64,000 nt of DNA, from the sequence record OK283619.1. The stretch is one strand, 5' to 3'. The notes beneath the pieces were generated by a model. It worked only from the letters and a program-made list of their open reading frames with translations, had not been told where the DNA came from and did not search any database. The first letter of the stretch is position 1. Each line of letters opens with the position of its first letter. The translations under genes and the position numbers were made by a program. Origin of the DNA: Escherichia phage LPEK22. Positions 1 through 64,000 of the stretch are shown here, in pieces.

Positions 1-10
1 AAATTTAAAA

Positions 11-60
11 TTTATTCAATAAACGGGGTTTACTTCTTCAATAAACCCCGTATACTTCAT
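11..60 (+). promoter_or_regulatory. hairpin plus early-promoter cassette: -35 GTTTAC (28-33), 17-bp spacer, -10 TATACT (51-56)
   Basis: Inverted repeat CGGGGTTTA/TAAACCCCG overlaps the -35; TTCAATAA motif; 49 nt upstream of ATG at 106. Confidence 0.6.
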
Positions 61-105
61 TCCATAAGCAGCACAACACTGACTCTGAAATGAAGGAACT
101 ACATC

Positions 106-570
106 ATGACAACCGTAAAAATCTCCGTCTGGGCATTCAACAATTTCACCAAATTTGACGCGTTTGTTAAAAACGCTCTGGGCATCACCAACATAGAATC
201 TTTCACTTCTTATGACCGCGAAGATCAGGTCAAAATGCTTCGTCCTGAAATCGACCTTGACGCAATGCTGAACGCCATCAAGAATCACGATGACAACCTG
301 GCTGAATTCGAAAACCTCCGCACCTCTATCTTCAAAAAGAACGGTGGCATTCGTAAGCTGAGCAACAAAACCATCAAATATGTCACCGAAGGGTTCTTTG
401 TGGTGTTCGACTTCATAGAAACCAAGCCGAACGAACTTCGTAAAGATTTAGACGGCAACGTTATCACCCTGAAAATATTTGGCGAAGCCAAAGCCGATAT
501 GATGCGTGACGGCCTATGTGATGAGACATTCACATACGACGAATATTGCGATCAGTGCCAAGATCTGTAA
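106..570 (+). CDS. hypothetical early protein (154 aa)
   Basis: ORF downstream of early promoter at 28-56 and the conserved AAGGAACTACATCATG initiation motif; no recognisable domain. Confidence 0.55.
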   Translation: MTTVKISVWAFNNFTKFDAFVKNALGITNIESFTSYDREDQVKMLRPEIDLDAMLNAIKNHDDNLAEFENLRTSIFKKNGGIRKLSNKTIKYVTEGFFVVFDFIETKPNELRKDLDGNVITLKIFGEAKADMMRDGLCDETFTYDEYCDQCQDL

Positions 571-638
571 TTTGTTCTAAACCATTTGAACGGGTATGTT
601 AAAATCATACCCAACCCCTACAAATAGAGGACTATAAC

Positions 639-956
639 ATGGCTTGTAAAACACCAGAAATGAAATTAGTTGTTTCGTCAAAGGGACGTCGCAGCCGCAG
701 TCGAAATCTCATCACCCGTTTAGATATTCTACGTCAAAAATATCAAGGTCACAGCGTGTTCACGCGCATCCGTAACGCATTAAAGGAAGGGCGAACCGAG
801 TTGGAGCTATATCGTCCAAACGGTTCGACTCGTGCGTATCAGACCACCGACGGTTTGCTGGAACTGATCCGCCTCTCGGGAATGAGCATAGAACCTCGTT
901 CATCAGGGACTCCCTTGTGCAGCCTGTATGTAATCGGCAATCTTGGGGCGCTGTGA
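639..956 (+). CDS. hypothetical protein (105 aa, basic N-terminus)
   Basis: ORF with GAGGA RBS upstream of ATG. Confidence 0.45.
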   Translation: MACKTPEMKLVVSSKGRRSRSRNLITRLDILRQKYQGHSVFTRIRNALKEGRTELELYRPNGSTRAYQTTDGLLELIRLSGMSIEPRSSGTPLCSLYVIGNLGAL

Positions 957-961
957 GTTCT

Positions 962-1384
962 ATGAAGAAGTATATCGTTCTTATAACGGGTTCCCGTTCT
1001 ATAACTGAGCGGGATAAAATCTTCGCCAAACTGGATGAACTGTTAGATCCCCACGAGATCGAAACTTTTATAGAAGGTGAAGCGGTTGGTGTGGACTTGA
1101 TATCTCGTGATTGGTGTGAAATCAATTATGTCCATGTTACACCAATGGAGATCCCTAAGAATTATCACACGATATATGGGAAAGGCGCAGGAAACCAACG
1201 TAACAAAGATATGTTAGACAAAGCTATGACCCTGGCCAAACAAAAAGGTCTTGAGGTCTTTGGAATTGCATTATGGGATGGTTCGTCTACTGGGACGCAA
1301 GACATGATTACCCGCATGAAAAAAGCAGGTGTCAATGTCAATATCACTCTCATGGGCAAACCCAAAACCAAACGATTGTTATAA
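962..1384 (+). CDS. hypothetical protein, possible SLOG/LOG-like Rossmann-fold protein
   Basis: Start moved to internal ATG (MKKYIVLITGSRS); ITGSR...ALWDGSS pattern recalls SLOG/DprA-like folds (weak). Confidence 0.4.
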   Translation: MKKYIVLITGSRSITERDKIFAKLDELLDPHEIETFIEGEAVGVDLISRDWCEINYVHVTPMEIPKNYHTIYGKGAGNQRNKDMLDKAMTLAKQKGLEVFGIALWDGSSTGTQDMITRMKKAGVNVNITLMGKPKTKRLL

Positions 1385-1387
1385 ATA
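1380..1387 (+). promoter_or_regulatory. T4-type late promoter TATAAATA
   Basis: Exact TATAAATA overlapping the stop codon of gene 962-1384, 20 nt upstream of ATG 1407. Confidence 0.5.
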
Positions 1388-1406
1388 TGTTTGCCTTCAC
1401 ACCCAT

Positions 1407-1589
1407 ATGGAGTTAGCTATGCTGCAATTAATTTTGATTCTTTGCGTCGCTTTTACCATGTACTTTCTGGCGCGAATCAGTTATATCACACTAAATGATC
1501 TGAAAAATACACCACGCGAACCTAAATTTATATTTCTAAAGAAATACACCAAAAAGTTCTGCGAGAATTTTATCTATCATCTTCCGTGA
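1407..1589 (+). CDS. small membrane protein (60 aa), late
   Basis: ATG 20 nt downstream of TATAAATA at 1380-1387; one hydrophobic helix then basic tail. Confidence 0.35.
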   Translation: MELAMLQLILILCVAFTMYFLARISYITLNDLKNTPREPKFIFLKKYTKKFCENFIYHLP

Positions 1590-1590
1590 T

Positions 1591-1598
1591 TATAAATA
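1591..1598 (+). promoter_or_regulatory. T4-type late promoter TATAAATA
   Basis: Exact TATAAATA 22 nt upstream of ATG 1621; overlaps hairpin 1596-1617. Confidence 0.6.
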
Positions 1599-1620
1599 CC
1601 CCCAAAATTGGGGGTATTTT

Positions 1621-2349
1621 ATGAACGCACAAATCTACGATGTCCTTTCCTCTGGTAATGCATTTAGCAACCCGCTTCCGTCCCTCTCCGGTCCCTCACA
1701 GGATTTAATCACCAGTGGTAGTACCAATATACCATTGATAACTGCCAACGCGACTCCGGAGATGCAGGCGGCTATGGTTGCTGGTGGACTAACACCAGAA
1801 AAACTCACAGCAGCCACCACCATGTATAGCGCCGCCAACACGGGGATAACGACACTGAACACATATGGCGACCAAAGTATCAATGACGCGTATTCTCGCA
1901 TCGGTACTTCCGTGTCATACAAATCAGGTCTGAAGGGTATATCACGAGAGCCAAACAATTGTGATTTGATCAACAAGGCTTTTGGTGTTGTTCAGGATTT
2001 AGGACGCCAATGGCTGAATGCTATGGAAGGTGCTCTACAGACCGTAACAAACAAGATATCGGAATTGTATGACATGATTATGGAAGGTGCCTCAGAAGGG
2101 ATGGCAAAACTACAGCAATTGGCTGCTGAAGTAACAGGACATATCAATGAGGCAATAACCGCAGTCAACGGGGTTATAAGTGATATTACAGATGGTATAG
2201 CCGCAGAACTTGCTCACATTGAAAGCATGATCAAAGAATGTCTAAACTTCTCTTTTGCGAATGTTCTTGGAGAATGGGCTAAAGATCTCTGTGCTGGAGG
2301 CGTTATTGATAAAATAGGGACTCCAGAATTAAAAGAGTCCCTGAAATAA
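1621..2349 (+). CDS. late-expressed hypothetical protein (242 aa), likely virion-associated
   Basis: Perfect TATAAATA late promoter at 1591-1598, 22 nt upstream of ATG; Ala/Gly/Thr-rich. Confidence 0.6.
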   Translation: MNAQIYDVLSSGNAFSNPLPSLSGPSQDLITSGSTNIPLITANATPEMQAAMVAGGLTPEKLTAATTMYSAANTGITTLNTYGDQSINDAYSRIGTSVSYKSGLKGISREPNNCDLINKAFGVVQDLGRQWLNAMEGALQTVTNKISELYDMIMEGASEGMAKLQQLAAEVTGHINEAITAVNGVISDITDGIAAELAHIESMIKECLNFSFANVLGEWAKDLCAGGVIDKIGTPELKESLK

Positions 2350-2970
2350 TTAATGTCTAGCGGGGAGAACTCCCACTGGTTCGATACCTTCCATCACCAG
2401 GGAGTTCACCCCAACATCACTCATTCGAATCCATACTTTACCGCCTGGTCTTATTTCATAGATGTTCATTTCATTACCCACAGCAGATCCATTAACGAAA
2501 ACACCCTGAGTGGCAATTCGGATCGGAGATTTGGTGTTATTAACTATCTGAAATGATATTGCAACGTCTCTGGTGATTTCTACGTCCCTTGCTTGAGTAT
2601 TCCTTCTGAGTTTGTCAAAGAAAGAAGGGTTGAAAGTCGCTATGATGCTATTATTCTGAGAGTAATAAATACTTGCGGATAGATATGGGATCTTTCCTTC
2701 GTCACCTTTCCTCAATAGGGGAATCGTGGTTTTCCAGTATGGTCTCAGTGACTGGTTGTTATCATCAAAACAACCAACAGCTTGAAGAGTCTGGAAGTTC
2801 TGAAAATCAGATACTACTTGATTCAGAATATTTTTATTGCATTTATCAATGTCGGCTGAGATGTTAACAGGTATGGTTCTGATTTCAGGATCCCAGAGGT
2901 CGGTTACAGAAATGACGGACGTGACAAAGATACGGCAACTTGTGAGTGCAAGCACCATTATCATCGTCAT
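2350..2970 (-). CDS. putative lipoprotein (about 206 aa)
   Basis: Minus-strand ORF convergent with 1621-2349; internal start MTMIMVLALTSC resembles a lipoprotein signal (lipobox LTSC); start uncertain. Confidence 0.4.
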   Translation of the reverse strand: MTMIMVLALTSCRIFVTSVISVTDLWDPEIRTIPVNISADIDKCNKNILNQVVSDFQNFQTLQAVGCFDDNNQSLRPYWKTTIPLLRKGDEGKIPYLSASIYYSQNNSIIATFNPSFFDKLRRNTQARDVEITRDVAISFQIVNNTKSPIRIATQGVFVNGSAVGNEMNIYEIRPGGKVWIRMSDVGVNSLVMEGIEPVGVLPARH

Positions 2971-3033
2971 GATCCATTTTCTGAATCCGCGTATCAGGAA
3001 CACTAAAACGTTCTCCACAGCAAAGGTGCTAAC

Positions 3034-3531
3034 ATGACAGGTGTACAATTCAAAAACGAAAATCCTAATTTCGCGGCTTCCGATAAATGGCGCTTAACTA
3101 TCGGAGACCTGATATTGCTTACTCGTTCAATACATGACTTCAGTATTCCTGGAGTGTATTCTGAAGGTATCGAGGGACCATCCCCTGGCGATGTGCTCAA
3201 CTCCATACCTTCAGAACGTCTCACGTATGACCCCATCGTATTTACGTTCGTTATCGATGAGAGTTGGTACAACTGGGAACAGATTTACAATTGGATTGCG
3301 TCCAATGCTGGATCTGATTTAGCTGTTAGCCGTGACATCACCATCGACCTTCTTGATAACATGAATCGCCCTGTTGGTCTACAATTGTTGTTGGAAGAAG
3401 CCCGTCCCACAGCTTTGGACAACGTATTGGTGGATGTGGATGCTGCGGTTCCCCAACTGGTCACGACTGTCACGTTCAAATATTTGAAACTGACTCCGAC
3501 TCGCGTCACCCGCGAAATTGATAAACAATAA
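3034..3531 (+). CDS. hypothetical protein (165 aa)
   Basis: ORF only; no motif recognised. Confidence 0.45.
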   Translation: MTGVQFKNENPNFAASDKWRLTIGDLILLTRSIHDFSIPGVYSEGIEGPSPGDVLNSIPSERLTYDPIVFTFVIDESWYNWEQIYNWIASNAGSDLAVSRDITIDLLDNMNRPVGLQLLLEEARPTALDNVLVDVDAAVPQLVTTVTFKYLKLTPTRVTREIDKQ

Positions 3532-3569
3532 GTTATAATACAGAGAGTTGAAACAGCAGGGAATAAATC

Positions 3570-4025
3570 ATGAGCGAAACAAAACTTGAAACGATGAAAA
3601 CCGAAGATATAATGGCAGAATTGGAGCCTCTTATTTCGGTAAATCCTGAAGACATGAACTTAGACCAAATGTCATTGAAAATTGGTCGTTCGTGGATGAC
3701 TGTGCAACGCCATTATATTCGTGAAGGAAGATATCTGGAGTATCTAACTGGCAAATTCCGCCAAATAGATCTCTATTTACGCCGATTTTATGCAGGGGAA
3801 TTGCCGCCCAACGTTTATGTTGAACGCCCATTAAAAGTTCGACCCCTGAAATCTGATATAGATGTATGGGTAAAAGCAGATGATGATTATATCGAATTGT
3901 CTAGCATGCTTCAAGAGCAGAAAGCCAAAGTCAAGTTCATCGAAAGTTGCTTAGATCGTTTGAACAAACTCGGATATGAAGTGAAGAATGCTATTGATTG
4001 GCGAAAATATTTGGATGGGATGTAA
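3570..4025 (+). CDS. possible UvsY-like recombination mediator
   Basis: 151 aa, RBS AGGGAA; C-terminal region loosely resembles T4 UvsY; adjacent to uvsW as in T4. Confidence 0.4.
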   Translation: MSETKLETMKTEDIMAELEPLISVNPEDMNLDQMSLKIGRSWMTVQRHYIREGRYLEYLTGKFRQIDLYLRRFYAGELPPNVYVERPLKVRPLKSDIDVWVKADDDYIELSSMLQEQKAKVKFIESCLDRLNKLGYEVKNAIDWRKYLDGM

Positions 4026-4771
4026 TGGTTTCTCTACAGGCTTTGCGCAAACTTAATGACTTTGAAAATCGTCATCATACATTTCAGCAATATTCCTTGC
4101 CGTTTAAGGAACTGACTTGCGTAACTACCGAAAATGGTCGTCACTATGTTTCCCCCACTGGAGTCAAACTAACTTCAGTGACGACCATGTTAGGGCGTAC
4201 TGGTGACCACACATGGTTAGAAGCCTGGCGGGACAAGTTGGGGCATGAAGCTGCTGATATAGAAACACATCGTTGCGCAGACCGTGGGGAAAAACTTCAT
4301 TTGGCTTGTGAGTTGTATCTCAAAAACAGACCAATGAAGGAAGTTCTGGAAGCTGCAGGGGAATACGTGTTTATGTTCAAACAGGTTTTCCCCTACCTTA
4401 ACAAAATGAGCAAGATATATGCACAAGAGATTCCATTATATAGCGAAGTCCTGGGTCTTGCTGGTCGTGTTGACCTCATCGGGGTTTACGAAGGAATTCC
4501 AAGCATAATCGATTTCAAAACATCTAACACCCTAAAAACTCGAAGCATGATAGAAGATTATAGTATTCAATTGTGTCTATACTCAGTCATGTTTCAACAA
4601 ATGTTTAATGTCAAGATAGAGCGTTTAATCAATATTATATCCAACGAAAATGCCCTTGTTCCCACCATAATCGAATTCGATCGCAAAGACGTTATTTCTA
4701 AAATGTTTGACCGTGTCCGTCTGTATCACAAAATGAACAAAGAACAGAACGGAATCTGGGCGGATCGCTAA
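4025..4771 (+). CDS. PD-(D/E)xK nuclease, RecB/Cas4-like exonuclease family
   Basis: Motifs GRVDLIGV...IIDFKTS...QLCLY (D...D/E-x-K and QxxxY); start moved to ATG overlapping upstream stop. Confidence 0.5.
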   Translation: MVSLQALRKLNDFENRHHTFQQYSLPFKELTCVTTENGRHYVSPTGVKLTSVTTMLGRTGDHTWLEAWRDKLGHEAADIETHRCADRGEKLHLACELYLKNRPMKEVLEAAGEYVFMFKQVFPYLNKMSKIYAQEIPLYSEVLGLAGRVDLIGVYEGIPSIIDFKTSNTLKTRSMIEDYSIQLCLYSVMFQQMFNVKIERLINIISNENALVPTIIEFDRKDVISKMFDRVRLYHKMNKEQNGIWADR

Positions 4772-4800
4772 ATACTCCATAATATTGGGGGAAATTAGTG

Positions 4801-6300
4801 ATGTCTGAGATCCAAATAGTCAAAGTGAACGAAGTTAGAATGCGGATCCTTACCGAGGATTATATCCGTGAAGAACTCAACGATTACTTCAAATTTGAAG
4901 ATCCTAATTTCCAACCGAATCCGTTCAGTAAATGGGACGGCGTAGTGCGGCTGTTCACAAAGAGTTCTGGGCTTATCGACATCGGCCTGTTATTTGAGGT
5001 GTTCAAATTCTGTAAGATGAACGGTTACACCATCAAATTAGATCCGACCTTAAAATATATTCAAGATATTCCGGATGAAGAAATTCATGCGTTCATCGAT
5101 ACATTGAATGCGGTGTACCGAGACGAAAACAAACAATATCAAAAAGCGATTGTCCGCGATTATCAATTTGATTCTGTTGCCACAGCAATACGCCAAAGCA
5201 GATGTGTCCTCGAAGCTGCCACGAGTGCTGGCAAATCCTTTATTTTGTACATCATGGCGCGTTACTACAGGCAACGCAGAGATGCCCTCGAAAGTAATCT
5301 GAGGACGTTAATTGTTGTACCATCCATTCATTTGGTGACTCAGTTGTATGACAACTTCGAAGAATATAGCCACGGGACAGAATGGAAGCCATTGATGAAC
5401 GTCCAGACAATATACGAAGGGGCAACGAAAGAGATTTTCAAACCCATAGTTATTTCAACTTGGCAAGGTATCCAGAACCAACCCAAAGAGTGGTTCCATC
5501 AATTTGGAGATATCGTCGTCGACGAAGTACATACATCAAAATCAGATAAATTGTCTTACATCTTGAACAACTGTATTAACGCTGATCAACGTTTGGGAGT
5601 AACCGGAACCCTGGCGAATACAAAGGTCGCAGGGTTACAAGTCGTTGCTCACTTTGGCGCATATCATAAAATTATTACAGCGCGCGATTTAATCGATCTA
5701 GGATATGCGGTAGACATCAATGTTAATATGATTGAAGTCATACATCCTATGGCAGACTGTATTGAAATGCACGGTGCTGAGTATCAAAAGGAAATAGAAT
5801 TCCTCATTGCTAACGAACGCCGCAATGAATTGATAGCCCGAATGGCTCTATCTTTGAAAGGGAACGTCGCAGTCATGTTCGAACGTATCGATGCACACAT
5901 GATGTTGGTTTATGAAATGCTATCGGCAGTCAAGAAAAACGTATTCGTCATCAACGGGGAAGTCAAGACAGAAGTTCGTAAACAGATTCAGGCTGCTATG
6001 GAAGAAGGGGAAGATATAACACTGTTGGCATCATATGGTACTATGCAACAGGGCGTATCTATCAAAAAACTCCATCATCTGATATTGGCCCATCCCAGCA
6101 AATCTTATATCCGTGTTATACAGACATTGGGGCGTTTGATGCGCCAGCATTCCTCTAAGGATGTTGCGCGAATCTGGGACCTGGTAGACAACCTGCGTTA
6201 CAACGGTTCCTACAACCATGCTCTCAGGCATTCTCATGAGAGATATAAATTTTATCTTATGGAGCGCCACCCTGTTAAAATGAAAAAAGTGGCGCTCTAA
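4801..6300 (+). CDS. uvsW: UvsW-like SF2 DNA/RNA helicase
   Basis: Walker A TSAGKS, DEVH box, VASYGTMQQGVS..LHHLILAH; collinear recalled similarity to T4 UvsW. Confidence 0.9.
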   Translation: MSEIQIVKVNEVRMRILTEDYIREELNDYFKFEDPNFQPNPFSKWDGVVRLFTKSSGLIDIGLLFEVFKFCKMNGYTIKLDPTLKYIQDIPDEEIHAFIDTLNAVYRDENKQYQKAIVRDYQFDSVATAIRQSRCVLEAATSAGKSFILYIMARYYRQRRDALESNLRTLIVVPSIHLVTQLYDNFEEYSHGTEWKPLMNVQTIYEGATKEIFKPIVISTWQGIQNQPKEWFHQFGDIVVDEVHTSKSDKLSYILNNCINADQRLGVTGTLANTKVAGLQVVAHFGAYHKIITARDLIDLGYAVDINVNMIEVIHPMADCIEMHGAEYQKEIEFLIANERRNELIARMALSLKGNVAVMFERIDAHMMLVYEMLSAVKKNVFVINGEVKTEVRKQIQAAMEEGEDITLLASYGTMQQGVSIKKLHHLILAHPSKSYIRVIQTLGRLMRQHSSKDVARIWDLVDNLRYNGSYNHALRHSHERYKFYLMERHPVKMKKVAL

Positions 6301-6305
6301 CCATT

Positions 6306-6671
6306 TCAAAGATCTTGGTTCACATAGGCGGGGGTTGCCTCGCCTTCTTTGTTGGAACCAAATAAACAGTCGATCGTGCCAATACATTGTTGTAGCACTT
6401 TCGGCTCAAGAATCTGAGAAAACAATTCTTCATTAGATGCCAGCAGTGGAACAACTTTCACTTCCCGCGCCTGGCCTTGTTGAATAATGCCAACATACAG
6501 ACCTTTGTTATTTGGGAGTAATGGTATCACCAACATCGGTGACACAATAAACCCCGATGTACAGAAAAGACTTTGTAAATAAACGCCTTTTAATGACGGA
6601 CGTTGTTCTGCTATGGAAAGAATTACTTCTTGGTCTTCCCCTACTGCGTATAAACCAACAAATTGCTTCAT
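6306..6671 (-). CDS. hypothetical protein (121 aa)
   Basis: Minus-strand ORF between uvsW and the gene 45 upstream region; no motif. Confidence 0.4.
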   Translation of the reverse strand: MKQFVGLYAVGEDQEVILSIAEQRPSLKGVYLQSLFCTSGFIVSPMLVIPLLPNNKGLYVGIIQQGQAREVKVVPLLASNEELFSQILEPKVLQQCIGTIDCLFGSNKEGEATPAYVNQDL

Positions 6672-7010
6672 ATATTATTTCTCACGTGTTAGCAAACTTG
6701 ACTACATAATAATGTCATGTTCTGTTTAGACCAAATAAAATATTTTAATTGTTGAATAAAAATCGCTTTCTTGTTGAACAATCCGTGCGTAATATACGAG
6801 TTGTGAGCTTTGCGAGCAACGAGTATTATCACGAGCGAAGCGAGTAGACTGATAAAGAAAGGTTTTATTAAAACAGAATATTATAAATGCCGTCAGGCAT
6901 TTATTTATCGCGCGTAGGGCAATTTATCACTTGTTCTATAACTACAAACACGCGATACTAATTTGCGTCAAATATGACTTGAACCCCACTATATTTTGAG
7001 GATACAACTA

Positions 7011-7679
7011 ATGCAAGAGATCACTCTCTCCGAACGCACTTTACAACTGCTGGCTAACTTTGAAACCATCTGCCCCTCTATCGTTCTGGCACCTGGTAAA
7101 AAGTTGCGCACTGTTAACGATTCCAGTACAGTTATCGCTATTGCCGACATTGACGAAGACTTCCCGTTCGAATTCCCGATTCTGGATCTGACCAAATTGC
7201 TGGCAATCCAGCGTCTGCCGAGTTTTAAAGGCGGTAAAATTGAAATGTCGGAAGACCACATTTTGCTGAAAGGTGAAAACTCCCAACTGCAATTCTGGCG
7301 TTCCGCTAAAGAACTGACTGTCGTTCCGGCAGACAGCATCGATCTCCCGTCTGTAGAATTTGAAGCAACAGTCACTCCTGAAAAAATGAAAGAGCTGACC
7401 CGCGCATGTTCTACTCTGGGCCACAAAACTGTACGCCTGGTTGCCAGCGGCGGTAAAACTCGTCTGGTGGGCACGACCACTACTATCGACAATTCCAACG
7501 ATTACACTGTTGAGTTGGGTGAAACAACTCTGGGTGATTTTGCTATGCCTGTTGATGTGGTCAACCTGAAAATGATCGAAGGCAACTACGTGATCCGCGC
7601 CTGTGCCGAAATGCAACTGGTTAACTTCCAATCCGCAGACGGCACCATCAACTATTACGTCGGCATGCAGCTGGATTAA
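7011..7679 (+). CDS. 45: sliding clamp (gp45-like)
   Basis: About 222 aa immediately upstream of gp44/gp62/regA as in T4; RBS GAGGA; track start is TTG, ATG chosen. Confidence 0.8.
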   Translation: MQEITLSERTLQLLANFETICPSIVLAPGKKLRTVNDSSTVIAIADIDEDFPFEFPILDLTKLLAIQRLPSFKGGKIEMSEDHILLKGENSQLQFWRSAKELTVVPADSIDLPSVEFEATVTPEKMKELTRACSTLGHKTVRLVASGGKTRLVGTTTTIDNSNDYTVELGETTLGDFAMPVDVVNLKMIEGNYVIRACAEMQLVNFQSADGTINYYVGMQLD

Positions 7680-7709
7680 TCAATAACGATTCGGCGCTTT
7701 ATTATCGGT

Positions 7710-7731
7710 GGCGGGGGTTTCCCCGCCCTTT
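7710..7731 (+). terminator. rho-independent terminator after gene 45
   Basis: GGCGGGGG-TTT-CCCCGCC hairpin followed by CTTT. Confidence 0.6.
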
Positions 7732-7757
7732 GAAACGTTTTATCTAAAGAGGCTGCA

Positions 7758-8747
7758 ATGTCTAACATCACTATCGTCACAGATCAATACGCGTGGGAAA
7801 ACAAATATCGTCCTGACAATCTGGATGAGATCGTCCTCCCTTCAGACGTCCGTGCAAAAATCCATGGCTATGTTACATCAGGCAATGGAAACATCCCCTC
7901 AATGCTGTTCTATTCCCCTCAGCCTGGTACGGGCAAGACTACTTCTGCTCTGGCTGTGTGTAACGAAATCGGTTGTATCAAACCGTTGATGATCAATGCG
8001 TCACTGGATAACAGCATTGATGTCATCCGTGACCGTGTTATTCAATACGCAACTGGCGTCAGTGTTTTCGGTGGCCGCAAAGTCGTTATCCTCGATGAAG
8101 TTGAGCGACTTTCCATGGCGGCGCAGGAATCCCTGAAAGGCATCGTAGAGAAAGTCTCAAAAAACTGCTCCTTCATCCTGACGACTAATGCGAAACAGCG
8201 CGTTAACGAACCTCTGCGTTCCCGCTGTCGTGAAATTGATTTTATCTGGTCTGAAAAGGAAGCAGATGAAGTTAAACTTCAATTCATGCGTCGTTGCGCA
8301 ACTATCCTGACAGAGGAAGGCATTCCGTATGAAGCTGGTGTAATTGCTTCCATTGTGAAATCATATTTCCCAGATAATCGCAAAATTATGGGAACTCTTC
8401 AGGATAATGCCACCACGTTTGGTAAAATCGATGAACGCGCTCTGGCACAGGTTAAAGCAGGGGAATTCCAAGCGTTGGTGGATTTCCTAAAAACCAATGA
8501 TTGGGCTGGGATGAAGCAGTGGGTGACCGACAACCAAAACTACATCACTGAAGATTTTTATTCCCGTTTCTTCCATTTCTGCGTTCCCCAGAACAAGGAA
8601 AAGACTCCTTTGATTCAAAACGAGTCAATCCCTGATCTGGTATGCGTATGTGGTCAGTCTCAGATTGAACATCGTTCCGTCGGCGACGTCTGGTTACACG
8701 GCGTTTACTTCTTGACTAACGTCATGCTCAACATCAAATGGAAGTAA
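7758..8747 (+). CDS. 44: clamp loader large subunit (gp44-like AAA+ ATPase)
   Basis: KYRPDNLDEIVLP, SPQPGTGKTT Walker A, ILDEVER, SRCREIDF (SRC motif), FPDNRKIMG; strong recalled match to T4 gp44. Confidence 0.93.
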   Translation: MSNITIVTDQYAWENKYRPDNLDEIVLPSDVRAKIHGYVTSGNGNIPSMLFYSPQPGTGKTTSALAVCNEIGCIKPLMINASLDNSIDVIRDRVIQYATGVSVFGGRKVVILDEVERLSMAAQESLKGIVEKVSKNCSFILTTNAKQRVNEPLRSRCREIDFIWSEKEADEVKLQFMRRCATILTEEGIPYEAGVIASIVKSYFPDNRKIMGTLQDNATTFGKIDERALAQVKAGEFQALVDFLKTNDWAGMKQWVTDNQNYITEDFYSRFFHFCVPQNKEKTPLIQNESIPDLVCVCGQSQIEHRSVGDVWLHGVYFLTNVMLNIKWK

Positions 8748-8751
8748 TATT

Positions 8752-9174
8752 ATGGCCGCTCCGTCACTGTTCGATTACCTCGGTGCGTTGAATAGCACCA
8801 AAGAGAATCTGTTGATGACCGAAGACCCCGAAATCAGAAAGGCTTTTGATCCTTTCATGACTCGGCGCGGCCTTGCTCAGAGTAAAGACACGCTTGTGGT
8901 TGCCGAACAAATGAACCGCTTCCATGCCATTACTCCTTGGATGCAATGGAACCTGGCGTTTCATAGCATTCCGGCAAAACGTCGCTATGACAAGTGGTCT
9001 AAGAAGGGAGCTATGGATCCTGATGTGAAATTGATTTCTGAGTATTATTACATCAGTCCTGAAAAGGCTTCAGAATATGTTCGATTCCTGCCGAAAGAAG
9101 TCCTGGCTGAAATCAAGGCGAAGGTCGAACGTTCCAACAGCAACGAAAAAGCCAAACCGCGCAAGGCTAAGTAA
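8752..9174 (+). CDS. 62: clamp loader small subunit (gp62-like)
   Basis: Position between gp44 and regA as in T4; 140 aa; sequence match only weak. Confidence 0.55.
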   Translation: MAAPSLFDYLGALNSTKENLLMTEDPEIRKAFDPFMTRRGLAQSKDTLVVAEQMNRFHAITPWMQWNLAFHSIPAKRRYDKWSKKGAMDPDVKLISEYYYISPEKASEYVRFLPKEVLAEIKAKVERSNSNEKAKPRKAK

Positions 9175-9203
9175 TTCAAATAATTGTTAAAGGGGTATGA
9201 GTC

Positions 9204-9668
9204 ATGGCGCGTAATACGCTGGACATCTTAAAACTTTCAGCTGTCAACGATGAGGCCAGCATTGTTGACTGTATGGTTGAAGTTCAATTGAACCAAGACA
9301 AACCAGGGATTTTCCTGGGTATCAAGGAAACGCTGAGTCGGATAGGGGTTAACACTCGTCAAGAGCCTAACACCTTGTATCAAACGTGCCATATTCTGCA
9401 TAAATTTGGCAGATATCACATCGTGCATTTCAAGCATCTTTTCATGCTAGATGGGCACTACAACGGCTTTACGCGTGAAGATGTCCTGCGTATGAATCGG
9501 ATTATACGGCTTCTGGAGCAATGGAATATGGTTAAGATCTTGCATCCGGAACAAATAACCGAAGTGGCTGACATGTCTCGGATCAAAGTTGTAAAACATG
9601 ACCAAGTTTCTGAGTGGAAACTGGTTCCAAAATACACCATTCGCCCAAGTCGGGCAAAAAGCGAATAA
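9204..9668 (+). CDS. regA: RegA translational repressor of early genes
   Basis: KETLSRIGV...LYQTCHILHKFGRYHIVHFK...EWKLVPKYTI closely matches T4 RegA; 154 aa vs 122 aa in T4. Confidence 0.9.
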   Translation: MARNTLDILKLSAVNDEASIVDCMVEVQLNQDKPGIFLGIKETLSRIGVNTRQEPNTLYQTCHILHKFGRYHIVHFKHLFMLDGHYNGFTREDVLRMNRIIRLLEQWNMVKILHPEQITEVADMSRIKVVKHDQVSEWKLVPKYTIRPSRAKSE

Positions 9669-9684
9669 CTGGAGTCGCTATATT

Positions 9685-10548
9685 ATGACAACTACATTTA
9701 ATAAAAACGTGAGATTGAATTTGGCTTTTGGTAATGCGGCTGGAGATATTACAGCCCCTGACTTCGGTAAAATTCGCAATCAGGCCAAACTGGTTCTGGA
9801 AGAGACCCGCGAATTACTGGAAGCGGCTTATTTCGATCATGACATCAAACTTGAGCTGGTGGCAACTCCAAAAGAAGACACCGATGATGTTGATATGGAT
9901 AAAATCCTGAAAGCCATCATGGACGCTCAGGGTGATATCACAACTGTTAATGACGGCGTGGCCCATATCGCTGGTTTTAATGGTGATGAATGTTTACAAC
10001 GCGTGTTTGCCTCTAACATGAGCAAATTTATTCGCTCAGAAGATGAAGTCGGTCCGGCACTGGAATATTATTATTCACGCGGTTTCCCAGATGGCCAGTT
10101 ACGCGTTGAAGGTGAATTCCCTCAGGCATGCATCAAAGTGAATGAGACTGTGATGTGGAATGGCAAAGAATATCCGAAAGGAAAATTCCTGAAAAACATG
10201 GCTGTGTTCAAAGAGCCTGATTTCTCTGATATGCTGACGAATACCCCTTCCCGTCAGATCAATGACATCGTTGCCAGCATGGCAATTGAAGAAGGTCAGG
10301 TATTTGTTGATGATATGAACGGCGTGGCGTTGGTATCTCCAAAAACGTTGGAAGTAATTCTTTCTATGGCAGTTGAAAAATCTTCTCGACCCGTAGATGT
10401 TAACGGCCAAATTGAAAGTTATGTGCCAGCGTATATCATTAACGATACCAATATGCCTAAGCTGTGTGGGGTGTGGGGTGCTAATGTTCGTGTATACGCG
10501 TGCGCACCTGTTCAAAACACTGTGACACACCTCTCTCGCTTCGATTAA
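9685..10548 (+). CDS. hypothetical protein (288 aa)
   Basis: Occupies the position where T4 has DNA polymerase; start moved to ATG after regA stop; no motif recognised. Confidence 0.5.
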   Translation: MTTTFNKNVRLNLAFGNAAGDITAPDFGKIRNQAKLVLEETRELLEAAYFDHDIKLELVATPKEDTDDVDMDKILKAIMDAQGDITTVNDGVAHIAGFNGDECLQRVFASNMSKFIRSEDEVGPALEYYYSRGFPDGQLRVEGEFPQACIKVNETVMWNGKEYPKGKFLKNMAVFKEPDFSDMLTNTPSRQINDIVASMAIEEGQVFVDDMNGVALVSPKTLEVILSMAVEKSSRPVDVNGQIESYVPAYIINDTNMPKLCGVWGANVRVYACAPVQNTVTHLSRFD

Positions 10549-10572
10549 TATAATCCGTTATTCACTAAACAA

Positions 10573-10600
10573 CAGAGGCTATAATGGCCTCTGTTTTTGT
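10573..10600 (+). terminator. rho-independent terminator
   Basis: ACAGAGGC...GCCTCTGT hairpin followed by TTTTGT. Confidence 0.6.
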
Positions 10601-10617
10601 ATTCTAGAGAGGATACC

Positions 10618-11823
10618 ATGAAAGATAAACCACATGACATCCCATATTGCGGTGTCCGTGAAACCAAAATCAAATCAGCCCATCCTATGTTAAGTTCATT
10701 CCACCGCCAGCTGGCATATGAATGGATGAGGGATCGTTATGCGATACATGTCAAGAAGGACGTGCAATGCCTTCCAGCGCCATGGACGGATAATCCGGTA
10801 TTACGCCAAGTCAAGTTTTGTAACGTGCGGAGAGAGCACGATAGGCAGTCTCGAAATTTGATCAATAATATCATCCTCGATCAGGATCTCACGCTATCTG
10901 ACAAAATGTTCAACTGTGTATTGTTCCGCATGTACAACATGTGGGAACCTATACAGGCTTTGGGTGGTCCATGGACGATCGAAGAATTCGGAAACATAAA
11001 TCTTGAATGGTGTCGAGATGTTCTTCAGGAATTCGAATCTAAAGGTGGCAAAGTTTTCACCAATGCGTTTAATACAGGCGGTCTGAAACAATGCCTGGCT
11101 TTCCCTGAACTAGTTGTCAACCACAAGGAGCAACGCTTTGGCGGCATGAAGGTAAAAGTCCATCGGGTTGGCGGTGTTATAGATGAAATGGATTACAAGG
11201 TTGCCAAGAAGCTGGCCGAAGATAATCCTGGTGAATACAAAATAGAAGGCTGGGAACCATACATGCCGATGCGAGTCATCCGCTCTTTGAAGGCATTCGT
11301 CAACAAACACCCTCATTACTTTGATCGCCTCAGGGAATTTAGCCGTCCCGACTCTGTTTACCAGGCGATGTATGACGACATTGAGGGGCTTGGACCATTC
11401 TTGGCATACCAGATTTGGGTTGATTTTACATACATCGATGAATATCCATTCAGTGAAAACCACTTCACTATCGCTGGTCCAGGTTGCCGTGCTGGTATCG
11501 ATCTGTTATTTTTGGACAAGGACGGCATGACGCATGAAGAATGCATATTCTGGGTTCGTGATCATCAAGATCAATTGTTCGCTCAGTACGGGTATAAACG
11601 TAATGAATTTTGGTCGGCAGAAGAACCGGAAGACCGTTGCATGAATGTTATGCAGTTGGAGAACATGTTCTGTGAACTTCAGAAATATACCCGCTGCGTT
11701 GAGGCGGTGATGCGCGGGGAGAAACCTCGAGGAAAGGTGGGGTATAATGGTGGTGAAGTTAATCAGCCATTACAGAAGACTCCCGTTCGTTCTATTAATC
11801 TGTTAGAGAAGATGAAAAAATGA
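10618..11823 (+). CDS. hypothetical protein (401 aa)
   Basis: Strong RBS AGAGAGGA, preceded by terminator 10573-10600; Trp/Tyr-rich; no motif recognised. Confidence 0.55.
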   Translation: MKDKPHDIPYCGVRETKIKSAHPMLSSFHRQLAYEWMRDRYAIHVKKDVQCLPAPWTDNPVLRQVKFCNVRREHDRQSRNLINNIILDQDLTLSDKMFNCVLFRMYNMWEPIQALGGPWTIEEFGNINLEWCRDVLQEFESKGGKVFTNAFNTGGLKQCLAFPELVVNHKEQRFGGMKVKVHRVGGVIDEMDYKVAKKLAEDNPGEYKIEGWEPYMPMRVIRSLKAFVNKHPHYFDRLREFSRPDSVYQAMYDDIEGLGPFLAYQIWVDFTYIDEYPFSENHFTIAGPGCRAGIDLLFLDKDGMTHEECIFWVRDHQDQLFAQYGYKRNEFWSAEEPEDRCMNVMQLENMFCELQKYTRCVEAVMRGEKPRGKVGYNGGEVNQPLQKTPVRSINLLEKMKK

Positions 11824-12227
11824 AACCCGTAAAACATCATCGTTCATGGAAAGTATGCCCAGCGTGTTCAAGTCGGGCGACAAAATTGTTCAACATGAAT
11901 ACTGGGAAATATGAATGTCAAGTCTGTCGGCATCATTATGATGATCCAAAATGTCGATCTTTGGTCGACAAAATTTATAAATTTATCATTTTGTTGGGTA
12001 ATTGCGAGCAATATCAATATACCGTGTATGGTGATAGTTTAAGCCAGATCGATAAACATCTTTTGAAATTGATTTCGAAATACGATAAAGAAAGCAAGCG
12101 CCCTGTGCGCGTTGTGAGTACTCCAAAGGGTTATCCAAAGGGAACAAGATCAGTTACGGTTGTTGGTTACACCAGTTATGACGGGAAACGGTTCAGAAGT
12201 ATTCGAGTAAACATGATTCCCGTTTAA
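11820..12227 (+). CDS. zinc-ribbon protein (135 aa)
   Basis: CPAC...CQVC pair near N-terminus; ATGA start/stop overlap with upstream gene. Confidence 0.5.
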   Translation: MKPVKHHRSWKVCPACSSRATKLFNMNTGKYECQVCRHHYDDPKCRSLVDKIYKFIILLGNCEQYQYTVYGDSLSQIDKHLLKLISKYDKESKRPVRVVSTPKGYPKGTRSVTVVGYTSYDGKRFRSIRVNMIPV

Positions 12228-12228
12228 A

Positions 12229-12257
12229 CTTTTCAATAAATCTTTTCAGCGTATATT
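12229..12257 (+). promoter_or_regulatory. early-promoter-like element: -35 CTTTTC, 17 bp, -10 TATATT
   Basis: Preceded by TTCAATAA motif; followed by leader hairpin and conserved initiation motif before ATG 12324. Confidence 0.4.
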
Positions 12258-12323
12258 GACCTCACTTTAACGACGCGCCCCGATAAGGGCGCTCACTTTG
12301 AACTGAAACAGGAAGACTATACC

Positions 12324-14342
12324 ATGGCAGAATTCAAACCCTTCGCAACGGCAGTTAATAACAACGTGCTGGCGATGTCCGCAACTGGTCTGTTCATGAC
12401 CAATATCGATAAAGATGCTCTTTGGGATCTGTATCTGGCATCTTTCCCTGCTGGTACTAACCCGCTGTACCGCGAACGTACTGAACACGATTGCACCTGC
12501 TGTAAACAATTCATCCGTAACATCGGCGGTGTTGTCACCATCGATTCAGAACTGAACGTAATTTCTATCTGGGACAACATTGATCTGGGTAATGAATATG
12601 ACGTGGTGGCTGCGGCTCTTTCCGCGTATGTCAAACAACACGCAATCGTCGATGTTTATTTTAACGATTCTGCCAAAGTCGGCCTGTCTCACAATCACGA
12701 ATCTGGTGAAGATGGCAAAATCCGTACTTACAATCATTTCCATACCCAATTACTTGGTAGCTATGTTCTGCGTCCGGACGCAATCGCTTCGAAAAAAGGT
12801 GAAATCCGCCAGGCTATTGAATTGTTTGAACGCGGTCTGCGTGAAATTACTCTGGAATCAGCTGAAATCGTTCTGGAACTGATTGACCAGAATTCTCTGT
12901 ATCGCGGCGCAGAACACAAAGCAGCAGTGAAGGGATTTGTTGAAACCAAAAAGGCATATGAACAAGTCCCCGAATCAGCCCGTTCTCTTTGGGCATGGCA
13001 TACTGGATACCGTTCAAACAATCATGTTCCACACGGCATCCGCAACACAGTTATCGGCACTCTGCTGACAGATATCAGCGAAGGCGTGGAACTGGAAAAG
13101 GCTGTTAAATCGTTTGAATCCAAAGTTGCTCCGGCGAACTACAAACGTCCGACAGCGCTGGTTTCAAAATCCATGATCGAAAACGCTCAGAAAGAAGTTA
13201 TTGCTCTGGGTTTGGAAGACTCACTGGCGCGTCGTTATGCGGTTTACGATGATCTGACAATCAACAACGTTCTGTTCGCAGATCTGGCCGCTCAGAAAGC
13301 GATGGATCCGTTTGCACAGCTGGCCGCCGAAGTGAAAACTCCGACCAAATCCCTGGAAAAAGTTGAAGAGATCAGCGTTGATGATTTCCTGAGCAATGTT
13401 CTGCCAAAAGCGCATTCAATGGAAGTGCTTGTAGAGAATTCTCATACTAGCAACCTGATGTCCCTGGTTGCTCCGGCGAACCCAGATGCGCCTAACCTGT
13501 TCAAGTGGAACAACGGTTTCTCCTGGTCTTACAACGGTGAAGTGACCGATTCCATTAAAGAACGTGTAAAGGCTGCTGGTGGTAAAGTTGACGGGTATCT
13601 GCGCGTTTCCTTGGCGTGGCACAACAACGACGACCTCGATCTGCATATGTTCAACAACATGGAGCACGTTTACTTCCGTGATCGCCGCTCTATGACAGGT
13701 GCCCATCTGGATATCGATATGAACGGTATGGATGGTATTGATCCAAACCGCGCTCCGGTGGAAAATATCATCTTTACAGATGAAAGCAAGCTGCGCGATG
13801 GTGAATACCGTTTCGAAATCCACAACTACAATCAACGTGAAAAAATCGACGAAGGGTTTGAAGTCGAAGTAGAATACAAAGGCGCAACGCATCGTTTCAG
13901 CCATCCTGGCCTGAAAGATCAGGGGCGTATCACTGCAGTCATCCTGACTGTTAAAGACAAACAAGTTGTTGGCATTAAGTCCGAACTGGCTAATGTTGAT
14001 AAGTCTAAAGAAGTTTGGGGTATCAAGACCGCGACCTTCCAGAAAGTACAGCTGGTTCTGAATTCACCAAACCATTGGGATGGGGAGCAAACTGGTAACA
14101 AGCATGTGTTCTTCATTCTTGAAGGCTGTGCTAATCCTGAAGGTACTCGTGGTTTCTACAACGAATATCTGAAGCCGGAACTGGATAAACATCGTAAGGT
14201 TTTTGAAATGTTGGGTAGTAAAATGAAAGTCCAGCCGAATGAAAACCAACTGTCCGGTCTGGGATTCTCGACGACGCAACGCAACCACGTGTTCGTCAAA
14301 GTGTCCGGCGCGTTTAACCGTACTGTAAAAGTCATTTTCTAA
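12324..14342 (+). CDS. large hypothetical protein (672 aa)
   Basis: Long ORF with early-promoter-like element and conserved initiation motif upstream; no Walker A; function unknown. Confidence 0.6.
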   Translation: MAEFKPFATAVNNNVLAMSATGLFMTNIDKDALWDLYLASFPAGTNPLYRERTEHDCTCCKQFIRNIGGVVTIDSELNVISIWDNIDLGNEYDVVAAALSAYVKQHAIVDVYFNDSAKVGLSHNHESGEDGKIRTYNHFHTQLLGSYVLRPDAIASKKGEIRQAIELFERGLREITLESAEIVLELIDQNSLYRGAEHKAAVKGFVETKKAYEQVPESARSLWAWHTGYRSNNHVPHGIRNTVIGTLLTDISEGVELEKAVKSFESKVAPANYKRPTALVSKSMIENAQKEVIALGLEDSLARRYAVYDDLTINNVLFADLAAQKAMDPFAQLAAEVKTPTKSLEKVEEISVDDFLSNVLPKAHSMEVLVENSHTSNLMSLVAPANPDAPNLFKWNNGFSWSYNGEVTDSIKERVKAAGGKVDGYLRVSLAWHNNDDLDLHMFNNMEHVYFRDRRSMTGAHLDIDMNGMDGIDPNRAPVENIIFTDESKLRDGEYRFEIHNYNQREKIDEGFEVEVEYKGATHRFSHPGLKDQGRITAVILTVKDKQVVGIKSELANVDKSKEVWGIKTATFQKVQLVLNSPNHWDGEQTGNKHVFFILEGCANPEGTRGFYNEYLKPELDKHRKVFEMLGSKMKVQPNENQLSGLGFSTTQRNHVFVKVSGAFNRTVKVIF

Positions 14343-14379
14343 TTGATTTGACCACAAATTCGTAATAAGGAACAATGAA

Positions 14380-14751
14380 ATGTTTGATCAAGCAACCCGT
14401 TTAAAACTGCGTTTCAACTCTAACAAAGGTCTGCTGTCTGTTGAGCAGGTTTGGGATCTGAACCTGAATGCCCTAAACGAACTGGCGAAAGACCTCAGCC
14501 GTCAGGTGAAGGAAGCCGCCAGCGATGAAGAAGATTTCATCGGCGTGAAAAGCGCAGTCGACTCTCAGTTACAACTGCGTTTCGATATCGTGAAAGCGAT
14601 CATCGGTGTCAAACTGAAAGAACGTGACGAAAGCGCAACCGCCGCCGAACGTAAAGCGAACAACCAGGTTATTCTGGAACTGATCCAGCGTAAGAAACAG
14701 CAGGAGCTTGAAGGTAAATCTGTTGAAGAACTGGAAGCGCTGTTGAAATAA
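14380..14751 (+). CDS. hypothetical coiled-coil protein (123 aa)
   Basis: ORF with RBS AAGGAA; followed by terminator 14773-14799. Confidence 0.5.
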   Translation: MFDQATRLKLRFNSNKGLLSVEQVWDLNLNALNELAKDLSRQVKEAASDEEDFIGVKSAVDSQLQLRFDIVKAIIGVKLKERDESATAAERKANNQVILELIQRKKQQELEGKSVEELEALLK

Positions 14752-14772
14752 TCTGTCGGCTCCGGCCTGAGC

Positions 14773-14799
14773 AACCCCGCCTTGTGCGGGGTTTCTTTT
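14773..14799 (+). terminator. rho-independent terminator
   Basis: AACCCCGC-CTTGT-GCGGGGTT hairpin followed by TCTTTT. Confidence 0.65.
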
Positions 14800-14810
14800 G
14801 GAGAAATATT

Positions 14811-15047
14811 ATGAAACAAATTACTAAGACAGTACAAATCACCCAATATCAAACGGATGACGGCAGAGTGTTCGATACTCTTGGTCAGGCCGAACATTAT
14901 GAGAAGATGAAGTCCGGTATTCGCAAGGTATGCCCTTCTTGTGATGGCAAAGGTCGCGACTCTCCGTCTGGCGACGGGCGTGATATGACGACTTGTCATT
15001 ATTGTGGTGGTAAAGGCTGGGTAGAAAAGAAAGAGATATGGGGTTAA
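14811..15047 (+). CDS. DnaJ-type zinc-finger protein (78 aa)
   Basis: Two CxxCxGxG repeats (CPSCDGKG, CHYCGGKG); RBS GGAG. Confidence 0.5.
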   Translation: MKQITKTVQITQYQTDDGRVFDTLGQAEHYEKMKSGIRKVCPSCDGKGRDSPSGDGRDMTTCHYCGGKGWVEKKEIWG

Positions 15048-15457
15048 TGAAACCTGTCATCTGTGATTACTGCGGCCTTCCTGCCAAATACGTCGGGGGT
15101 GATGTTGTATACCCCCACCGCCCTGAACTCCGCAATCTGAAGTTCTGGGTGTGCACTCCATGTGACGCCCGAGTCGGTTGCCATAAACATGGTGATGGAA
15201 AGACCCCTATGGGAAGGATGGCGAATGCCGCTCTCCGTGCTGCTAAGCAGGAAGCTCATAGGTCGTTTGACCCTATCTGGAAAAGTGGGCAGAGGAGCAG
15301 GAGTGATGCTTACAGCTGGCTGGCTCATAATCTGGGGATCAAGAAGCGCGATTGCCATATCGGCTTGTTCGATATCGACACGTGCCGTAAAGTAATATCT
15401 GTGTGTGACCAACTAGAGGTGTCAAACGATGTCAAAGGAAATACAAGAATCTTTTGA
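15047..15457 (+). CDS. zinc-finger protein (136 aa)
   Basis: CDYCG...CTPCDARVGCHKH cysteine cluster; TAATG overlap with upstream gene. Confidence 0.5.
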   Translation: MKPVICDYCGLPAKYVGGDVVYPHRPELRNLKFWVCTPCDARVGCHKHGDGKTPMGRMANAALRAAKQEAHRSFDPIWKSGQRSRSDAYSWLAHNLGIKKRDCHIGLFDIDTCRKVISVCDQLEVSNDVKGNTRIF

Positions 15458-15680
15458 AAAGTTATCTCAGGTAATGACCGATTGCAACCGCCGAAATTAT
15501 TGCGATGAAGCGTATACGCAATTGAAAACCGTCGTCGAATCTGAGTTGAATAACCTTTCAACTTTTAAAGATATTCAGACCGAAGTGCTATATCTGTCGG
15601 ATGAAGATTTAAGGCGTTGTCCCCGCAAGATTTACCAATTACTGGATCGTTTGGTGAAAGTGGGGGTGGATAATGGGTAA
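15429..15680 (+). CDS. hypothetical protein (83 aa)
   Basis: ORF with RBS GAGGTG. Confidence 0.4.
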   Translation: MSKEIQESFEKLSQVMTDCNRRNYCDEAYTQLKTVVESELNNLSTFKDIQTEVLYLSDEDLRRCPRKIYQLLDRLVKVGVDNG

Positions 15681-16398
15681 TCGTGAAGGGATTAAACTCA
15701 CTCCAGAACTTCTAAAGTCCCACATCGCCGAAGTGATTTATGAAGACCGTGAAGTCGGTGGTCATCGTGTCATTACATGCCACTTCAAGATGGACAATGG
15801 CTTCGTCGTCTGGGGGAAGAATAGTTCAACTTCTATCGACCCAGCCAACTTTGATGAAGAGTTGGGTAAGAAACTGGCCTATGAAAAGACCTTCTCCCAG
15901 CTGTGGGAACTGGAAGCATATCGCGCGATGGTAGAAAAGCAGATCATCGATGTGTCCGTCAAAGATGCTAAGATCAACATTGATGAATATGTGTCAGAAA
16001 GGGAAGCGATACATGAGATGGGTGGTTCTGAATTCCTTAAGGGTAAAGGACAATCTGTCGTGTTTCGTCATCCCAAGGATCCAAGTCGGGGATTTCGAGT
16101 TGAATTTGTTCGCACCGATAACGAACGTTATAACGAACGACGTAATGGTGAAGCAAGATCTTTGGTGGAAGCGTATCTTCGCTCGTTCATGACTTCTGAA
16201 GAACTAAATTCTGAACTTGTTTTGCGTTTGGCGAAAACGTGTAATGCTGCTTCAGGGGATTATCCGTGGTGTGACCTGTCAGAAGACAAACGCCAAGCAG
16301 CTTGTGATCGTGTTAAGAAATTCTTGTTAGATCCGAAAGCCGAACCTGATGATTCCGTGGGGGCGCTGTATAGAGCCATCGTGGTGTCATACTTGTGA
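15673..16398 (+). CDS. hypothetical protein (241 aa)
   Basis: ORF overlapping upstream stop; N-terminal CHFKMDNGFVVWGK region recalls a phage Gp49-like domain (weak). Confidence 0.5.
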   Translation: MGNREGIKLTPELLKSHIAEVIYEDREVGGHRVITCHFKMDNGFVVWGKNSSTSIDPANFDEELGKKLAYEKTFSQLWELEAYRAMVEKQIIDVSVKDAKINIDEYVSEREAIHEMGGSEFLKGKGQSVVFRHPKDPSRGFRVEFVRTDNERYNERRNGEARSLVEAYLRSFMTSEELNSELVLRLAKTCNAASGDYPWCDLSEDKRQAACDRVKKFLLDPKAEPDDSVGALYRAIVVSYL

Positions 16399-16497
16399 TT
16401 TTCAAAAGTCTTTCAAAATCAATAACGTCCGGCAAATTGCTGGGCGTTTCAATTAACAAGCCAAGGTATAATGGTCTAATTGTAAAGCGAGGAAATC

Positions 16498-16857
16498 ATG
16501 TCCGTAAAAATGAAAGGTGTTGAATTCAACGCCTACTATAACGATGACGAATATTGGGAAAAGGGTGCTTGGCACGATGATCATTGCGTCAAAGTTAATG
16601 GAGAATACCGTGAAGAACTCGATGAAAATATTCCAGACGATGCTGATGTCGTAATTGAGTCAGGCACAGTTTATATCCCTGTAGCTGGAGAAAGTGGTGC
16701 TGAAGAGAAAGATATCCAGTTGGTCACTCATTTCAAGAATTGGCGTAAGAAAAAGAACTTTTCTTTCATTGTTGTGATTGTAAAGAAAGATAAGGCGTCG
16801 GAAGTCCGTGAAGCCCTGAAGAATATTTCTGGTGTCATGGAAGTGAAAGGGAATTGA
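16498..16857 (+). CDS. hypothetical acidic protein (119 aa)
   Basis: ORF with RBS GAGGAA. Confidence 0.45.
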   Translation: MSVKMKGVEFNAYYNDDEYWEKGAWHDDHCVKVNGEYREELDENIPDDADVVIESGTVYIPVAGESGAEEKDIQLVTHFKNWRKKKNFSFIVVIVKKDKASEVREALKNISGVMEVKGN

Positions 16858-16858
16858 T

Positions 16859-17029
16859 ATGACCAAACCATTTTTGCGTTCAGGAGTTGACTCTCTTGAC
16901 TCACAGTTTAAACCCAGCGAAGTTTTAATCCAACAGATTGAAACTAATCGCGAATTCATAGAACACATGCTGGCGAAGCCGGAAGGTGAAGCCGTCCATA
17001 CCACTAAAGAAGGTAATAACGATGATTGA
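16859..17029 (+). CDS. small ORF (56 aa), below ORF-track size cutoff
   Basis: ATG 2 nt after upstream stop with RBS AAAGGGAA; stop overlaps the vWA gene start. Confidence 0.3.
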   Translation: MTKPFLRSGVDSLDSQFKPSEVLIQQIETNREFIEHMLAKPEGEAVHTTKEGNNDD

Positions 17030-19238
17030 ATCATTAACATTTAAGAATGCGGTTGCGACCGTCGCGCCGTCTAACCATGTAATCGTTGTGGATATCTCCG
17101 GTTCCATGTATCGTTCACTTCCAGAAGTCCGTAAGCATCTGAAGGAGAACCTGCCTTCCCTGGTGAAACCGGAAGATACTGTGAGCATCCTTTACTTTTC
17201 ATCTCGCGGTGATTTCGGAACGGTATTTGCCGGACGTCAGATTAACAGTGCAACTGACCTCAGTGAGATCAATAATCTAATTGACCGTTTCCTGAAGCCT
17301 TCTGGTTGTACTGGTTTTGTTGAGCCGCTGAAACTGGCTGCGGAAACTGCCATTAGCCTGAATAAACCTGGTTATGTTAACAACCTGGCATTCATGACCG
17401 ACGGGTATGACAACTGCTGGCGTTCTAATGAAATCCTGGATGCCGCTGAAGTACTGCCCAAAGCGTTTGATAACATTACCTTCATCGAATACGGTTGGTA
17501 TTGTAATCGCGAACTGCTGGGGCTAATGGCAGAACGTTCTGGTGCGACCCACGTATTCGCCGAAGGACAGAATGAATATCAGACCGAATTGGAAAACGTG
17601 CTGAAAACTTCTTCACCGAAAGTTGTAGTCGATGTTCCTCTGGTTTATACCCATGCCATTTATGTTGAAAATGGCGTGGCGACTGTTTTAGCTGTGCATC
17701 CTGATGAAGAGCACCCTATTGGCCACGTCAGCATCCCTGAAAGCGTTTCTCAGCTGTGGGTTGTAAACCCCAACATGATCGACCAGCTGGATAATCTGGC
17801 AGACATCCAAGCGGCATACGTGCTGGCATTTTACGGCGTGTATACCATGGACGCCGATCTGGTCTGGGCCGCGCTGAAGAAGACGGGTGACGTCCGCTTC
17901 ATCAAACAGTACAGCAACTGTTTCACCAAGCAGGACTATTCCAACATCAAAGTCGATCTGACTCAGGCTATCGTAGACGAATCTCTGCGAGGAGTTGATG
18001 GCATCGATTATAATATGGTTCCGGCTGAAGACGCCACCACCATTGTTGATGTTCTGACGTATCTGGCTGAAGCAGATGTCTCTATCGTCACCAAGCATCC
18101 ACTATTCTCTTACAAGAGCATTGGGCGCGGTACTGTACAGAAAGTTGATGACACCGAAGACAAGTTGGCCGAAGAGATTGCGAATGCGACTTCTAAAGAA
18201 GAGCGTAAAGCCCTGGCGCTCAAACTGGCCGAGCACGAAGATTGGACCCCCGAATTCAATCCGGTTGATGATAAAGGGATTGTCCCGATCAGCAATTTGG
18301 TCTACAATTCAGAACGTCCTAACATCAGTGTGCAGACAGTTCAACACGGAACGGTTGTTGTGCCTGAGTTTGTACAGAAGAAATATGAACTTCCTGAAGA
18401 GCTGGGGACCTGGCGTTATCGCAATTACACCATTGTCAAGGATGGTATCATCAACCTGAAAACAATGCCTATCACTGCAGATTCTCCGATTGTTCGGGCT
18501 AAGGTGGCACAGGATTTGACTGCCATGGGTGTTCATGTGTTTGGTGGACCGGAAGTCTTCATTGTAAATCTGGAAAGTGTCCCAATGGTTAACCGCGCCA
18601 TGACAAAGAATATCAGTGCTGCTGAATTCTTTGCAGACAATGTGCGCCGTGAAGCATTGAAGGCAAAACAGAAAGTTCTGAAATTCTACCGTGATGAACT
18701 GGTTGGTAAAGGCAACGCTACTGGTCTGGCTTCAAAATATGGCAAAGAAGCAGCTGATTTCCTGTCAGCAAACGGAATTCGCGACTATGGATTTTCACCG
18801 AAGACTTCTTCTGTAGAATCAACCGATGTCTATATGAGTCGTGAATTGAATGTGAAAATCAAAGGCGCATCTTCACTGCCGAGCATCGCGTCTGTTATCA
18901 AAAAACAGACGGACGGTAAAAAACTGAATGTCGCTGATCAGCTGATCGCTAATGCCCTGGCTGAATACAATGCATTTGTTAAATCGCCGATGATCACCAG
19001 CGTACCGGAAGAGACTCAGAAAAAGCTGATTGAAAGCTGGATCGGAGACGCAGCAAAAGCGGCCATTAACGAAGTCCGCGCCCTGAACAAAACGCTGTCC
19101 AAGGTAGTTTATGGGATTGTTGCAGGCCATGGTTGGTTTACCGACCTGGATTTGGAAGAATCCACTATGGATGTGGAAGTTGATGGGGTGAAATACACCG
19201 TCACTGCCGAACTGGCTGAAAAAGAAGTCAAAATCTAA
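17022..19238 (+). CDS. von Willebrand factor A (vWA) domain protein (738 aa)
   Basis: MIDAS motif DISGSMY near N-terminus and vWA-like topology; start moved to internal ATG (MIESLTF). Confidence 0.75.
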   Translation: MIESLTFKNAVATVAPSNHVIVVDISGSMYRSLPEVRKHLKENLPSLVKPEDTVSILYFSSRGDFGTVFAGRQINSATDLSEINNLIDRFLKPSGCTGFVEPLKLAAETAISLNKPGYVNNLAFMTDGYDNCWRSNEILDAAEVLPKAFDNITFIEYGWYCNRELLGLMAERSGATHVFAEGQNEYQTELENVLKTSSPKVVVDVPLVYTHAIYVENGVATVLAVHPDEEHPIGHVSIPESVSQLWVVNPNMIDQLDNLADIQAAYVLAFYGVYTMDADLVWAALKKTGDVRFIKQYSNCFTKQDYSNIKVDLTQAIVDESLRGVDGIDYNMVPAEDATTIVDVLTYLAEADVSIVTKHPLFSYKSIGRGTVQKVDDTEDKLAEEIANATSKEERKALALKLAEHEDWTPEFNPVDDKGIVPISNLVYNSERPNISVQTVQHGTVVVPEFVQKKYELPEELGTWRYRNYTIVKDGIINLKTMPITADSPIVRAKVAQDLTAMGVHVFGGPEVFIVNLESVPMVNRAMTKNISAAEFFADNVRREALKAKQKVLKFYRDELVGKGNATGLASKYGKEAADFLSANGIRDYGFSPKTSSVESTDVYMSRELNVKIKGASSLPSIASVIKKQTDGKKLNVADQLIANALAEYNAFVKSPMITSVPEETQKKLIESWIGDAAKAAINEVRALNKTLSKVVYGIVAGHGWFTDLDLEESTMDVEVDGVKYTVTAELAEKEVKI

Positions 19239-19246
19239 ATTCAACT

Positions 19247-19270
19247 GGCGGGGAAACCCGCCTTCATTTT
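19247..19270 (+). terminator. rho-independent terminator after vWA gene
   Basis: GGCGGG-GAAA-CCCGCC hairpin followed by TTCATTTT. Confidence 0.55.
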
Positions 19271-19275
19271 GAGAT

Positions 19276-19593
19276 ATGCTTATGTCAAACAAACCAACTT
19301 ATGTTGAAGTAATGCGTGTTCTGGCTCAGTACGCTTGTGACAACCTGAACATGGAAACCTGGCGCAACGGGGATCACAAGGACAAGTTTGATAACATTGA
19401 TGATAATATCGATGCTTTAGCGCCGTTACGGGTTAAGAATGATCTCGGCGGTGACGATCTTGACATGATTGAGCTGGTCATGGAAATCGAAGAAGAGTAC
19501 GATGTAGAAATTAGTGACGAGTGGGTGGGTAAACATGGAGATGATCCTACCCTCGGAGAGTTAGCTGAACTCGTCGTTGTTCTCTGCAAATAA
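19276..19593 (+). CDS. acyl carrier protein-like protein lacking the phosphopantetheine-attachment serine
   Basis: DLGGDDLDMIELVMEIEEEYDVEISDE aligns with ACP [27 protein letters not shown]; Ser replaced by Asp (codon GAT). Confidence 0.7.
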   Translation: MLMSNKPTYVEVMRVLAQYACDNLNMETWRNGDHKDKFDNIDDNIDALAPLRVKNDLGGDDLDMIELVMEIEEEYDVEISDEWVGKHGDDPTLGELAELVVVLCK

Positions 19594-19602
19594 TAATCCA
19601 TG

Positions 19603-19671
19603 AAATCCCCAATAATTATTGGGGATTTTTACTTTCAAAGGCTTTACTTGAATAAACATTTGCCGTATTAT
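19603..19671 (+). promoter_or_regulatory. terminator hairpin plus early promoter: -35 CTTTAC, 18 bp, -10 TATTAT
   Basis: Hairpin AAATCCCC/GGGGATTT with T-run, then CTTTAC...TATTAT 53 nt upstream of ATG 19725. Confidence 0.55.
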
Positions 19672-19724
19672 TCAATAACTGGCTAACGTGGGGTTGGTCA
19701 GAAATTGAATAGGTTGATTATAAC

Positions 19725-19964
19725 ATGTCAAACAAGAAAGTAGAAACGGCAGTAGAAATAGACCGCAATTGGGGCTTGCTCCGCGCTAAAGGATTCCGCC
19801 GTGTGTACATGACTAAGGAAGTCTATGCTTCGCGCCGAGATGTTATCATTAGCAAGAAAGGAAAAGTATGGGTTGCTGAAGAGGTTGATGCCGAAACGGG
19901 TGTCGTCGGTAAGGTTAAAGCCAAGGCGAATATTCTTTTCGCTCTTCTGAAGCATATCAATTAA
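19725..19964 (+). CDS. hypothetical basic protein (79 aa)
   Basis: ORF downstream of early promoter at 19642-19671. Confidence 0.45.
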   Translation: MSNKKVETAVEIDRNWGLLRAKGFRRVYMTKEVYASRRDVIISKKGKVWVAEEVDAETGVVGKVKAKANILFALLKHIN

Positions 19965-20023
19965 TTCTATAAATTATGGCGGGGTATGATTACCCCGCCG
20001 ATTTGAAATGCAGGAACTATACC

Positions 20024-20479
20024 ATGACCCGTATCAATGTTATTCCCGTTGAATCTCTTTGCGACCAACACCTCCTTGCCGAGTACAAAGAACTTGCGCC
20101 AGTTGTCCTTAACGTGGTGAATGGAAAACGCCGTAATCTCAAGGGCGCTCCAAAGCAGTACAAACTCAACGAAGGTCATGTGCTGTTCTTCCGCGACAAA
20201 CTCATTTATCTGATCGAGCGCTACGATCAGCTTGTTGCCGAACTGATTTCTCGTGGGTATGTTGTCAACTATCCTTCGCTCCGCAATCAGGTGACGTCTG
20301 ACAATCGACAGGAACTCGCGATCTATTTGAACGATTACCAACCGACCCAGGCAGCAGTAGAAGAGAATGCCGAGCGCATTGTCGAACGTCTGAATGGCAT
20401 GGGCAAGATCACGTATAACAGAACACCAGTAGATCCATCCTACATGGTGAACGTTATGAAACAAACATTCCAATTTTGA
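20024..20479 (+). CDS. denV: endonuclease V (pyrimidine dimer DNA glycosylase, DenV)
   Basis: MTRINVIPVESLCDQHLLAEYKELAPV matches T4 DenV N-terminus; start moved to internal ATG with conserved initiation motif. Confidence 0.88.
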   Translation: MTRINVIPVESLCDQHLLAEYKELAPVVLNVVNGKRRNLKGAPKQYKLNEGHVLFFRDKLIYLIERYDQLVAELISRGYVVNYPSLRNQVTSDNRQELAIYLNDYQPTQAAVEENAERIVERLNGMGKITYNRTPVDPSYMVNVMKQTFQF

Positions 20480-20491
20480 AGAGACTATATC

Positions 20492-20770
20492 ATGACAGAT
20501 CAAAGAAGTATTGCTCGTTCGGAAATCAAAGATATTATACAGAGCAAAACCAACGAAACTCATGCTCAATCCAGAATGCTATCTCGATTTGTTGAAATTA
20601 AGTTTGACATTGAAGAGAATAACAATCGGAGAGCGCTGGAGGGAATGTTGGCGATTATCTTGGGCCATGTCACCAATTCAGCATACGACATGGATGATTT
20701 AACTCGTTTGTTGAACGCCCAGAATAACGTTGGGAATTCTGTTCGCGAATTGCTGTTTAAGTCCGAATGA
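20492..20770 (+). CDS. hypothetical protein (92 aa)
   Basis: ORF only. Confidence 0.4.
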   Translation: MTDQRSIARSEIKDIIQSKTNETHAQSRMLSRFVEIKFDIEENNNRRALEGMLAIILGHVTNSAYDMDDLTRLLNAQNNVGNSVRELLFKSE

Positions 20771-20807
20771 ACTAACTAAGGGATAATCCTATATCCCGAG
20801 GTGTGTC

Positions 20808-21257
20808 ATGTTCCTTACATCCTTTATTGACTGGATGAATATCATAAATGGCCTGAGGATTCCTGTTGGGAACCTCGGGCTTTCTCGTTCTTCTATGCCG
20901 CAAATCGATGCCGACAAACAAGAAGATTTTCACAAATATCTTGAAGACAACGGCGTGTCCATAGATGCTGCGCAAGTGCCCATCAAAATGCTTCGTCTTA
21001 CCCAGAACGAAATCAATAAAATGAAGGTCTGGAAGATTATGAAGCAGATCAGAAATAAGAAGCCCATGGGTCGAGTTTGGGTGTCTTCTGACAATTACGT
21101 TGTTGACGGGTCTCACCGATTTGTCGCTGCGTTGAACATGGACGGCAAACAGCGCATGAAGGTCTACAAAGTTGATTTGCCAGCGATGGAATTTGTTAAA
21201 CTCGCTAAACAGTTTCAGGGTGTGCGATACAGAACGGTCAGCGATACCCGTTTCTGA
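20808..21257 (+). CDS. ParB-like nuclease domain protein
   Basis: LRLTQNEIN...YVVDGSHRFVAALN resembles ParB/Srx N-terminal domain. Confidence 0.4.
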   Translation: MFLTSFIDWMNIINGLRIPVGNLGLSRSSMPQIDADKQEDFHKYLEDNGVSIDAAQVPIKMLRLTQNEINKMKVWKIMKQIRNKKPMGRVWVSSDNYVVDGSHRFVAALNMDGKQRMKVYKVDLPAMEFVKLAKQFQGVRYRTVSDTRF

Positions 21258-21336
21258 ATACGATAGTTTATTGAAACCCTTTACTCAACATGGTGACAGC
21301 CCTATCATTTTATCCAATGAAATAAGGAGAATCACC

Positions 21337-22026
21337 ATGAAACGTTTAATCATCGGGGTTGTGCTGGCTGGTCTGGCACTTCCTGCCACCGCCAAGCTGA
21401 ACTCCACAGGTGAAAAACTGTGGTCTGATCTTTCCTACTGTGCTGGGTTCTCCCAAGCCGTCGCTATAGACAAAACTGGTTCCATAGAGAACTTTGCTGA
21501 ACTCTGGACCACAGGTAATGTCACAGATGCCGTTGTAAATGCTGGTATTGAGTTTAATCGATATAAGCAAGGCGCGTTCAACCTGAAAGGATATATGAAC
21601 GACAAAGAATTTAACCGAGGAGGCATGGAGGCTGGCGATCTTATTATGACTGGTCGTATGGGTACACAAGGACGAATGACCGTAAGACAGTGCCGTTCTC
21701 TTCCTTCTCCAGCATTACAAAAAGGTGTGCAGGTTGGCCGACGTCAGCTGGATCTCATCAATGATGGCAACCAATGCATCAAGGTGTTTGAATATAGTGC
21801 CGACCAAGAATCAGATCGACGTTTGAAAAAGGAATGGCGGACTCGCGCCCTTGGCCTGAGAGCATGGCTGGTGGAAAATGATCATTATTATGAAGACCGT
21901 GTTCAGAATGGTTTGAAAGATCTTTCCACTAATTTGTCTGTCAATCTTGATGATCCAAGGCTTTCCCGTGAACTCAAGCAAACAAGAATTGACTGTGATA
22001 ATATGATGAAGGAGAACGAAAGATGA
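21337..22026 (+). CDS. secreted protein with Sec signal peptide (229 aa)
   Basis: Start at internal ATG with AAGGAG RBS; N-terminus MKRLIIGVVLAGLALPATA is a signal peptide. Confidence 0.5.
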   Translation: MKRLIIGVVLAGLALPATAKLNSTGEKLWSDLSYCAGFSQAVAIDKTGSIENFAELWTTGNVTDAVVNAGIEFNRYKQGAFNLKGYMNDKEFNRGGMEAGDLIMTGRMGTQGRMTVRQCRSLPSPALQKGVQVGRRQLDLINDGNQCIKVFEYSADQESDRRLKKEWRTRALGLRAWLVENDHYYEDRVQNGLKDLSTNLSVNLDDPRLSRELKQTRIDCDNMMKENER

Positions 22027-22343
22027 AAATCAAAATCTTATTGTTATTCCTGTGCACTTTCATGTCTTCCCAAGTATTGGCAGCTCCGGCCAGTAAGTTG
22101 AATATTTGTGCTGCTTGGTTGTCTACATATCAACAATTCCATCCGGATGATAAGGATACATCAATTCTTTTATCTGATTATGAAGGTGAATTGAAACGCC
22201 TTGATCTCTATAGTGTGGACCAGATAGAGAATGCGCTTGATTTATCTATGATGGAATCTGCCGCAGACAACAGCAAACAGACTATTAAAGATCTGACGAT
22301 GTGTCGTGAAATTGCAACTAATTTCGTTGGAAATCAAAGATAG
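22023..22343 (+). CDS. small secreted protein with signal peptide (106 aa)
   Basis: MKIKILLLFLCTFMSSQVLA signal peptide; ATGA overlap with upstream gene. Confidence 0.5.
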   Translation: MKIKILLLFLCTFMSSQVLAAPASKLNICAAWLSTYQQFHPDDKDTSILLSDYEGELKRLDLYSVDQIENALDLSMMESAADNSKQTIKDLTMCREIATNFVGNQR

Positions 22344-22392
22344 TTTCAGGTTAAAATTTTATTCCCCATTGAACTGAAAGGTGTATTTCGTG

Positions 22393-23184
22393 ATGATCAT
22401 TACCAAAAAGATCGCTGAGGCGATCGTTGAAAAGAATAAAATGTTCGCACCTAACAAAGCAAAGGTTATTCTGATCCATGATGATGGTCGCGTGGTCTTC
22501 GCTGAAAAATTTGAGCAAGGGTGCGCTTTCTGGTTTGCAGACACGATGCGTGAAAGCAAGCTACAGGGCATCATTTACAAATTAACTCTGGTTGCCAAGC
22601 GCAACGACCAGGGTGACTGGGTTACGGTTTGTGATTTCAGCTCCAAGGTTGATACTCGACCAAAATCTCGCCAAGAGAGAATTCTGGAAGCTCAGGAAAA
22701 ACTTGTTGCTGCTCGTACTTCACCAGTCATTAAGCCAGCAGTCATCTCCCCTTCTATTGATCTGCCGCCTGTCAGCCAAAAGGCTGTTGAGCAATATGCA
22801 GAAAAACGAAAAGAAGAACCCGTGAAGTCTCCGGTTGAGAATAAAGAAGAATCTGAATTTATTTCAATCAGGCAGTTATGTCCGCAAGAAAGGCGATTTT
22901 CTTCACCAAATGATTTATTCGTGTCTTTCCGGTCTAATGGGAAGATTATATTGTGCAAAACCCTACGGGAACAATTGCAGTGGCCTAACATCAATATGAT
23001 GGTGAGTCGGAACTTCAAACGATTCGCAATCGGTGAAGGTAAAGATTATCCTGTTAATAAGAGCGGAACATATGCAAATCGTCATATGTGCGACAAATTG
23101 TCTTTCCCAAACGATTCTGGCACTATTCGTGTTCGTTTAGAATGGGATGAAAGTTTGAACATGTATGTCGGTGATATAAAATAA
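22393..23184 (+). CDS. hypothetical protein (263 aa)
   Basis: ORF; track start is GTG, internal ATG chosen; followed by terminator. Confidence 0.45.
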   Translation: MIITKKIAEAIVEKNKMFAPNKAKVILIHDDGRVVFAEKFEQGCAFWFADTMRESKLQGIIYKLTLVAKRNDQGDWVTVCDFSSKVDTRPKSRQERILEAQEKLVAARTSPVIKPAVISPSIDLPPVSQKAVEQYAEKRKEEPVKSPVENKEESEFISIRQLCPQERRFSSPNDLFVSFRSNGKIILCKTLREQLQWPNINMMVSRNFKRFAIGEGKDYPVNKSGTYANRHMCDKLSFPNDSGTIRVRLEWDESLNMYVGDIK

Positions 23185-23198
23185 TTCAATAACATTAG

Positions 23199-23227
23199 GG
23201 CGGTTATTATTAAACCGCCTTTTATTT
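23199..23227 (+). terminator. rho-independent terminator
   Basis: GGCGGTT...AACCGCC hairpin followed by TTTTATTT. Confidence 0.6.
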
Positions 23228-23241
23228 GAGAGATCTATATT

Positions 23242-23910
23242 ATGAACAACAAGAGCCGTATTATCATCGGGGCTGACCAGGGTAATTTATATTTTGAAAG
23301 ATCTGATGTTGTCGCCCACGCTATCCTTCCCACTGGAATTTCCGTTTATTGTGTGGAACATCCTGACCCTGCAGTTAAACGTCTTTGCTATGTCTCCCGT
23401 GAAAATGGACTAATTGTATTGCCAGAAGGCGCGATTATGCGCGCTCGTTTTTGGCCGATCGATTTTAATTCCATGAGCAATAGGGAGATCGACGCCCGTT
23501 TCTTCGTACATAATATGAACCGGACTCTGAAAAATGAAACTCAGAGAGTTGTTCATTTCGACAATGAAACTCATGGAGTGACGTTAGAATTCAGAACTCG
23601 TGGTGAAGCTCTTCAGGTGAAGAAATCAAGCTGGAAAACTGAAGGGACGTTCACATATGATTATGCGTTAATCGACAAATTGTGTAATCAGTTTCGCATT
23701 AGCCTGACTGCCAACGACGATTTAGGTCAGTATGTTGTATGGACAGCCCGTTCACCACATATGAACGGTATCATGATGGAGAGTGAAACTCGTAATCGCG
23801 CTGTGCTCCAACTGCTGCTGTTAGACGCGTATTCTCGCAACCCGTTGGAATATCTGTCTCGGGAACAGATTGATAACGCGCTTTCTCATTGTAACCGTCT
23901 GGAGGTGTAA
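23242..23910 (+). CDS. hypothetical protein (222 aa)
   Basis: ORF only. Confidence 0.5.
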   Translation: MNNKSRIIIGADQGNLYFERSDVVAHAILPTGISVYCVEHPDPAVKRLCYVSRENGLIVLPEGAIMRARFWPIDFNSMSNREIDARFFVHNMNRTLKNETQRVVHFDNETHGVTLEFRTRGEALQVKKSSWKTEGTFTYDYALIDKLCNQFRISLTANDDLGQYVVWTARSPHMNGIMMESETRNRAVLQLLLLDAYSRNPLEYLSREQIDNALSHCNRLEV

Positions 23911-23911
23911 T

Positions 23912-24199
23912 ATGTCCGGCGTATGGTGTGATGTATTGTTGGTAAGATTTTCAAACGGGATGGATAATCAGATCATTTCATTCTTTTATCCTGTTCCCTT
24001 TTCTTCTATGGGTCTGACTGTCAAGCGCGTTCTTGACATAGAAGAAAAACTCAACACGATGCCGTATATGGCGCGACCACACGTGCTGGGTTGTGAACTG
24101 TTAAACGAAATGATGATTGACGAGAATCTTGTTGAAACAATTATCACGCGTGAACAGATGAAAACCATACTGTCTCAGGGAGAACCCCATGTCGAATAA
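23912..24199 (+). CDS. hypothetical protein (95 aa)
   Basis: Start at internal ATG with GGAGGTG RBS. Confidence 0.4.
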   Translation: MSGVWCDVLLVRFSNGMDNQIISFFYPVPFSSMGLTVKRVLDIEEKLNTMPYMARPHVLGCELLNEMMIDENLVETIITREQMKTILSQGEPHVE

Positions 24200-24509
24200 A
24201 CCGTTTGAACTTAAATTTCGCGTTTGGCATATTCCCCAGGTTCCTGGGATCGCTTTTCATGTTGAGGTTCCAACATTTGAAGAAGCGCAGCGCCTGAAGA
24301 ATACTCTGGCTGATTACGACCTGTTTCAGTATAACAATAACATCAAGCCGGATTATTGTAATGCTTCCGGCGTTCAAATATACCAACATGATCTGACTGA
24401 AGAAGATCTAAATGATATGGGTCTGGATGATCGTTGGGTTGATATCGAAGATATTGACGAACTCAACGATTATTTTGATCATCTGCGTAGCACAGGGTGG
24501 GAAATATGA
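24189..24509 (+). CDS. hypothetical acidic protein (106 aa)
   Basis: ORF with RBS GGGAGA. Confidence 0.45.
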   Translation: MSNKPFELKFRVWHIPQVPGIAFHVEVPTFEEAQRLKNTLADYDLFQYNNNIKPDYCNASGVQIYQHDLTEEDLNDMGLDDRWVDIEDIDELNDYFDHLRSTGWEI

Positions 24510-24715
24510 TCGGGTTAATCCGTTATCTGTTCATATTCGTAATTTCAACATTCATTTTATTTTTCTTTTTCAAATACTTGAAAGAGACTAAAATCTACCG
24601 AAGTAAACGTTGGCGTAAACGGGTGAGGGTAACTTTCCTGCTGCTGATTTCTTCGGTTACAATAACCGCACTCACATTGGGTGCATATATCTACATTTTT
24701 GAAGGGGTACATTGA
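24506..24715 (+). CDS. small membrane protein, two predicted TM helices (69 aa)
   Basis: ATGA overlap with upstream gene; hydrophobic LIRYLFIFVISTFILFFFF and FLLLISSVTITALTLGAYIYIF. Confidence 0.45.
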   Translation: MIGLIRYLFIFVISTFILFFFFKYLKETKIYRSKRWRKRVRVTFLLLISSVTITALTLGAYIYIFEGVH

Positions 24716-25506
24716 TGTTCAAGAAATTGGTGTTTGGTGCAATTATGGTTCTGGCTGCAAGTCTACTTTCTGGTTGTGGTGGCGTTATCGATGAAGGTAA
24801 TGTCGGCGTTCGCACCCAATGGGGTGAAGTAGACATGAACCCTGTAACAGCGGGGATCTACACCAGCTTTGTTTCAAGCGTGGATGTTTACACGACCAAA
24901 GAAGCCGTTGTGAGTCTGACGAAAATGACGCCAAAGGCCAAAGACAACCTGACCTTGGAAGATCTGGATGTGGACGTTTATTACACACCGAACGTCGCGA
25001 AGGTTCCTTGGTTCCATACCAAATTTGCAGGTCAGAGCGCTGAACTCGGTGACGGCACGATAGCGGTGGGATTCAACCTGGTTAAAACCGCCGCAGCATC
25101 CTCAACGATGGACGCCGTTTCCTCTTTGGATTCTATGACAATTCACACCCAACGGGCTGAGTTAGAAAAGATGATCAAGGAACGCACCCAGCAGCAATTG
25201 GAAACTGCTGCGCCTGGCATGTTCACAATCACACGTGTGTTGGTGAAAAAGGCGCTGACAGATCCTTCGATTGAGCAATCTATCCGTGATAATGTCATGG
25301 CCGACAAACGTTTGGATACAGCAAGAAAGAACGTTGAAATTCGAGACCAAGAAGCCAGGGCGAATCAGAAACTGACGACATCTCTGACACCTGAATATTT
25401 ACAACACGAATATAACATGGTGTTGCAATCTTGCGCCAACAGCGGGAAATGTACTCTGATTGTTGATGGTTCAGGCTCAAGTAAAATGCTAAACGTCGGC
25501 AAATAA
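24712..25506 (+). CDS. SPFH/band-7 (prohibitin-like) domain lipoprotein
   Basis: Lipoprotein signal with lipobox LLSGC; GNVGVRTQWGEV...VDVYYTP resembles SPFH domain. Confidence 0.6.
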   Translation: MMFKKLVFGAIMVLAASLLSGCGGVIDEGNVGVRTQWGEVDMNPVTAGIYTSFVSSVDVYTTKEAVVSLTKMTPKAKDNLTLEDLDVDVYYTPNVAKVPWFHTKFAGQSAELGDGTIAVGFNLVKTAAASSTMDAVSSLDSMTIHTQRAELEKMIKERTQQQLETAAPGMFTITRVLVKKALTDPSIEQSIRDNVMADKRLDTARKNVEIRDQEARANQKLTTSLTPEYLQHEYNMVLQSCANSGKCTLIVDGSGSSKMLNVGK

Positions 25507-25589
25507 ACGCTTTATTCAATAGTATTTGTTAGGTAAGCTGTAGTCCTCTTGTAGTGAAACATCGTAAACAACTAACTGGAGTAATCCGA

Positions 25590-25868
25590 ATGAACCGTAC
25601 TGATTTTATCGCTCACATCGCTCAAACCCAGGGTATGACCAAAGGCGAAGCTGAGAAAATCGTTGCATCTTTTATCAATGGCGTGAAAACTGCAGTCGCG
25701 GCTGGCCAATCTGTCCAATTCGTAGGCTTCGGCGCGTTCGAAGTTAAACATCAGGAAGCGCGCACTGGCCGCAACCCGCTGAACGGACAACAGATCCAGA
25801 TCGAAGCGAAAAATGTAGTTAAATTCAAAGTCGGTGAAGGTCTGAAAGCTGCTGCCAACGGCCAGTAA
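25590..25868 (+). CDS. HU/IHF-family histone-like DNA-binding protein
   Basis: FVGFGAFEVKHQEARTGRNPLNGQQIQIEAKNVVKFKVGEGLK matches the HU beta-arm signature; start moved to ATG with GGAG RBS. Confidence 0.85.
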   Translation: MNRTDFIAHIAQTQGMTKGEAEKIVASFINGVKTAVAAGQSVQFVGFGAFEVKHQEARTGRNPLNGQQIQIEAKNVVKFKVGEGLKAAANGQ

Positions 25869-25928
25869 TCACACCAGGCGTCGGCTCAGCGCATGTCTGC
25901 AGTGCAGCGGCGCAAGGCTAAAAGGAGA

Positions 25929-25955
25929 AGCCGAGGTTAATGCCTCGGCTTTTTC
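25929..25955 (+). terminator. rho-independent terminator after HU gene
   Basis: AGCCGAGG-TTAAT-GCCTCGGCT hairpin followed by TTTTT. Confidence 0.7.
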
Positions 25956-26003
25956 GTTGTTGGGATTCGGGTAAACTATAACAGAATCCAAAGGAGGAAC
26001 AAC

Positions 26004-27725
26004 GTGACAGCATTTAATCAACACCGAAAGGCGATTGACGCCATAGGCCGTAAGGTTCCTGTGGAAGAAATACAACGCCTTACCAAAGATGAATTCCCAT
26101 ATGACAAAGCGAACCCAGGCCAGATGGAATGCATCGTCGAAGCCATAGATGCGCTTATCAACAAAAAGGTTAAACATGTCATCATTGAAGCTCCGACAGG
26201 TGTCGGTAAATCTTTGATTGGCACTACCATTCATAAAGTGATTCGCCATCTAGTTTTACAGGCTGATCCTTATGGGCAATTTCGCACTTCTATCAGCACC
26301 CCGACCAAAGGTCTGCAAGATCAGTATGCTGCTGAAAAGGCGGTGGCGATAGACATCCTAAAAGGCAAGAAGAACTATCGTTGCCACGTACATCCAGATG
26401 TGTATTACAATGCTGTCCAATGCCGTATAGCATGCCGTGACGGGCATTGTAGCAAACGCCGCTGTCCTTATGTACAGGCGCGTAATTTGTGGACGGATAT
26501 TTCATCATTGCGTTGTACTAATGCTGCCATGATGATCGAAATGTGTACAACCATCTGCATGAAGCCCGAAAACCGTTCCGATATGCTGATCCTTGACGAG
26601 TGCCATAAAATGCCCTCTACGCTCCTAGAGCACACGATCATGGAATACAATACAAAGGCCGTGGAGGGGCTGCGTTCTATCCCTGATGGCAAGGAGATCG
26701 TCTCTACCATTGGTGATATCGTAGAACGCACCAAGGACTATGTCCTGGGCAAGTTATATTCCTTGTCTGGTGAACTACATTCAATGTTTGAAGACCTCCA
26801 TCTCAAAGTAGAAAATTTGTTGGAAGTTCTTGAAGAATTGGTCGAAGATGATCGCTTGAGTGAAAGCCAAGTGATGAAACTCGCCGACATTATAGATGTC
26901 TTGCATAACTTGAGTGATTATTGCGGTATTATGTCTCAGACAAAGGCCAGCACCTTTATCGTACAGGAAAAGGGAGATGACTTTATTCGGTTTAAACCCG
27001 TTATGCCTTCTGATGTAAGTGAATTCGGGTTATTCCGAAAAGCTGATTATCACGTTCATATGTCAGCAACGATCTGTGGTATAGATTCGTATGCTCGTTC
27101 ATTGGGTATTCGACAGGGGGATTATCATTCCATTCAGATCGGCAACCCTATCCCGATTGAAAACAGAAAAGTCAACTATATGCCCATAGTGAAGATGACT
27201 AACAATATGGGTGACTATGAAATGAAAAGGTTGACGGAATATATTGATGAAATAATCGCGTTCCACCCAGGTCAGTCCGGTATTATCCATACAGTGAGTT
27301 ATGATCGCGCGTTGGCAATACAAAAATTCAGCAAATATCAGAATTTTATCCATGTTCCGCGCACCCGAAAGGCGTTGATGGATATTATGGAAAATGCTTT
27401 TAGAACAAAGTCCCCATGCGTCATTGCCAGTCCTGCCATGGAAGAAGGTTATGATTTCAAAGGGGATTACAGCCGTTTCCAAATACTGATCAAAGTCCCT
27501 TATGATTATCTGGGCGATCCACTGATAGCACATATCAATTCAGTGGATCCGTCGGCATATTTCCGCAATGCAGTACTGCGCATTGTTCAAATGTGTGGGC
27601 GTTCGGTCAGGGGTGTTGATGACTGGGCTGCGACATACATCATTGATTCATCTTTTGAATCTCTTATGATGCGCAACCCAGAATTCTTCCCAACCTGGTT
27701 CACCGATGCAGTGTTTGAGGTTTAA
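26004..27725 (+). CDS. DinG/XPD (Rad3)-family helicase
   Basis: Walker A APTGVGKS, DECH box, Cys-rich segment between them typical of the Fe-S domain; GTG start with AAGGAGG RBS. Confidence 0.75.
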   Translation: MTAFNQHRKAIDAIGRKVPVEEIQRLTKDEFPYDKANPGQMECIVEAIDALINKKVKHVIIEAPTGVGKSLIGTTIHKVIRHLVLQADPYGQFRTSISTPTKGLQDQYAAEKAVAIDILKGKKNYRCHVHPDVYYNAVQCRIACRDGHCSKRRCPYVQARNLWTDISSLRCTNAAMMIEMCTTICMKPENRSDMLILDECHKMPSTLLEHTIMEYNTKAVEGLRSIPDGKEIVSTIGDIVERTKDYVLGKLYSLSGELHSMFEDLHLKVENLLEVLEELVEDDRLSESQVMKLADIIDVLHNLSDYCGIMSQTKASTFIVQEKGDDFIRFKPVMPSDVSEFGLFRKADYHVHMSATICGIDSYARSLGIRQGDYHSIQIGNPIPIENRKVNYMPIVKMTNNMGDYEMKRLTEYIDEIIAFHPGQSGIIHTVSYDRALAIQKFSKYQNFIHVPRTRKALMDIMENAFRTKSPCVIASPAMEEGYDFKGDYSRFQILIKVPYDYLGDPLIAHINSVDPSAYFRNAVLRIVQMCGRSVRGVDDWAATYIIDSSFESLMMRNPEFFPTWFTDAVFEV

Positions 27726-28489
27726 TAACCCGCAATAAACGATAAATGGCACTTGATATTTGGTTCAAGTGTCGTTATCGTGATAATCATATTGTCCACA
27801 TCTTGGCTGAAAGATATATTTGCGATCGGTTTGGTTTGAACATGATTATACAGGCTATAAATCAGATCTTCACCACGATAACCGATTTTGCCATCAGTGT
27901 CCTGCCAATGACCGAGGGTAGACTCTCGAGCGTGTACTCGGAATTCGACCATATGAAACAATGCTTTTGGGATTGTCTTCAGTATGCTGGTCCCAACAAC
28001 CGGAATATCAATAGAAGAGTCGTTGGAGTTTCCTTCATAAACAGATTCCCAACCAAATATTGGATCACCTCCTGCCACAGGAGTTCTTTTCCAGTATTGG
28101 AATTCTGGGTTGCCCGAAGCGTTCTTTTGTAGGAGGATTACTTCACCGCCTTCAAAATTGGAAGTGTCTATATCGTCCCTTGCTAATAAATCTGCCGGAG
28201 AACCAATAAATTTCCAAGTTTCGCGATCTAAAATAGACTTATAATAATCGGTGAATACGTTGCTGTCGTTAGCTGCATTGATTGCGTCTTTAAGACCTTC
28301 ACCTGTGACCATCTCATTAAGTTTTAGCCACATGTTTTTGACAGCTGACGCAGCTGCGACTTGACCTTCAGTCCCACCCGCCGTGTAGTCATAAATGATG
28401 TCCAGCTTTTGTATGGAATCATTTATAGACAAGAGCAAACGCTCAATTTCTGGGGCGGTCAGACTGAAACGATATGCGCGTTCTGACAT
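27722..28489 (-). CDS. hypothetical protein (255 aa), opposite strand
   Basis: Minus-strand ORF with GAGGAA RBS, convergent with the helicase gene. Confidence 0.5.
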   Translation of the reverse strand: MSERAYRFSLTAPEIERLLLSINDSIQKLDIIYDYTAGGTEGQVAAASAVKNMWLKLNEMVTGEGLKDAINAANDSNVFTDYYKSILDRETWKFIGSPADLLARDDIDTSNFEGGEVILLQKNASGNPEFQYWKRTPVAGGDPIFGWESVYEGNSNDSSIDIPVVGTSILKTIPKALFHMVEFRVHARESTLGHWQDTDGKIGYRGEDLIYSLYNHVQTKPIANISFSQDVDNMIITITTLEPNIKCHLSFIAGY

Positions 28490-28531
28490 GATTCGTTCCT
28501 CATCGATAAAACCAGTTTGGGATACTTATAC

Positions 28532-29059
28532 ATGATTGAAATATACACTGACGGGGCATCATCCCCTCAGAAGACACGAGCCGCTGGTTGGGCATTTGCC
28601 ATCAGTCCAATCACTGGAGAGCAATGGAAAGTGTTTTATGGGTATTTACCCCCGCCGTCAACGAACAATATAGCTGAGTTACTCGGGGTTATAAACGCAA
28701 TGAAGATCCTATGGAAATTCTCTAATTGCGGTGAACGCTGCATTCCCCCAGCCCGCATCATATCCGACAGCCAATATGTTATCAATAGCGTTTTGGAGTG
28801 GCGTCGTAAATGGGAATATGAAGGAATGCCGCCTAAGAACACAGAACTTCTGCTCGAGTTGTTCGATTATTATGACAAAGTTTGTTCAATTTGTGAACTT
28901 GAATTAAAATGGGTGAAAGGTCATGCAGGAACGATGGGCAACGAAATTGCGGATCAGTGGAGCGTTAGAGCCAAAGAAGATAGTTCAATGGTTCTTGAAA
29001 ATAACCGTTTCTCGGTCAAGAAAGTCGTTGGTTCTTTCAATGAATTCATTGGTATTTGA
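28532..29059 (+). CDS. rnhA: ribonuclease HI
   Basis: IYTDGAS...NNIAELLGVINAM...ISDSQYV...WVKGHAGTMGNEIADQ match the RNase H1 DEDD motifs; track start is TTG, ATG chosen. Confidence 0.85.
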   Translation: MIEIYTDGASSPQKTRAAGWAFAISPITGEQWKVFYGYLPPPSTNNIAELLGVINAMKILWKFSNCGERCIPPARIISDSQYVINSVLEWRRKWEYEGMPPKNTELLLELFDYYDKVCSICELELKWVKGHAGTMGNEIADQWSVRAKEDSSMVLENNRFSVKKVVGSFNEFIGI

Positions 29060-29070
29060 GGATTATCACG

Positions 29071-29862
29071 ATGGGTATGAATTTTGTAGACAGGGGTGAT
29101 AACGTCACCAAATATTTCACAGACGAAGATAATGACCGTGTTGTTGGAATATTGAGAGATTGGATTCCGGCTCGCAAAAAGGCTTTGGCCGAAGGAACAC
29201 CCCTACCAAGAATCCCCAATTATGTGGCCATGAATGTTCAGATGATTATTAAGAACATGAGTATGCGCTACAACTATCGTGATTATCCATACCGCGAAGA
29301 CATGGTCAGTGAGGCCGTTGTCAACATCCTTCGTTACCTCCATACATTTGACGTCAGTCATATCGGCAAGAAAGGAAAAATCAATTTCTTCTCTTGGGTA
29401 ACGATGTGCGCCGATCGTTCATTCGCCAAGAAACTCACCAGTGAAGAAGAACACAATTATATCAAGTTGCGTTCATTTGAAGAAGCAGGTGGTTTCGCTG
29501 CATTATCAGATGACCCAGACTTCCAGCAACAGACATTCGTAGACAGCACTGGTATAACAATGGACTTCCGTGAGCGTATCGGAAATTTTGAAACTAAGAA
29601 AGAAGCACAGCGCGAAAAGGAACGCCAAAAGCAAATCGCCATCAAAGAAGAGGAAAAGAATAAGAAAATTCCTCGCGGTATACTTCAATGTCTCACAAAG
29701 AGTGAAAATACCATTACCGCCGACGCCGAAGATAATTCAGACTATGACTTCGGCTCTACTCAATTCAATCTGGAAGACGAAATATGTTCTATGGAACCAG
29801 ATTGGGAAGAAGCAAAGAAACGAGCATTAGAACGGGAGCAACAAAATAATGGCGATTGCTAA
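29071..29862 (+). CDS. 55: late-transcription sigma factor (gp55-like) with C-terminal extension
   Basis: Central block RYNYRDY...DMVSEAVVNILRYLHTFD...NFFSWVTMCADRSFAKKL parallels T4 gp55; 264 aa vs 185 aa. Confidence 0.65.
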   Translation: MGMNFVDRGDNVTKYFTDEDNDRVVGILRDWIPARKKALAEGTPLPRIPNYVAMNVQMIIKNMSMRYNYRDYPYREDMVSEAVVNILRYLHTFDVSHIGKKGKINFFSWVTMCADRSFAKKLTSEEEHNYIKLRSFEEAGGFAALSDDPDFQQQTFVDSTGITMDFRERIGNFETKKEAQREKERQKQIAIKEEEKNKKIPRGILQCLTKSENTITADAEDNSDYDFGSTQFNLEDEICSMEPDWEEAKKRALEREQQNNGDC

Positions 29863-30964
29863 AATAGGCGATTTACATATCGGGAGCCGTAATGGTTCCC
29901 GTTACGTTCGAGAATTCATAAAGAATTATCTCATCAATTATTTTATTCCAGAATTGGTTGACGCCGATATTAAAGAAGTGTGGCAATTTGGTGATACGTT
30001 TGATGTTCGCAAATTCATGTATGGTCGCGATAAAGATTGGTTGAAAGATGAATTGACGCCAGCGCTGCGCAAAGCAGGTATTAAATGGAATGGCATCGTC
30101 GGCAACCATGATATCACGTTAGAAGAGTCCAATCGCATTAACTGGCCTTCTTATCTTAATGAATTGGCACCGGATGTTTATCATTATTACAGCGAACCAA
30201 CTGAAGTAATGATTGAAGGTGTCAAGACCCTCCTACTGCCGTGGATTAACAAAGAGAACTATGATGCGTCCATTAAAGCGATACAAGATACAGACGCCAA
30301 GTACTGTTTTGCGCATCTGGAGTTGGCAGGGTTCAAAATGTATCAGTCCTCTATATGTGATAAAGGTCAGATCGACGTGGCGCTCCTTTCGAAATTCGAG
30401 CGCGTGGATACCGGACATTTCCATACCCGTTCGATGGAAGGTAACATTCAGTATATTGGGACTCCTTATCACCTTACCTGGGAAGACCACAAAGACGGGA
30501 CGAACCGAGGATTCTATGTAGACGACATGAATGGCGGGGAATTGTTTATCCCCAACAACGAACAACAAACGTTGTTCCGGTTCGTGGAATACGACTACAC
30601 GCAAATGTCTTCTGACACCGAAGGTAATTGGATCGACCCCGATTGGTTAAACAATGTTTTGGGTATTGAAGGGCAAATCGTTAAGGTGATTGTACAGAAC
30701 CGTGACAATGCCAAGCATTATGAAAAGTTCTGTGACGCATTGAAGCGCTGTAAATGCATCGATTACAACTTCATCGATCGGACGATTACTGTTGCTTCCG
30801 AGAAGGTAGAAGTCACTGAAGAGATGGTGGCGACTGATGCTGTGGAAGTCCTGAAGAAAGATATCCGCGCCGCCAATAATATCCAGCGCCCTGAAAATGT
30901 TTGCAAATTAGCAGAACAATTCTATAATGCTGCCCAACAACGCCTGAACACATTGGATGCATAA
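29849..30964 (+). CDS. 47: recombination endonuclease subunit (gp47, Mre11/SbcD-like)
   Basis: Phosphoesterase motifs GDLHIG, GDTFD, GNHD, GHFH; collinear with T4 gp47. Confidence 0.9.
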   Translation: MAIAKIGDLHIGSRNGSRYVREFIKNYLINYFIPELVDADIKEVWQFGDTFDVRKFMYGRDKDWLKDELTPALRKAGIKWNGIVGNHDITLEESNRINWPSYLNELAPDVYHYYSEPTEVMIEGVKTLLLPWINKENYDASIKAIQDTDAKYCFAHLELAGFKMYQSSICDKGQIDVALLSKFERVDTGHFHTRSMEGNIQYIGTPYHLTWEDHKDGTNRGFYVDDMNGGELFIPNNEQQTLFRFVEYDYTQMSSDTEGNWIDPDWLNNVLGIEGQIVKVIVQNRDNAKHYEKFCDALKRCKCIDYNFIDRTITVASEKVEVTEEMVATDAVEVLKKDIRAANNIQRPENVCKLAEQFYNAAQQRLNTLDA

Positions 30965-30966
30965 TA

Positions 30967-33300
30967 ATGAACAATGTAGACCTATTATCAAAATTTGGTT
31001 CGCTGTTGAAAGAAGCGGACACTCCTGTTTCTGTTGAAGCACCATTTGAAATCCGTGGGGAAATTACCCACAAACTGACTTTCCATCGCGGTCGCGCTAA
31101 AAACTTTCGTTCTATCGGTAATGAATTCATGGAAATTGATTACCAACGCAACCCTGCAACCTTGGTTACATCCGATGACAATGGCGCTGGTAAATCCACC
31201 ATGCTTGTCTGGCTGCTGTTCTTCGTTCTGTATAATGACACATATAGCAAGAAAGAAAAGAAAGCCGGATTAGTCAATTCCCAAAACAAAAAGGAATGCG
31301 TGGGTGAAGTTGAGTTCTCCACTCGAGGAAGTGAATGGAAAGTCCGTCGTGGTATCAAACCTGATTTCGTAGAAGTCTATCAGATGGTAGACGGTGAGTG
31401 GAAGCAGGTCGTGAATGATGCGGCCAAAGCCGACATGAACAAATATATTGTGAACCTGATTGGCGTAGACCAGAAGATGTTTGAGAACTCCCTGGTTCTG
31501 GGCAAAGAGAAGTTCATCCCATTCACGGAAATGTACACTGCCGACCGTCGCGCTATGGTAGAGACAATCTGGGATTTGGGGTTCTTCAGTCTGATGAATG
31601 AAGATGTAAAAGCATCTATCAAGACAGTAACGAATGAACTCACGACGGTCACCAATGATTACGCCTTTCATGATGTAAATTTAAAAGGCCAGCAATCGCA
31701 GTTGGAACAGATCAATAATTCCAATGCGATGATCCAGCAACAATCTGCTGATATCCTTGTCCAAGAGAAGGAACGTCTGAATAGCCTGAATTCAGATATC
31801 AGCGCAGTGCAGGAACAACTGACAGAGTCCCGTGCTCAAGACTCTAAATTGGAATCAGAATTATCAGAAGTCCGTAATCGCCTGAATGCCGAAATGAAAG
31901 GGGATATCGATGCCATCAATGAAGAGTATGCGGCCAAAATCCAAGCAGTTCAGGATGAAGCCGATACCAAGGCTGAAGATTATGAACGCATAGAAGTATC
32001 CGACGGCGAAAGGTCGTTACAAGAAATCCGCGAAAGAATGGCGGTGGTCACAGAACGCAAAAACGAACTAGTCGGTCAGAGGAATGCTAATCTCGACGAA
32101 CTGAATAAAGCGTTGGCGCGGCGTCAACAGGGAGAGAACTTCCGTATCAAATTCGTAACAGAAATGGAAGGACATGAATCTGCCATCAAACGTTTCCACG
32201 ATATGGGCACTTGCCCTACGTGTACGCAATTAGTGTCGGACGATACCAAATCACGCATTGAAAGTCAATATTATCCACAAATCAGTGAACTGACTGACAA
32301 GATTCTTCAGGTTGATACAGCCCTAGAAGAAGTGAATTCCCTGATTGAGAATTACAATGTCAGAGATTCAGAATTATCTTCTCAGATTTCGGTTATTGAC
32401 AAAGAACTGGATGCTTTGCGCAATGAAATCCGAGAAGCGGAATCGGCGATCGCTACATTAAAACGCGACATCCAAGGATTCTATGATGTCGCTGCTGTTG
32501 AGAAAACATCTTTACAGCGGGAACAACAGTCCAAAATTAACGACGTCCTCAAGGCCGTAGACACCCGTTACGAAGATATCACGACGTCAATCCGTCAAGC
32601 GCGTGAGCAGCTCTCTAAGAGTATCAACGACACGGCTGATAAACTCACCAGCCTGAAATCACGCCGTGCCCCTCTAGAGGCATCCATTGCCGATTTAGAG
32701 CGTAAATTGGCGGTTAAGCCGACACCAACTGAAGCCCTGGAAGGAGAGATCGCTCGCATCACGGCATTAATGGAAGATCTGAATGCGCGGCGCGTAGAGT
32801 TGGATGAGAAATTGCAAGACCTGAACCATCTTCTGTTCTTCCTAAAAGATGATCAGACCAAGGCTCGAATTATCAGCCTGTATTTGCCTTTCCTCAATAG
32901 TAAAATAAACGAGTATCTTGAAGCACTCAATATGTTCTTGGATATTGCTGTTGATGATACATTTGAAATCACCATGAGCGCTGCAGGTCGTAAAGGGCAA
33001 AGCATATTCTCCCTGTCTACAGGACAACGCAGCCGACTCAATCTGGCTGTGACATTAGCCCTACGGGACGTGGCCAACCTCAAGGCGTCGGTGCAATGTA
33101 ACCTGTTTGTGTTAGATGAAATCCTTGAGAACATGAGCGAGCGTGGCGTACAAGAATCGGTTGAGATGCTGAAACATAAATTTGGTGGGAACAATCTATT
33201 TGTCATCAGTCAGCGTGAGCAGGAGTTCCAAGAATATTTCCAACATAACATTCGTTATGGTCTGCGTAATGGCATGACCGAAGTGATTAAGAAGGATTGA
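30967..33300 (+). CDS. 46: recombination ATPase subunit (gp46, Rad50/SbcC-like)
   Basis: Walker A DDNGAGKST, long coiled-coil middle, C-terminal signature/Walker B (LFVLDE); adjacent to gp47. Confidence 0.88.
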   Translation: MNNVDLLSKFGSLLKEADTPVSVEAPFEIRGEITHKLTFHRGRAKNFRSIGNEFMEIDYQRNPATLVTSDDNGAGKSTMLVWLLFFVLYNDTYSKKEKKAGLVNSQNKKECVGEVEFSTRGSEWKVRRGIKPDFVEVYQMVDGEWKQVVNDAAKADMNKYIVNLIGVDQKMFENSLVLGKEKFIPFTEMYTADRRAMVETIWDLGFFSLMNEDVKASIKTVTNELTTVTNDYAFHDVNLKGQQSQLEQINNSNAMIQQQSADILVQEKERLNSLNSDISAVQEQLTESRAQDSKLESELSEVRNRLNAEMKGDIDAINEEYAAKIQAVQDEADTKAEDYERIEVSDGERSLQEIRERMAVVTERKNELVGQRNANLDELNKALARRQQGENFRIKFVTEMEGHESAIKRFHDMGTCPTCTQLVSDDTKSRIESQYYPQISELTDKILQVDTALEEVNSLIENYNVRDSELSSQISVIDKELDALRNEIREAESAIATLKRDIQGFYDVAAVEKTSLQREQQSKINDVLKAVDTRYEDITTSIRQAREQLSKSINDTADKLTSLKSRRAPLEASIADLERKLAVKPTPTEALEGEIARITALMEDLNARRVELDEKLQDLNHLLFFLKDDQTKARIISLYLPFLNSKINEYLEALNMFLDIAVDDTFEITMSAAGRKGQSIFSLSTGQRSRLNLAVTLALRDVANLKASVQCNLFVLDEILENMSERGVQESVEMLKHKFGGNNLFVISQREQEFQEYFQHNIRYGLRNGMTEVIKKD

Positions 33301-33302
33301 TC

Positions 33303-33611
33303 ATGGGTAGCCTGATTCGTGTATCAAAGAAATCCAAGGGCGCTGAAAAGCGCCTGTACAAAGCCGTTCGCCTGATGATCCTCTACAAGTACAAAGCGGA
33401 GAATCAATGCTGGCGCAAGAAGACACGCGCCCGATATCAGTTGGCTCAGTACAATATGAGGCGCCATGTCGTCCGACTAGCATTGAAGATCGCAGGGAAT
33501 TACAGTTATTGGACATGTGAGGCTGTGGGTAGCCGCAAGGCCATTGACCTCATATATGACCGGAACCTGTCCTTCTTGATCAATCTATCTAATTATGAGG
33601 ATATGTCATGA
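33303..33611 (+). CDS. hypothetical basic protein (102 aa)
   Basis: ORF; track start is TTG, ATG chosen. Confidence 0.4.
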   Translation: MGSLIRVSKKSKGAEKRLYKAVRLMILYKYKAENQCWRKKTRARYQLAQYNMRRHVVRLALKIAGNYSYWTCEAVGSRKAIDLIYDRNLSFLINLSNYEDMS

Positions 33612-33766
33612 TGGCTACTATTTGTTTGGTATTTTTGATTTTAATCACAATTTGTTCTGTGAATATGTGTTTACGCCACATAAACTCTGGAGAAATTATC
33701 TATGGTTTTATGTACGGTGGTGTAAGCGTTTGGGCAGCATACTGGTTAGCTGATACAATCATATGA
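33611..33766 (+). CDS. small hydrophobic membrane protein (51 aa), below ORF-track cutoff
   Basis: Translated manually: MATICLVFLILITICSVNMCLRHINSGEIIYGFMYGGVSVWAAYWLADTII; start and stop overlap neighbouring genes. Confidence 0.3.
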   Translation: MATICLVFLILITICSVNMCLRHINSGEIIYGFMYGGVSVWAAYWLADTII

Positions 33767-34092
33767 AAGTCGTCCACTTCAAGAAGGAACCACACGACGT
33801 CTACATTGGCCGTCCTGGCAAATGGGGAAACCCGTTCGAGGTCAAAGACCACGGGCGGGGAAACTGTATTGAGTTGTTTGAAGACGACTTGTATGTGCGC
33901 CTGATTGAAGGGGATATCACCGAAGATGAACTCCTTGAATTAGATGGAAAGACCTTGGGATGCTGGTGTAAGCCGCGCCCATGTCATGGAGATGTTTATG
34001 TCAAAGTGATCGGTCGTATTAAACTATTCCGTAAGTTGGGTAAATCTTTTACTGAATATTTGAGACAAACATATGTCAGAAGAGAAAGATGA
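33763..34092 (+). CDS. DUF4326-like protein
   Basis: GKWGNPF and GCWCKPRPCHGDVY match the recalled DUF4326 signature (CWCxPxxCHxD). Confidence 0.55.
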   Translation: MKVVHFKKEPHDVYIGRPGKWGNPFEVKDHGRGNCIELFEDDLYVRLIEGDITEDELLELDGKTLGCWCKPRPCHGDVYVKVIGRIKLFRKLGKSFTEYLRQTYVRRER

Positions 34093-34357
34093 AATTCAGA
34101 TTGCTTGTGATATCGCTGTCGAGTTATGGAATCAGCGAAACAAACATTATCAGGTGACGTTGACCCCAAAGCGTTATCTAGAGCAAGGTGGCTTAATAGT
34201 CGTTGATGCCGTGTTAGGTTTCAACAAATATACTGACATGCAAATCTTGGACGGGAATTTCACTATTGCTTCCAATACAGCTTGGGATGATCCTATGGAA
34301 TTTGTCTACGGTTGGTTGGAATGCATCGAGGAATCATACCATCTGATCTACGAATAA
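34073..34357 (+). CDS. hypothetical protein (94 aa)
   Basis: ORF followed by terminator hairpin. Confidence 0.45.
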   Translation: MSEEKDEIQIACDIAVELWNQRNKHYQVTLTPKRYLEQGGLIVVDAVLGFNKYTDMQILDGNFTIASNTAWDDPMEFVYGWLECIEESYHLIYE

Positions 34358-34361
34358 GGTG

Positions 34362-34393
34362 AAGGGCACTAAATATCACGTGCCCTTTATCTT
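34362..34393 (+). terminator. rho-independent terminator
   Basis: AAGGGCAC...GTGCCCTT hairpin followed by T-rich run. Confidence 0.6.
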
Positions 34394-34453
34394 TTAACCC
34401 TGTCAGGAGGCTCCAGCGAGCTGCAAGTCGACAAACACATAAGGAACGCCATC

Positions 34454-35071
34454 ATGACGATGACAACGTTGAAGGCCATGGCCTTGTCCGTGACCTTTAC
34501 CATTGCCAGCGGGAGTGTGCACGCTTCCCAAAGTACCACCCAATGTGATTACGAATTTTCTGATCAACAACTTTCAACCATGGCCACAGCCTATCACATA
34601 GGCAAACAACAAGACCTTGGTTTCACCCTCGCCGCGATATCATGGAGGGAAAGCCGCGCCGGAGAAGATGTTGTATCCATGCGGAATAACCTCAAATCGG
34701 CTAATATGGGGGCATTTCAAAATCGCGTCCAAACCGTCGGGAAACGGGAGGGATGCAAAACACAGAAGTGTTACGCCAATGTCGCGATCAAATTACTGGT
34801 CAATCAAGAGTACGCAGCCAATGCTGCCCTTGATGAAATGAATTTCTGGCTAGAATATCATAACCAAAACATCCGCAAATCCCTTTCCTCTTACAATGCC
34901 GGTTTCAGTCGTAACCAAAAATCCAATTCATACGCTGCTGATGTCGTGAAGAAGGCTAAATATCTTCAACGATGTGTGTCTTTCAAAGGCATGGCAATAA
35001 ACCCAAAGGTCGACCCAGGAGTGATCGCCATGAATAAGCGCACGATTGAGAAACTCAAGAGGACCAGATAA
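34454..35071 (+). CDS. secreted lytic-transglycosylase-like (SLT) protein
   Basis: Signal peptide MTMTTLKAMALSVTFTIASGSVHA; motifs SWRESRAG (ES), GAFQ, SYNAG resemble SLT-domain ES/GLMQ/AYNAG. Confidence 0.5.
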   Translation: MTMTTLKAMALSVTFTIASGSVHASQSTTQCDYEFSDQQLSTMATAYHIGKQQDLGFTLAAISWRESRAGEDVVSMRNNLKSANMGAFQNRVQTVGKREGCKTQKCYANVAIKLLVNQEYAANAALDEMNFWLEYHNQNIRKSLSSYNAGFSRNQKSNSYAADVVKKAKYLQRCVSFKGMAINPKVDPGVIAMNKRTIEKLKRTR

Positions 35072-35709
35072 TGAATATCACTCCATCTCAGACCGGATAC
35101 GAGCACTTAATGGTGTTTATTGCGATTCAGGGGGCAAAAGAAGGCATCATTACTTCAGAATATTCCGGTACAATGCGCCTTGCGGATTATGTCGCGCCTG
35201 AAGCATTCATCAAGAAATGCATTGACGCTTGGTGCCTTTATGCGCTCGGCACGTATCCATCCCCTCCTGCTGGTGAGTTATTGTTTACCATACCGACTCC
35301 GGCAACTGGTGACACAGACGCGATATTCGCTGATATGCTGTCAAAGGGTTATCTGACATATGACAGTGCTCACGGCGTGTATGATTTTTCTGCGCTGAAT
35401 CGTATCTTCGGATTCACCATAACTTCTGAAGCCAATATTCCTGATTATGGAATACTAGCATGGGGCGTCGACGGTTTGGGGGCAACATATGCATCTTCGG
35501 ATGTCGGTCCTGTGTTGATAGACCCAGGGGTGACGATGGAGCAATACATGTCACAATTCCCTCAGCATAATGTTACCGGAAGCGACATCATTATTGTCTA
35601 TCCTGGTTCTAATGCGTTGTCCCGCCTGGTGGACGGCTGGAAGCCTCAGCTGAAGGACATTGTCTCTGGAATCAGGTTCCATATTCCCGTTGTCAATCCA
35701 ACACCTTAA
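35071..35709 (+). CDS. hypothetical protein (212 aa)
   Basis: ORF with ATGA overlap; no motif. Confidence 0.5.
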   Translation: MNITPSQTGYEHLMVFIAIQGAKEGIITSEYSGTMRLADYVAPEAFIKKCIDAWCLYALGTYPSPPAGELLFTIPTPATGDTDAIFADMLSKGYLTYDSAHGVYDFSALNRIFGFTITSEANIPDYGILAWGVDGLGATYASSDVGPVLIDPGVTMEQYMSQFPQHNVTGSDIIIVYPGSNALSRLVDGWKPQLKDIVSGIRFHIPVVNPTP

Positions 35710-35710
35710 A

Positions 35711-35765
35711 ATATTCAATAAAAGGGGCAAAAGCCCCTTTACTTCTTCAATAACCCACGTATAAT
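35711..35765 (+). promoter_or_regulatory. terminator hairpin plus early promoter: -35 CTTTAC, 17 bp, -10 TATAAT
   Basis: AAAGGGGC-AAAA-GCCCCTTT hairpin fused to CTTTACttcttcaataacccacgTATAAT. Confidence 0.65.
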
Positions 35766-35813
35766 TCTAAACATAAGCAGTACGACACCAACTTGAAAAG
35801 CAGGAACTACATT

Positions 35814-36089
35814 ATGAAAATCATCCTCGACGCATATATCCGTTACGGCAGCAAATGGTTGATGGCCAAAGTTTACGACGGTGAAGAATTAGTCCACGCC
35901 CAAACCGCCCCTTCTGAACAATTGCGTGAAATTATGAAACGCGATTTTCCTACTGCTGAAATGATTGAACCTGCCAACCAAACCGAAGTTGACAAAGAAT
36001 GGGAACGCGAATGGAGTCCGGCGGCGTTGGCACAATTTGATAAGAATTACAACAATCGCCAAAACGCGTCTCGCCCGTTCCGTCGTTAA
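35814..36089 (+). CDS. hypothetical early protein (92 aa)
   Basis: Start at ATG after conserved AGCAGGAACTACATTATG motif, downstream of early promoter 35737-35765. Confidence 0.5.
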   Translation: MKIILDAYIRYGSKWLMAKVYDGEELVHAQTAPSEQLREIMKRDFPTAEMIEPANQTEVDKEWEREWSPAALAQFDKNYNNRQNASRPFRR

Positions 36090-36167
36090 GAATAAAGGGG
36101 TGTTAGCATCCCTTTCTTTTCGCTAATTAAGGGAAACCGCACCGATTTTATAATCAGGAGAATTACA

Positions 36168-38549
36168 ATGGCCATCCCATCTTTCTTGAACTTTCTTGAA
36201 GAGTCTAAACAATTAGACGAAGCGTTTAACTCATCCCCGTATGAATTGACATTCGGCAAGAAGAACGCTGGCGACATTTTCTTCACATTTGTTGATGAAG
36301 ACGAAAAAGAATTCCGCATCCAATTTTATACCCCGCAGGGGCTGGGCAAGAACGTTCGTCAGGTCTTCATAGGCCAGAAACGTGGTTCGACCTATCCAGA
36401 CGCAATCGGTCGTTTCAAAAACCCAATGCGTGTCATCGCATCCATGATCGAAGCAACAAAGCAATTCATGGCGACGCCTTTGGGGAAAACCATTGACGGC
36501 TTTGCAATTAACTTCTCCAAGAAAGCATTGGAACGTGGTGTTACCCTCCTGCCGAAGATCATCCGTCAGTCCGGCCTGAAGCAGAAGCTCAATGTCATGG
36601 ACCTGACGTATACCCCTATCCCTGATCGTGCATTCGTATGGGTTGTGCGTAAAGGTAAGGATCCTGCTCAGGTATTCGATGGTCCGAAAATGAAAGGCGT
36701 GACTTGGGACGACCCAGACAAAGTCGGTGACGTTCCTGACCAGAAAAATAATCCTGATGTGGGTGTATCATCTTCTGTTGATGATTCCAACGGCTGGAAA
36801 TTAACTTCAGACGGGAATCAGCCTATGATGATATGGAGTGGTAGAGAGAAAGGTCGCTTAGTCACGGCAAATATCGCCCCTCACTACAATGAGCCTGGTG
36901 TGTATGTTGGTGCCTACATGAATGAGAAATCTGTGCGCGGACAAAGTGCTGATTTTATTGCTCGTCAGTTGAAATTACCGCAAGTCCCTATCAGTATCCT
37001 GAATGATTTTACCACGGCGTCCACAAAATTCTGGAAAGGTTCTCAACAGAAATCTGCGCCTGTAGATTCCAACACCACAATCGGTGCAACCAGCATCGAA
37101 CAACTGATCGACAGCGGTTTCGTCGCCCGTGTGTTGGGTATCATTGATACCAACATTGATCAGAAAGCAAGCTACCTCCCAGGAGAAAGCATTAAGAAAA
37201 TCGGACAGGCGCGTTATCAAACCAAAGGCGGTCTAGTGATCATTGTCAGCTTCGATTCGGTCGACGGTAAGAATCTGAAGTACAGCGTGTTCTCTGAGAT
37301 CGAAACTCAACCTGGTGTCATCTCTGGTGATGCTCGTCGGGTGGCAAACGAAGTCATGGAAACCATCACATACGTGGCTGAACATCAGTATCGCGGTGAA
37401 TGGGAAATCAACGCAGTGCCGATGAGCGCTCCATACCCTATCAAGTCCATCCGTCATTCTCGGGGCTGGGGCTATGTAGAGACCGCAAATTGGACTCTGA
37501 AAATAGCCGATGCGGTTCTGAATCGCGTGAAACCAGGGAATACCGCTCTGTTGGAACTCAACAAAGAGCCTCTGCGCGGCAAGCACCTTCTGGAAATCAT
37601 TCCAGAGAAGGGCGACAAGACTCTGATGCTAAAAGATCGCAGCGGAGCCATCTACGGTTCCATTGATCTGAATGCTCAGGGTGCGGATCTGGTCAACTCC
37701 GGAACCCTGAAAATCCCGAGCAACGCCATGGTATTTGGTGAGACTGTTAATGGTATGTCTGTCACATGGACTGGCGTCAATTTCCCGAAAGGCGGGAAGT
37801 ATGACGGCGCGGTGTTGACAACTAATGTGACCTATTACTACGACAAAGGTAAAGTAGCATTCACTCCGATGGTCTCTAACAAAGGTCGCACCCTGAACAA
37901 TCCGAAAACATATGAACTTCCTTTGAAGAAAGAATTTGTTCAAGGTGTTCTTGATGATACCTCTGACGAGATGAGTATGGTGACGAGGAACATGCAGACC
38001 CTCGTCAGCACGAATTACAACCCGAAACAAGTCTTCCTCAATGATATCTACGTGGACGACAGCGGCGCGGTGCTCTGGCGCGGCCACAACATGGGTGATC
38101 GCCGTACGACAGAGATCATGCTAAACGCCATAAGCAAAGAAACCGAACGTCTGGAAAAAGAACCAGGGACTACCAAGAAGACGGGTGTCGACCTCGCAAC
38201 ATATGCTGGTTCTATCCGCGACAATGCTCCGAAAGGGCGCGATCTGGATTGGCAGATCTATGCAAGCCGTGATGGTCAAACACTGAACGTGGACTGGGAT
38301 ATCACTTTCCGTCGCAATACGACCGAAGGAGCATATCGTGAATTCAAGGATCAGATCAACCGTGCCAACCAATACCTGCAAACGGTATACAACGACGCGA
38401 AATCTAAAGGCTATAATCCTACCGTGCCAAATCTCATGACTCTTGAACGCGCTCGCCAATCCGACGAATGGGCTGTGAGTAATGGTGATAGTGCATACAG
38501 TGAATATGAACAATCGCTGGGTGGTAATCTTCAGATTAGTCTGAAATAA
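36168..38549 (+). CDS. large hypothetical protein (793 aa)
   Basis: Long ORF with AGGAG RBS; no motif recognised. Confidence 0.6.
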   Translation: MAIPSFLNFLEESKQLDEAFNSSPYELTFGKKNAGDIFFTFVDEDEKEFRIQFYTPQGLGKNVRQVFIGQKRGSTYPDAIGRFKNPMRVIASMIEATKQFMATPLGKTIDGFAINFSKKALERGVTLLPKIIRQSGLKQKLNVMDLTYTPIPDRAFVWVVRKGKDPAQVFDGPKMKGVTWDDPDKVGDVPDQKNNPDVGVSSSVDDSNGWKLTSDGNQPMMIWSGREKGRLVTANIAPHYNEPGVYVGAYMNEKSVRGQSADFIARQLKLPQVPISILNDFTTASTKFWKGSQQKSAPVDSNTTIGATSIEQLIDSGFVARVLGIIDTNIDQKASYLPGESIKKIGQARYQTKGGLVIIVSFDSVDGKNLKYSVFSEIETQPGVISGDARRVANEVMETITYVAEHQYRGEWEINAVPMSAPYPIKSIRHSRGWGYVETANWTLKIADAVLNRVKPGNTALLELNKEPLRGKHLLEIIPEKGDKTLMLKDRSGAIYGSIDLNAQGADLVNSGTLKIPSNAMVFGETVNGMSVTWTGVNFPKGGKYDGAVLTTNVTYYYDKGKVAFTPMVSNKGRTLNNPKTYELPLKKEFVQGVLDDTSDEMSMVTRNMQTLVSTNYNPKQVFLNDIYVDDSGAVLWRGHNMGDRRTTEIMLNAISKETERLEKEPGTTKKTGVDLATYAGSIRDNAPKGRDLDWQIYASRDGQTLNVDWDITFRRNTTEGAYREFKDQINRANQYLQTVYNDAKSKGYNPTVPNLMTLERARQSDEWAVSNGDSAYSEYEQSLGGNLQISLK

Positions 38550-38554
38550 GTCAT

Positions 38555-38570
38555 AGCCCCTTCGGGGGCT
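38555..38570 (+). other. UUCG-tetraloop hairpin after the 793-aa gene (no U-tract)
   Basis: AGCCCC-TTCG-GGGGCT; same stem-loop recurs as the terminator after gene 32. Confidence 0.4.
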
Positions 38571-38600
38571 AAATACATCAAAATCCTTAGGAGATCCACG

Positions 38601-39170
38601 ATGAAACCGTTTATCGAATATTTTAAAGAACAAGCTCAACAACCGCAAACTCATGGCGGCATACAAGGCAAAAGTGTAACCATCACCAAACAGGCCGACG
38701 GAACCCAATGGTGTACTGGTGCCACCGTGACCCAGATCACTCCAGATAATCAGGCCGACATCTATAATCTGGAATTGACTAACGGCAACACCACCAAAGT
38801 AAAACTCACACCGGACCAGGTTCATGCGGTTTCTGTGGGCAAAGATGTTGTTGCCGTTCATGACGGTTTTGAGTTCTTCTTTGGGAAAGATGCCAGCAAA
38901 GGTCAGGTCACAGAATCCTATGCCCAAGAATTGGCGAACATGGATAAGATGATCGGTAAAGCGCTGGGCGTTGGCAAATCTCGTAAAAGCGGTCGTACAG
39001 AGTTTGAATATTCCGGTATTCCTGGTATTGGAAAACCTGTCGCAATCGACTTCGGCGGAGAAGACGATCCATATGTAATTGTCACAGTCGCTGGCAAACA
39101 GCATGACATCAGTAAGGGGAAAACCCTAGCTGCGGACATTGCCAAATATATTGGCGTTAAACCTGTCTAA
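38601..39170 (+). CDS. hypothetical protein (189 aa)
   Basis: ORF with AGGAG RBS. Confidence 0.5.
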   Translation: MKPFIEYFKEQAQQPQTHGGIQGKSVTITKQADGTQWCTGATVTQITPDNQADIYNLELTNGNTTKVKLTPDQVHAVSVGKDVVAVHDGFEFFFGKDASKGQVTESYAQELANMDKMIGKALGVGKSRKSGRTEFEYSGIPGIGKPVAIDFGGEDDPYVIVTVAGKQHDISKGKTLAADIAKYIGVKPV

Positions 39171-39179
39171 GGAGGTTGT

Positions 39180-39422
39180 ATGAAAGGATTCCAGGACTTC
39201 CTCTTGAAGGAAGCAAAGGTTGACCATCGCCGCCTTGGGCAGCAGGGCATGTACGACATCACGGATGTTGGTCGTCCAACCAAAGGCGAGCTGATCGATT
39301 ACTACAATCGCAACGGTGATAAGCGGCAGGGGAAAGTGAAGTCCGTGAACGCGCAAGACATCATGACCCTGACAGACACCGACACGGGTGAAACCGTCAA
39401 GATGACTCTGGTCAAGCCGTGA
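39180..39422 (+). CDS. hypothetical protein (80 aa)
   Basis: ORF with GGAGG RBS; followed by strong terminator. Confidence 0.45.
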   Translation: MKGFQDFLLKEAKVDHRRLGQQGMYDITDVGRPTKGELIDYYNRNGDKRQGKVKSVNAQDIMTLTDTDTGETVKMTLVKP

Positions 39423-39426
39423 TTAC

Positions 39427-39458
39427 AATCCCCCTAAATACAGGGGGATTTTCTTTTT
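39427..39458 (+). terminator. rho-independent terminator
   Basis: AATCCCCC...GGGGGATT hairpin followed by TTCTTTTT. Confidence 0.7.
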
Positions 39459-39471
39459 AGGGGTAAATATC

Positions 39472-39825
39472 ATGGTCAATGCGAGTATATTCATCAACCG
39501 TGGACTGCTTGCTATAGCCCACTCTCATGCCCTCCACTTCGTTACAACGTCCTATGCCAAGCACAAGGCACTCGGGGAGTTCTACGGGGAACTGGAGGAC
39601 TTGCTAGACACCTTTACGGAAGCGTATATTGGTGCGGGTGGTATATACATTCCAGGATTCGAGAACATCAAATTGTACAATCCTGAACCGATATCGTATA
39701 TCAACAGCGTGGTCATCGACGTTAATGGGATCTACAATCAGTGTGATAGCCATTTACAAAACACGCTTGACGAAATCAAAACTTTGTGCTATCAAACGAT
39801 TTACAAACTGAAGCAATTGTCCTAA
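39472..39825 (+). CDS. hypothetical protein (117 aa)
   Basis: ORF only. Confidence 0.45.
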   Translation: MVNASIFINRGLLAIAHSHALHFVTTSYAKHKALGEFYGELEDLLDTFTEAYIGAGGIYIPGFENIKLYNPEPISYINSVVIDVNGIYNQCDSHLQNTLDEIKTLCYQTIYKLKQLS

Positions 39826-39888
39826 CTCAATAGGATCATCGTCAGGTTATAATTTTGCCCATTCGTCATCAATAGGATACAGATAACA

Positions 39889-40506
39889 ATGGGCAAAATC
39901 TTTATACCTTCTCACTCAGAAGGTTGTCAAATCGCTGCAAAATTTCTACACAAACAAATGAATTGTGGTGCTGTGTTCGTAGAACCAAATTCATTCGATA
40001 ATCGTGAATCCCCTGACGCCATCGGGTTCAGACCTGGGGGTTGTTCTATATTAATGGAAGTTAAAGTCTCCCGCGCCGACTTCCTGACAGACAAAAAGAA
40101 ACCTCATCGCATGAATCCTTCCATAGGCATGGGAGCATATCGTTTCTATGTTTGCCCAGCAGATGTTATTAAAATTGAAGACCTCCCTCCCAAGTGGGGT
40201 TTGTTGTACTTCACCCCTAGAAAATCTTTGAAGCCCGTTCACGTTCCGAATATGCAATATTCCTCTTTGTCTTCACCGGAACATTATGCATCATATTTGT
40301 CTAAATCTTTGGACAAAAGAAGACCTACAGATATCCCTCATTATCTATTAGGGTACAAACAGATGCTGGAAGAATTCGCCCACTTTGAACGCAATCAGGT
40401 TGCGGAACAAAATATTTTGTATGGGGCTTGGCGACAGCTTTGCATAGCTCAAAGTCGCGGGGTGGATTATAATGTGACAGAAGTGTTCCAGAGGCCAAAT
40501 ATCTAA
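39889..40506 (+). CDS. hypothetical protein, possible PD-(D/E)xK nuclease fold
   Basis: DAIGFRPGGCSILMEVKVS resembles a D...ExK nuclease motif (weak); directly upstream of primase. Confidence 0.35.
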   Translation: MGKIFIPSHSEGCQIAAKFLHKQMNCGAVFVEPNSFDNRESPDAIGFRPGGCSILMEVKVSRADFLTDKKKPHRMNPSIGMGAYRFYVCPADVIKIEDLPPKWGLLYFTPRKSLKPVHVPNMQYSSLSSPEHYASYLSKSLDKRRPTDIPHYLLGYKQMLEEFAHFERNQVAEQNILYGAWRQLCIAQSRGVDYNVTEVFQRPNI

Positions 40507-41570
40507 TGAAATTCTTGGACGAACAATACATCAATTTTCTCGCCCCCCGACTTGATAAATTCAGCTGGGAACGTGTTGGCGCTGTCGCCAAATTTCGTTG
40601 CCCATTATGCGGGGATTCTAAGAAGAGTGCCAACAAGCGTCGTGGTCACTTCTTTTATGATCGTGATGACGATGTGTTTCGTTTCAAGTGCCACAACTGT
40701 AATGAAATGAGCGGTTGGGCGTTTGAATTCTGGTTGAAGAAGTTTGACGAGCGTCTGTATAATGAATACAACCTTGAAAAATTCAGGATCATGGGGGATA
40801 CCAGTTCCCGCCCGTTACAAAAACTCAAACCATTACAGCGCCTGACCCAGACAGCACGTATCGGTTCTCAGGTCGCCAAACGGGATGAAGAGCACCTTGG
40901 GAATATGATACGCCTTGATCTTCTTGACCGTGATCATATCGCCCGTCGTTATGTTGAAGGCAGGGGAATGCCGGAGAGCACGTTATCTTTGTTGTATTAC
41001 AGCAGAAATTTTCGTCAAGATCTTCTGAGTTTTGAAACGGATGTTGAGAAGCAAAAGAAGATACCCGAAGATGAGCGGCTGGTAATCCCATTCTGGACCC
41101 AAGACGGGCGCATGAAGATAGTTCAGGGGCGCGCATTCGGCGATAACCTTCCTGATGGGGTATTACGGTATGCCACTGTCAAGCCTAAGAACGAAGACAC
41201 TAAAATCTACGGGGAAGAGCGCATCATTTGGAACAAAACAAAGTTGGTAGTAGAAGGTCCAATTGATAGCTTGTTTCTACCTAATTGTCTTGCGACTGCC
41301 GATGCCGACTTATTAAGTGCTAAGGGAGACATCTATATCCCCGATAACCAATACAGGAACAAACAAGTTTGTGACGGTATACAGAAGATGATAGACAGCG
41401 GAGTCAAAGTCGTTCTGTTTCCACCGGAAATACCGTGGAAGGATATCAATGATATGGTTCGCCCCGACAAGGGAAATATCCCGATACGTGATCTGCTTCA
41501 GATCATAGCCAAGAACGTATATCAGGGACTGTCGGCGTCCTTACGATTTTCTGACTTGAGGAAGATATGA
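40506..41570 (+). CDS. 61: DNA primase (gp61-like)
   Basis: Zinc ribbon FRCPLCGDSK...CHNCN, VVEGPIDSLF, KDINDM; collinear with T4 gp61. Confidence 0.9.
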   Translation: MKFLDEQYINFLAPRLDKFSWERVGAVAKFRCPLCGDSKKSANKRRGHFFYDRDDDVFRFKCHNCNEMSGWAFEFWLKKFDERLYNEYNLEKFRIMGDTSSRPLQKLKPLQRLTQTARIGSQVAKRDEEHLGNMIRLDLLDRDHIARRYVEGRGMPESTLSLLYYSRNFRQDLLSFETDVEKQKKIPEDERLVIPFWTQDGRMKIVQGRAFGDNLPDGVLRYATVKPKNEDTKIYGEERIIWNKTKLVVEGPIDSLFLPNCLATADADLLSAKGDIYIPDNQYRNKQVCDGIQKMIDSGVKVVLFPPEIPWKDINDMVRPDKGNIPIRDLLQIIAKNVYQGLSASLRFSDLRKI

Positions 41571-41776
41571 TGGATTTGAAAGAACTGAATAGTATGGACG
41601 ATGAAGAGATTCTTCGCGGGTATATGCAAGCCCGTGAAGGATATGTCCTATCTGGCTTAGAATCTAAGAGTTTCATCCATGGTTGGAGGAATGGAATGGT
41701 GGACTTCGGCGGTTGTCCTATCACTGAAGAACAAATGGATTTGGCTCGCCAGTATTTGAAAAAGAAGCCGACCTAA
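41567..41776 (+). CDS. hypothetical protein (69 aa)
   Basis: ATGA overlap with primase gene. Confidence 0.4.
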   Translation: MMDLKELNSMDDEEILRGYMQAREGYVLSGLESKSFIHGWRNGMVDFGGCPITEEQMDLARQYLKKKPT

Positions 41777-41804
41777 AACTTTTTAACTCAAATTATTTCC
41801 CTTC

Positions 41805-41829
41805 AGGCCTCATTCTACGAGGCCTTTTA
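41805..41829 (+). terminator. rho-independent terminator
   Basis: AGGCCTC-ATTCTAC-GAGGCCT hairpin followed by TTTT. Confidence 0.6.
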
Positions 41830-41868
41830 AAATACTTCAAAAATAATTTAAAAATTTATTGAAAAAGA

Positions 41869-41898
41869 CTTTACTCTTCAATAATCATGCACTATTAT
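41869..41898 (+). promoter_or_regulatory. early promoter: -35 CTTTAC, 18 bp, -10 TATTAT
   Basis: Same CTTTAC-tcTTCAATAA spacer architecture; preceded by terminator at 41805-41829. Confidence 0.55.
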
Positions 41899-41975
41899 AG
41901 TTCACATAGGGCGGTACACAACACCCCGCCGAATGAAAAGTGAAACGACCCAACTACATTATGAGGAATTACATC

Positions 41976-42464
41976 ATGGCTACTACCAAAACTCTGATCA
42001 CCAACGGCACCATCTCTTTTGAACTGAACACCGAAGTTGCAAAAGTTGAAATGTTCCGCATCGCTCAGGCAGCTGGCTTCACTGGTGGCAAAACTTCCTT
42101 CATGAATCTGCTGAACGGCAAAGTGAAAGCGACCAACGGCTTCACCCTGGTAGAGCAGGTTGTCGTAGACAAAGCCGTGGTTGCCAAAACTGCTGACAAG
42201 GTTGGCATGCTGAAAGACCTGGGCCATGACATCCACGTTGTCGAAGCGAACACCGAAACTTACGGCACCATCGTAGTCGGCAAAGGCCGCATTCAGCTGA
42301 ACCCGCTGAACAACGGAACCTTCTCCGTGATGGTATTCCCGAAAAAGGGTTATGACAACAGTGATATCGTGAAAGCGGCTGGTGGCGAAGCAAAAGCTCA
42401 GTACGTCAAAATGGGTAAACTGACCGCCAAAGACGTTCAGACCCTGGTAAGCAAACTGGCTTAA
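41976..42464 (+). CDS. hypothetical early protein (162 aa)
   Basis: Start at ATG after conserved initiation motif, downstream of early promoter 41869-41898; Ala/Val/Gly/Lys-rich. Confidence 0.55.
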   Translation: MATTKTLITNGTISFELNTEVAKVEMFRIAQAAGFTGGKTSFMNLLNGKVKATNGFTLVEQVVVDKAVVAKTADKVGMLKDLGHDIHVVEANTETYGTIVVGKGRIQLNPLNNGTFSVMVFPKKGYDNSDIVKAAGGEAKAQYVKMGKLTAKDVQTLVSKLA

Positions 42465-42471
42465 TCGAAAG

Positions 42472-42482
42472 GGGGGGGGGGG
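42472..42482. repeat. homopolymeric G tract (11 G)
   Basis: GGGGGGGGGGG immediately after the stop of gene 41976-42464, followed by AAACTCCCCTCC. Confidence 0.8.
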
Positions 42483-42523
42483 AAACTCCCCTCCTTATTC
42501 AGATTTTTGGTAGGAGATTCAAA

Positions 42524-42646
42524 ATGGACGAAGAAGTTCTGTATTGCCCGCATTGTGGTTCGGAAATGGAATTTGAAGACGGTGATTGCCCGCATTGCGG
42601 TGAGCACATGGACTCCTGGAAAGATAGTGAAGGAGACGACGAATGA
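42524..42646 (+). CDS. zinc-ribbon mini-protein (40 aa), below ORF-track cutoff
   Basis: Translated manually: MDEEVLYCPHCGSEMEFEDGDCPHCGEHMDSWKDSEGDDE; RBS TAGGAG. Confidence 0.4.
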   Translation: MDEEVLYCPHCGSEMEFEDGDCPHCGEHMDSWKDSEGDDE

Positions 42647-42840
42647 CCGCATACGAAATGTGCATCAACAACATCGCATTCACTTTGTTCAACCGCAACC
42701 CGAACATGGTGAACTCAAGCCCCCCGAGCGCATTCGATTTCTCCCTCGGGCTGGCAGTGGGGTTCTGTAAGGACGCTCAGGAAGTGGTGATGGACATCGC
42801 CGCTGCCGTCGCTAAACTCCAGAGGGAGGAAGCAGCATGA
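42643..42840 (+). CDS. hypothetical small protein (65 aa)
   Basis: ATGA overlap with upstream mini-ORF. Confidence 0.3.
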   Translation: MTAYEMCINNIAFTLFNRNPNMVNSSPPSAFDFSLGLAVGFCKDAQEVVMDIAAAVAKLQREEAA

Positions 42841-43025
42841 GCCGGGCAGTCATTCAAGCCTCTTCAGGCGCTCTATGGGTTGCCGACCGAATTCCCAACG
42901 CGCACTTTCCTCAGTTCCAAGAGGAACTGGAACAAGCGATGTTGAAAATATTTGAAAAATATGGGTATGATTCCGAAGTTAGGACTTCCTTCAAAGAAAT
43001 CATGCCTGTCGTCGTAGTCAGATAA
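42837..43025 (+). CDS. hypothetical small protein (62 aa)
   Basis: ATGA overlap. Confidence 0.3.
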   Translation: MSRAVIQASSGALWVADRIPNAHFPQFQEELEQAMLKIFEKYGYDSEVRTSFKEIMPVVVVR

Positions 43026-43094
43026 TCGACACTAAATCCTCAAGTTCGACTTTCACTTTAAATACCTTCGCATACATTGCGGAGGTATTTTCTT

Positions 43095-43889
43095 ATGGCC
43101 ATTCTAAAACTTGGCAACCGAGGTTCTGAAGTCAAAGCACTTCAACAAAGCCTCAACAAAATCGGTTTCTCCCTTACAGCCGATGGCATATTTGGTAAGG
43201 CAACAGAGAATGCTGTCAAATCCGTTCAGGCAGGTGCTGGATTGGTTATTGATGGTATTGCTGGACCAAAGACCTTCTATGCTATCCGCAACGCTGGAGA
43301 CGCTCATCAGGAACATCTGACCGAAGCGGACTTGGTTGACGCAGCACGTGAACTTGGTGTTGAGCTGGCCAGTATGAAAGCGGTGAACCAGGTAGAATCC
43401 CGTGGCACGGGTTTTACCAAAACTGGCAAGATCAAAACTCTGTTTGAGCGCCACATCATGTACAAAAAGGTGACGGCCAAATTCGGGCAAGCAAGAGCCA
43501 ATGCTCTGTACCAACTCTACCCAACATTGGTTAACCCCAATTCTGGCGGGTATATCGGCGGAGACGCGGAGTTGGAACGCCTTCAGGGTGCAATCACCCT
43601 TGACGAGGACTGCGCTTACGAGAGTGCTTCCTACGGCCTATTCCAGATCATGGGGTTCAACTGCCAAATCTGTGGATATCCAAATGCCAAAGAGATGTTC
43701 ACTGATTTCCTGACTGGTGAACGCGCTCACCTTCTGGCATTTGTCAAGTTCATCAAGGCTGATGCCAATATGTGGAAAGCCCTGAAGAACAAGAATTGGG
43801 CCGAGTTTGCTCGTCGGTACAATGGTCCGGCATATGCGAAAAACCAGTATGATACTAAACTGGCGGCAGCATACAAGAGTTTCTGCTAA
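43095..43889 (+). CDS. endolysin: N-terminal peptidoglycan-binding domain plus C-terminal muramidase-like domain
   Basis: PG_binding_1-like LKLGNRGSEVKALQQSLNKIGF...DGIFGKATENAV...DGIAGPKT; C-terminal ES/GLFQ block; track start TTG, ATG with GGAGG RBS chosen. Confidence 0.7.
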   Translation: MAILKLGNRGSEVKALQQSLNKIGFSLTADGIFGKATENAVKSVQAGAGLVIDGIAGPKTFYAIRNAGDAHQEHLTEADLVDAARELGVELASMKAVNQVESRGTGFTKTGKIKTLFERHIMYKKVTAKFGQARANALYQLYPTLVNPNSGGYIGGDAELERLQGAITLDEDCAYESASYGLFQIMGFNCQICGYPNAKEMFTDFLTGERAHLLAFVKFIKADANMWKALKNKNWAEFARRYNGPAYAKNQYDTKLAAAYKSFC

Positions 43890-43895
43890 TTCTCA

Positions 43896-43918
43896 AGGCC
43901 GGAAACGGCCTTTTTCTT
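43896..43918 (+). terminator. rho-independent terminator after endolysin
   Basis: AGGCCG-GAAA-CGGCCT hairpin followed by TTTTTC. Confidence 0.65.
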
Positions 43919-43996
43919 TATCTGATATACAGGTATGCTGGGCGTGTCGCTTAATTAAAGGTGTCGACAACCCCTGTAGATATAGGAAGGTTCAAC

Positions 43997-44836
43997 ATGC
44001 AATCTGCGTCTAAAGTTGTATCCATGAAGCCAGCGAAGACAAAATCTGCTCGTAAGAAAGAAACCATCCAGAAGGAAGAAGACTGGATGAAATTTTCTAA
44101 AGGTGATTTCAAAATTGCTCCGTTCAATGGCCTCTCAGAAAATCAGAACCTCGCATATCAATCCGCATTAAACGAACACCTCACTATCGCTATCGGTCCG
44201 GCAGGTACAGGCAAATCCTATTGTGGTGCATCTGCTGCAGCAAAACATCTGATAGACAAAACCATCAACAAGATTATCATCACACGTTCTCCCCTTCCAA
44301 CTGGCACCACAGCAGGGTTCCGGCCTGGTGACACATATGAAAAGCTGATGCCTTATTTGATGCCGCTCATACAGACATTCAAAAAGGTTCTCAAAACAGA
44401 TACGGGTTCCGACGGTTTCTTCAACTATCTGTGGGAGAAACGCATCATAGAAATTCAAGACCTTGAAACTGTAAAAGGGATGACTTTCGATGATTGTTTC
44501 CTGATTATCGAAGAGGCGCAGGAATGCGATATGGAGCAGCTGAAGAACTTGTTGACTCGCGCTTCAGATTCTTCGTACATCTTCGTGAATGGAGATATCA
44601 AACAGTCTAACAAGCGACTGCGTGATAGTGCGTTACAGACGTATGTGGATTCCTTTAAAGACTTCAACAACAAGCTGGAAACAGGTTCCTTGCAAATTGA
44701 CGGTGTAGAAATCGGGGATGAATATCCAGAGTGGGTTCAACCATTCAGCATCATCGAATTCGATAAGTCTGATCGTAATGGTCGCGGCAACTTCACCCGC
44801 CTGATGTTAGAAATTAACGACCTGTACAACATTTAA
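43997..44836 (+). CDS. phoH: PhoH-like ATPase
   Basis: Walker A GPAGTGKS, RP...LPTG, Walker B/LTR block IIEEAQE...LTRA...VNGDIKQSN. Confidence 0.85.
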   Translation: MQSASKVVSMKPAKTKSARKKETIQKEEDWMKFSKGDFKIAPFNGLSENQNLAYQSALNEHLTIAIGPAGTGKSYCGASAAAKHLIDKTINKIIITRSPLPTGTTAGFRPGDTYEKLMPYLMPLIQTFKKVLKTDTGSDGFFNYLWEKRIIEIQDLETVKGMTFDDCFLIIEEAQECDMEQLKNLLTRASDSSYIFVNGDIKQSNKRLRDSALQTYVDSFKDFNNKLETGSLQIDGVEIGDEYPEWVQPFSIIEFDKSDRNGRGNFTRLMLEINDLYNI

Positions 44837-44920
44837 ATACCACACGAACTTCCCCGCCGCCTTCAATCCATGGAGGCGGCGTATAATAACAGCCTGCATA
44901 AACACAAACCGAGGATCGCT

Positions 44921-47197
44921 ATGATTAACATCATAAAGCGGGACGGATCTTCTGTCCCCTTTGACATTGAAAAACTCCATACCGTTATTGAACGAGCATG
45001 TGACGGCCTTGAAGGAGTATCGGTGTCTGAGGTGGAAGCTGCATCGAAGATCCAATTCACCGATAACATGAAAACCGAACGCATTCAGGATATCATTATC
45101 CAAGCTGCGGCCACCTTAATTTCTGTTGATAAACCCAACTATCAATATGTTGCTGCCCGCCTGAAGTCGTATGACCTGCGCAAGGTTGTCTATGGTCAGT
45201 ACAAGCCACCTCATTTGCTGGATATCTTTGCAAAGAACACCAAGCTGGGTGTTTATGACCGCGAATTCCTCGAACTTTACTCTAAAGAAGAATTCGAAGA
45301 ACTTAACACAGTCATCAACCACAAACGCGACAAGAATTTCACTTGGGCAGCAATGGGCCAGCTGACTCAAAAATATCTTTTGCGTGATCGTTCTTCTGAC
45401 AGCAAAGTGTATTATGAAACCCCTCAAGTCATGTACATGGCAATCGCTATGGCATTATTCTCAGCGTGGGATAAAGAAAGCAGACTGACAATGGTGAAGA
45501 AGTTCTATGAATACGCCAGTACAGGCAAATTCAGTCTTCCAACACCTATTATGTCCGGCGTCCGCACCCCGACCCGACAGTTCAGCTCTTGTGTATTGAT
45601 CAAAACTGGTGACACATTGGACTCAATTAATGCCACTGCGAAAAGCATCGTGGATTATGTTTCCAAACGTGCTGGCATCGGATTCGATGTTGGGGCAATT
45701 CGTGGCATCGGTAGCCCTATCCGTAAAGGGGAAATGGTCCATACAGGTCTGGTTCCATTCATCAAGTATTTGACTGGTGCCCTGAAGTCTTGCTCTCAAG
45801 GCGGTATCCGTGGTGGATCGGCAACATGCTATGTTCCCATCTGGCATTATCAATTTGATGATGTCGTTGTTCTCAAAAACAACCGTGGATTGGAAGAGAA
45901 CCGTGAACGCCGTATCGACTATGGGATTCAGATTAACCGCGTCATGTTCGAGCGCCTGGTGAACAAACAGCCTCTATACCTGTTTGATCCAAAAGACAAC
46001 CGCGAAATGTATGAAGCATTTTTCGCAGACGTCAATAAATTCCGCGAAATGTACGACAATATGATCAAGGCCGCCGACGCCGGGTTATGTCGTTCCAAAA
46101 AGCTGCAAGCTGAAGAAGTGTTCCAAATGCTACTAGACCAGCGTTCTGACACTGGACGGATCTACATCGCATTCGTTGATCACATGAACGAGTATAGTCC
46201 GTTCAATTTGGACACGATTTATAGCTCTAATCTGTGTTTAGAAATCGCGCTTCCGACTCGTGAGTTCCAACAGTATGATGATGAAGATGGTCGCATTGCC
46301 CTGTGTACACTCGCATCATTTAACCTGACGGCGTTTGAAGATCCAACAGAAATGGAAGATGTTGCTTTCGTTCTGGTTTCAGCTTTGGATATGTTGTTGG
46401 AATATCAGGACTACCCAGCTCGCCAAGCCCGTTTGGCCGTAGAAGAATATCGTCCTCTGGGTATCGGTATCGTCAACGTCGCACATTTCCTGGCCAAGAA
46501 TTTCACGGGTTATGGATCGCCTATCGGATTAGAACTTCTAGACAAGTGGATGGCGCATCTTCATTTCTACTTGGTCAAAGCGTCCAACCGTCTGGCCATG
46601 CGTTTCGGATCTTGTAAGAAATCAACTATCCATGATTCCGGATTTGTAACAGCCGACCTTCAGCCTCTCCCGCTGGACATCCTACCCAATGGCAAAAAGC
46701 CTGTTGGGCAAGCCTATGGTCTTGACTGGGAAGGTCTTAAGCAGAACCTATCCGAGTATGGGATCCGTAACGCCACGTTGTTAGCCGTAGCACCAACTGA
46801 AAGCTCCTCTCAGGTGCTGAACGCAACGAACGGTATAGAGCCACCCAAAGGCCTCATCAGTATCAAAGGCAGCAAGGATGGCGTCTACAAGCAGATCGTT
46901 CCGGACGTTGAAACCCTTGGTCCTCTATATGACCTGAAATGGAATCTGGATTGTATTGAATACCTGAAGACGGCTGCGGTCATACAACGTTGGGTAGATC
47001 AATCTATCAGTACCAACACATGGTATGACCCAGAGAAATATCCAGAAGGCAAGATCCCGCGCTCTCTTATGATGCAGGATATTCTGTCTTTCTACATGTG
47101 GGGTGGTAAAACTCTGTATTACAACACCAACAAAGACTCCAAGGAAGATGAAGAGTTGAAACAAGTTGAAGAAATTTGTGATACCTGTGTTGTTTGA
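44921..47197 (+). CDS. nrdA: ribonucleotide reductase large subunit (class Ia NrdA)
   Basis: N-terminal ATP-cone (IIKRDGSSVPFDIEKL), catalytic Cys/Asn/Glu motifs (SSCVLI, NLCLEIALP), C-terminal redox tail CDTCVV. Confidence 0.95.
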   Translation: MINIIKRDGSSVPFDIEKLHTVIERACDGLEGVSVSEVEAASKIQFTDNMKTERIQDIIIQAAATLISVDKPNYQYVAARLKSYDLRKVVYGQYKPPHLLDIFAKNTKLGVYDREFLELYSKEEFEELNTVINHKRDKNFTWAAMGQLTQKYLLRDRSSDSKVYYETPQVMYMAIAMALFSAWDKESRLTMVKKFYEYASTGKFSLPTPIMSGVRTPTRQFSSCVLIKTGDTLDSINATAKSIVDYVSKRAGIGFDVGAIRGIGSPIRKGEMVHTGLVPFIKYLTGALKSCSQGGIRGGSATCYVPIWHYQFDDVVVLKNNRGLEENRERRIDYGIQINRVMFERLVNKQPLYLFDPKDNREMYEAFFADVNKFREMYDNMIKAADAGLCRSKKLQAEEVFQMLLDQRSDTGRIYIAFVDHMNEYSPFNLDTIYSSNLCLEIALPTREFQQYDDEDGRIALCTLASFNLTAFEDPTEMEDVAFVLVSALDMLLEYQDYPARQARLAVEEYRPLGIGIVNVAHFLAKNFTGYGSPIGLELLDKWMAHLHFYLVKASNRLAMRFGSCKKSTIHDSGFVTADLQPLPLDILPNGKKPVGQAYGLDWEGLKQNLSEYGIRNATLLAVAPTESSSQVLNATNGIEPPKGLISIKGSKDGVYKQIVPDVETLGPLYDLKWNLDCIEYLKTAAVIQRWVDQSISTNTWYDPEKYPEGKIPRSLMMQDILSFYMWGGKTLYYNTNKDSKEDEELKQVEEICDTCVV

Positions 47198-47267
47198 TTA
47201 GGTCTATACAACACAAACGTTTAATATCAGGGGTGATTCGTCACCCCTTATTCATCAGGAAAGAAAC

Positions 47268-48371
47268 ATGAACGAACAAAAGCAATTCTCAGTATTCGAT
47301 CCATCTTCAAATAATACAGGACTGCCATTCTTTGGCGACCCTGTAAGTATCCAGCGTTATGACAAAGTGGCTTGGCCTTTTGTTCAAAAATGGTATGAAA
47401 AAGGCCTCAGCCAATTCTGGCGTCCGGAAGAAGTGGATGTCACCAAAGACAAAGCAGACTTTGCCACTCTATCCGCTGCGGAACAACACATCTACTTCAG
47501 CAACCTGAAACGACAGACCATGCTGGATTCTATCCAGGGTGCTGCTCCGTTCGAAGCGTTTGGCCCATGGGCATCAACACCAGAAGCGCAATTTGCTATT
47601 CTGGAGTGGACGCGCCAAGAAGCCATCCACTCACTATCTTACACGCATATCCTTCGTAACACAGTGAATGATCCTGGTATCGTTTTTGACCATGTTCTGG
47701 ACGTTCAGGAGATCGTCGATTGCGCCGGACAGATCAGCGTATACTACGACGACATGGTGCGTTACAGCGGGATGCGTATGGCTGGACGCGCGTTCACCCG
47801 TGAAGACATCATGAACGCCAAGCGTGCATTCTGGCGTGCTCTGTTTGCCGCCAACTCCCTCGAAGGCGTCCGTTTCTATGTTTCATTTGCGTGTTCTTGG
47901 GCATTCATGCAATTCCTCAACAAAATGGAAGGCAACGCTAAAATCATCCGTCAGATTGCTCGTGATGAGCAAGATCACCTCATCCTGACCCAGACTTTCC
48001 TGAACCGTCTGCCACTGATGGACCCTGATTTTGCCATTATTAGAGAAGAACTGCGCGGCGAAATGACCCAGATGTATGTCGACGTTGTCAACCAAGAAAA
48101 AGAATGGGCGAATTATCTGTTCAAAGACGGCTCAATGCTGGGACTGAATGCAAATATCCTTCATCAAATGGTGGACTGGTTGGCAACACACCGTATGGGA
48201 GCTATTGGCCACCCATATCCAGGACAAGCCCGTAAAGACAATCCGGTGCCATGGATAAATGAGTGGCTAGATAATAAAACAATGCAATATGCATTACAGG
48301 AAGCGGAAGCCCCTGATTATCTGACTGGTGTCCTTACTGGATCAGTCTCCGACGGTCTGAAATTTGCCTAA
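47268..48371 (+). CDS. nrdB: ribonucleotide reductase small subunit (NrdB)
   Basis: Di-iron/tyrosyl-radical protein of NrdB size directly after nrdA; EAIHSLSYTHI and ANSLEGVRFY blocks. Confidence 0.92.
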   Translation: MNEQKQFSVFDPSSNNTGLPFFGDPVSIQRYDKVAWPFVQKWYEKGLSQFWRPEEVDVTKDKADFATLSAAEQHIYFSNLKRQTMLDSIQGAAPFEAFGPWASTPEAQFAILEWTRQEAIHSLSYTHILRNTVNDPGIVFDHVLDVQEIVDCAGQISVYYDDMVRYSGMRMAGRAFTREDIMNAKRAFWRALFAANSLEGVRFYVSFACSWAFMQFLNKMEGNAKIIRQIARDEQDHLILTQTFLNRLPLMDPDFAIIREELRGEMTQMYVDVVNQEKEWANYLFKDGSMLGLNANILHQMVDWLATHRMGAIGHPYPGQARKDNPVPWINEWLDNKTMQYALQEAEAPDYLTGVLTGSVSDGLKFA

Positions 48372-48380
48372 AGGTGAGAA

Positions 48381-48605
48381 ATGATTACGATTTATTCCAA
48401 ACAAGGTTGTGCGCAATGTTTACAAGCTGAAAACATCTGTCGCATTCGCGGTATTGAACATAAGATTCTGAAACTTGATAAAGATTACAAGCTGGAAGAA
48501 TTACAGAAAATCACTGGTAAACAGCGCATGTCTATGCCCGTGATTGTCCTGGCTGATCAAACCGTGACCGACGTTACTGGACTCGCCGCAAGTTTGAAAC
48601 GCTGA
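48381..48605 (+). CDS. glutaredoxin/NrdH-like redoxin
   Basis: 74 aa with CAQC redox motif immediately after nrdB. Confidence 0.7.
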   Translation: MITIYSKQGCAQCLQAENICRIRGIEHKILKLDKDYKLEELQKITGKQRMSMPVIVLADQTVTDVTGLAASLKR

Positions 48606-48612
48606 TCTTTCA

Positions 48613-48660
48613 AAGCCCCTCAATGAGGGGCTTTACTTTTGAAACCTTTCCGCCTATACT
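48613..48660 (+). promoter_or_regulatory. terminator hairpin plus early promoter: -35 CTTTAC, 18 bp, -10 TATACT
   Basis: Hairpin AAGCCCCTC/GAGGGGCTT whose 3-prime arm runs into the CTTTAC -35. Confidence 0.6.
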
Positions 48661-48711
48661 TCCCAGTAATTTATTGGCAAACGCCACAAATTGAATAGCA
48701 GGAACTATATC

Positions 48712-48945
48712 ATGACCAACTCTGAAATATATCATGCTTCTATGCATTATCACGACCTACGCGCCCGTCCAGGACACGCAAAACAAAAAGCATTCTGGGT
48801 GGCAGAACTCAGATTACGCCGTGCTGTCGTTAACCACCAAATAATCATGAATCGGAAAAACGACAAATCACCGTTGTTGGCAGATTCTTATCTTGAACTC
48901 CGCACAGCCTATGAACAAGCCAAACAGCACGTAATAGGAGCATAA
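48712..48945 (+). CDS. hypothetical early protein (77 aa)
   Basis: Start at ATG after conserved AGCAGGAACTATATCATG motif, downstream of early promoter 48631-48660. Confidence 0.45.
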   Translation: MTNSEIYHASMHYHDLRARPGHAKQKAFWVAELRLRRAVVNHQIIMNRKNDKSPLLADSYLELRTAYEQAKQHVIGA

Positions 48946-48946
48946 C

Positions 48947-49408
48947 ATGTCCAACAAATTACTCACCAACCCTCGTCACAACTTCGGTTACATCCAATTG
49001 CCTGAAGTGATCGATACGTTATTCCCAGAAGACAAGGAAGAAGTTTGTTGGGCACCAGCGACTCTTATTGAACGCGAAATTTTCAAATCTGAAGTAGACG
49101 TGATGTTCCGCATCGGTTCATCCGGAGACCTCCATTATTTGGGGAAAGTGACCGAGTTAAAGACCTGCCATGCTCAAAGATTTTTGCGCATTGACACCAC
49201 TCAATGTGAAGACTTTTCATTCAGCATTCTGCGTGAATATGTTCAGGTCAACCGTCCTGTGTATCAACACCGTCCTTATTTGACGTCGATGCATATAGAC
49301 AATTATATTTCTGACATTCATTTACGTGCATCAACTATCCATGAAGAAGATTCTGGTGTCGCGGTTGATACAGTACTCAATATGATCGTCATTACTTTGG
49401 TGCCGTGA
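48947..49408 (+). CDS. hypothetical protein (153 aa)
   Basis: ORF with GGAG RBS. Confidence 0.45.
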   Translation: MSNKLLTNPRHNFGYIQLPEVIDTLFPEDKEEVCWAPATLIEREIFKSEVDVMFRIGSSGDLHYLGKVTELKTCHAQRFLRIDTTQCEDFSFSILREYVQVNRPVYQHRPYLTSMHIDNYISDIHLRASTIHEEDSGVAVDTVLNMIVITLVP

Positions 49409-49409
49409 T

Positions 49410-49748
49410 ATGTACAAATTCCCGATATTAGAAACAGTGTACTCTGTTCACAAAAAGGAAGGTCCATTATTTGAAAATTTGGATATTCTGTTAAAGGAAA
49501 ATGTCCGTATCCCTCTGGTTCTAAAGGGAAAGCAAATAGGATATAGCCATGACTGCCAAATAATGCGTTCTGAAGGCACCAACGTCTTACGCATCCGTCT
49601 GACATTTGTGTTGACAGGTAATCTGGACGGTATGGTGGTTAATCTGAAACCAACCACCATAGTCCACAGAACGGGTGGGAAAATATTATATCGTTTATTA
49701 ACTCATTTTGAGTTGGTGACAAAATGCTCTGCCACGGACGTTCTTTAA
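49410..49748 (+). CDS. hypothetical protein (112 aa)
   Basis: ORF overlapping upstream stop. Confidence 0.4.
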   Translation: MYKFPILETVYSVHKKEGPLFENLDILLKENVRIPLVLKGKQIGYSHDCQIMRSEGTNVLRIRLTFVLTGNLDGMVVNLKPTTIVHRTGGKILYRLLTHFELVTKCSATDVL

Positions 49749-50129
49749 TCAATTTGTCCGTTTCAACCATATGGTGTCTGTTATCGGCTCTGGGTTGTTG
49801 ACCACATAGAACGTGATGGTTACGCCCAGAGAATGATAATCGTCCGACAATGATACATCAACAGATTGCAATTCAGCTCTTGGCTCAAAAAGAGCAATGG
49901 CATCTTCAACTTTGTTCTTCACGTCGACCTGTATCGTGGGATTTGTGTTTTCTCCCAACATGGTATACAACCCCGCCCCAATACTCGGATACGTCGGCCA
50001 ATCACCTACCGTCGACATTACTATATTACGCACAGATTGTAGTACAGCATAAATGCCTGTTTTCTTAGTGACATCTTTGGTGACCGGATGCATGCCAAAC
50101 TTCAGGTCAATGTCCTTGTACTCTTTCAT
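49749..50129 (-). CDS. 25: baseplate wedge protein (gp25-like)
   Basis: Collinear with T4 gp25 (DIDLKF..., conserved central block, NNPEPITDTI tail); start moved from GTG to ATG (MKEYKDIDLK). Confidence 0.8.
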   Translation of the reverse strand: MKEYKDIDLKFGMHPVTKDVTKKTGIYAVLQSVRNIVMSTVGDWPTYPSIGAGLYTMLGENTNPTIQVDVKNKVEDAIALFEPRAELQSVDVSLSDDYHSLGVTITFYVVNNPEPITDTIWLKRTN

Positions 50130-50193
50130 GTTAAACCCCTTTGGATATTGCCTCTCCAGCACGAGAGGGCATTATCTGCCCTCACCAGTGTAA

Positions 50194-51819
50194 TCATGCG
50201 CCTTTACCACCAAAATTGCCGCCGTTATCCTCTAACTCCGGTTTTATATCAATTGGACCTGGGCCTGTAGTTGTTACAGGAGTTGCCCCCGCACGTGAGG
50301 CGGCGCGACCAGCGCCTTCAGCATATTTGATGTTGCCTTCAATAGTCTGCGCCACCGACAACTTATCACAAACTATTTCACTAGCCAGTATTTTAGGCAC
50401 TTTCAAAGTATTGGAAACTTCCAACATTTCACAGATGAGACGCAACACGTTCTGTGCCTGTATCTCAGCCAATTGGGAAAATTTCATCAACGCTGTTCCA
50501 GCGACCACATTGGAATAGTTAGAAGAGTGTAAGTGGTAAACTTCTCCTTTCTTGCGCTGTACTTCAGTCCCACCAATTGTCAGGTTATGATCACCCCCCA
50601 CATAATAACGTTTGTCGAACATCGTCAGGTCATAATGATCTTTGACTGATTTATTAACAACATCACCGTCAGGAAGCATTTGCTTGTAAGACCCAGAAGA
50701 GTGCATCCAATGCAAACGTTCCCCGCCTGGAGTGTCATCGACCTCCATAATATGCCCAGCGCGAGAAGCCATAACATTGTTGTATGGATAACGAGACCCC
50801 CCAGCCGAAGGAACCGATACCTCTCCTGTGTTGTCAATATCCTGAACACGACCAGAAGGAGGCGGTGTTTCTTGGACTTTCGGGGTACGATCCGGAATAG
50901 GTTCAGACCATTTACCATTTTGTTGTGCCGGAGCTGCTGAAGCTGTAGTTGCTGGACCTGGCCAACGATAACCCAACACGGATGAGCGGCTAAAACGGCT
51001 CACCTTCACAGAATCGGATTGGTTTCCCCCGATACACCAAACGTAGTTGGCGTCAAATTTCTGAACGAATGCAACGTGACCGAATGTCGGGTTGTTCCCG
51101 CGCCGGAACACTACAACAGCGCCGTAACGTGGTTCTGACAGAGGAGACCCCCATTGTAAATATGAACGAGCCAAAGCAGAACGTGTTGATGTATATCCGG
51201 CCTGTATCAGAACCCATCCGACAAACGACGCACACCAACTAACTTCATCTTCTGACGCCCCCAGGGAAGTTGTCTTATGATATTCCAATATCCTTGGGTT
51301 GTTATTGAACTTACCAGAATATTCTTTGACACCCAATTCCCCACGAGCCACGGTCATCCACTTCTCAGGATCATATCCGTCTACTGGTGGTTGTGGATCC
51401 GGTTGCGGTTCATCCTCAATCTTAACAGGAACATTCTCGACGGCATTATACTTCTGCCTTTCTATAGATTGAACGACCTGACCCAGCGCCAATGGGTTTG
51501 TATCTGACCCATCTGTTGGTGTTGCTGCTGGCCATACCCATGCAATACGGATGTTCTGATATGCTTCATCCAAAGCAAACCCCATGACGTCAGAGCCGAC
51601 AGTGATACCCGTCGGAGACCAGCCTAAACCTGCCGAGGAGGCGTTAGATGCTGGCATAAGCATTTTACCCCAAGGCAATAATTCGGTAGGCAGGAGAGTG
51701 GTATCCTCCGTGTGTACCCCATAGATGCGTACTGCGACGCGCCCGTTTTGATCGGGATCATTCACGTCTTCAACGCGCCCGTAAAACCAACGCAAGTTGT
51801 CTAACATATTGAAACCCAT
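50194..51819 (-). CDS. 5: baseplate central spike (gp5-like) carrying a CHAP/NlpC-P60-type peptidase domain
   Basis: N-terminal OB motif VEDVNDPDQNGRVAVRIYGVH; middle CHAP-like WCASFVGW (Cys) and GHVAFV (His); C-terminal beta-helix-like repeats; late promoter upstream. Confidence 0.75.
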   Translation of the reverse strand: MGFNMLDNLRWFYGRVEDVNDPDQNGRVAVRIYGVHTEDTTLLPTELLPWGKMLMPASNASSAGLGWSPTGITVGSDVMGFALDEAYQNIRIAWVWPAATPTDGSDTNPLALGQVVQSIERQKYNAVENVPVKIEDEPQPDPQPPVDGYDPEKWMTVARGELGVKEYSGKFNNNPRILEYHKTTSLGASEDEVSWCASFVGWVLIQAGYTSTRSALARSYLQWGSPLSEPRYGAVVVFRRGNNPTFGHVAFVQKFDANYVWCIGGNQSDSVKVSRFSRSSVLGYRWPGPATTASAAPAQQNGKWSEPIPDRTPKVQETPPPSGRVQDIDNTGEVSVPSAGGSRYPYNNVMASRAGHIMEVDDTPGGERLHWMHSSGSYKQMLPDGDVVNKSVKDHYDLTMFDKRYYVGGDHNLTIGGTEVQRKKGEVYHLHSSNYSNVVAGTALMKFSQLAEIQAQNVLRLICEMLEVSNTLKVPKILASEIVCDKLSVAQTIEGNIKYAEGAGRAASRAGATPVTTTGPGPIDIKPELEDNGGNFGGKGA

Positions 51820-51840
51820 TAGTCAATTAGAATCATGTGA

Positions 51841-51848
51841 TATTTATG
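51841..51848 (-). promoter_or_regulatory. late-promoter-like CATAAATA upstream of gp5-like gene
   Basis: Minus-strand CATAAATA 21 nt upstream of ATG at 51819; one mismatch to consensus. Confidence 0.4.
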
Positions 51849-52150
51849 GCGGGGATTTGAAATCTGTCGAATAATATATTATAGGAAGCTCTGCTTCCGT
51901 TCAACCTTTATTCTTTTCGTTCCTACTCGCTGAAGCTCGTAACACCGCCTTGACAGGCAGTCCCATTCCAATGCCATGGAGGCATAAAGGCGAGGAAAAT
52001 ACTGTACACCTCAGAACATGCGTAGAAAAGGATTATTTTTGCTTCAAAACAAATTCAAACCCCAATTACACAACACTTACTTCAGCAACAACGGTGTTAT
52101 AGCAATTTAAGGTTAAACGTTCCTGTCTTAACCTATAAAACAGGTAAGCA

Positions 52151-52176
52151 AAGAAAACCCCACATTACGTGGGGTT
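52151..52176 (-). terminator. rho-independent terminator on minus strand
   Basis: Minus-strand AACCCCAC-GTAATG-TGGGGTT followed by TTCTTTG, about 150 nt after stop of gene 52326-53132. Confidence 0.5.
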
Positions 52177-52325
52177 GGAAGATTTCTTAGACAATCTAAT
52201 TTTCAGTGTCTCGGTAAGCAAATCAAGATGCCACGGCATCGATTCACTGATTTCAAATATGCTATAGCCGTGTGCCTTTAATTCGTCACACATCACAAAA
52301 TAGGAGAGTAAATCAATTTCAAAAA

Positions 52326-53132
52326 TTAAATGAAAATCTCGGTGACACTGTTAAATTTGACTTCGTGTTCTTTCCCACACGAAGGGCATTTAATTTTTGT
52401 CGCGTAACGAATACGCGGAATCTTTTTAAAGAAATCATTCGAAATGTCCTGAACAATCTCAGATTCAATATTGTCCCCGACCCATTTGACAAATTCATCC
52501 TTAATGCGTTGGCGTTCTTTAGCAACTTCTGGATCGATACCAGGTTCAGCCGGATTTTCCACCTTCCAAACCTGACCATCGTCGTCATACAGACAATCGA
52601 TAAAGGTGGCAATCATTTGTTCAACAGAGGATGCTTCATTAAGCACTGAGGCATCCGAGAAGGACGGCTGGCGCATCTTTATATGATAACCACCTGGTAG
52701 ATCAAACGTCTCCCTGAAGCCTTCTGGGGACACGCATTTTACCTGATTGAGCGGGATCGGTAACACAAGCTCTTGACCACAATCTTTAAGGCCAGAAACT
52801 GGTTCTTCACCACCTTCATTGGTTTCGGCTTGAACTTTGTTATTACATTTGTAACGTATCTTCATGACCTCGCCGATAGATATACAGCGCATCTTTAAAA
52901 ATACTTCTTCAGTAACACCGATTGGCAGTTTACTAAAGGGAACGCCAGCATCAACACAACTGTCAAATAGTTGCTCCAATGTTGCCACGCGCTCACTCAT
53001 AGGAGTGTTCGGATCAGCAACCTGAAGTAACATGGTCTGTTGCCCTGCTGTAAAGGCGCGGTATTTGATCACAGTCGGCCAGAAATCACTTTTATGTGTT
53101 CTCTCAGTTTTGGGCAATGATGGTAAATTCAT
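52326..53132 (-). CDS. late protein with C-terminal zinc ribbon (268 aa), possibly baseplate-associated
   Basis: Perfect TATAAATA 28 nt upstream of ATG with GGAG RBS; C-terminal CPSCGKEH; identity as a baseplate hub subunit unconfirmed. Confidence 0.5.
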   Translation of the reverse strand: MNLPSLPKTERTHKSDFWPTVIKYRAFTAGQQTMLLQVADPNTPMSERVATLEQLFDSCVDAGVPFSKLPIGVTEEVFLKMRCISIGEVMKIRYKCNNKVQAETNEGGEEPVSGLKDCGQELVLPIPLNQVKCVSPEGFRETFDLPGGYHIKMRQPSFSDASVLNEASSVEQMIATFIDCLYDDDGQVWKVENPAEPGIDPEVAKERQRIKDEFVKWVGDNIESEIVQDISNDFFKKIPRIRYATKIKCPSCGKEHEVKFNSVTEIFI

Positions 53133-53160
53133 AATGTATCTCCACGGTATATTGTAATTG

Positions 53161-53168
53161 TATTTATA
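53161..53168 (-). promoter_or_regulatory. T4-type late promoter TATAAATA
   Basis: Exact minus-strand TATAAATA 28 nt upstream of ATG at 53132, with GGAG RBS between. Confidence 0.6.
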
Positions 53169-53181
53169 ACGAGGACTGAAA

Positions 53182-53706
53182 ATGCACGCGTTCTGTTTCA
53201 GTAAAGTGGGGGAGCAACTCGCAATTAATTATCCGGATGCAAACACGGACTTTTTTGTATTACTCACAGATTTTGCAAATAAATTGGGGATAAAGAATGT
53301 CGCCATGACCGTGTCCGATATGAAATTCGGGTGGCTGGGAGTTAAAGATTTATTGAATTATGGATTCAATGTGATTATCGTTGATCCAACGTACAGCCCA
53401 ATTGACGAGGAAGATGTTATTCCAGTTTGGGTTCAACGAGACATAAACACTCTGGATAAGCATTATCCCGATTGTGTCATCATTGGCGAATTAATACCGT
53501 ATTTTCATAAACGTCGTCGCCTTGAAACAATTAAAAGTTATTTTCAAGATAATGATTGTGGATATAAAATGGATGTCCTTACGAGCGGTTGGGTTGTGAA
53601 GAATACCACAGGCAATGCCGACCGAATTACTTCTCGTCTTTATGAATATGTTAAAGAACGGGATTATGAACTGGAGAACAATAATGCCAAACGTAGAACG
53701 CGCTGA
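53182..53706 (+). CDS. hypothetical protein (174 aa)
   Basis: ORF with GAGGA RBS, divergent from the late gene at 52326-53132. Confidence 0.4.
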   Translation: MHAFCFSKVGEQLAINYPDANTDFFVLLTDFANKLGIKNVAMTVSDMKFGWLGVKDLLNYGFNVIIVDPTYSPIDEEDVIPVWVQRDINTLDKHYPDCVIIGELIPYFHKRRRLETIKSYFQDNDCGYKMDVLTSGWVVKNTTGNADRITSRLYEYVKERDYELENNNAKRRTR

Positions 53707-54169
53707 TATTCAGCAGGTACAAGACGTCATCCTTCAACGCCTTCGCGCTGTGATCACAAATGAAAAGGGAGAAATTGCGCCAGGGTTTGAAGGCGCATTC
53801 GACGGTTTCGTTGCTGATGATCAGGGGAACCCCGTTGTACAAACGATCGCTGGCATGATTATGCTGAATAGCGAATTTATGGCTGATGGTAAAATCCATT
53901 ATTCACCCAATCTCAGTGTTGACGGAGAATCTTTGGCTTCCGAAGTGGTTGATTTAACGGTTGCCGTTGGTGAGTTGGGTTATGTTTTGATGGTTTGCAC
54001 CGCGCATTATGTGGACGCCAACGGCCATGTGTCATATGGTGATGAAGCGCGGGGGATCAAACGTCATGTGGACACTTCTGCATTACTGCAACAGATACGT
54101 CAGATGCAAGAAGAAATGGACTCCAAACCTCGCCTGATTTTACCGGAAAGCAAAATCGTCACCAGATAA
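53684..54169 (+). CDS. hypothetical acidic protein (162 aa)
   Basis: Start chosen at internal ATG with GGAG RBS; start uncertain. Confidence 0.4.
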   Translation: MPNVERADIQQVQDVILQRLRAVITNEKGEIAPGFEGAFDGFVADDQGNPVVQTIAGMIMLNSEFMADGKIHYSPNLSVDGESLASEVVDLTVAVGELGYVLMVCTAHYVDANGHVSYGDEARGIKRHVDTSALLQQIRQMQEEMDSKPRLILPESKIVTR

Positions 54170-54206
54170 TCCGGTCTAAATACCCATAACACAATGAAAC
54201 TTCGTT

Positions 54207-54818
54207 ATGGGTATTTTTATGAAATTTTGCGGAATCGACTATTCTTACGGCTGTCCAGCCATGTGCTTCTGGGACGACAAAGATCCTCTGGATTTTGATC
54301 ATCTTCATTTCTATGCACATCATACCGTTGAGAAGCACTGTCGTCAAGTGCGACACAATATTCTTATTTTACGTCAACCCAAATATGAATCCCCCGAAGA
54401 ACGGTTTTATAACATTTCCAAATGGGCTGAAGCCGTACTTCTTACAGAGAAGCCGGATTTCATCACCCTAGAAGGCTATGCTATGGGGAATTCAAAAAAC
54501 TCCAACAACATATGCCAAACCGCCGAGAACACATCTCTATTGAAACAAGCGATGCGCCGTAACAATATGGAATTTCAGATTGTTACCCCGTCTTTTGTTA
54601 AGAAACATTTTTGTGGTAAAGGAAATGCCGACAAATTGGTCATGATAGATCACTTTGAGAAGCTGTTCAACGTTAAGATGCGCGGTATAATGGACATGTT
54701 GGATGTGAAGGATCCAAAGCCAATCGATGACCTCGTGGATTCGTTTGCAAATATGGTTTCTGGTCCTTACTTCATAGAAAATTATCCTGATTTCAATAGA
54801 GGTGTAAGAAATGATTAA
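54207..54818 (+). CDS. possible RuvC-like Holliday junction resolvase
   Basis: FCGIDYS (Asp), ITLEGYA (Glu), KLVMIDHF (Asp/His) laid out as in RuvC catalytic residues; tentative. Confidence 0.35.
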   Translation: MGIFMKFCGIDYSYGCPAMCFWDDKDPLDFDHLHFYAHHTVEKHCRQVRHNILILRQPKYESPEERFYNISKWAEAVLLTEKPDFITLEGYAMGNSKNSNNICQTAENTSLLKQAMRRNNMEFQIVTPSFVKKHFCGKGNADKLVMIDHFEKLFNVKMRGIMDMLDVKDPKPIDDLVDSFANMVSGPYFIENYPDFNRGVRND

Positions 54819-55107
54819 TTACTGGCTGCTGGCAGATATACTGCTTTTCGCCTTGCTGTTGATGACGGCGTTTGTTTGGATTAAGGGATTCTTGACATTC
54901 CTTCATTCATTAAGTGCCATGGTATCTTTCTATGCGGTTTCGCCACATAGTGACGTCAATGTAAGAGCTGCAAATCAATCTGATATGTTGGCCGAATATG
55001 TTTTGCTGCGTGATAAAGCAAGCAGGATTGTCCTGTTTTCTACGCTGGTGGGAGCAGTTATTATATTTCTACGACACGTATTGGAGGCGATTCATGCCGT
55101 TTTATGA
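54811..55107 (+). CDS. membrane protein, two predicted TM helices (98 aa)
   Basis: Hydrophobic LLADILLFALLLMTAFVWI and LFSTLVGAVIIFL segments. Confidence 0.4.
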   Translation: MINYWLLADILLFALLLMTAFVWIKGFLTFLHSLSAMVSFYAVSPHSDVNVRAANQSDMLAEYVLLRDKASRIVLFSTLVGAVIIFLRHVLEAIHAVL

Positions 55108-55339
55108 TTATGCCTGTACAGGTTGTGGAAATTCGTTTAGTGCTCGAAAATCTTGTGCTGAACGTCATACACCTGAATTAGAGCCATGTTCTGAATGTGG
55201 CGGTGAAATAAAAATGATTATTGGAGCACCAAAGATCGTATCTGGTGTTCGTGGTCCTCAGTCCGCGCCTGATGGCTTCAAAGACGTTTTGCGTCATATT
55301 AAGAAGCAATCAGGGAAGGGGAATACAATCGATGTCTGA
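55094..55339 (+). CDS. FmdB-family zinc-ribbon protein
   Basis: MPFYDYACTGCGNSF...CSECGG matches the FmdB zinc-ribbon signature; GGAGG RBS. Confidence 0.55.
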   Translation: MPFYDYACTGCGNSFSARKSCAERHTPELEPCSECGGEIKMIIGAPKIVSGVRGPQSAPDGFKDVLRHIKKQSGKGNTIDV

Positions 55340-55574
55340 TCAACAAATAGCACAAGTGCTCACACCAGATTCTTTTTCCGAATTGGTGTTGATGAGAGCA
55401 AGCCAACGCAAGGAATCAATCCTTGAAACGATGGCCAGTGTTTGTGAAGAGTATGACATCGAAGAAGCAAAGGTCAAAAAATTGATCACGCCTCCTCTTT
55501 TGTCAAGGCTAACAGCTGAATGTTCTGATGCTCGGTTGTTGAAGGGTGAATTGAAATCTAAAAAACTCATTTAA
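55332..55574 (+). CDS. hypothetical protein (80 aa)
   Basis: Start moved to internal ATG; upstream of gene 32. Confidence 0.4.
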   Translation: MSDQQIAQVLTPDSFSELVLMRASQRKESILETMASVCEEYDIEEAKVKKLITPPLLSRLTAECSDARLLKGELKSKKLI

Positions 55575-55583
55575 GGTTGTAAC

Positions 55584-55823
55584 ATGAGCAAAGAGCAAAT
55601 CTATAAAATGTTGAAGGCGCAAGAGTATCTGCCAGGTTCTATCCGCTGGCGTCACGGTAGCCTCAATGAACATGCTGATGATATGGATCGTGTACGTTAC
55701 ACGACGCCGGAAGGTAAATCCTATGTCATCGAATACCATACATTCTTGGAAGGACACAAAACCTTCTCGGATGTGTACGACATTATTGAAATAGACCCAG
55801 CAAAACAAATGATTGCGGGTTAA
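55584..55823 (+). CDS. hypothetical protein (79 aa)
   Basis: ORF only. Confidence 0.4.
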   Translation: MSKEQIYKMLKAQEYLPGSIRWRHGSLNEHADDMDRVRYTTPEGKSYVIEYHTFLEGHKTFSDVYDIIEIDPAKQMIAG

Positions 55824-55919
55824 CTCAATAGCAAAACGCAGTATAATTACACCGTCGGAATAATTGACAAATACATTTACAGAATAGCCCGAAGGGGCGG
55901 ATTATAGAGGAATATTAAA

Positions 55920-56957
55920 ATGGGTAATTTATTTGATCGTCTTAAACAATCTCGTGGCCAACAAGCCGAAGCTATGCAACAGCGACTCGCTCAGCAAGGC
56001 CAGCGTGTTGGTGGCGGTCGTGACCCACGCATCTGGAAGTGGACCTGGAATGATAAGGGTACTTCTGAAAACATCATTCGTTTCCTGTCGATCCCTTTGG
56101 TGGACATGAAGGCTAAAGAAGAAGGCACCATCCCTGAAGATGCTGTGTTAACTCCGTGTGCCATGATCATGAAACACGCATTCCAGGGCGCTGGTGGTTG
56201 GTATATCGAAAACTCTCCTCAGACTTTCGGTAACGATGATCCTGTTCGTGACCATGACCGTCCTCTGTGGGCACAACAGAAAGAAACGAATGATGAAAAG
56301 CTGAAAACAGTTCTCAAAAAACGTCTGCCGGACACCAAATACTACGCCAACATCCTGGTGATCAAAGATGGCAACAATCCGGAAAACAACGGCAAGGTCT
56401 TCTTGCTTGAGTTCGGTAATGCCGTCAAGAAAATCCTGGATTCGGCTCAGAATCCTAAGTTCTCAACTGACCCTAAATTCGACCCGTTCGATATGTGGGA
56501 AGGCGCGAACCTGATTCTGAACCTCTTTGGTGAAGAGAAAGAGTTCGGAAACTGGAAAGGTCTGGTGGCCAACTTCACCAATGTGAAGTGGGATAGTCCG
56601 GCACCGCTGGGAACCGACGAATACATTGAAGAGATCTGGGAAAAAGAGCACAGCTTGTTTGAGTTCTTTAATCCGGCCAACTTCAAATCGTACGAAGATC
56701 TGGAAAAACGTTTGCGCAAAGTTCTGGCCATCCCTGATAATCAGCCTCTGGTTGAAGGTGGTGCTTCTACTATGGCACATGCGCCTACCCAGTCTCAGGA
56801 ACCCCAGCGCCCGACAGCGCAGGAAAGTCTGAACCAACAACAATCTCAGCCTTCTAATGCACAGCAATCTGTTCCAGCCAATAATGGTGGTGCGGGTGCC
56901 GATGCGAAACAGACGGCTTCCATTGATGAGTTCGAGCAGTTCCTGAAGCAAGACTAA
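55920..56957 (+). CDS. 32: single-stranded DNA-binding protein (gp32)
   Basis: YYANILVIKDGNNPENNGKVFLLEFG and MWEGANLILNLF match T4 gp32 core; acidic/Gln-rich C-terminal tail. Confidence 0.92.
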   Translation: MGNLFDRLKQSRGQQAEAMQQRLAQQGQRVGGGRDPRIWKWTWNDKGTSENIIRFLSIPLVDMKAKEEGTIPEDAVLTPCAMIMKHAFQGAGGWYIENSPQTFGNDDPVRDHDRPLWAQQKETNDEKLKTVLKKRLPDTKYYANILVIKDGNNPENNGKVFLLEFGNAVKKILDSAQNPKFSTDPKFDPFDMWEGANLILNLFGEEKEFGNWKGLVANFTNVKWDSPAPLGTDEYIEEIWEKEHSLFEFFNPANFKSYEDLEKRLRKVLAIPDNQPLVEGGASTMAHAPTQSQEPQRPTAQESLNQQQSQPSNAQQSVPANNGGAGADAKQTASIDEFEQFLKQD

Positions 56958-56962
56958 TTTCA

Positions 56963-56986
56963 CTAAAGCCCCTTCGGGGGCTTTTT
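56963..56986. terminator. bidirectional terminator between gene 32 (+) and the convergent late gene (-)
   Basis: AAAGCCCC-TTCG-GGGGCTTTTT, U-tracts on both sides. Confidence 0.65.
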
Positions 56987-57929
56987 AGTTTTTAACGACG
57001 TCCTGCAACAATCCGAGTAAACTACTCTTCTCAGACGCCGTCAGGTTATCATTGCCTAATATATCCCTCTGGATGCCGATAGAGATCCTTTCGAAGTCTG
57101 CCAGGCTGATACCCGCCAAATTATTTACAAGCTGATCGAGTTGCTTGTAGGCCAGTAGGGCTTCACCTGTAAAGTTTCCTTCCTTAATCTTTTTATACAG
57201 CTGTCCGGCTTTTGACGCTGCGGTTTCCCAATCTCCGGAAGCAAGAGCATCAGCAATGCCCAAAGGAAGAAAGTCGCTGGCGAGGCTGCGCGTTTCATAT
57301 TCAGTCTCCGATAATACTTTATTGTAAGAGAACGATATATTGTACTGGTTAAATTGGTCGGCGGCACTTTTGTCTAGGTCGATGGAACTGAAGTTAATAG
57401 GATGAGCCTCAGTCACATAAACGCGATGAACAACCTGATCTTCCGTATCCATCTGCTCTATACAAATGTCTGTAACGAAGTCTTCATAATAACCCATCTT
57501 GGTTGTGTATGGGTCGAATATCAGGTTCTTCCATTTGTCCATGACCGACTTTTCATAATAATCGTTGGCGAGGAGGAACGACAACTCCAGATCAACGTTC
57601 GTCTTGTTATTTGGCATTTTAATGTGGTTGCCGTTGTTGGTCATGGGAGTAGTGTCAATCCCTGTACCAGGTAAAGATGCGACCATACACATCATTTGTA
57701 AGGAACGAGACGTCTGGTTTGTCCCTCCAAAGAAAGCGTTTACAATACGGGCGCTTTGTTTGAACAGATCCCCAAATGATGAAGATGAAGGATATGCGTT
57801 CCCATCATTTGCTAGTGTTGCATTGGAATCAAATATTCCAGGCGGCAACGGAATTGTAACACGAAATCTGTTCTTGCGGGAAATACCCCGTTGAAGCAGT
57901 TGCGTTAGAAAATTGCGATAGTCTTCCAC
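56985..57929 (-). CDS. late-expressed hypothetical protein (about 315 aa), likely structural
   Basis: TATAAATA on minus strand at 57964-57971; inferred GTG start 8 nt after GGAG avoids antisense overlap with the gene at 57984. Confidence 0.5.
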   Translation of the reverse strand: MEDYRNFLTQLLQRGISRKNRFRVTIPLPPGIFDSNATLANDGNAYPSSSSFGDLFKQSARIVNAFFGGTNQTSRSLQMMCMVASLPGTGIDTTPMTNNGNHIKMPNNKTNVDLELSFLLANDYYEKSVMDKWKNLIFDPYTTKMGYYEDFVTDICIEQMDTEDQVVHRVYVTEAHPINFSSIDLDKSAADQFNQYNISFSYNKVLSETEYETRSLASDFLPLGIADALASGDWETAASKAGQLYKKIKEGNFTGEALLAYKQLDQLVNNLAGISLADFERISIGIQRDILGNDNLTASEKSSLLGLLQDVVKN

Positions 57930-57963
57930 GATGAGGACTCCATTTAAATAATATATCTGTTGA

Positions 57964-57971
57964 TATTTATA
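57964..57971 (-). promoter_or_regulatory. T4-type late promoter TATAAATA
   Basis: Exact minus-strand TATAAATA, antisense to the RBS of the + gene at 57984, upstream of late gene 56985-57929. Confidence 0.55.
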
Positions 57972-57983
57972 AGGAGTTGACAA

Positions 57984-58688
57984 ATGGCTAAGAACGCTAT
58001 GGGTGAAGAAGACCCGTTGTTGCTTCCCGCCGAGATGGACGCCCCAGAACTGGTCAAGCGTTACATCCGCAAATATCGTCAACATTTTGGGCCGGAAGCG
58101 AAGCGTAATATTCGTCGTTCTCATGTATGGTTTATGGAGCGCGTATCGAAAGATGCCAATTTATCCCCCAACCACATGATGAAGGCGTTTGCTGAAAATA
58201 AACGTCCTGTCCAGGGTGTGCGCTATATTGTTGGTCGCATGTATTATTTCAAATATGATGCGCTGACCAAAGATGAACTCCCGTATTGGGATATGTATCC
58301 CCTGGTATTCTTCTTCAATTTTGTGAAGGGGGACGGGGTGAAATTCGGTGAACGTGGTGTAACCTATCTTTATGGTCTAAACCTCCATTATTTACCGCCT
58401 AAACTCAGATTGTTGGTGTTTGAAGATCTTATCAAGTTGAGGAACGAAAGAGCGTACCGTTCTAAAACTCGTTTGAGACTTACTTGGGATGCCCTGAAAC
58501 GGTTCGCCAATCACCCTCTGTACAACCATTGTGTGAAACTGTACCGCGCTGATCAATTTCGTTCACAGCTTTATGAGATTGAGCCTCAATACTGGGAAGT
58601 TGTTTTGTTTATGCGCACTGCTCGATTCCAGAAACAGAGCCAGATGTCTGTTTGGAAAGACGCTCGTCGTAAACACAAAAATGGTTAG
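57984..58688 (+). CDS. hypothetical protein (234 aa)
   Basis: Strong AAGGAG RBS; aromatic-rich core YWDMYPLVFFFNF; no motif recognised. Confidence 0.55.
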   Translation: MAKNAMGEEDPLLLPAEMDAPELVKRYIRKYRQHFGPEAKRNIRRSHVWFMERVSKDANLSPNHMMKAFAENKRPVQGVRYIVGRMYYFKYDALTKDELPYWDMYPLVFFFNFVKGDGVKFGERGVTYLYGLNLHYLPPKLRLLVFEDLIKLRNERAYRSKTRLRLTWDALKRFANHPLYNHCVKLYRADQFRSQLYEIEPQYWEVVLFMRTARFQKQSQMSVWKDARRKHKNG

Positions 58689-58749
58689 TTCTAAAAGCCG
58701 TTCTATGGGATAATTCGCGAACGGCTTTCTATAAACATGAGGTTATGAT

Positions 58750-59496
58750 ATGTCACAGCTACACCGTATTTTTGGTATTGAATTCAGTTCTAATTGCGTT
58801 CGTTATGATCGCACTCATAAAGATTCGGGTGGTAAAACCGGATATGAACTCGGTAGCCAGTTGGGATATTCCAGGGAACAATTGTTCAATCAATACAGGC
58901 TGAATGAAACGGATCTTCTTAGGGTTATGGGCATTGAACTTGATTCCGAAGCCAGCTTGGATCTGGGCGACGAAATTCGTTTTGGTAAACCAGAAGCATT
59001 GGAATTCATTGAAGATTTCGTTTCTGGTTATACCCAAGCCGCTACGAACCGCCGCGCTGCTAATGATGCAGTGGGTAAATTCTACTTTGCGGCGAAATAT
59101 CTTGCCGACAAACGTATACAGATGGAAGCCGAATTCAGTAAAGAAAATCTGAAAGCAGTTTTCGGCGAAGAAGGCGATTTCCGTTTAATGCCAGAATCTG
59201 GCACTGAATCAGCTCGTGATTTCTTTGAAAAACCATTTGTGGTCAAAGGTTGTAAAATTCTTACCGACGAAGACCACGCTTTCGCAATCCATACTGAAGT
59301 CGTTTACAATGAAGAGAATTGCCTTGTTATTTCCAGATTGTTCAACAGTCTGTCATATACAGCGTATTCTTTGATTGAACGTTGTATGGAAGAAGAGCAT
59401 CGTCAGGTGGTGGTGAACAAAATTCGCTTACACGTTGAGCAGAATTTTAACGGGTTTGGTTGTGAATCCGGCGAAATCCCTAATTTCTATCTGTAG
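58750..59496 (+). CDS. hypothetical protein (248 aa)
   Basis: ORF with GAGG RBS. Confidence 0.5.
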   Translation: MSQLHRIFGIEFSSNCVRYDRTHKDSGGKTGYELGSQLGYSREQLFNQYRLNETDLLRVMGIELDSEASLDLGDEIRFGKPEALEFIEDFVSGYTQAATNRRAANDAVGKFYFAAKYLADKRIQMEAEFSKENLKAVFGEEGDFRLMPESGTESARDFFEKPFVVKGCKILTDEDHAFAIHTEVVYNEENCLVISRLFNSLSYTAYSLIERCMEEEHRQVVVNKIRLHVEQNFNGFGCESGEIPNFYL

Positions 59497-59513
59497 CACA
59501 AGCAGGGGGCTGT

Positions 59514-59801
59514 ATGAAGAAATATGTTCGCCTGAACACGGTACTGGAATCTGTAATCGAATATTTCATAATGCAGCACCTCAGAGCAGAAAATGATCAT
59601 GTGAGCGATGCTTTGACTTATGACCACCGGATAGTGGTTCATTCCGTCGAAATAGTGGACGACGAATTGTTGATTGCCAACATAGAACATGCTCTCTGGG
59701 ACGAAGTTTTGGACCAGTATGTTCAACCCAAATTCACACAAATCGAGTTGTCTGCCATGTGGCCACCTGAAACAGTTTTCAATATTGATATACAAAGTTA
59801 A
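59514..59801 (+). CDS. hypothetical protein (95 aa)
   Basis: ORF with GGGG RBS. Confidence 0.4.
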   Translation: MKKYVRLNTVLESVIEYFIMQHLRAENDHVSDALTYDHRIVVHSVEIVDDELLIANIEHALWDEVLDQYVQPKFTQIELSAMWPPETVFNIDIQS

Positions 59802-59878
59802 TATTCACGCCAGTCCGCGCTGATACAGCGTTCCGTTGTCTAACACAGAAGTGTTAACCAACTTTTCAATAAAAAGTG

Positions 59879-59907
59879 GTTTACATCTTCTAAAAAGGCA
59901 GTATATT
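59879..59907 (+). promoter_or_regulatory. early promoter: -35 GTTTAC, 17 bp, -10 TATATT
   Basis: Preceded by TTCAATAAAAAGTGG; 67 nt upstream of ATG 59975. Confidence 0.5.
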
Positions 59908-59974
59908 AATGTTCCAGACGCACAGTTGAACATTAGACTGCCAAAGAAGGTTACTACACAAAAGGGTTTTTATT

Positions 59975-60934
59975 ATGTCCTATATTCTTCATATCGAGTC
60001 CGGCCTGAAATTTGAAATTGATGGTAAAACCGCTGCTGATCTTCAAGCAGAAATCAAAGGTGCAGACCTTATCATCGGCAACGTCACGTTACGCCGTATG
60101 ATGGAAGGCGTCCTCCAGTCAGCCAATGGCTTTGAACTCATCGAAGGTCTGAGCCAGGAAGAGAAAGAAGAGACTCTCGAAGCTCTTGACCGCGCTGAAG
60201 CCGAAAAAGTTAAACCGACCGAAGATGCGGGGGTTAAACAGGGCGACGGTGAATCAAATCCGGTGATTGACGCCGAAGAAACGGTTGGGCAACCTGTCGG
60301 TGATCAAAATTCCCAGACCGTCGAAGACGGTTCTCTTGAAGTCAACAAAGACGGTTCCATTTCCCTGGTAGTTGAAGGCGAAGAAGTTCTTGACGAAGAA
60401 GCGCAAGCCCGTGCTGAAGAAGTTCGCCGTCGTATGCTGGGCACAACCGTTGCTGAAGCAATCGCCGACGTTGAAAATCCGAAGGATGATCAGGCTTTAG
60501 CGAACGCGAAGGCGGTTCTGGCCAAGAAATCTTCTGAAATGCGCCCTGCATCTTCTACCGAAGAACGCAAGCGTCGTCATAACAAGCGTGAAGAAATGGT
60601 TGAAGCGGCTCGCGCATCCAATTATGGTCCTATCCTGGCTGCGGTTGAATCAGGGGTTGTGCCTGGGGTTTATTTGAGCTATGTGAATCCGGATATGCGC
60701 TGGTTCCAGTTCCCTGTTACCGAACTGGCAGATGAAGCCAATCCACACGCCCGCACCAATACTTATGTTGATCTGGCGCCAATCGTTTCCGGCGGCTGGG
60801 GGTTCAGTCTGTATGTGAATGGTAAATCATTCACCAAACGCCAGAAAATCAAAGAAACCGATGCCGAATCTCTGGTGAAAGCAATCAATGAATGGTTGCC
60901 TCAGGCGTTGGCCGAAGCGAAAGCTGCTGCGTAA
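59975..60934 (+). CDS. hypothetical acidic protein (319 aa)
   Basis: Downstream of early promoter 59879-59907; acidic N-terminal half. Confidence 0.5.
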   Translation: MSYILHIESGLKFEIDGKTAADLQAEIKGADLIIGNVTLRRMMEGVLQSANGFELIEGLSQEEKEETLEALDRAEAEKVKPTEDAGVKQGDGESNPVIDAEETVGQPVGDQNSQTVEDGSLEVNKDGSISLVVEGEEVLDEEAQARAEEVRRRMLGTTVAEAIADVENPKDDQALANAKAVLAKKSSEMRPASSTEERKRRHNKREEMVEAARASNYGPILAAVESGVVPGVYLSYVNPDMRWFQFPVTELADEANPHARTNTYVDLAPIVSGGWGFSLYVNGKSFTKRQKIKETDAESLVKAINEWLPQALAEAKAAA

Positions 60935-61006
60935 TTTAATTCAGAAGCGTTCAATAGATAAAGGGGCTGCTATAATAGCAGCTCCTTTTGTTTGTTGGAG
61001 CATGTC

Positions 61007-61669
61007 ATGTCTTATTCGCTCAAAGGGCTGTTGAAGCGCCCTGTGCATTTGTTTGTCAAACCACCTGCTGTAGAAGGGGAATATTCGGCACGAGGAGAGT
61101 TGTATTACATTAAAGGCTCCAATGGTAGTGGTAAGTCTACTGTGCCTTCTTATTTGGCGGAGAATGATCCTCAGGCGTATGTCGTAACCCATAACAGTAA
61201 GATCATGCTCACGGTTTGTCCATCTTACAATATTGTCTGTGTCGGTAAATATGACAAGTCTAAGTCCAAAGGGGTTGATTCTCTGAAGGATACTGAGCAG
61301 ATGTTGTTCGCGTTGTCTATTGCTGACCAACCAGAATACCTGAAATATGATGTGATTTTCGAAGGCATCATTCCGTCTACATTATTGAGTTCTTGGATTC
61401 CCCGCCTGACACGCCCACCACGTGAATTGGTCGTCCTCTTTATGGATACCCCTCTTGAAACCTGTATTGCCCGTGTTAAATCGCGTAACGGTGGCGCAGA
61501 CTTCAATGAAAGTCTGGTGGTCGAGAAGTGGGAGAGAGTTCATGATCACCGTCAACGGCATAAAGGCTTGTTCCCTACCGTTCCCGCAGGTATGATGAAG
61601 TCCGATGGCCTGACTGTAGAGCAGGCTGTTTTTGCGTTTCTCAATCGTGATTTTGGGAGTATTTATTGA
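61007..61669 (+). CDS. P-loop nucleotide/nucleoside kinase-like protein
   Basis: Walker A GSNGSGKST about 45 aa from N-terminus, kinase-like size; track start TTG, ATG with GGAG RBS chosen. Confidence 0.55.
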   Translation: MSYSLKGLLKRPVHLFVKPPAVEGEYSARGELYYIKGSNGSGKSTVPSYLAENDPQAYVVTHNSKIMLTVCPSYNIVCVGKYDKSKSKGVDSLKDTEQMLFALSIADQPEYLKYDVIFEGIIPSTLLSSWIPRLTRPPRELVVLFMDTPLETCIARVKSRNGGADFNESLVVEKWERVHDHRQRHKGLFPTVPAGMMKSDGLTVEQAVFAFLNRDFGSIY

Positions 61670-62715
61670 TGGAAATCAAAGCAATTAACAACAACGACAT
61701 GCTGAAACAGGCTGTCTTGGCTATCCGTGAGCACGGGATTGAATCTGACCCTGGTAACGCGGAGATCAACACAGACGGCACTCGTTTTATTGATGGCGTG
61801 ACGATCACCGTCTCTGACATCCGCGACCGTTGGCTGTCTGTTGAAGGACGCAACTCATCGGCTATTGCTGCCATCGGCGAGACCTTCTGGGTTCTGTCTG
61901 GGCGCGATGATGTGCGCTTCTTGTCCCGTGTCCTCCCTCGCGCCGCCAACTTCTCTGATAATGGCCATACATGGCGAGCCGCTTATGGTCCGCGTCTGTA
62001 CGCCCATGGCCAGCTGGATAGCGTTATCAACCGCCTACGCAAGAACCCAAATACTCGTCAAGCGTACCTCACCATCTATGATCCGGCTCTAGATTCGGAT
62101 GCTGGTCTGGCGAAGTTCAGCGAGAGCGGCGAAGCAAAGACTAAGGACATGGTGTGTAACCTGGCTCTGTTGTTCGCCATCGTTGAAGGTCGTCTGAACC
62201 TGACGGTCATCAACCGCTCACAGGATGTTCTGTGGGGGATGAGTTCAATCAACTTCATTGAGTTCTCTATTCTTCAGGAAGTGATTGCTCAGGTGTTAGA
62301 TGTTGATGTCGGTCAGTACAAGCTATTCTCTAACAATCTTCATTACTACAACAATGAAGTCAGCCAGAAGCAGCTTGGCAAGATCACCAAAGACACAAAA
62401 GTCACTGGTGGTTTCATCAACTCCATGATCTACTTCACGAACGTGACCAACCAGAACCATATCCGCAATCTGTTCACTGGTGTGCTTCATCACTGTGATA
62501 TCGGCAGCCCGTGGGAAACTGTTGTCGCTCACCTGAAGGAGTACGGCGCGGATCGCGGCCTGATCGTGCAGATGGCGTACTGCCTGTACTGCAAACTGAA
62601 CGACAAGCTCATCAACATGAACCTGATTCAGGATCATGGTTTGAACATCGCGCTCGCTCATTCTCCGATTGACCGCAAGATCGTTGATCCCAAGTTCTTG
62701 GAAGGTGCAGTATGA
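61669..62715 (+). CDS. thymidylate synthase-family enzyme (TS or dUMP hydroxymethylase candidate)
   Basis: TS blocks ETFWVLSGRDD, NPNTRQAYLTIYDP, catalytic Cys in DMVCNLALLF, RSQDVLWGMSSINF with Asn at base-recognition position, LHYYNNE. Confidence 0.75.
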   Translation: MEIKAINNNDMLKQAVLAIREHGIESDPGNAEINTDGTRFIDGVTITVSDIRDRWLSVEGRNSSAIAAIGETFWVLSGRDDVRFLSRVLPRAANFSDNGHTWRAAYGPRLYAHGQLDSVINRLRKNPNTRQAYLTIYDPALDSDAGLAKFSESGEAKTKDMVCNLALLFAIVEGRLNLTVINRSQDVLWGMSSINFIEFSILQEVIAQVLDVDVGQYKLFSNNLHYYNNEVSQKQLGKITKDTKVTGGFINSMIYFTNVTNQNHIRNLFTGVLHHCDIGSPWETVVAHLKEYGADRGLIVQMAYCLYCKLNDKLINMNLIQDHGLNIALAHSPIDRKIVDPKFLEGAV

Positions 62716-63281
62716 TGTATCCGAACCTTGAATTCTTTACGGGGCGCAAGCGCTCCGGCAAGGACTTCTGTTTGGAGTCCCTCATCAGCTATCACCATTT
62801 ACAGGGTGATATGGACATCCAGCGCTTATCTTTCTCGGACGAGTTGCGTCGGGTGGCTCATTACATCTATCCTTGGTTGCCAGAGGAAGTAGAGGACGAT
62901 ATCAAGGACTTGCCATATGTTCACCCAGATAACCCCAAGGGATTAACCCCAAGGCAGATCTGGCTTCATCTCGGCAGCGATACGGGGCTTCGTTATGTCC
63001 AACCGGATCTGTTTTTGTCTTTCTTTAAGCGTTACCAACTCCCATTAGTTGAACAGAATCCTAACATTCATTATATTGTGAGTGATCTACGGACGCCTCA
63101 AGAATATGAATGGGCGCTGAGCACTAAATGTCCCATCACCCGCATTTCAAAGGCAGATCGCGGCGGTATCATAGAGGACGACATAGAGGCTTTCATTGAT
63201 GAGATGAAAGTTGATTATGAATTTGTTAACCCATTTGAAGGTTGGCAACCATTCGTCAAATTTTATAGGGAACGGAAATGA
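62712..63281 (+). CDS. 1: deoxynucleoside monophosphate kinase (gp1-like)
   Basis: N-terminal FFTGRKRSGKDF matches T4 gp1 P-loop LSGVKRSGKDT; 189 aa. Confidence 0.7.
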   Translation: MMYPNLEFFTGRKRSGKDFCLESLISYHHLQGDMDIQRLSFSDELRRVAHYIYPWLPEEVEDDIKDLPYVHPDNPKGLTPRQIWLHLGSDTGLRYVQPDLFLSFFKRYQLPLVEQNPNIHYIVSDLRTPQEYEWALSTKCPITRISKADRGGIIEDDIEAFIDEMKVDYEFVNPFEGWQPFVKFYRERK

Positions 63282-63829
63282 TCACAGCAGAGCATATCAA
63301 AAGTCTGCTCGAACTTCAAAAGGCCACCAACGTGGCCTATTTTGGGGAAGAGTGGCGTAAACATTGGACTCATGTGGCGGTGGTGAACTCCATCTATCGT
63401 GAGTGGGCAGAGTTTCTTGACGAAACAACCCAGGACTGGAAAATCTATGGCGGTGGGATACAATATGACCGAGAAGCAGCTGTCTACGAATTGGTGGACG
63501 TGGTACATTTTATGTTGTCTTCCATTTTATCTGGATTTGGTTCTGCTTTCCCAGTTGAAATGCAGATTGACCTTTTCTTCAAGGACGGACGAGTGATAGA
63601 CAAATCGGCCAATCTGGAATCGGTCACAGAATGTTTTACGTCATTTATGGTTCAACCAGATGTTATCCGTTTTGTGCGGTTTTTATCAAAGGCTTGTGGT
63701 TATTTGGATCTGGACACCGAAACCTATATGCTGGCCCACAAGCGCAAGAACGATCGCAATCGTCTACGTGCTGCTGGCGGTGCGAACTATGACAAGTCTG
63801 CCGAAACCCCTCTGACTCTGGAGTTCTAA
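63278..63829 (+). CDS. 56: dCTPase/dUTPase-like all-alpha NTP pyrophosphatase (gp56-like)
   Basis: ELVDVVHFMLSSIL matches T4 gp56 ELVDIFHFVLNMF; size 183 aa. Confidence 0.65.
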   Translation: MITAEHIKSLLELQKATNVAYFGEEWRKHWTHVAVVNSIYREWAEFLDETTQDWKIYGGGIQYDREAAVYELVDVVHFMLSSILSGFGSAFPVEMQIDLFFKDGRVIDKSANLESVTECFTSFMVQPDVIRFVRFLSKACGYLDLDTETYMLAHKRKNDRNRLRAAGGANYDKSAETPLTLEF

Positions 63830-64000
63830 TGTTTACAGTTGTCGTATCATATTATGCGGAACATGCCCCGTACATGGCAGAGAACTTCGCTGAGTTTATT
63901 AAACCAGGCGGTCATGTCGTTATTGCGACCAATTTCAAGAAAGAGCCAGATGGTGCGGCTACTGTAACACAACATATTACAACCAAAGAGCCGGAAACAC
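63829..64000 (+). CDS. hypothetical protein, 5-prime fragment truncated by window end
   Basis: ATG overlapping upstream stop; ORF runs off the window. Confidence 0.3.
   Translation, partial: MFTVVVSYYAEHAPYMAENFAEFIKPGGHVVIATNFKKEPDGAATVTQHITTKEPET

Follow-up and report, generated by a model that had tools for sequence, protein, structure and literature searches.

Organization of the locus

The window, which is the whole 64-kb stretch of DNA that was analysed, belongs to Kuttervirus (Ackermannviridae), and four genes on its plus strand occupy positions 61007-63829. The list of open reading frames and the junction sequences show that these genes are translationally coupled. A predicted 5-hmdU DNA kinase (5-HMUDK; 61007-61669, 220 aa) is followed by a putative dUMP hydroxymethylase of the thymidylate synthase (TS) superfamily (61669-62715, 348 aa), a dNMP kinase (62712-63281, 189 aa) and an all-alpha NTP pyrophosphatase of the dimeric-dUTPase/MazG type (63278-63829, 183 aa). 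The kinase and TS homologue genes overlap by 1 nt in TGATG, the TS homologue and dNMP kinase genes by 4 nt in ATGA, and the same 4-nt ATGA overlap joins the dNMP kinase to the pyrophosphatase. The series of four consecutive overlapping genes described in an earlier note on this DNA is thus borne out, and all four products match their families far above chance. A fifth gene, encoding a phage ACT-like domain protein, is likewise translationally coupled through a 1-nt overlap in TAATG; its 5' end (63829-64000, plus strand), comprising 57 codons of a 176-aa protein, is cut by the end of the window, and the full-length ortholog in phage kage matches PF24021 (E 3.3e-88) and also phrog_3839.

Upstream of the module, a pattern scan predicted a terminator-like hairpin (60960-60998, plus strand), a match to the consensus only, with a 13-bp stem and the loop TAA followed by TGTTTGTTGG. 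This predicted hairpin sits between the 319-aa gene upstream and the start of the kinase, at a distance of 9 nt from the latter, and would mark the upstream boundary of the module. The kinase ATG at 61007 has GGAG ahead of it, and the in-frame TTG at 60992, which falls inside the T-tract of the terminator, is unlikely to serve as the kinase start. The TS homologue is 348 aa long when read from its ATG and 349 aa when read from a TTG at 61666.

Judged by its sequence, the first gene product is a 5-hmdU DNA kinase orthologous to gp67 of phage ViI. It matches PF18748 with 376.8 bits (cut-off 27, E 2.4e-113) over profile positions 1-196 of 196, it is 95% identical over 219 aa to gp67 (YP_004327432), which occupies the syntenic position, and its Walker A motif, G37-SNGSGK43-ST, is unchanged in gp67. 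ViI gp67 phosphorylates 5-hmdU in DNA in vitro (PMC8989533), the substrate of the kinase in the work of Lee et al. being the 5-hmdU DNA of SP8 (PMC5889632, PMC8989533). The full-length profile match and the identity to a protein of demonstrated activity uphold the earlier suggestion that the extra kinase phosphorylates hmU in DNA.

A different name is attached to this gene in public records, as phrog_800 ('terminase small subunit') is matched by its product at E 4.5e-69 and NC_015296, NC_016073, NC_049427 and other RefSeq records call the product terminase small subunit, which would make it unrelated to nucleotide modification. We find this hardly credible in view of the full-length PF18748 match with its Walker A motif and of the demonstrated kinase activity of the gp67 ortholog on 5-hmdU DNA; moreover, the actual small terminase of ViI is Vi01_162c, located elsewhere beside the large terminase. 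Within the 511 positions of phrog_800 the kinase matches the N-terminal part and the window's ortholog of ViI gp160 matches positions 376-472, a pattern that fits a family built on kinase/aGPT-Pplase fusions of the SP10 gp186 type, and the label is therefore a misannotation. The terminase name has been propagated on the kinase across records.

The thymidylate synthase homologue

The 348-aa protein matches PF00303 with 59.3 bits (cut-off 24.3, E 4e-16) and phrog_3676 with an E value of 7.5e-185. In an active-site alignment, for which the ThyA sequence was verified against PDB 1aob, Cys163 in the motif DMVCNLALLF aligns with E. coli ThyA Cys146, whereas the specificity site is occupied by Asn195, aligned with ThyA Asn177 and T4 gp42 Asp179 and at least 90% conserved in an alignment of 67 family sequences. 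Both the retained catalytic Cys and the Asn in place of Asp, read from the sequence in the earlier note, which asked for the latter to be checked against ThyA and T4 gp42, are thereby confirmed. Cys163, Glu71, Arg183, Ser184, Asp186, His225 and Tyr227 are shared without change by ThyA and T4 gp42, their ThyA equivalents being the Cys nucleophile, Glu58, Arg166, Ser167, Asp169, His207 and Tyr209. The insertion of about 20 aa previously assigned to this enzyme proved shorter, measuring 10-13 aa ahead of the catalytic Cys in comparison with MilA, Ab18, CP-51 and ThyA, but the C-terminal extension relative to ThyA stood, as 121 residues follow the conserved H225-x-Y227 motif compared with 55 in ThyA, and this region is unlike the ThyA C-terminus.

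The AF2 model of the protein (pLDDT 94.2) finds its best fold match in MilA, the CMP 5-hydroxymethylase of mildiomycin biosynthesis (PDB 5jnh, 5b6d), with TM values of 0.74/0.81 over 342 columns, that is, over the full length including the C-terminal extension, whereas the match to ThyA reaches a TM of about 0.55 over about 265 columns. A helical C-terminal subdomain (approximately aa 240-348) replaces in the model the C-terminal segment of ThyA that closes over the folate. MilA is also the top sequence match among solved structures (E 6e-17). As the best fold match, C-terminal extension included, is a hydroxymethylase, we infer that the 348-aa protein is a dUMP hydroxymethylase. MilA differs from it in that the two share 21-22% identity, the MilA substrate is a cytosine ribonucleotide, Asp stands at the position of Asn195, and MilA lacks 11 residues that are inserted in the window protein ahead of the catalytic Cys.

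The protein is 35% identical (E 4e-46) to the dUMP hydroxymethylase (HMase) of Acinetobacter phage SH-Ab 15599, likewise a member of phrog_3676, which supported dapT formation on co-expression in E. coli (PMC13458397). Outside the Ackermannviridae the nearest relatives come from phages that contain hmU or hypermodify their DNA (Ab18, M6-like phages and the SPO1-like CP-51), the CP-51 homologue being 33% identical; like the window enzyme, the homologues of CP-51 and Ab18 have Asn as the specificity residue and are extended at the C-terminus.

Most records annotate the protein as thymidylate synthase, and an ordinary enzyme making dTMP, surrounded by generic nucleotide-salvage neighbours, would agree with the PF00303 match and the complete set of ThyA catalytic residues, including the uracil-specifying Asn, as well as with the predominance of ordinary T in the virion DNA of such phages. 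Yet the NCBIfam ThyA equivalog models all score far under their cut-offs (for example 56 bits vs 327), the helical C-terminal subdomain and MilA as the best overall fold are at odds with a plain ThyA, and the gene is coupled to that of the kinase 95% identical to gp67, a proven 5-hmdU DNA kinase with hmU in DNA as its sole known substrate. The relatives contain 5-(2-aminoethoxy)methyl-dU (5-NeOmdU), which derives from hmU, and the portions of the records of ViI, kage and S117 that were inspected carry no annotation of a further hydroxymethylase or of a TET/JBP candidate, which also counts against a plain ThyA; we consider such an enzyme very improbable.

A cytosine pathway of the T4 type, in which a dCMP hydroxymethylase, a gp1 kinase and a gp56 dCTPase yield hydroxymethyl-cytosine (hmC), is suggested by the resemblance of the gene set to T4 gp42, gp1 and gp56, by the shared gp1 and gp56 PHROG families and by MilA, the closest solved structure, which acts on cytosine nucleotides. 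We give it practically no credence, since T4 gp42 and MilA have Asp where the window enzyme has Asn195, a 5-hmdU DNA kinase adjoins the gene, ViI encodes a dCMP deaminase that feeds dUMP, and the modification of the relatives is on thymidine, normal dC and modified dT having been reported for ViI, CBA120 and phiHS2. Asp accompanied by glucosyltransferases had been named beforehand as the mark of an hmC pathway; the residue found is Asn195, and among the collinear records no glucosyltransferase is annotated in the kage region, which again counts against hmC. A dUMP-specific hydroxymethylase serving thymidine hypermodification, as the earlier note favoured, is supported by Asn195, the MilA-like fold and the neighbouring 5-hmdU DNA kinase.

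The dNMP kinase and the NTP pyrophosphatase

The P-loop of the dNMP kinase, G11-RKRSGK17-D, reads GRKRSGKD compared with GVKRSGKD in T4 gp1, and both proteins match phrog_139 (E 7.6e-49 for the window protein, E 1.8e-65 for gp1). BLASTP aligned the two over 21 aa only (E 0.003), and a phmmer search of the PDB with the dNMP kinase at E up to 1 did not recover the gp1 structure. The protein shares 91% identity with ViI Vi01_059c and 32% (E 1e-19) with the N-terminal half of gp18 of phage 15599, and presumably it converts 5-hmdUMP to 5-hmdUDP.

The pyrophosphatase matches PF08761 with 31.6 bits (cut-off 22.9, E 2.5e-7) and, together with T4 gp56 (5.8e-39), phrog_173 (E 6.9e-38), and its acidic motifs are E42/E45/D48/E49 and E71/D74. 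The terms 'gp1-like' and 'gp56-like' previously given to these two proteins hold at the level of profile families but not in pairwise comparison, where only the P-loop and an ELVDxxHF motif are alike. The pyrophosphatase shares 69% identity with ViI Vi01_058c and 29% (E 3e-9) with the C-terminal domain of gp18 from phage 15599, a protein that hydrolyses dTTP and dUTP, not 5hmdUTP (PMC13458397). Four gp18 residues have been proposed to select the base; the window protein keeps the equivalents of the Gln and the Asn (Q14, N18) but not those of the Y and the W. By analogy, the window protein is probably a dTTPase/dUTPase, more likely than a dCTPase of the gp56 type. Other MazG-like pyrophosphatases are encoded in the genome (window positions 9685-10548) and in ViI (Vi01_011), and the dTTPase could instead be one of these.

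The ViI-type pathway and related phages

Identity in the module region is 100% with both S117 and kage, two Salmonella phages, and 99.8% with SFP10, which is among the ViI-like phages that encode 5-HMUDK (PMC5889632 Table 1; Lee et al. 2018). No single deposited record matches the genome of the window identically from end to end, the best identity for the first 25 kb of the window being 99.0%. The module is the already characterised nucleotide module of ViI-like Salmonella phages, and the system is published. ViI (Lee et al. 2018 PNAS; Lee et al. 2021/22 NAR) encodes the module as Vi01_061c to 058c, with the dUMP hydroxymethyltransferase, dnk and the NTP pyrophosphohydrolase next to gp67. Gene order, overlaps and neighbourhood are the same, the 319-aa gene preceding the module and the genes for the ACT-like protein, UvsX and the gp41 helicase coming after it. 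The kinase (95%) and the dNMP kinase (91%) are close to their ViI counterparts, whereas the hydroxymethylase (77% identical to ViI 'thyA') and the pyrophosphatase (69%) differ more, their catalytic residues being all unchanged; the divergence is concentrated in the C-terminal ~110 aa of the hydroxymethylase (39-60%) and in the core of the pyrophosphatase (30-53%). These two segments are allelic cassettes common to other Ackermannviridae genera.

The ViI partner genes gp160, gp226, gp243 and gp247 have counterparts as well. The gp160 ortholog (aGPT-Pplase clade 1; Pfam 'HMUDK_hel') is encoded in the window at 10618-11823 on the plus strand, about 50 kb from the module, matches PF18723 at E 1.7e-83 and is 78% identical to ViI gp160 / Vi01_130c, which was among the five ViI proteins with which 5-NeOmdU formation was reconstituted in lysate (PMC5889632 Table 3). 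S117, whose module is 100% identical, encodes orthologs of the PLP decarboxylase gp226 (94%), the second kinase gp243 (85%) and the serine:DNA transferase gp247 (aGPT-Pplase2; 92%), with Pfam matches to PALP, HMUD2 and ADDT (PF18724), so that the transferase and the PLP enzyme sought after the earlier note were found in this phage. The genes for the transferase, the PLP decarboxylase and the second kinase do not lie within the 64-kb window, and their presence is established for its close relatives. A radical-SAM enzyme is not expected, as ViI has none (PMC5889632 Table 3). The kinase, transferase and decarboxylase activities have been published for orthologs.

We are highly confident that these genes supply the pre-replicative nucleotide steps of the ViI-type thymidine hypermodification found in the Ackermannviridae, together with the enzyme that acts first after replication; the organization of the genes, their families, the residues of the active site, the fold, the orthology to the characterised ViI proteins and the occurrence of the remaining pathway in S117 are shown here. 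In the mechanism that we propose, the TS-family enzyme would use Cys163 and methylene-tetrahydrofolate to turn dUMP into 5-hydroxymethyl-dUMP, with Asn195 selecting uracil and the exocyclic methylene being resolved by water, not hydride. The gp1-family dNMP kinase would form the diphosphate and the host NDP kinase 5-hmdUTP. The pyrophosphatase most likely hydrolyses dTTP and dUTP and spares 5-hmdUTP, as a result of which the phage polymerase would incorporate 5-hmdU instead of T. Once the DNA has been replicated, the P-loop kinase would phosphorylate the hydroxymethyl groups of 5-hmdU within the polymer, forming 5-PmdU. Two enzymes encoded elsewhere in the genome would complete the pathway, a gp247-type serine:DNA transferase that produces O-serinyl-T and a gp226-type PLP decarboxylase that yields 5-NeOmdU at some of the T positions, while the others end up as thymine. 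In this scheme the base content of the window phage and the substrates assigned to its dNMP kinase and pyrophosphatase, like the dUMP hydroxymethylase activity of the TS homologue, are what we infer. Through this pathway part of the thymine is turned into a restriction-resistant base; 5-NeOmdU replaces ~40% of T in Vi01 and CBA120 (PMC11721090) and ~16% of T in Taipeivirus phiHS2 (bioRxiv 10.64898/2026.05.19.726188).

Acinetobacter phage SH-Ab 15599 (Ackermannviridae), in which the dapT pathway has been described (NAR 2026, PMC13458397), is syntenic with the window for the HMase, the kinase/pyrophosphatase, UvsX and the helicase. Both domains of its 391-aa gp18 are homologous to window proteins, the dNMP kinase and the pyrophosphatase, which are fused in 15599 and encoded by two overlapping genes in the window. 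Unlike in the window, 5-HMUDK is not adjacent to the HMase in 15599, and the final base is diaminopropanyl-T instead of aminoethoxymethyl-dU because the Pplase2 donor differs.

The hydroxymethylase gene is 83-99% identical in nucleotide sequence to a Dickeya Limestonevirus over ~0.9 kb, and its flanks are ViI-like. The C-terminal subdomain of the hydroxymethylase is subject to mosaic exchange among Ackermannviridae genera, and on our reading this subdomain and the pyrophosphatase core have been swapped as independent cassettes between genera of different hosts. It is conceivable, although we regard it as doubtful, that the swapping reflects diversifying selection on these enzymes of the nucleotide pool. 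Possible drivers would then be escape from host defences that sense or inhibit the pool enzymes, or co-adapted contacts in a multi-enzyme dNTP-channelling complex, an idea at which the fusion in 15599 and the coupled ACT-like protein hint; the alternative to selection on the cassettes is neutral mosaicism.

The pre-replicative logic is shared with the Bacillus hmU phages (SPO1, SP8, CP-51 type) and with phiW-14, SP10, M6 and PaMx11, in which a dUMP hydroxymethylase, a dNMP kinase and a dTTPase/dUTPase swap dTTP for 5-hmdUTP, and the last four of these phages also carry 5-HMUDK and aGPT-Pplase. The hmU and hypermodifying phages differ from the window in that identity is only 28-35%, the SPO1 type stops at hmU, and phiW-14, SP10, M6 and PaMx11 attach putrescine, glutamate or glycine, not serine. 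The dNTP module of T4 draws on the same three enzyme families to keep out a canonical pyrimidine and provide a hydroxymethylated one, with gp56 as a dCTPase/dUTPase. It differs in gp42, a 246-aa enzyme with Asp179 and a dCMP substrate that lacks the long C-terminal helical subdomain, and in having no DNA-level kinase, the later modification in T4 being glucosylation.

A predicted ViI-type hydroxymethylase and DNA kinase

The four coupled genes at 61007-63829 belong to the published system of thymidine hypermodification of the type of Salmonella phage ViI, and are thus already known. Iyer et al. reportedly predicted this pathway in 2013. Lee et al. demonstrated it in 2018 (PMC5889632) and 2021 (PMC8989533), and it is considered conserved throughout the Ackermannviridae. 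The stretch 60900-64000 is matched by ~266 Ackermannviridae records; among them the Salmonella phages S117, kage, BPS5/6 and ps4 are 100% identical and SFP10 is 99.8% identical. As the system is published and SFP10 is named as a 5-hmdU DNA kinase phage in Table 1 of the original paper (Lee et al. 2018, PMC5889632), it carries little weight as a discovery. Even so, the earlier note had proposed a uracil-specific hydroxymethylase with a DNA-level hmU kinase, for thymidine hypermodification and not hmC, and this interpretation is supported; a reading of the raw sequence alone was able to recover a real, unusual pathway.

The second gene of the module (61669-62715) encodes a TS-family protein that matches PF00303 modestly (59 bits) and scores far under the cut-off of all NCBIfam ThyA equivalog models. 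We aligned it with E. coli ThyA (a sequence identical to PDB 1aob), T4 gp42 and two further phage homologs, those of Ab18 (Pseudomonas) and CP-51 (Bacillus). The catalytic cysteine recognized earlier is Cys163 (ThyA C146) and is invariant across this alignment, as are Glu71, Arg183, Ser184, Asp186, His225 and Tyr227. The counterpart of ThyA Asn177 and T4 gp42 Asp179 is Asn195, which bears out the earlier reading of Asn, not Asp, at the specificity site; it is at least 90% conserved among 67 homologs, and MilA, which acts on cytosine, carries Asp at the equivalent position. The insertion that had been put at about 20 aa measures 10-13 aa and lies directly ahead of the catalytic Cys, whereas the C-terminal extension was correctly seen and is an ordered helical subdomain in an AlphaFold2 model built on a 67-sequence alignment (pLDDT 94.2, pTM 0.93). 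Searching the PDB with Foldseek ranked the CMP hydroxymethylase MilA first over nearly the full length (TM 0.74/0.81), while ThyA structures cover the core only (~265 residues, TM ~0.55). The closest relatives outside the Ackermannviridae are from Ab18, M6-like phages, CP-51 and Vibrio phages, which are hmU-containing or T-hypermodifying, and the protein is 35% identical to the dUMP hydroxymethylase of Acinetobacter phage SH-Ab 15599, whose co-expression in E. coli supported modified-base formation (PMC13458397). Based on the residues, the fold, the relatives and this homology together, the gene is a well-supported predicted dUMP hydroxymethylase.

The first gene (61007-61669) matches Pfam PF18748 ('5-hmdU DNA kinase') end to end (376.8 bits, E 2.4e-113) and its product carries the Walker A motif G37-SNGSGK-ST. 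It is 95% identical to gp67 of ViI (YP_004327432), which occupies the same genome position there and transfers the ATP gamma-phosphate to 5-hmdU in DNA (PMC8989533). A sequence search of the PDB returned no match at E up to 0.1, and no solved 5-HMUDK is sequence-detectable there.

Three other identities were considered for these two proteins and rejected. A plain ThyA would agree with the name 'thymidylate synthase' that the predicted hydroxymethylase bears in most of ~270 public records, but the ThyA equivalogs fall below cut-off and the fold is MilA-like over the full length. A T4-type hmC pathway is at odds with Asn195 in place of Asp and with the 5-hmdU DNA kinase alongside. A small terminase subunit is the PHROGs label of phrog_800, the family in which the kinase falls, and this label has spread to RefSeq records that include NC_015296, NC_016073, NC_049427 and NC_049503, as well as to annotations of the pharokka style. 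However, the true small terminase adjoins the large terminase (Vi01_162c in ViI), and the phrog_800 profile of 511 positions spans two kinds of protein, the kinase matching positions 4-220 and the ortholog of ViI gp160 positions 376-472. Since the small terminase lies elsewhere and the profile is matched by both proteins, the label is a misannotation; phrog_800 appears to have been built on kinase/aGPT-Pplase fusions, as expected if it was seeded on the SP10 gp186 fusion. Public annotation is therefore poor, a DNA kinase of a proven family being named 'terminase small subunit' or 'hypothetical protein' in most of the ~270 records.

The dNMP kinase, the pyrophosphatase and the rest of the pathway

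The third and fourth genes, the dNMP kinase (62712-63281) and the NTP pyrophosphatase (63278-63829), had been called gp1-like and gp56-like. At the level of profile families this holds: the dNMP kinase, with the P-loop GRKRSGKD, shares phrog_139 with T4 gp1, and the pyrophosphatase shares phrog_173 with T4 gp56 and scores above the PF08761 threshold. Pairwise it does not, as direct BLASTP against T4 gp1 and gp56 finds similarity confined to the P-loop and the ELVDxxHF motif. Sequence searches of the PDB gave only insignificant matches for the dNMP kinase, T4 gp1 not being recovered, and for the pyrophosphatase a single weak match, the Campylobacter dimeric dUTPase 1w2y (E 0.012). As the pairwise T4 matches are motif-level only, we assigned both genes by their profile families and by a fusion protein, gp18, of phage 15599.

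Phage 15599, which also belongs to the Ackermannviridae, keeps the syntenic order hydroxymethylase, gp18, UvsX, helicase, and its gp18 unites in one protein the dNMP-kinase-like and pyrophosphatase domains that are two genes in the window. In its N-terminal half gp18 shares 32% identity with the window dNMP kinase (E 1e-19), and in its C-terminal half 29% with the pyrophosphatase (E 3e-9). It hydrolyses dTTP and dUTP and spares 5hmdUTP (PMC13458397); of the four base-contact residues proposed for it, only two are conserved in the window pyrophosphatase. The fusion argues that the dNMP kinase and the pyrophosphatase would be functionally tied, and makes a dTTPase/dUTPase a more likely activity of the latter than a T4-like dCTPase. 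There are other MazG-like pyrophosphatases in the genome, and the one at 9685-10548 (phrog_2144) is an alternative dTTPase candidate; it lies directly upstream of the gp160 ortholog, the same arrangement as Vi01_131c/130c in ViI.

In the gp18 gene of 15599 (MH517022, 11151-12326) the N-terminal domain matches phrog_139 with an E of 1.4e-22. The original publication describes gp18 as a dTTPase/dUTPase that has a 'C-terminal dUTPase-like domain' and credits 5hmdUMP phosphorylation to host kinases (PMC13458397). Given the gp1-type dNMP-kinase homology of its N-terminal domain, 15599 may itself supply 5hmdUMP phosphorylation.

The search for transferases and PLP enzymes that the earlier note had called for was productive. 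The gp160 ortholog (aGPT-Pplase clade 1, PF18723) is in the window at 10618-11823, with 78% identity to ViI gp160. Three more enzymes are located outside the window: the gp247 serine:DNA transferase, the gp226 PLP decarboxylase and a second kinase, gp243. Their orthologs in S117 are 92% (Pfam ADDT), 94% (PALP) and 85% (HMUD2) identical to the ViI proteins, respectively. In the established order, 5-hmdU in DNA is phosphorylated by the kinase to 5-PmdU, converted by gp247 to O-serinyl-T and by gp226 to 5-(2-aminoethoxy)methyl-dU (5-NeOmdU) (PMC5889632, PMC8989533). The hmU left over becomes T. The share of T replaced by 5-NeOmdU is ~40% in Vi01 and CBA120 (PMC11721090) and ~16% in a Taipeivirus (bioRxiv 10.64898/2026.05.19.726188).

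Gene layout and boundaries of the module

The ORF listing and the junction sequences place the four overlapping + strand genes where they had been predicted. The kinase (220 aa) is joined to the next gene through TGATG with a 1-nt overlap, the hydroxymethylase (348 aa) and the dNMP kinase (189 aa) each through ATGA with a 4-nt overlap, and the pyrophosphatase (183 aa) through TAATG with a 1-nt overlap. The last junction leads to a fifth + strand ORF, translationally coupled to the pyrophosphatase, which starts at 63829 and is truncated at the window end (64000). Its kage ortholog matches PF24021 ('Phage ACT-like domain', E 3e-88; phrog_3839), and ViI as well as the Dickeya and Klebsiella Ackermannviridae keep the gene in the same place, but phage 15599 lacks it. 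As ACT domains usually bind small-molecule effectors, this protein may regulate nucleotide metabolism.

Upstream, the strongest terminator-like hairpin that a pattern scan found in the region (60960-60998, a 13-bp stem and a T-tract) stands between the module and a 319-aa gene. A sigma-70 scan of 59400-64000 returned 12 sites against 6 expected, none of which lies convincingly in the interval from the terminator to the start of the kinase. The phages in question are T4-like and rely on middle and late promoters of their own; as these fall outside such a scan, we assigned no promoter. The 319-aa gene (59975-60934) belongs to phrog_3905, has no Pfam match and an acidic low-complexity centre, and is 99% identical to the ViI version compared with 60-73% for the Dickeya and Klebsiella homologs.

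Mosaic alleles and genome background

The only part of the result that may to some degree be new is the mosaic pattern of the module. Dickeya phage RC-2014, a Limestonevirus of another subfamily, has a hydroxymethylase 94.8% identical to that of the window, yet that of ViI, of the same genus as the window, is only 77% identical, and the divergence from ViI lies mostly in the C-terminal subdomain, where the last ~110 aa are 39-60% identical to ViI and Klebsiella phage FKP10. At the nucleotide level the gene is 83-99% identical to RC-2014 and only 53-79% to ViI (mosaic stretch 61900-62830), so that 61.9-62.8 kb is Dickeya-like while at either end the compared region matches ViI at 99-100%. In the pyrophosphatase, the core (aa 60-150, 63420-63720) follows a pattern unlike that of the hydroxymethylase: it is closest to a Klebsiella Taipeivirus, sharing ~80% identity with FKP10 against 27-53% with the ViI and Dickeya versions. 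Across the phage database the identities of the hydroxymethylase have a bimodal distribution: 101 records reach 90% or more and 168 lie at 60-80%. Either selection or neutral recombination may underlie this mosaicism.

Within the genus Kuttervirus, sequence relationships place the window in the SFP10 species group. It is mosaic as a whole relative to any single record; its first 25 kb, for example, are 99.0% identical to ps4 and BSP101. Five segments (113-750, 14823-17006, 24510-25306, 38915-39424 and 42476-42836) do not align to kage, the surrounding blocks being 98-99% identical; they are sites of accessory-gene replacement, and the replaced segments rule out collinearity with kage at a fixed offset. 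ARAGORN found no tRNA genes in the whole window, and no Rfam family reached the gathering threshold there; these phages have their tRNA cluster elsewhere, in S117 at ~137-139 kb. Within the 14.8-17.0 kb segment lie a DUF3268 zinc-finger ORF (15038-15457) and an ORF of the N4-gp49/Sf6-gp66 family (15673-16398). SLOG domains bind nucleotides or other ligands and are found in several conflict systems; one related to YspA/cpYpsA (PF10686, E 1e-8) is encoded by the ORF at 917-1384, annotated in kage as 'GTP-binding protein'.
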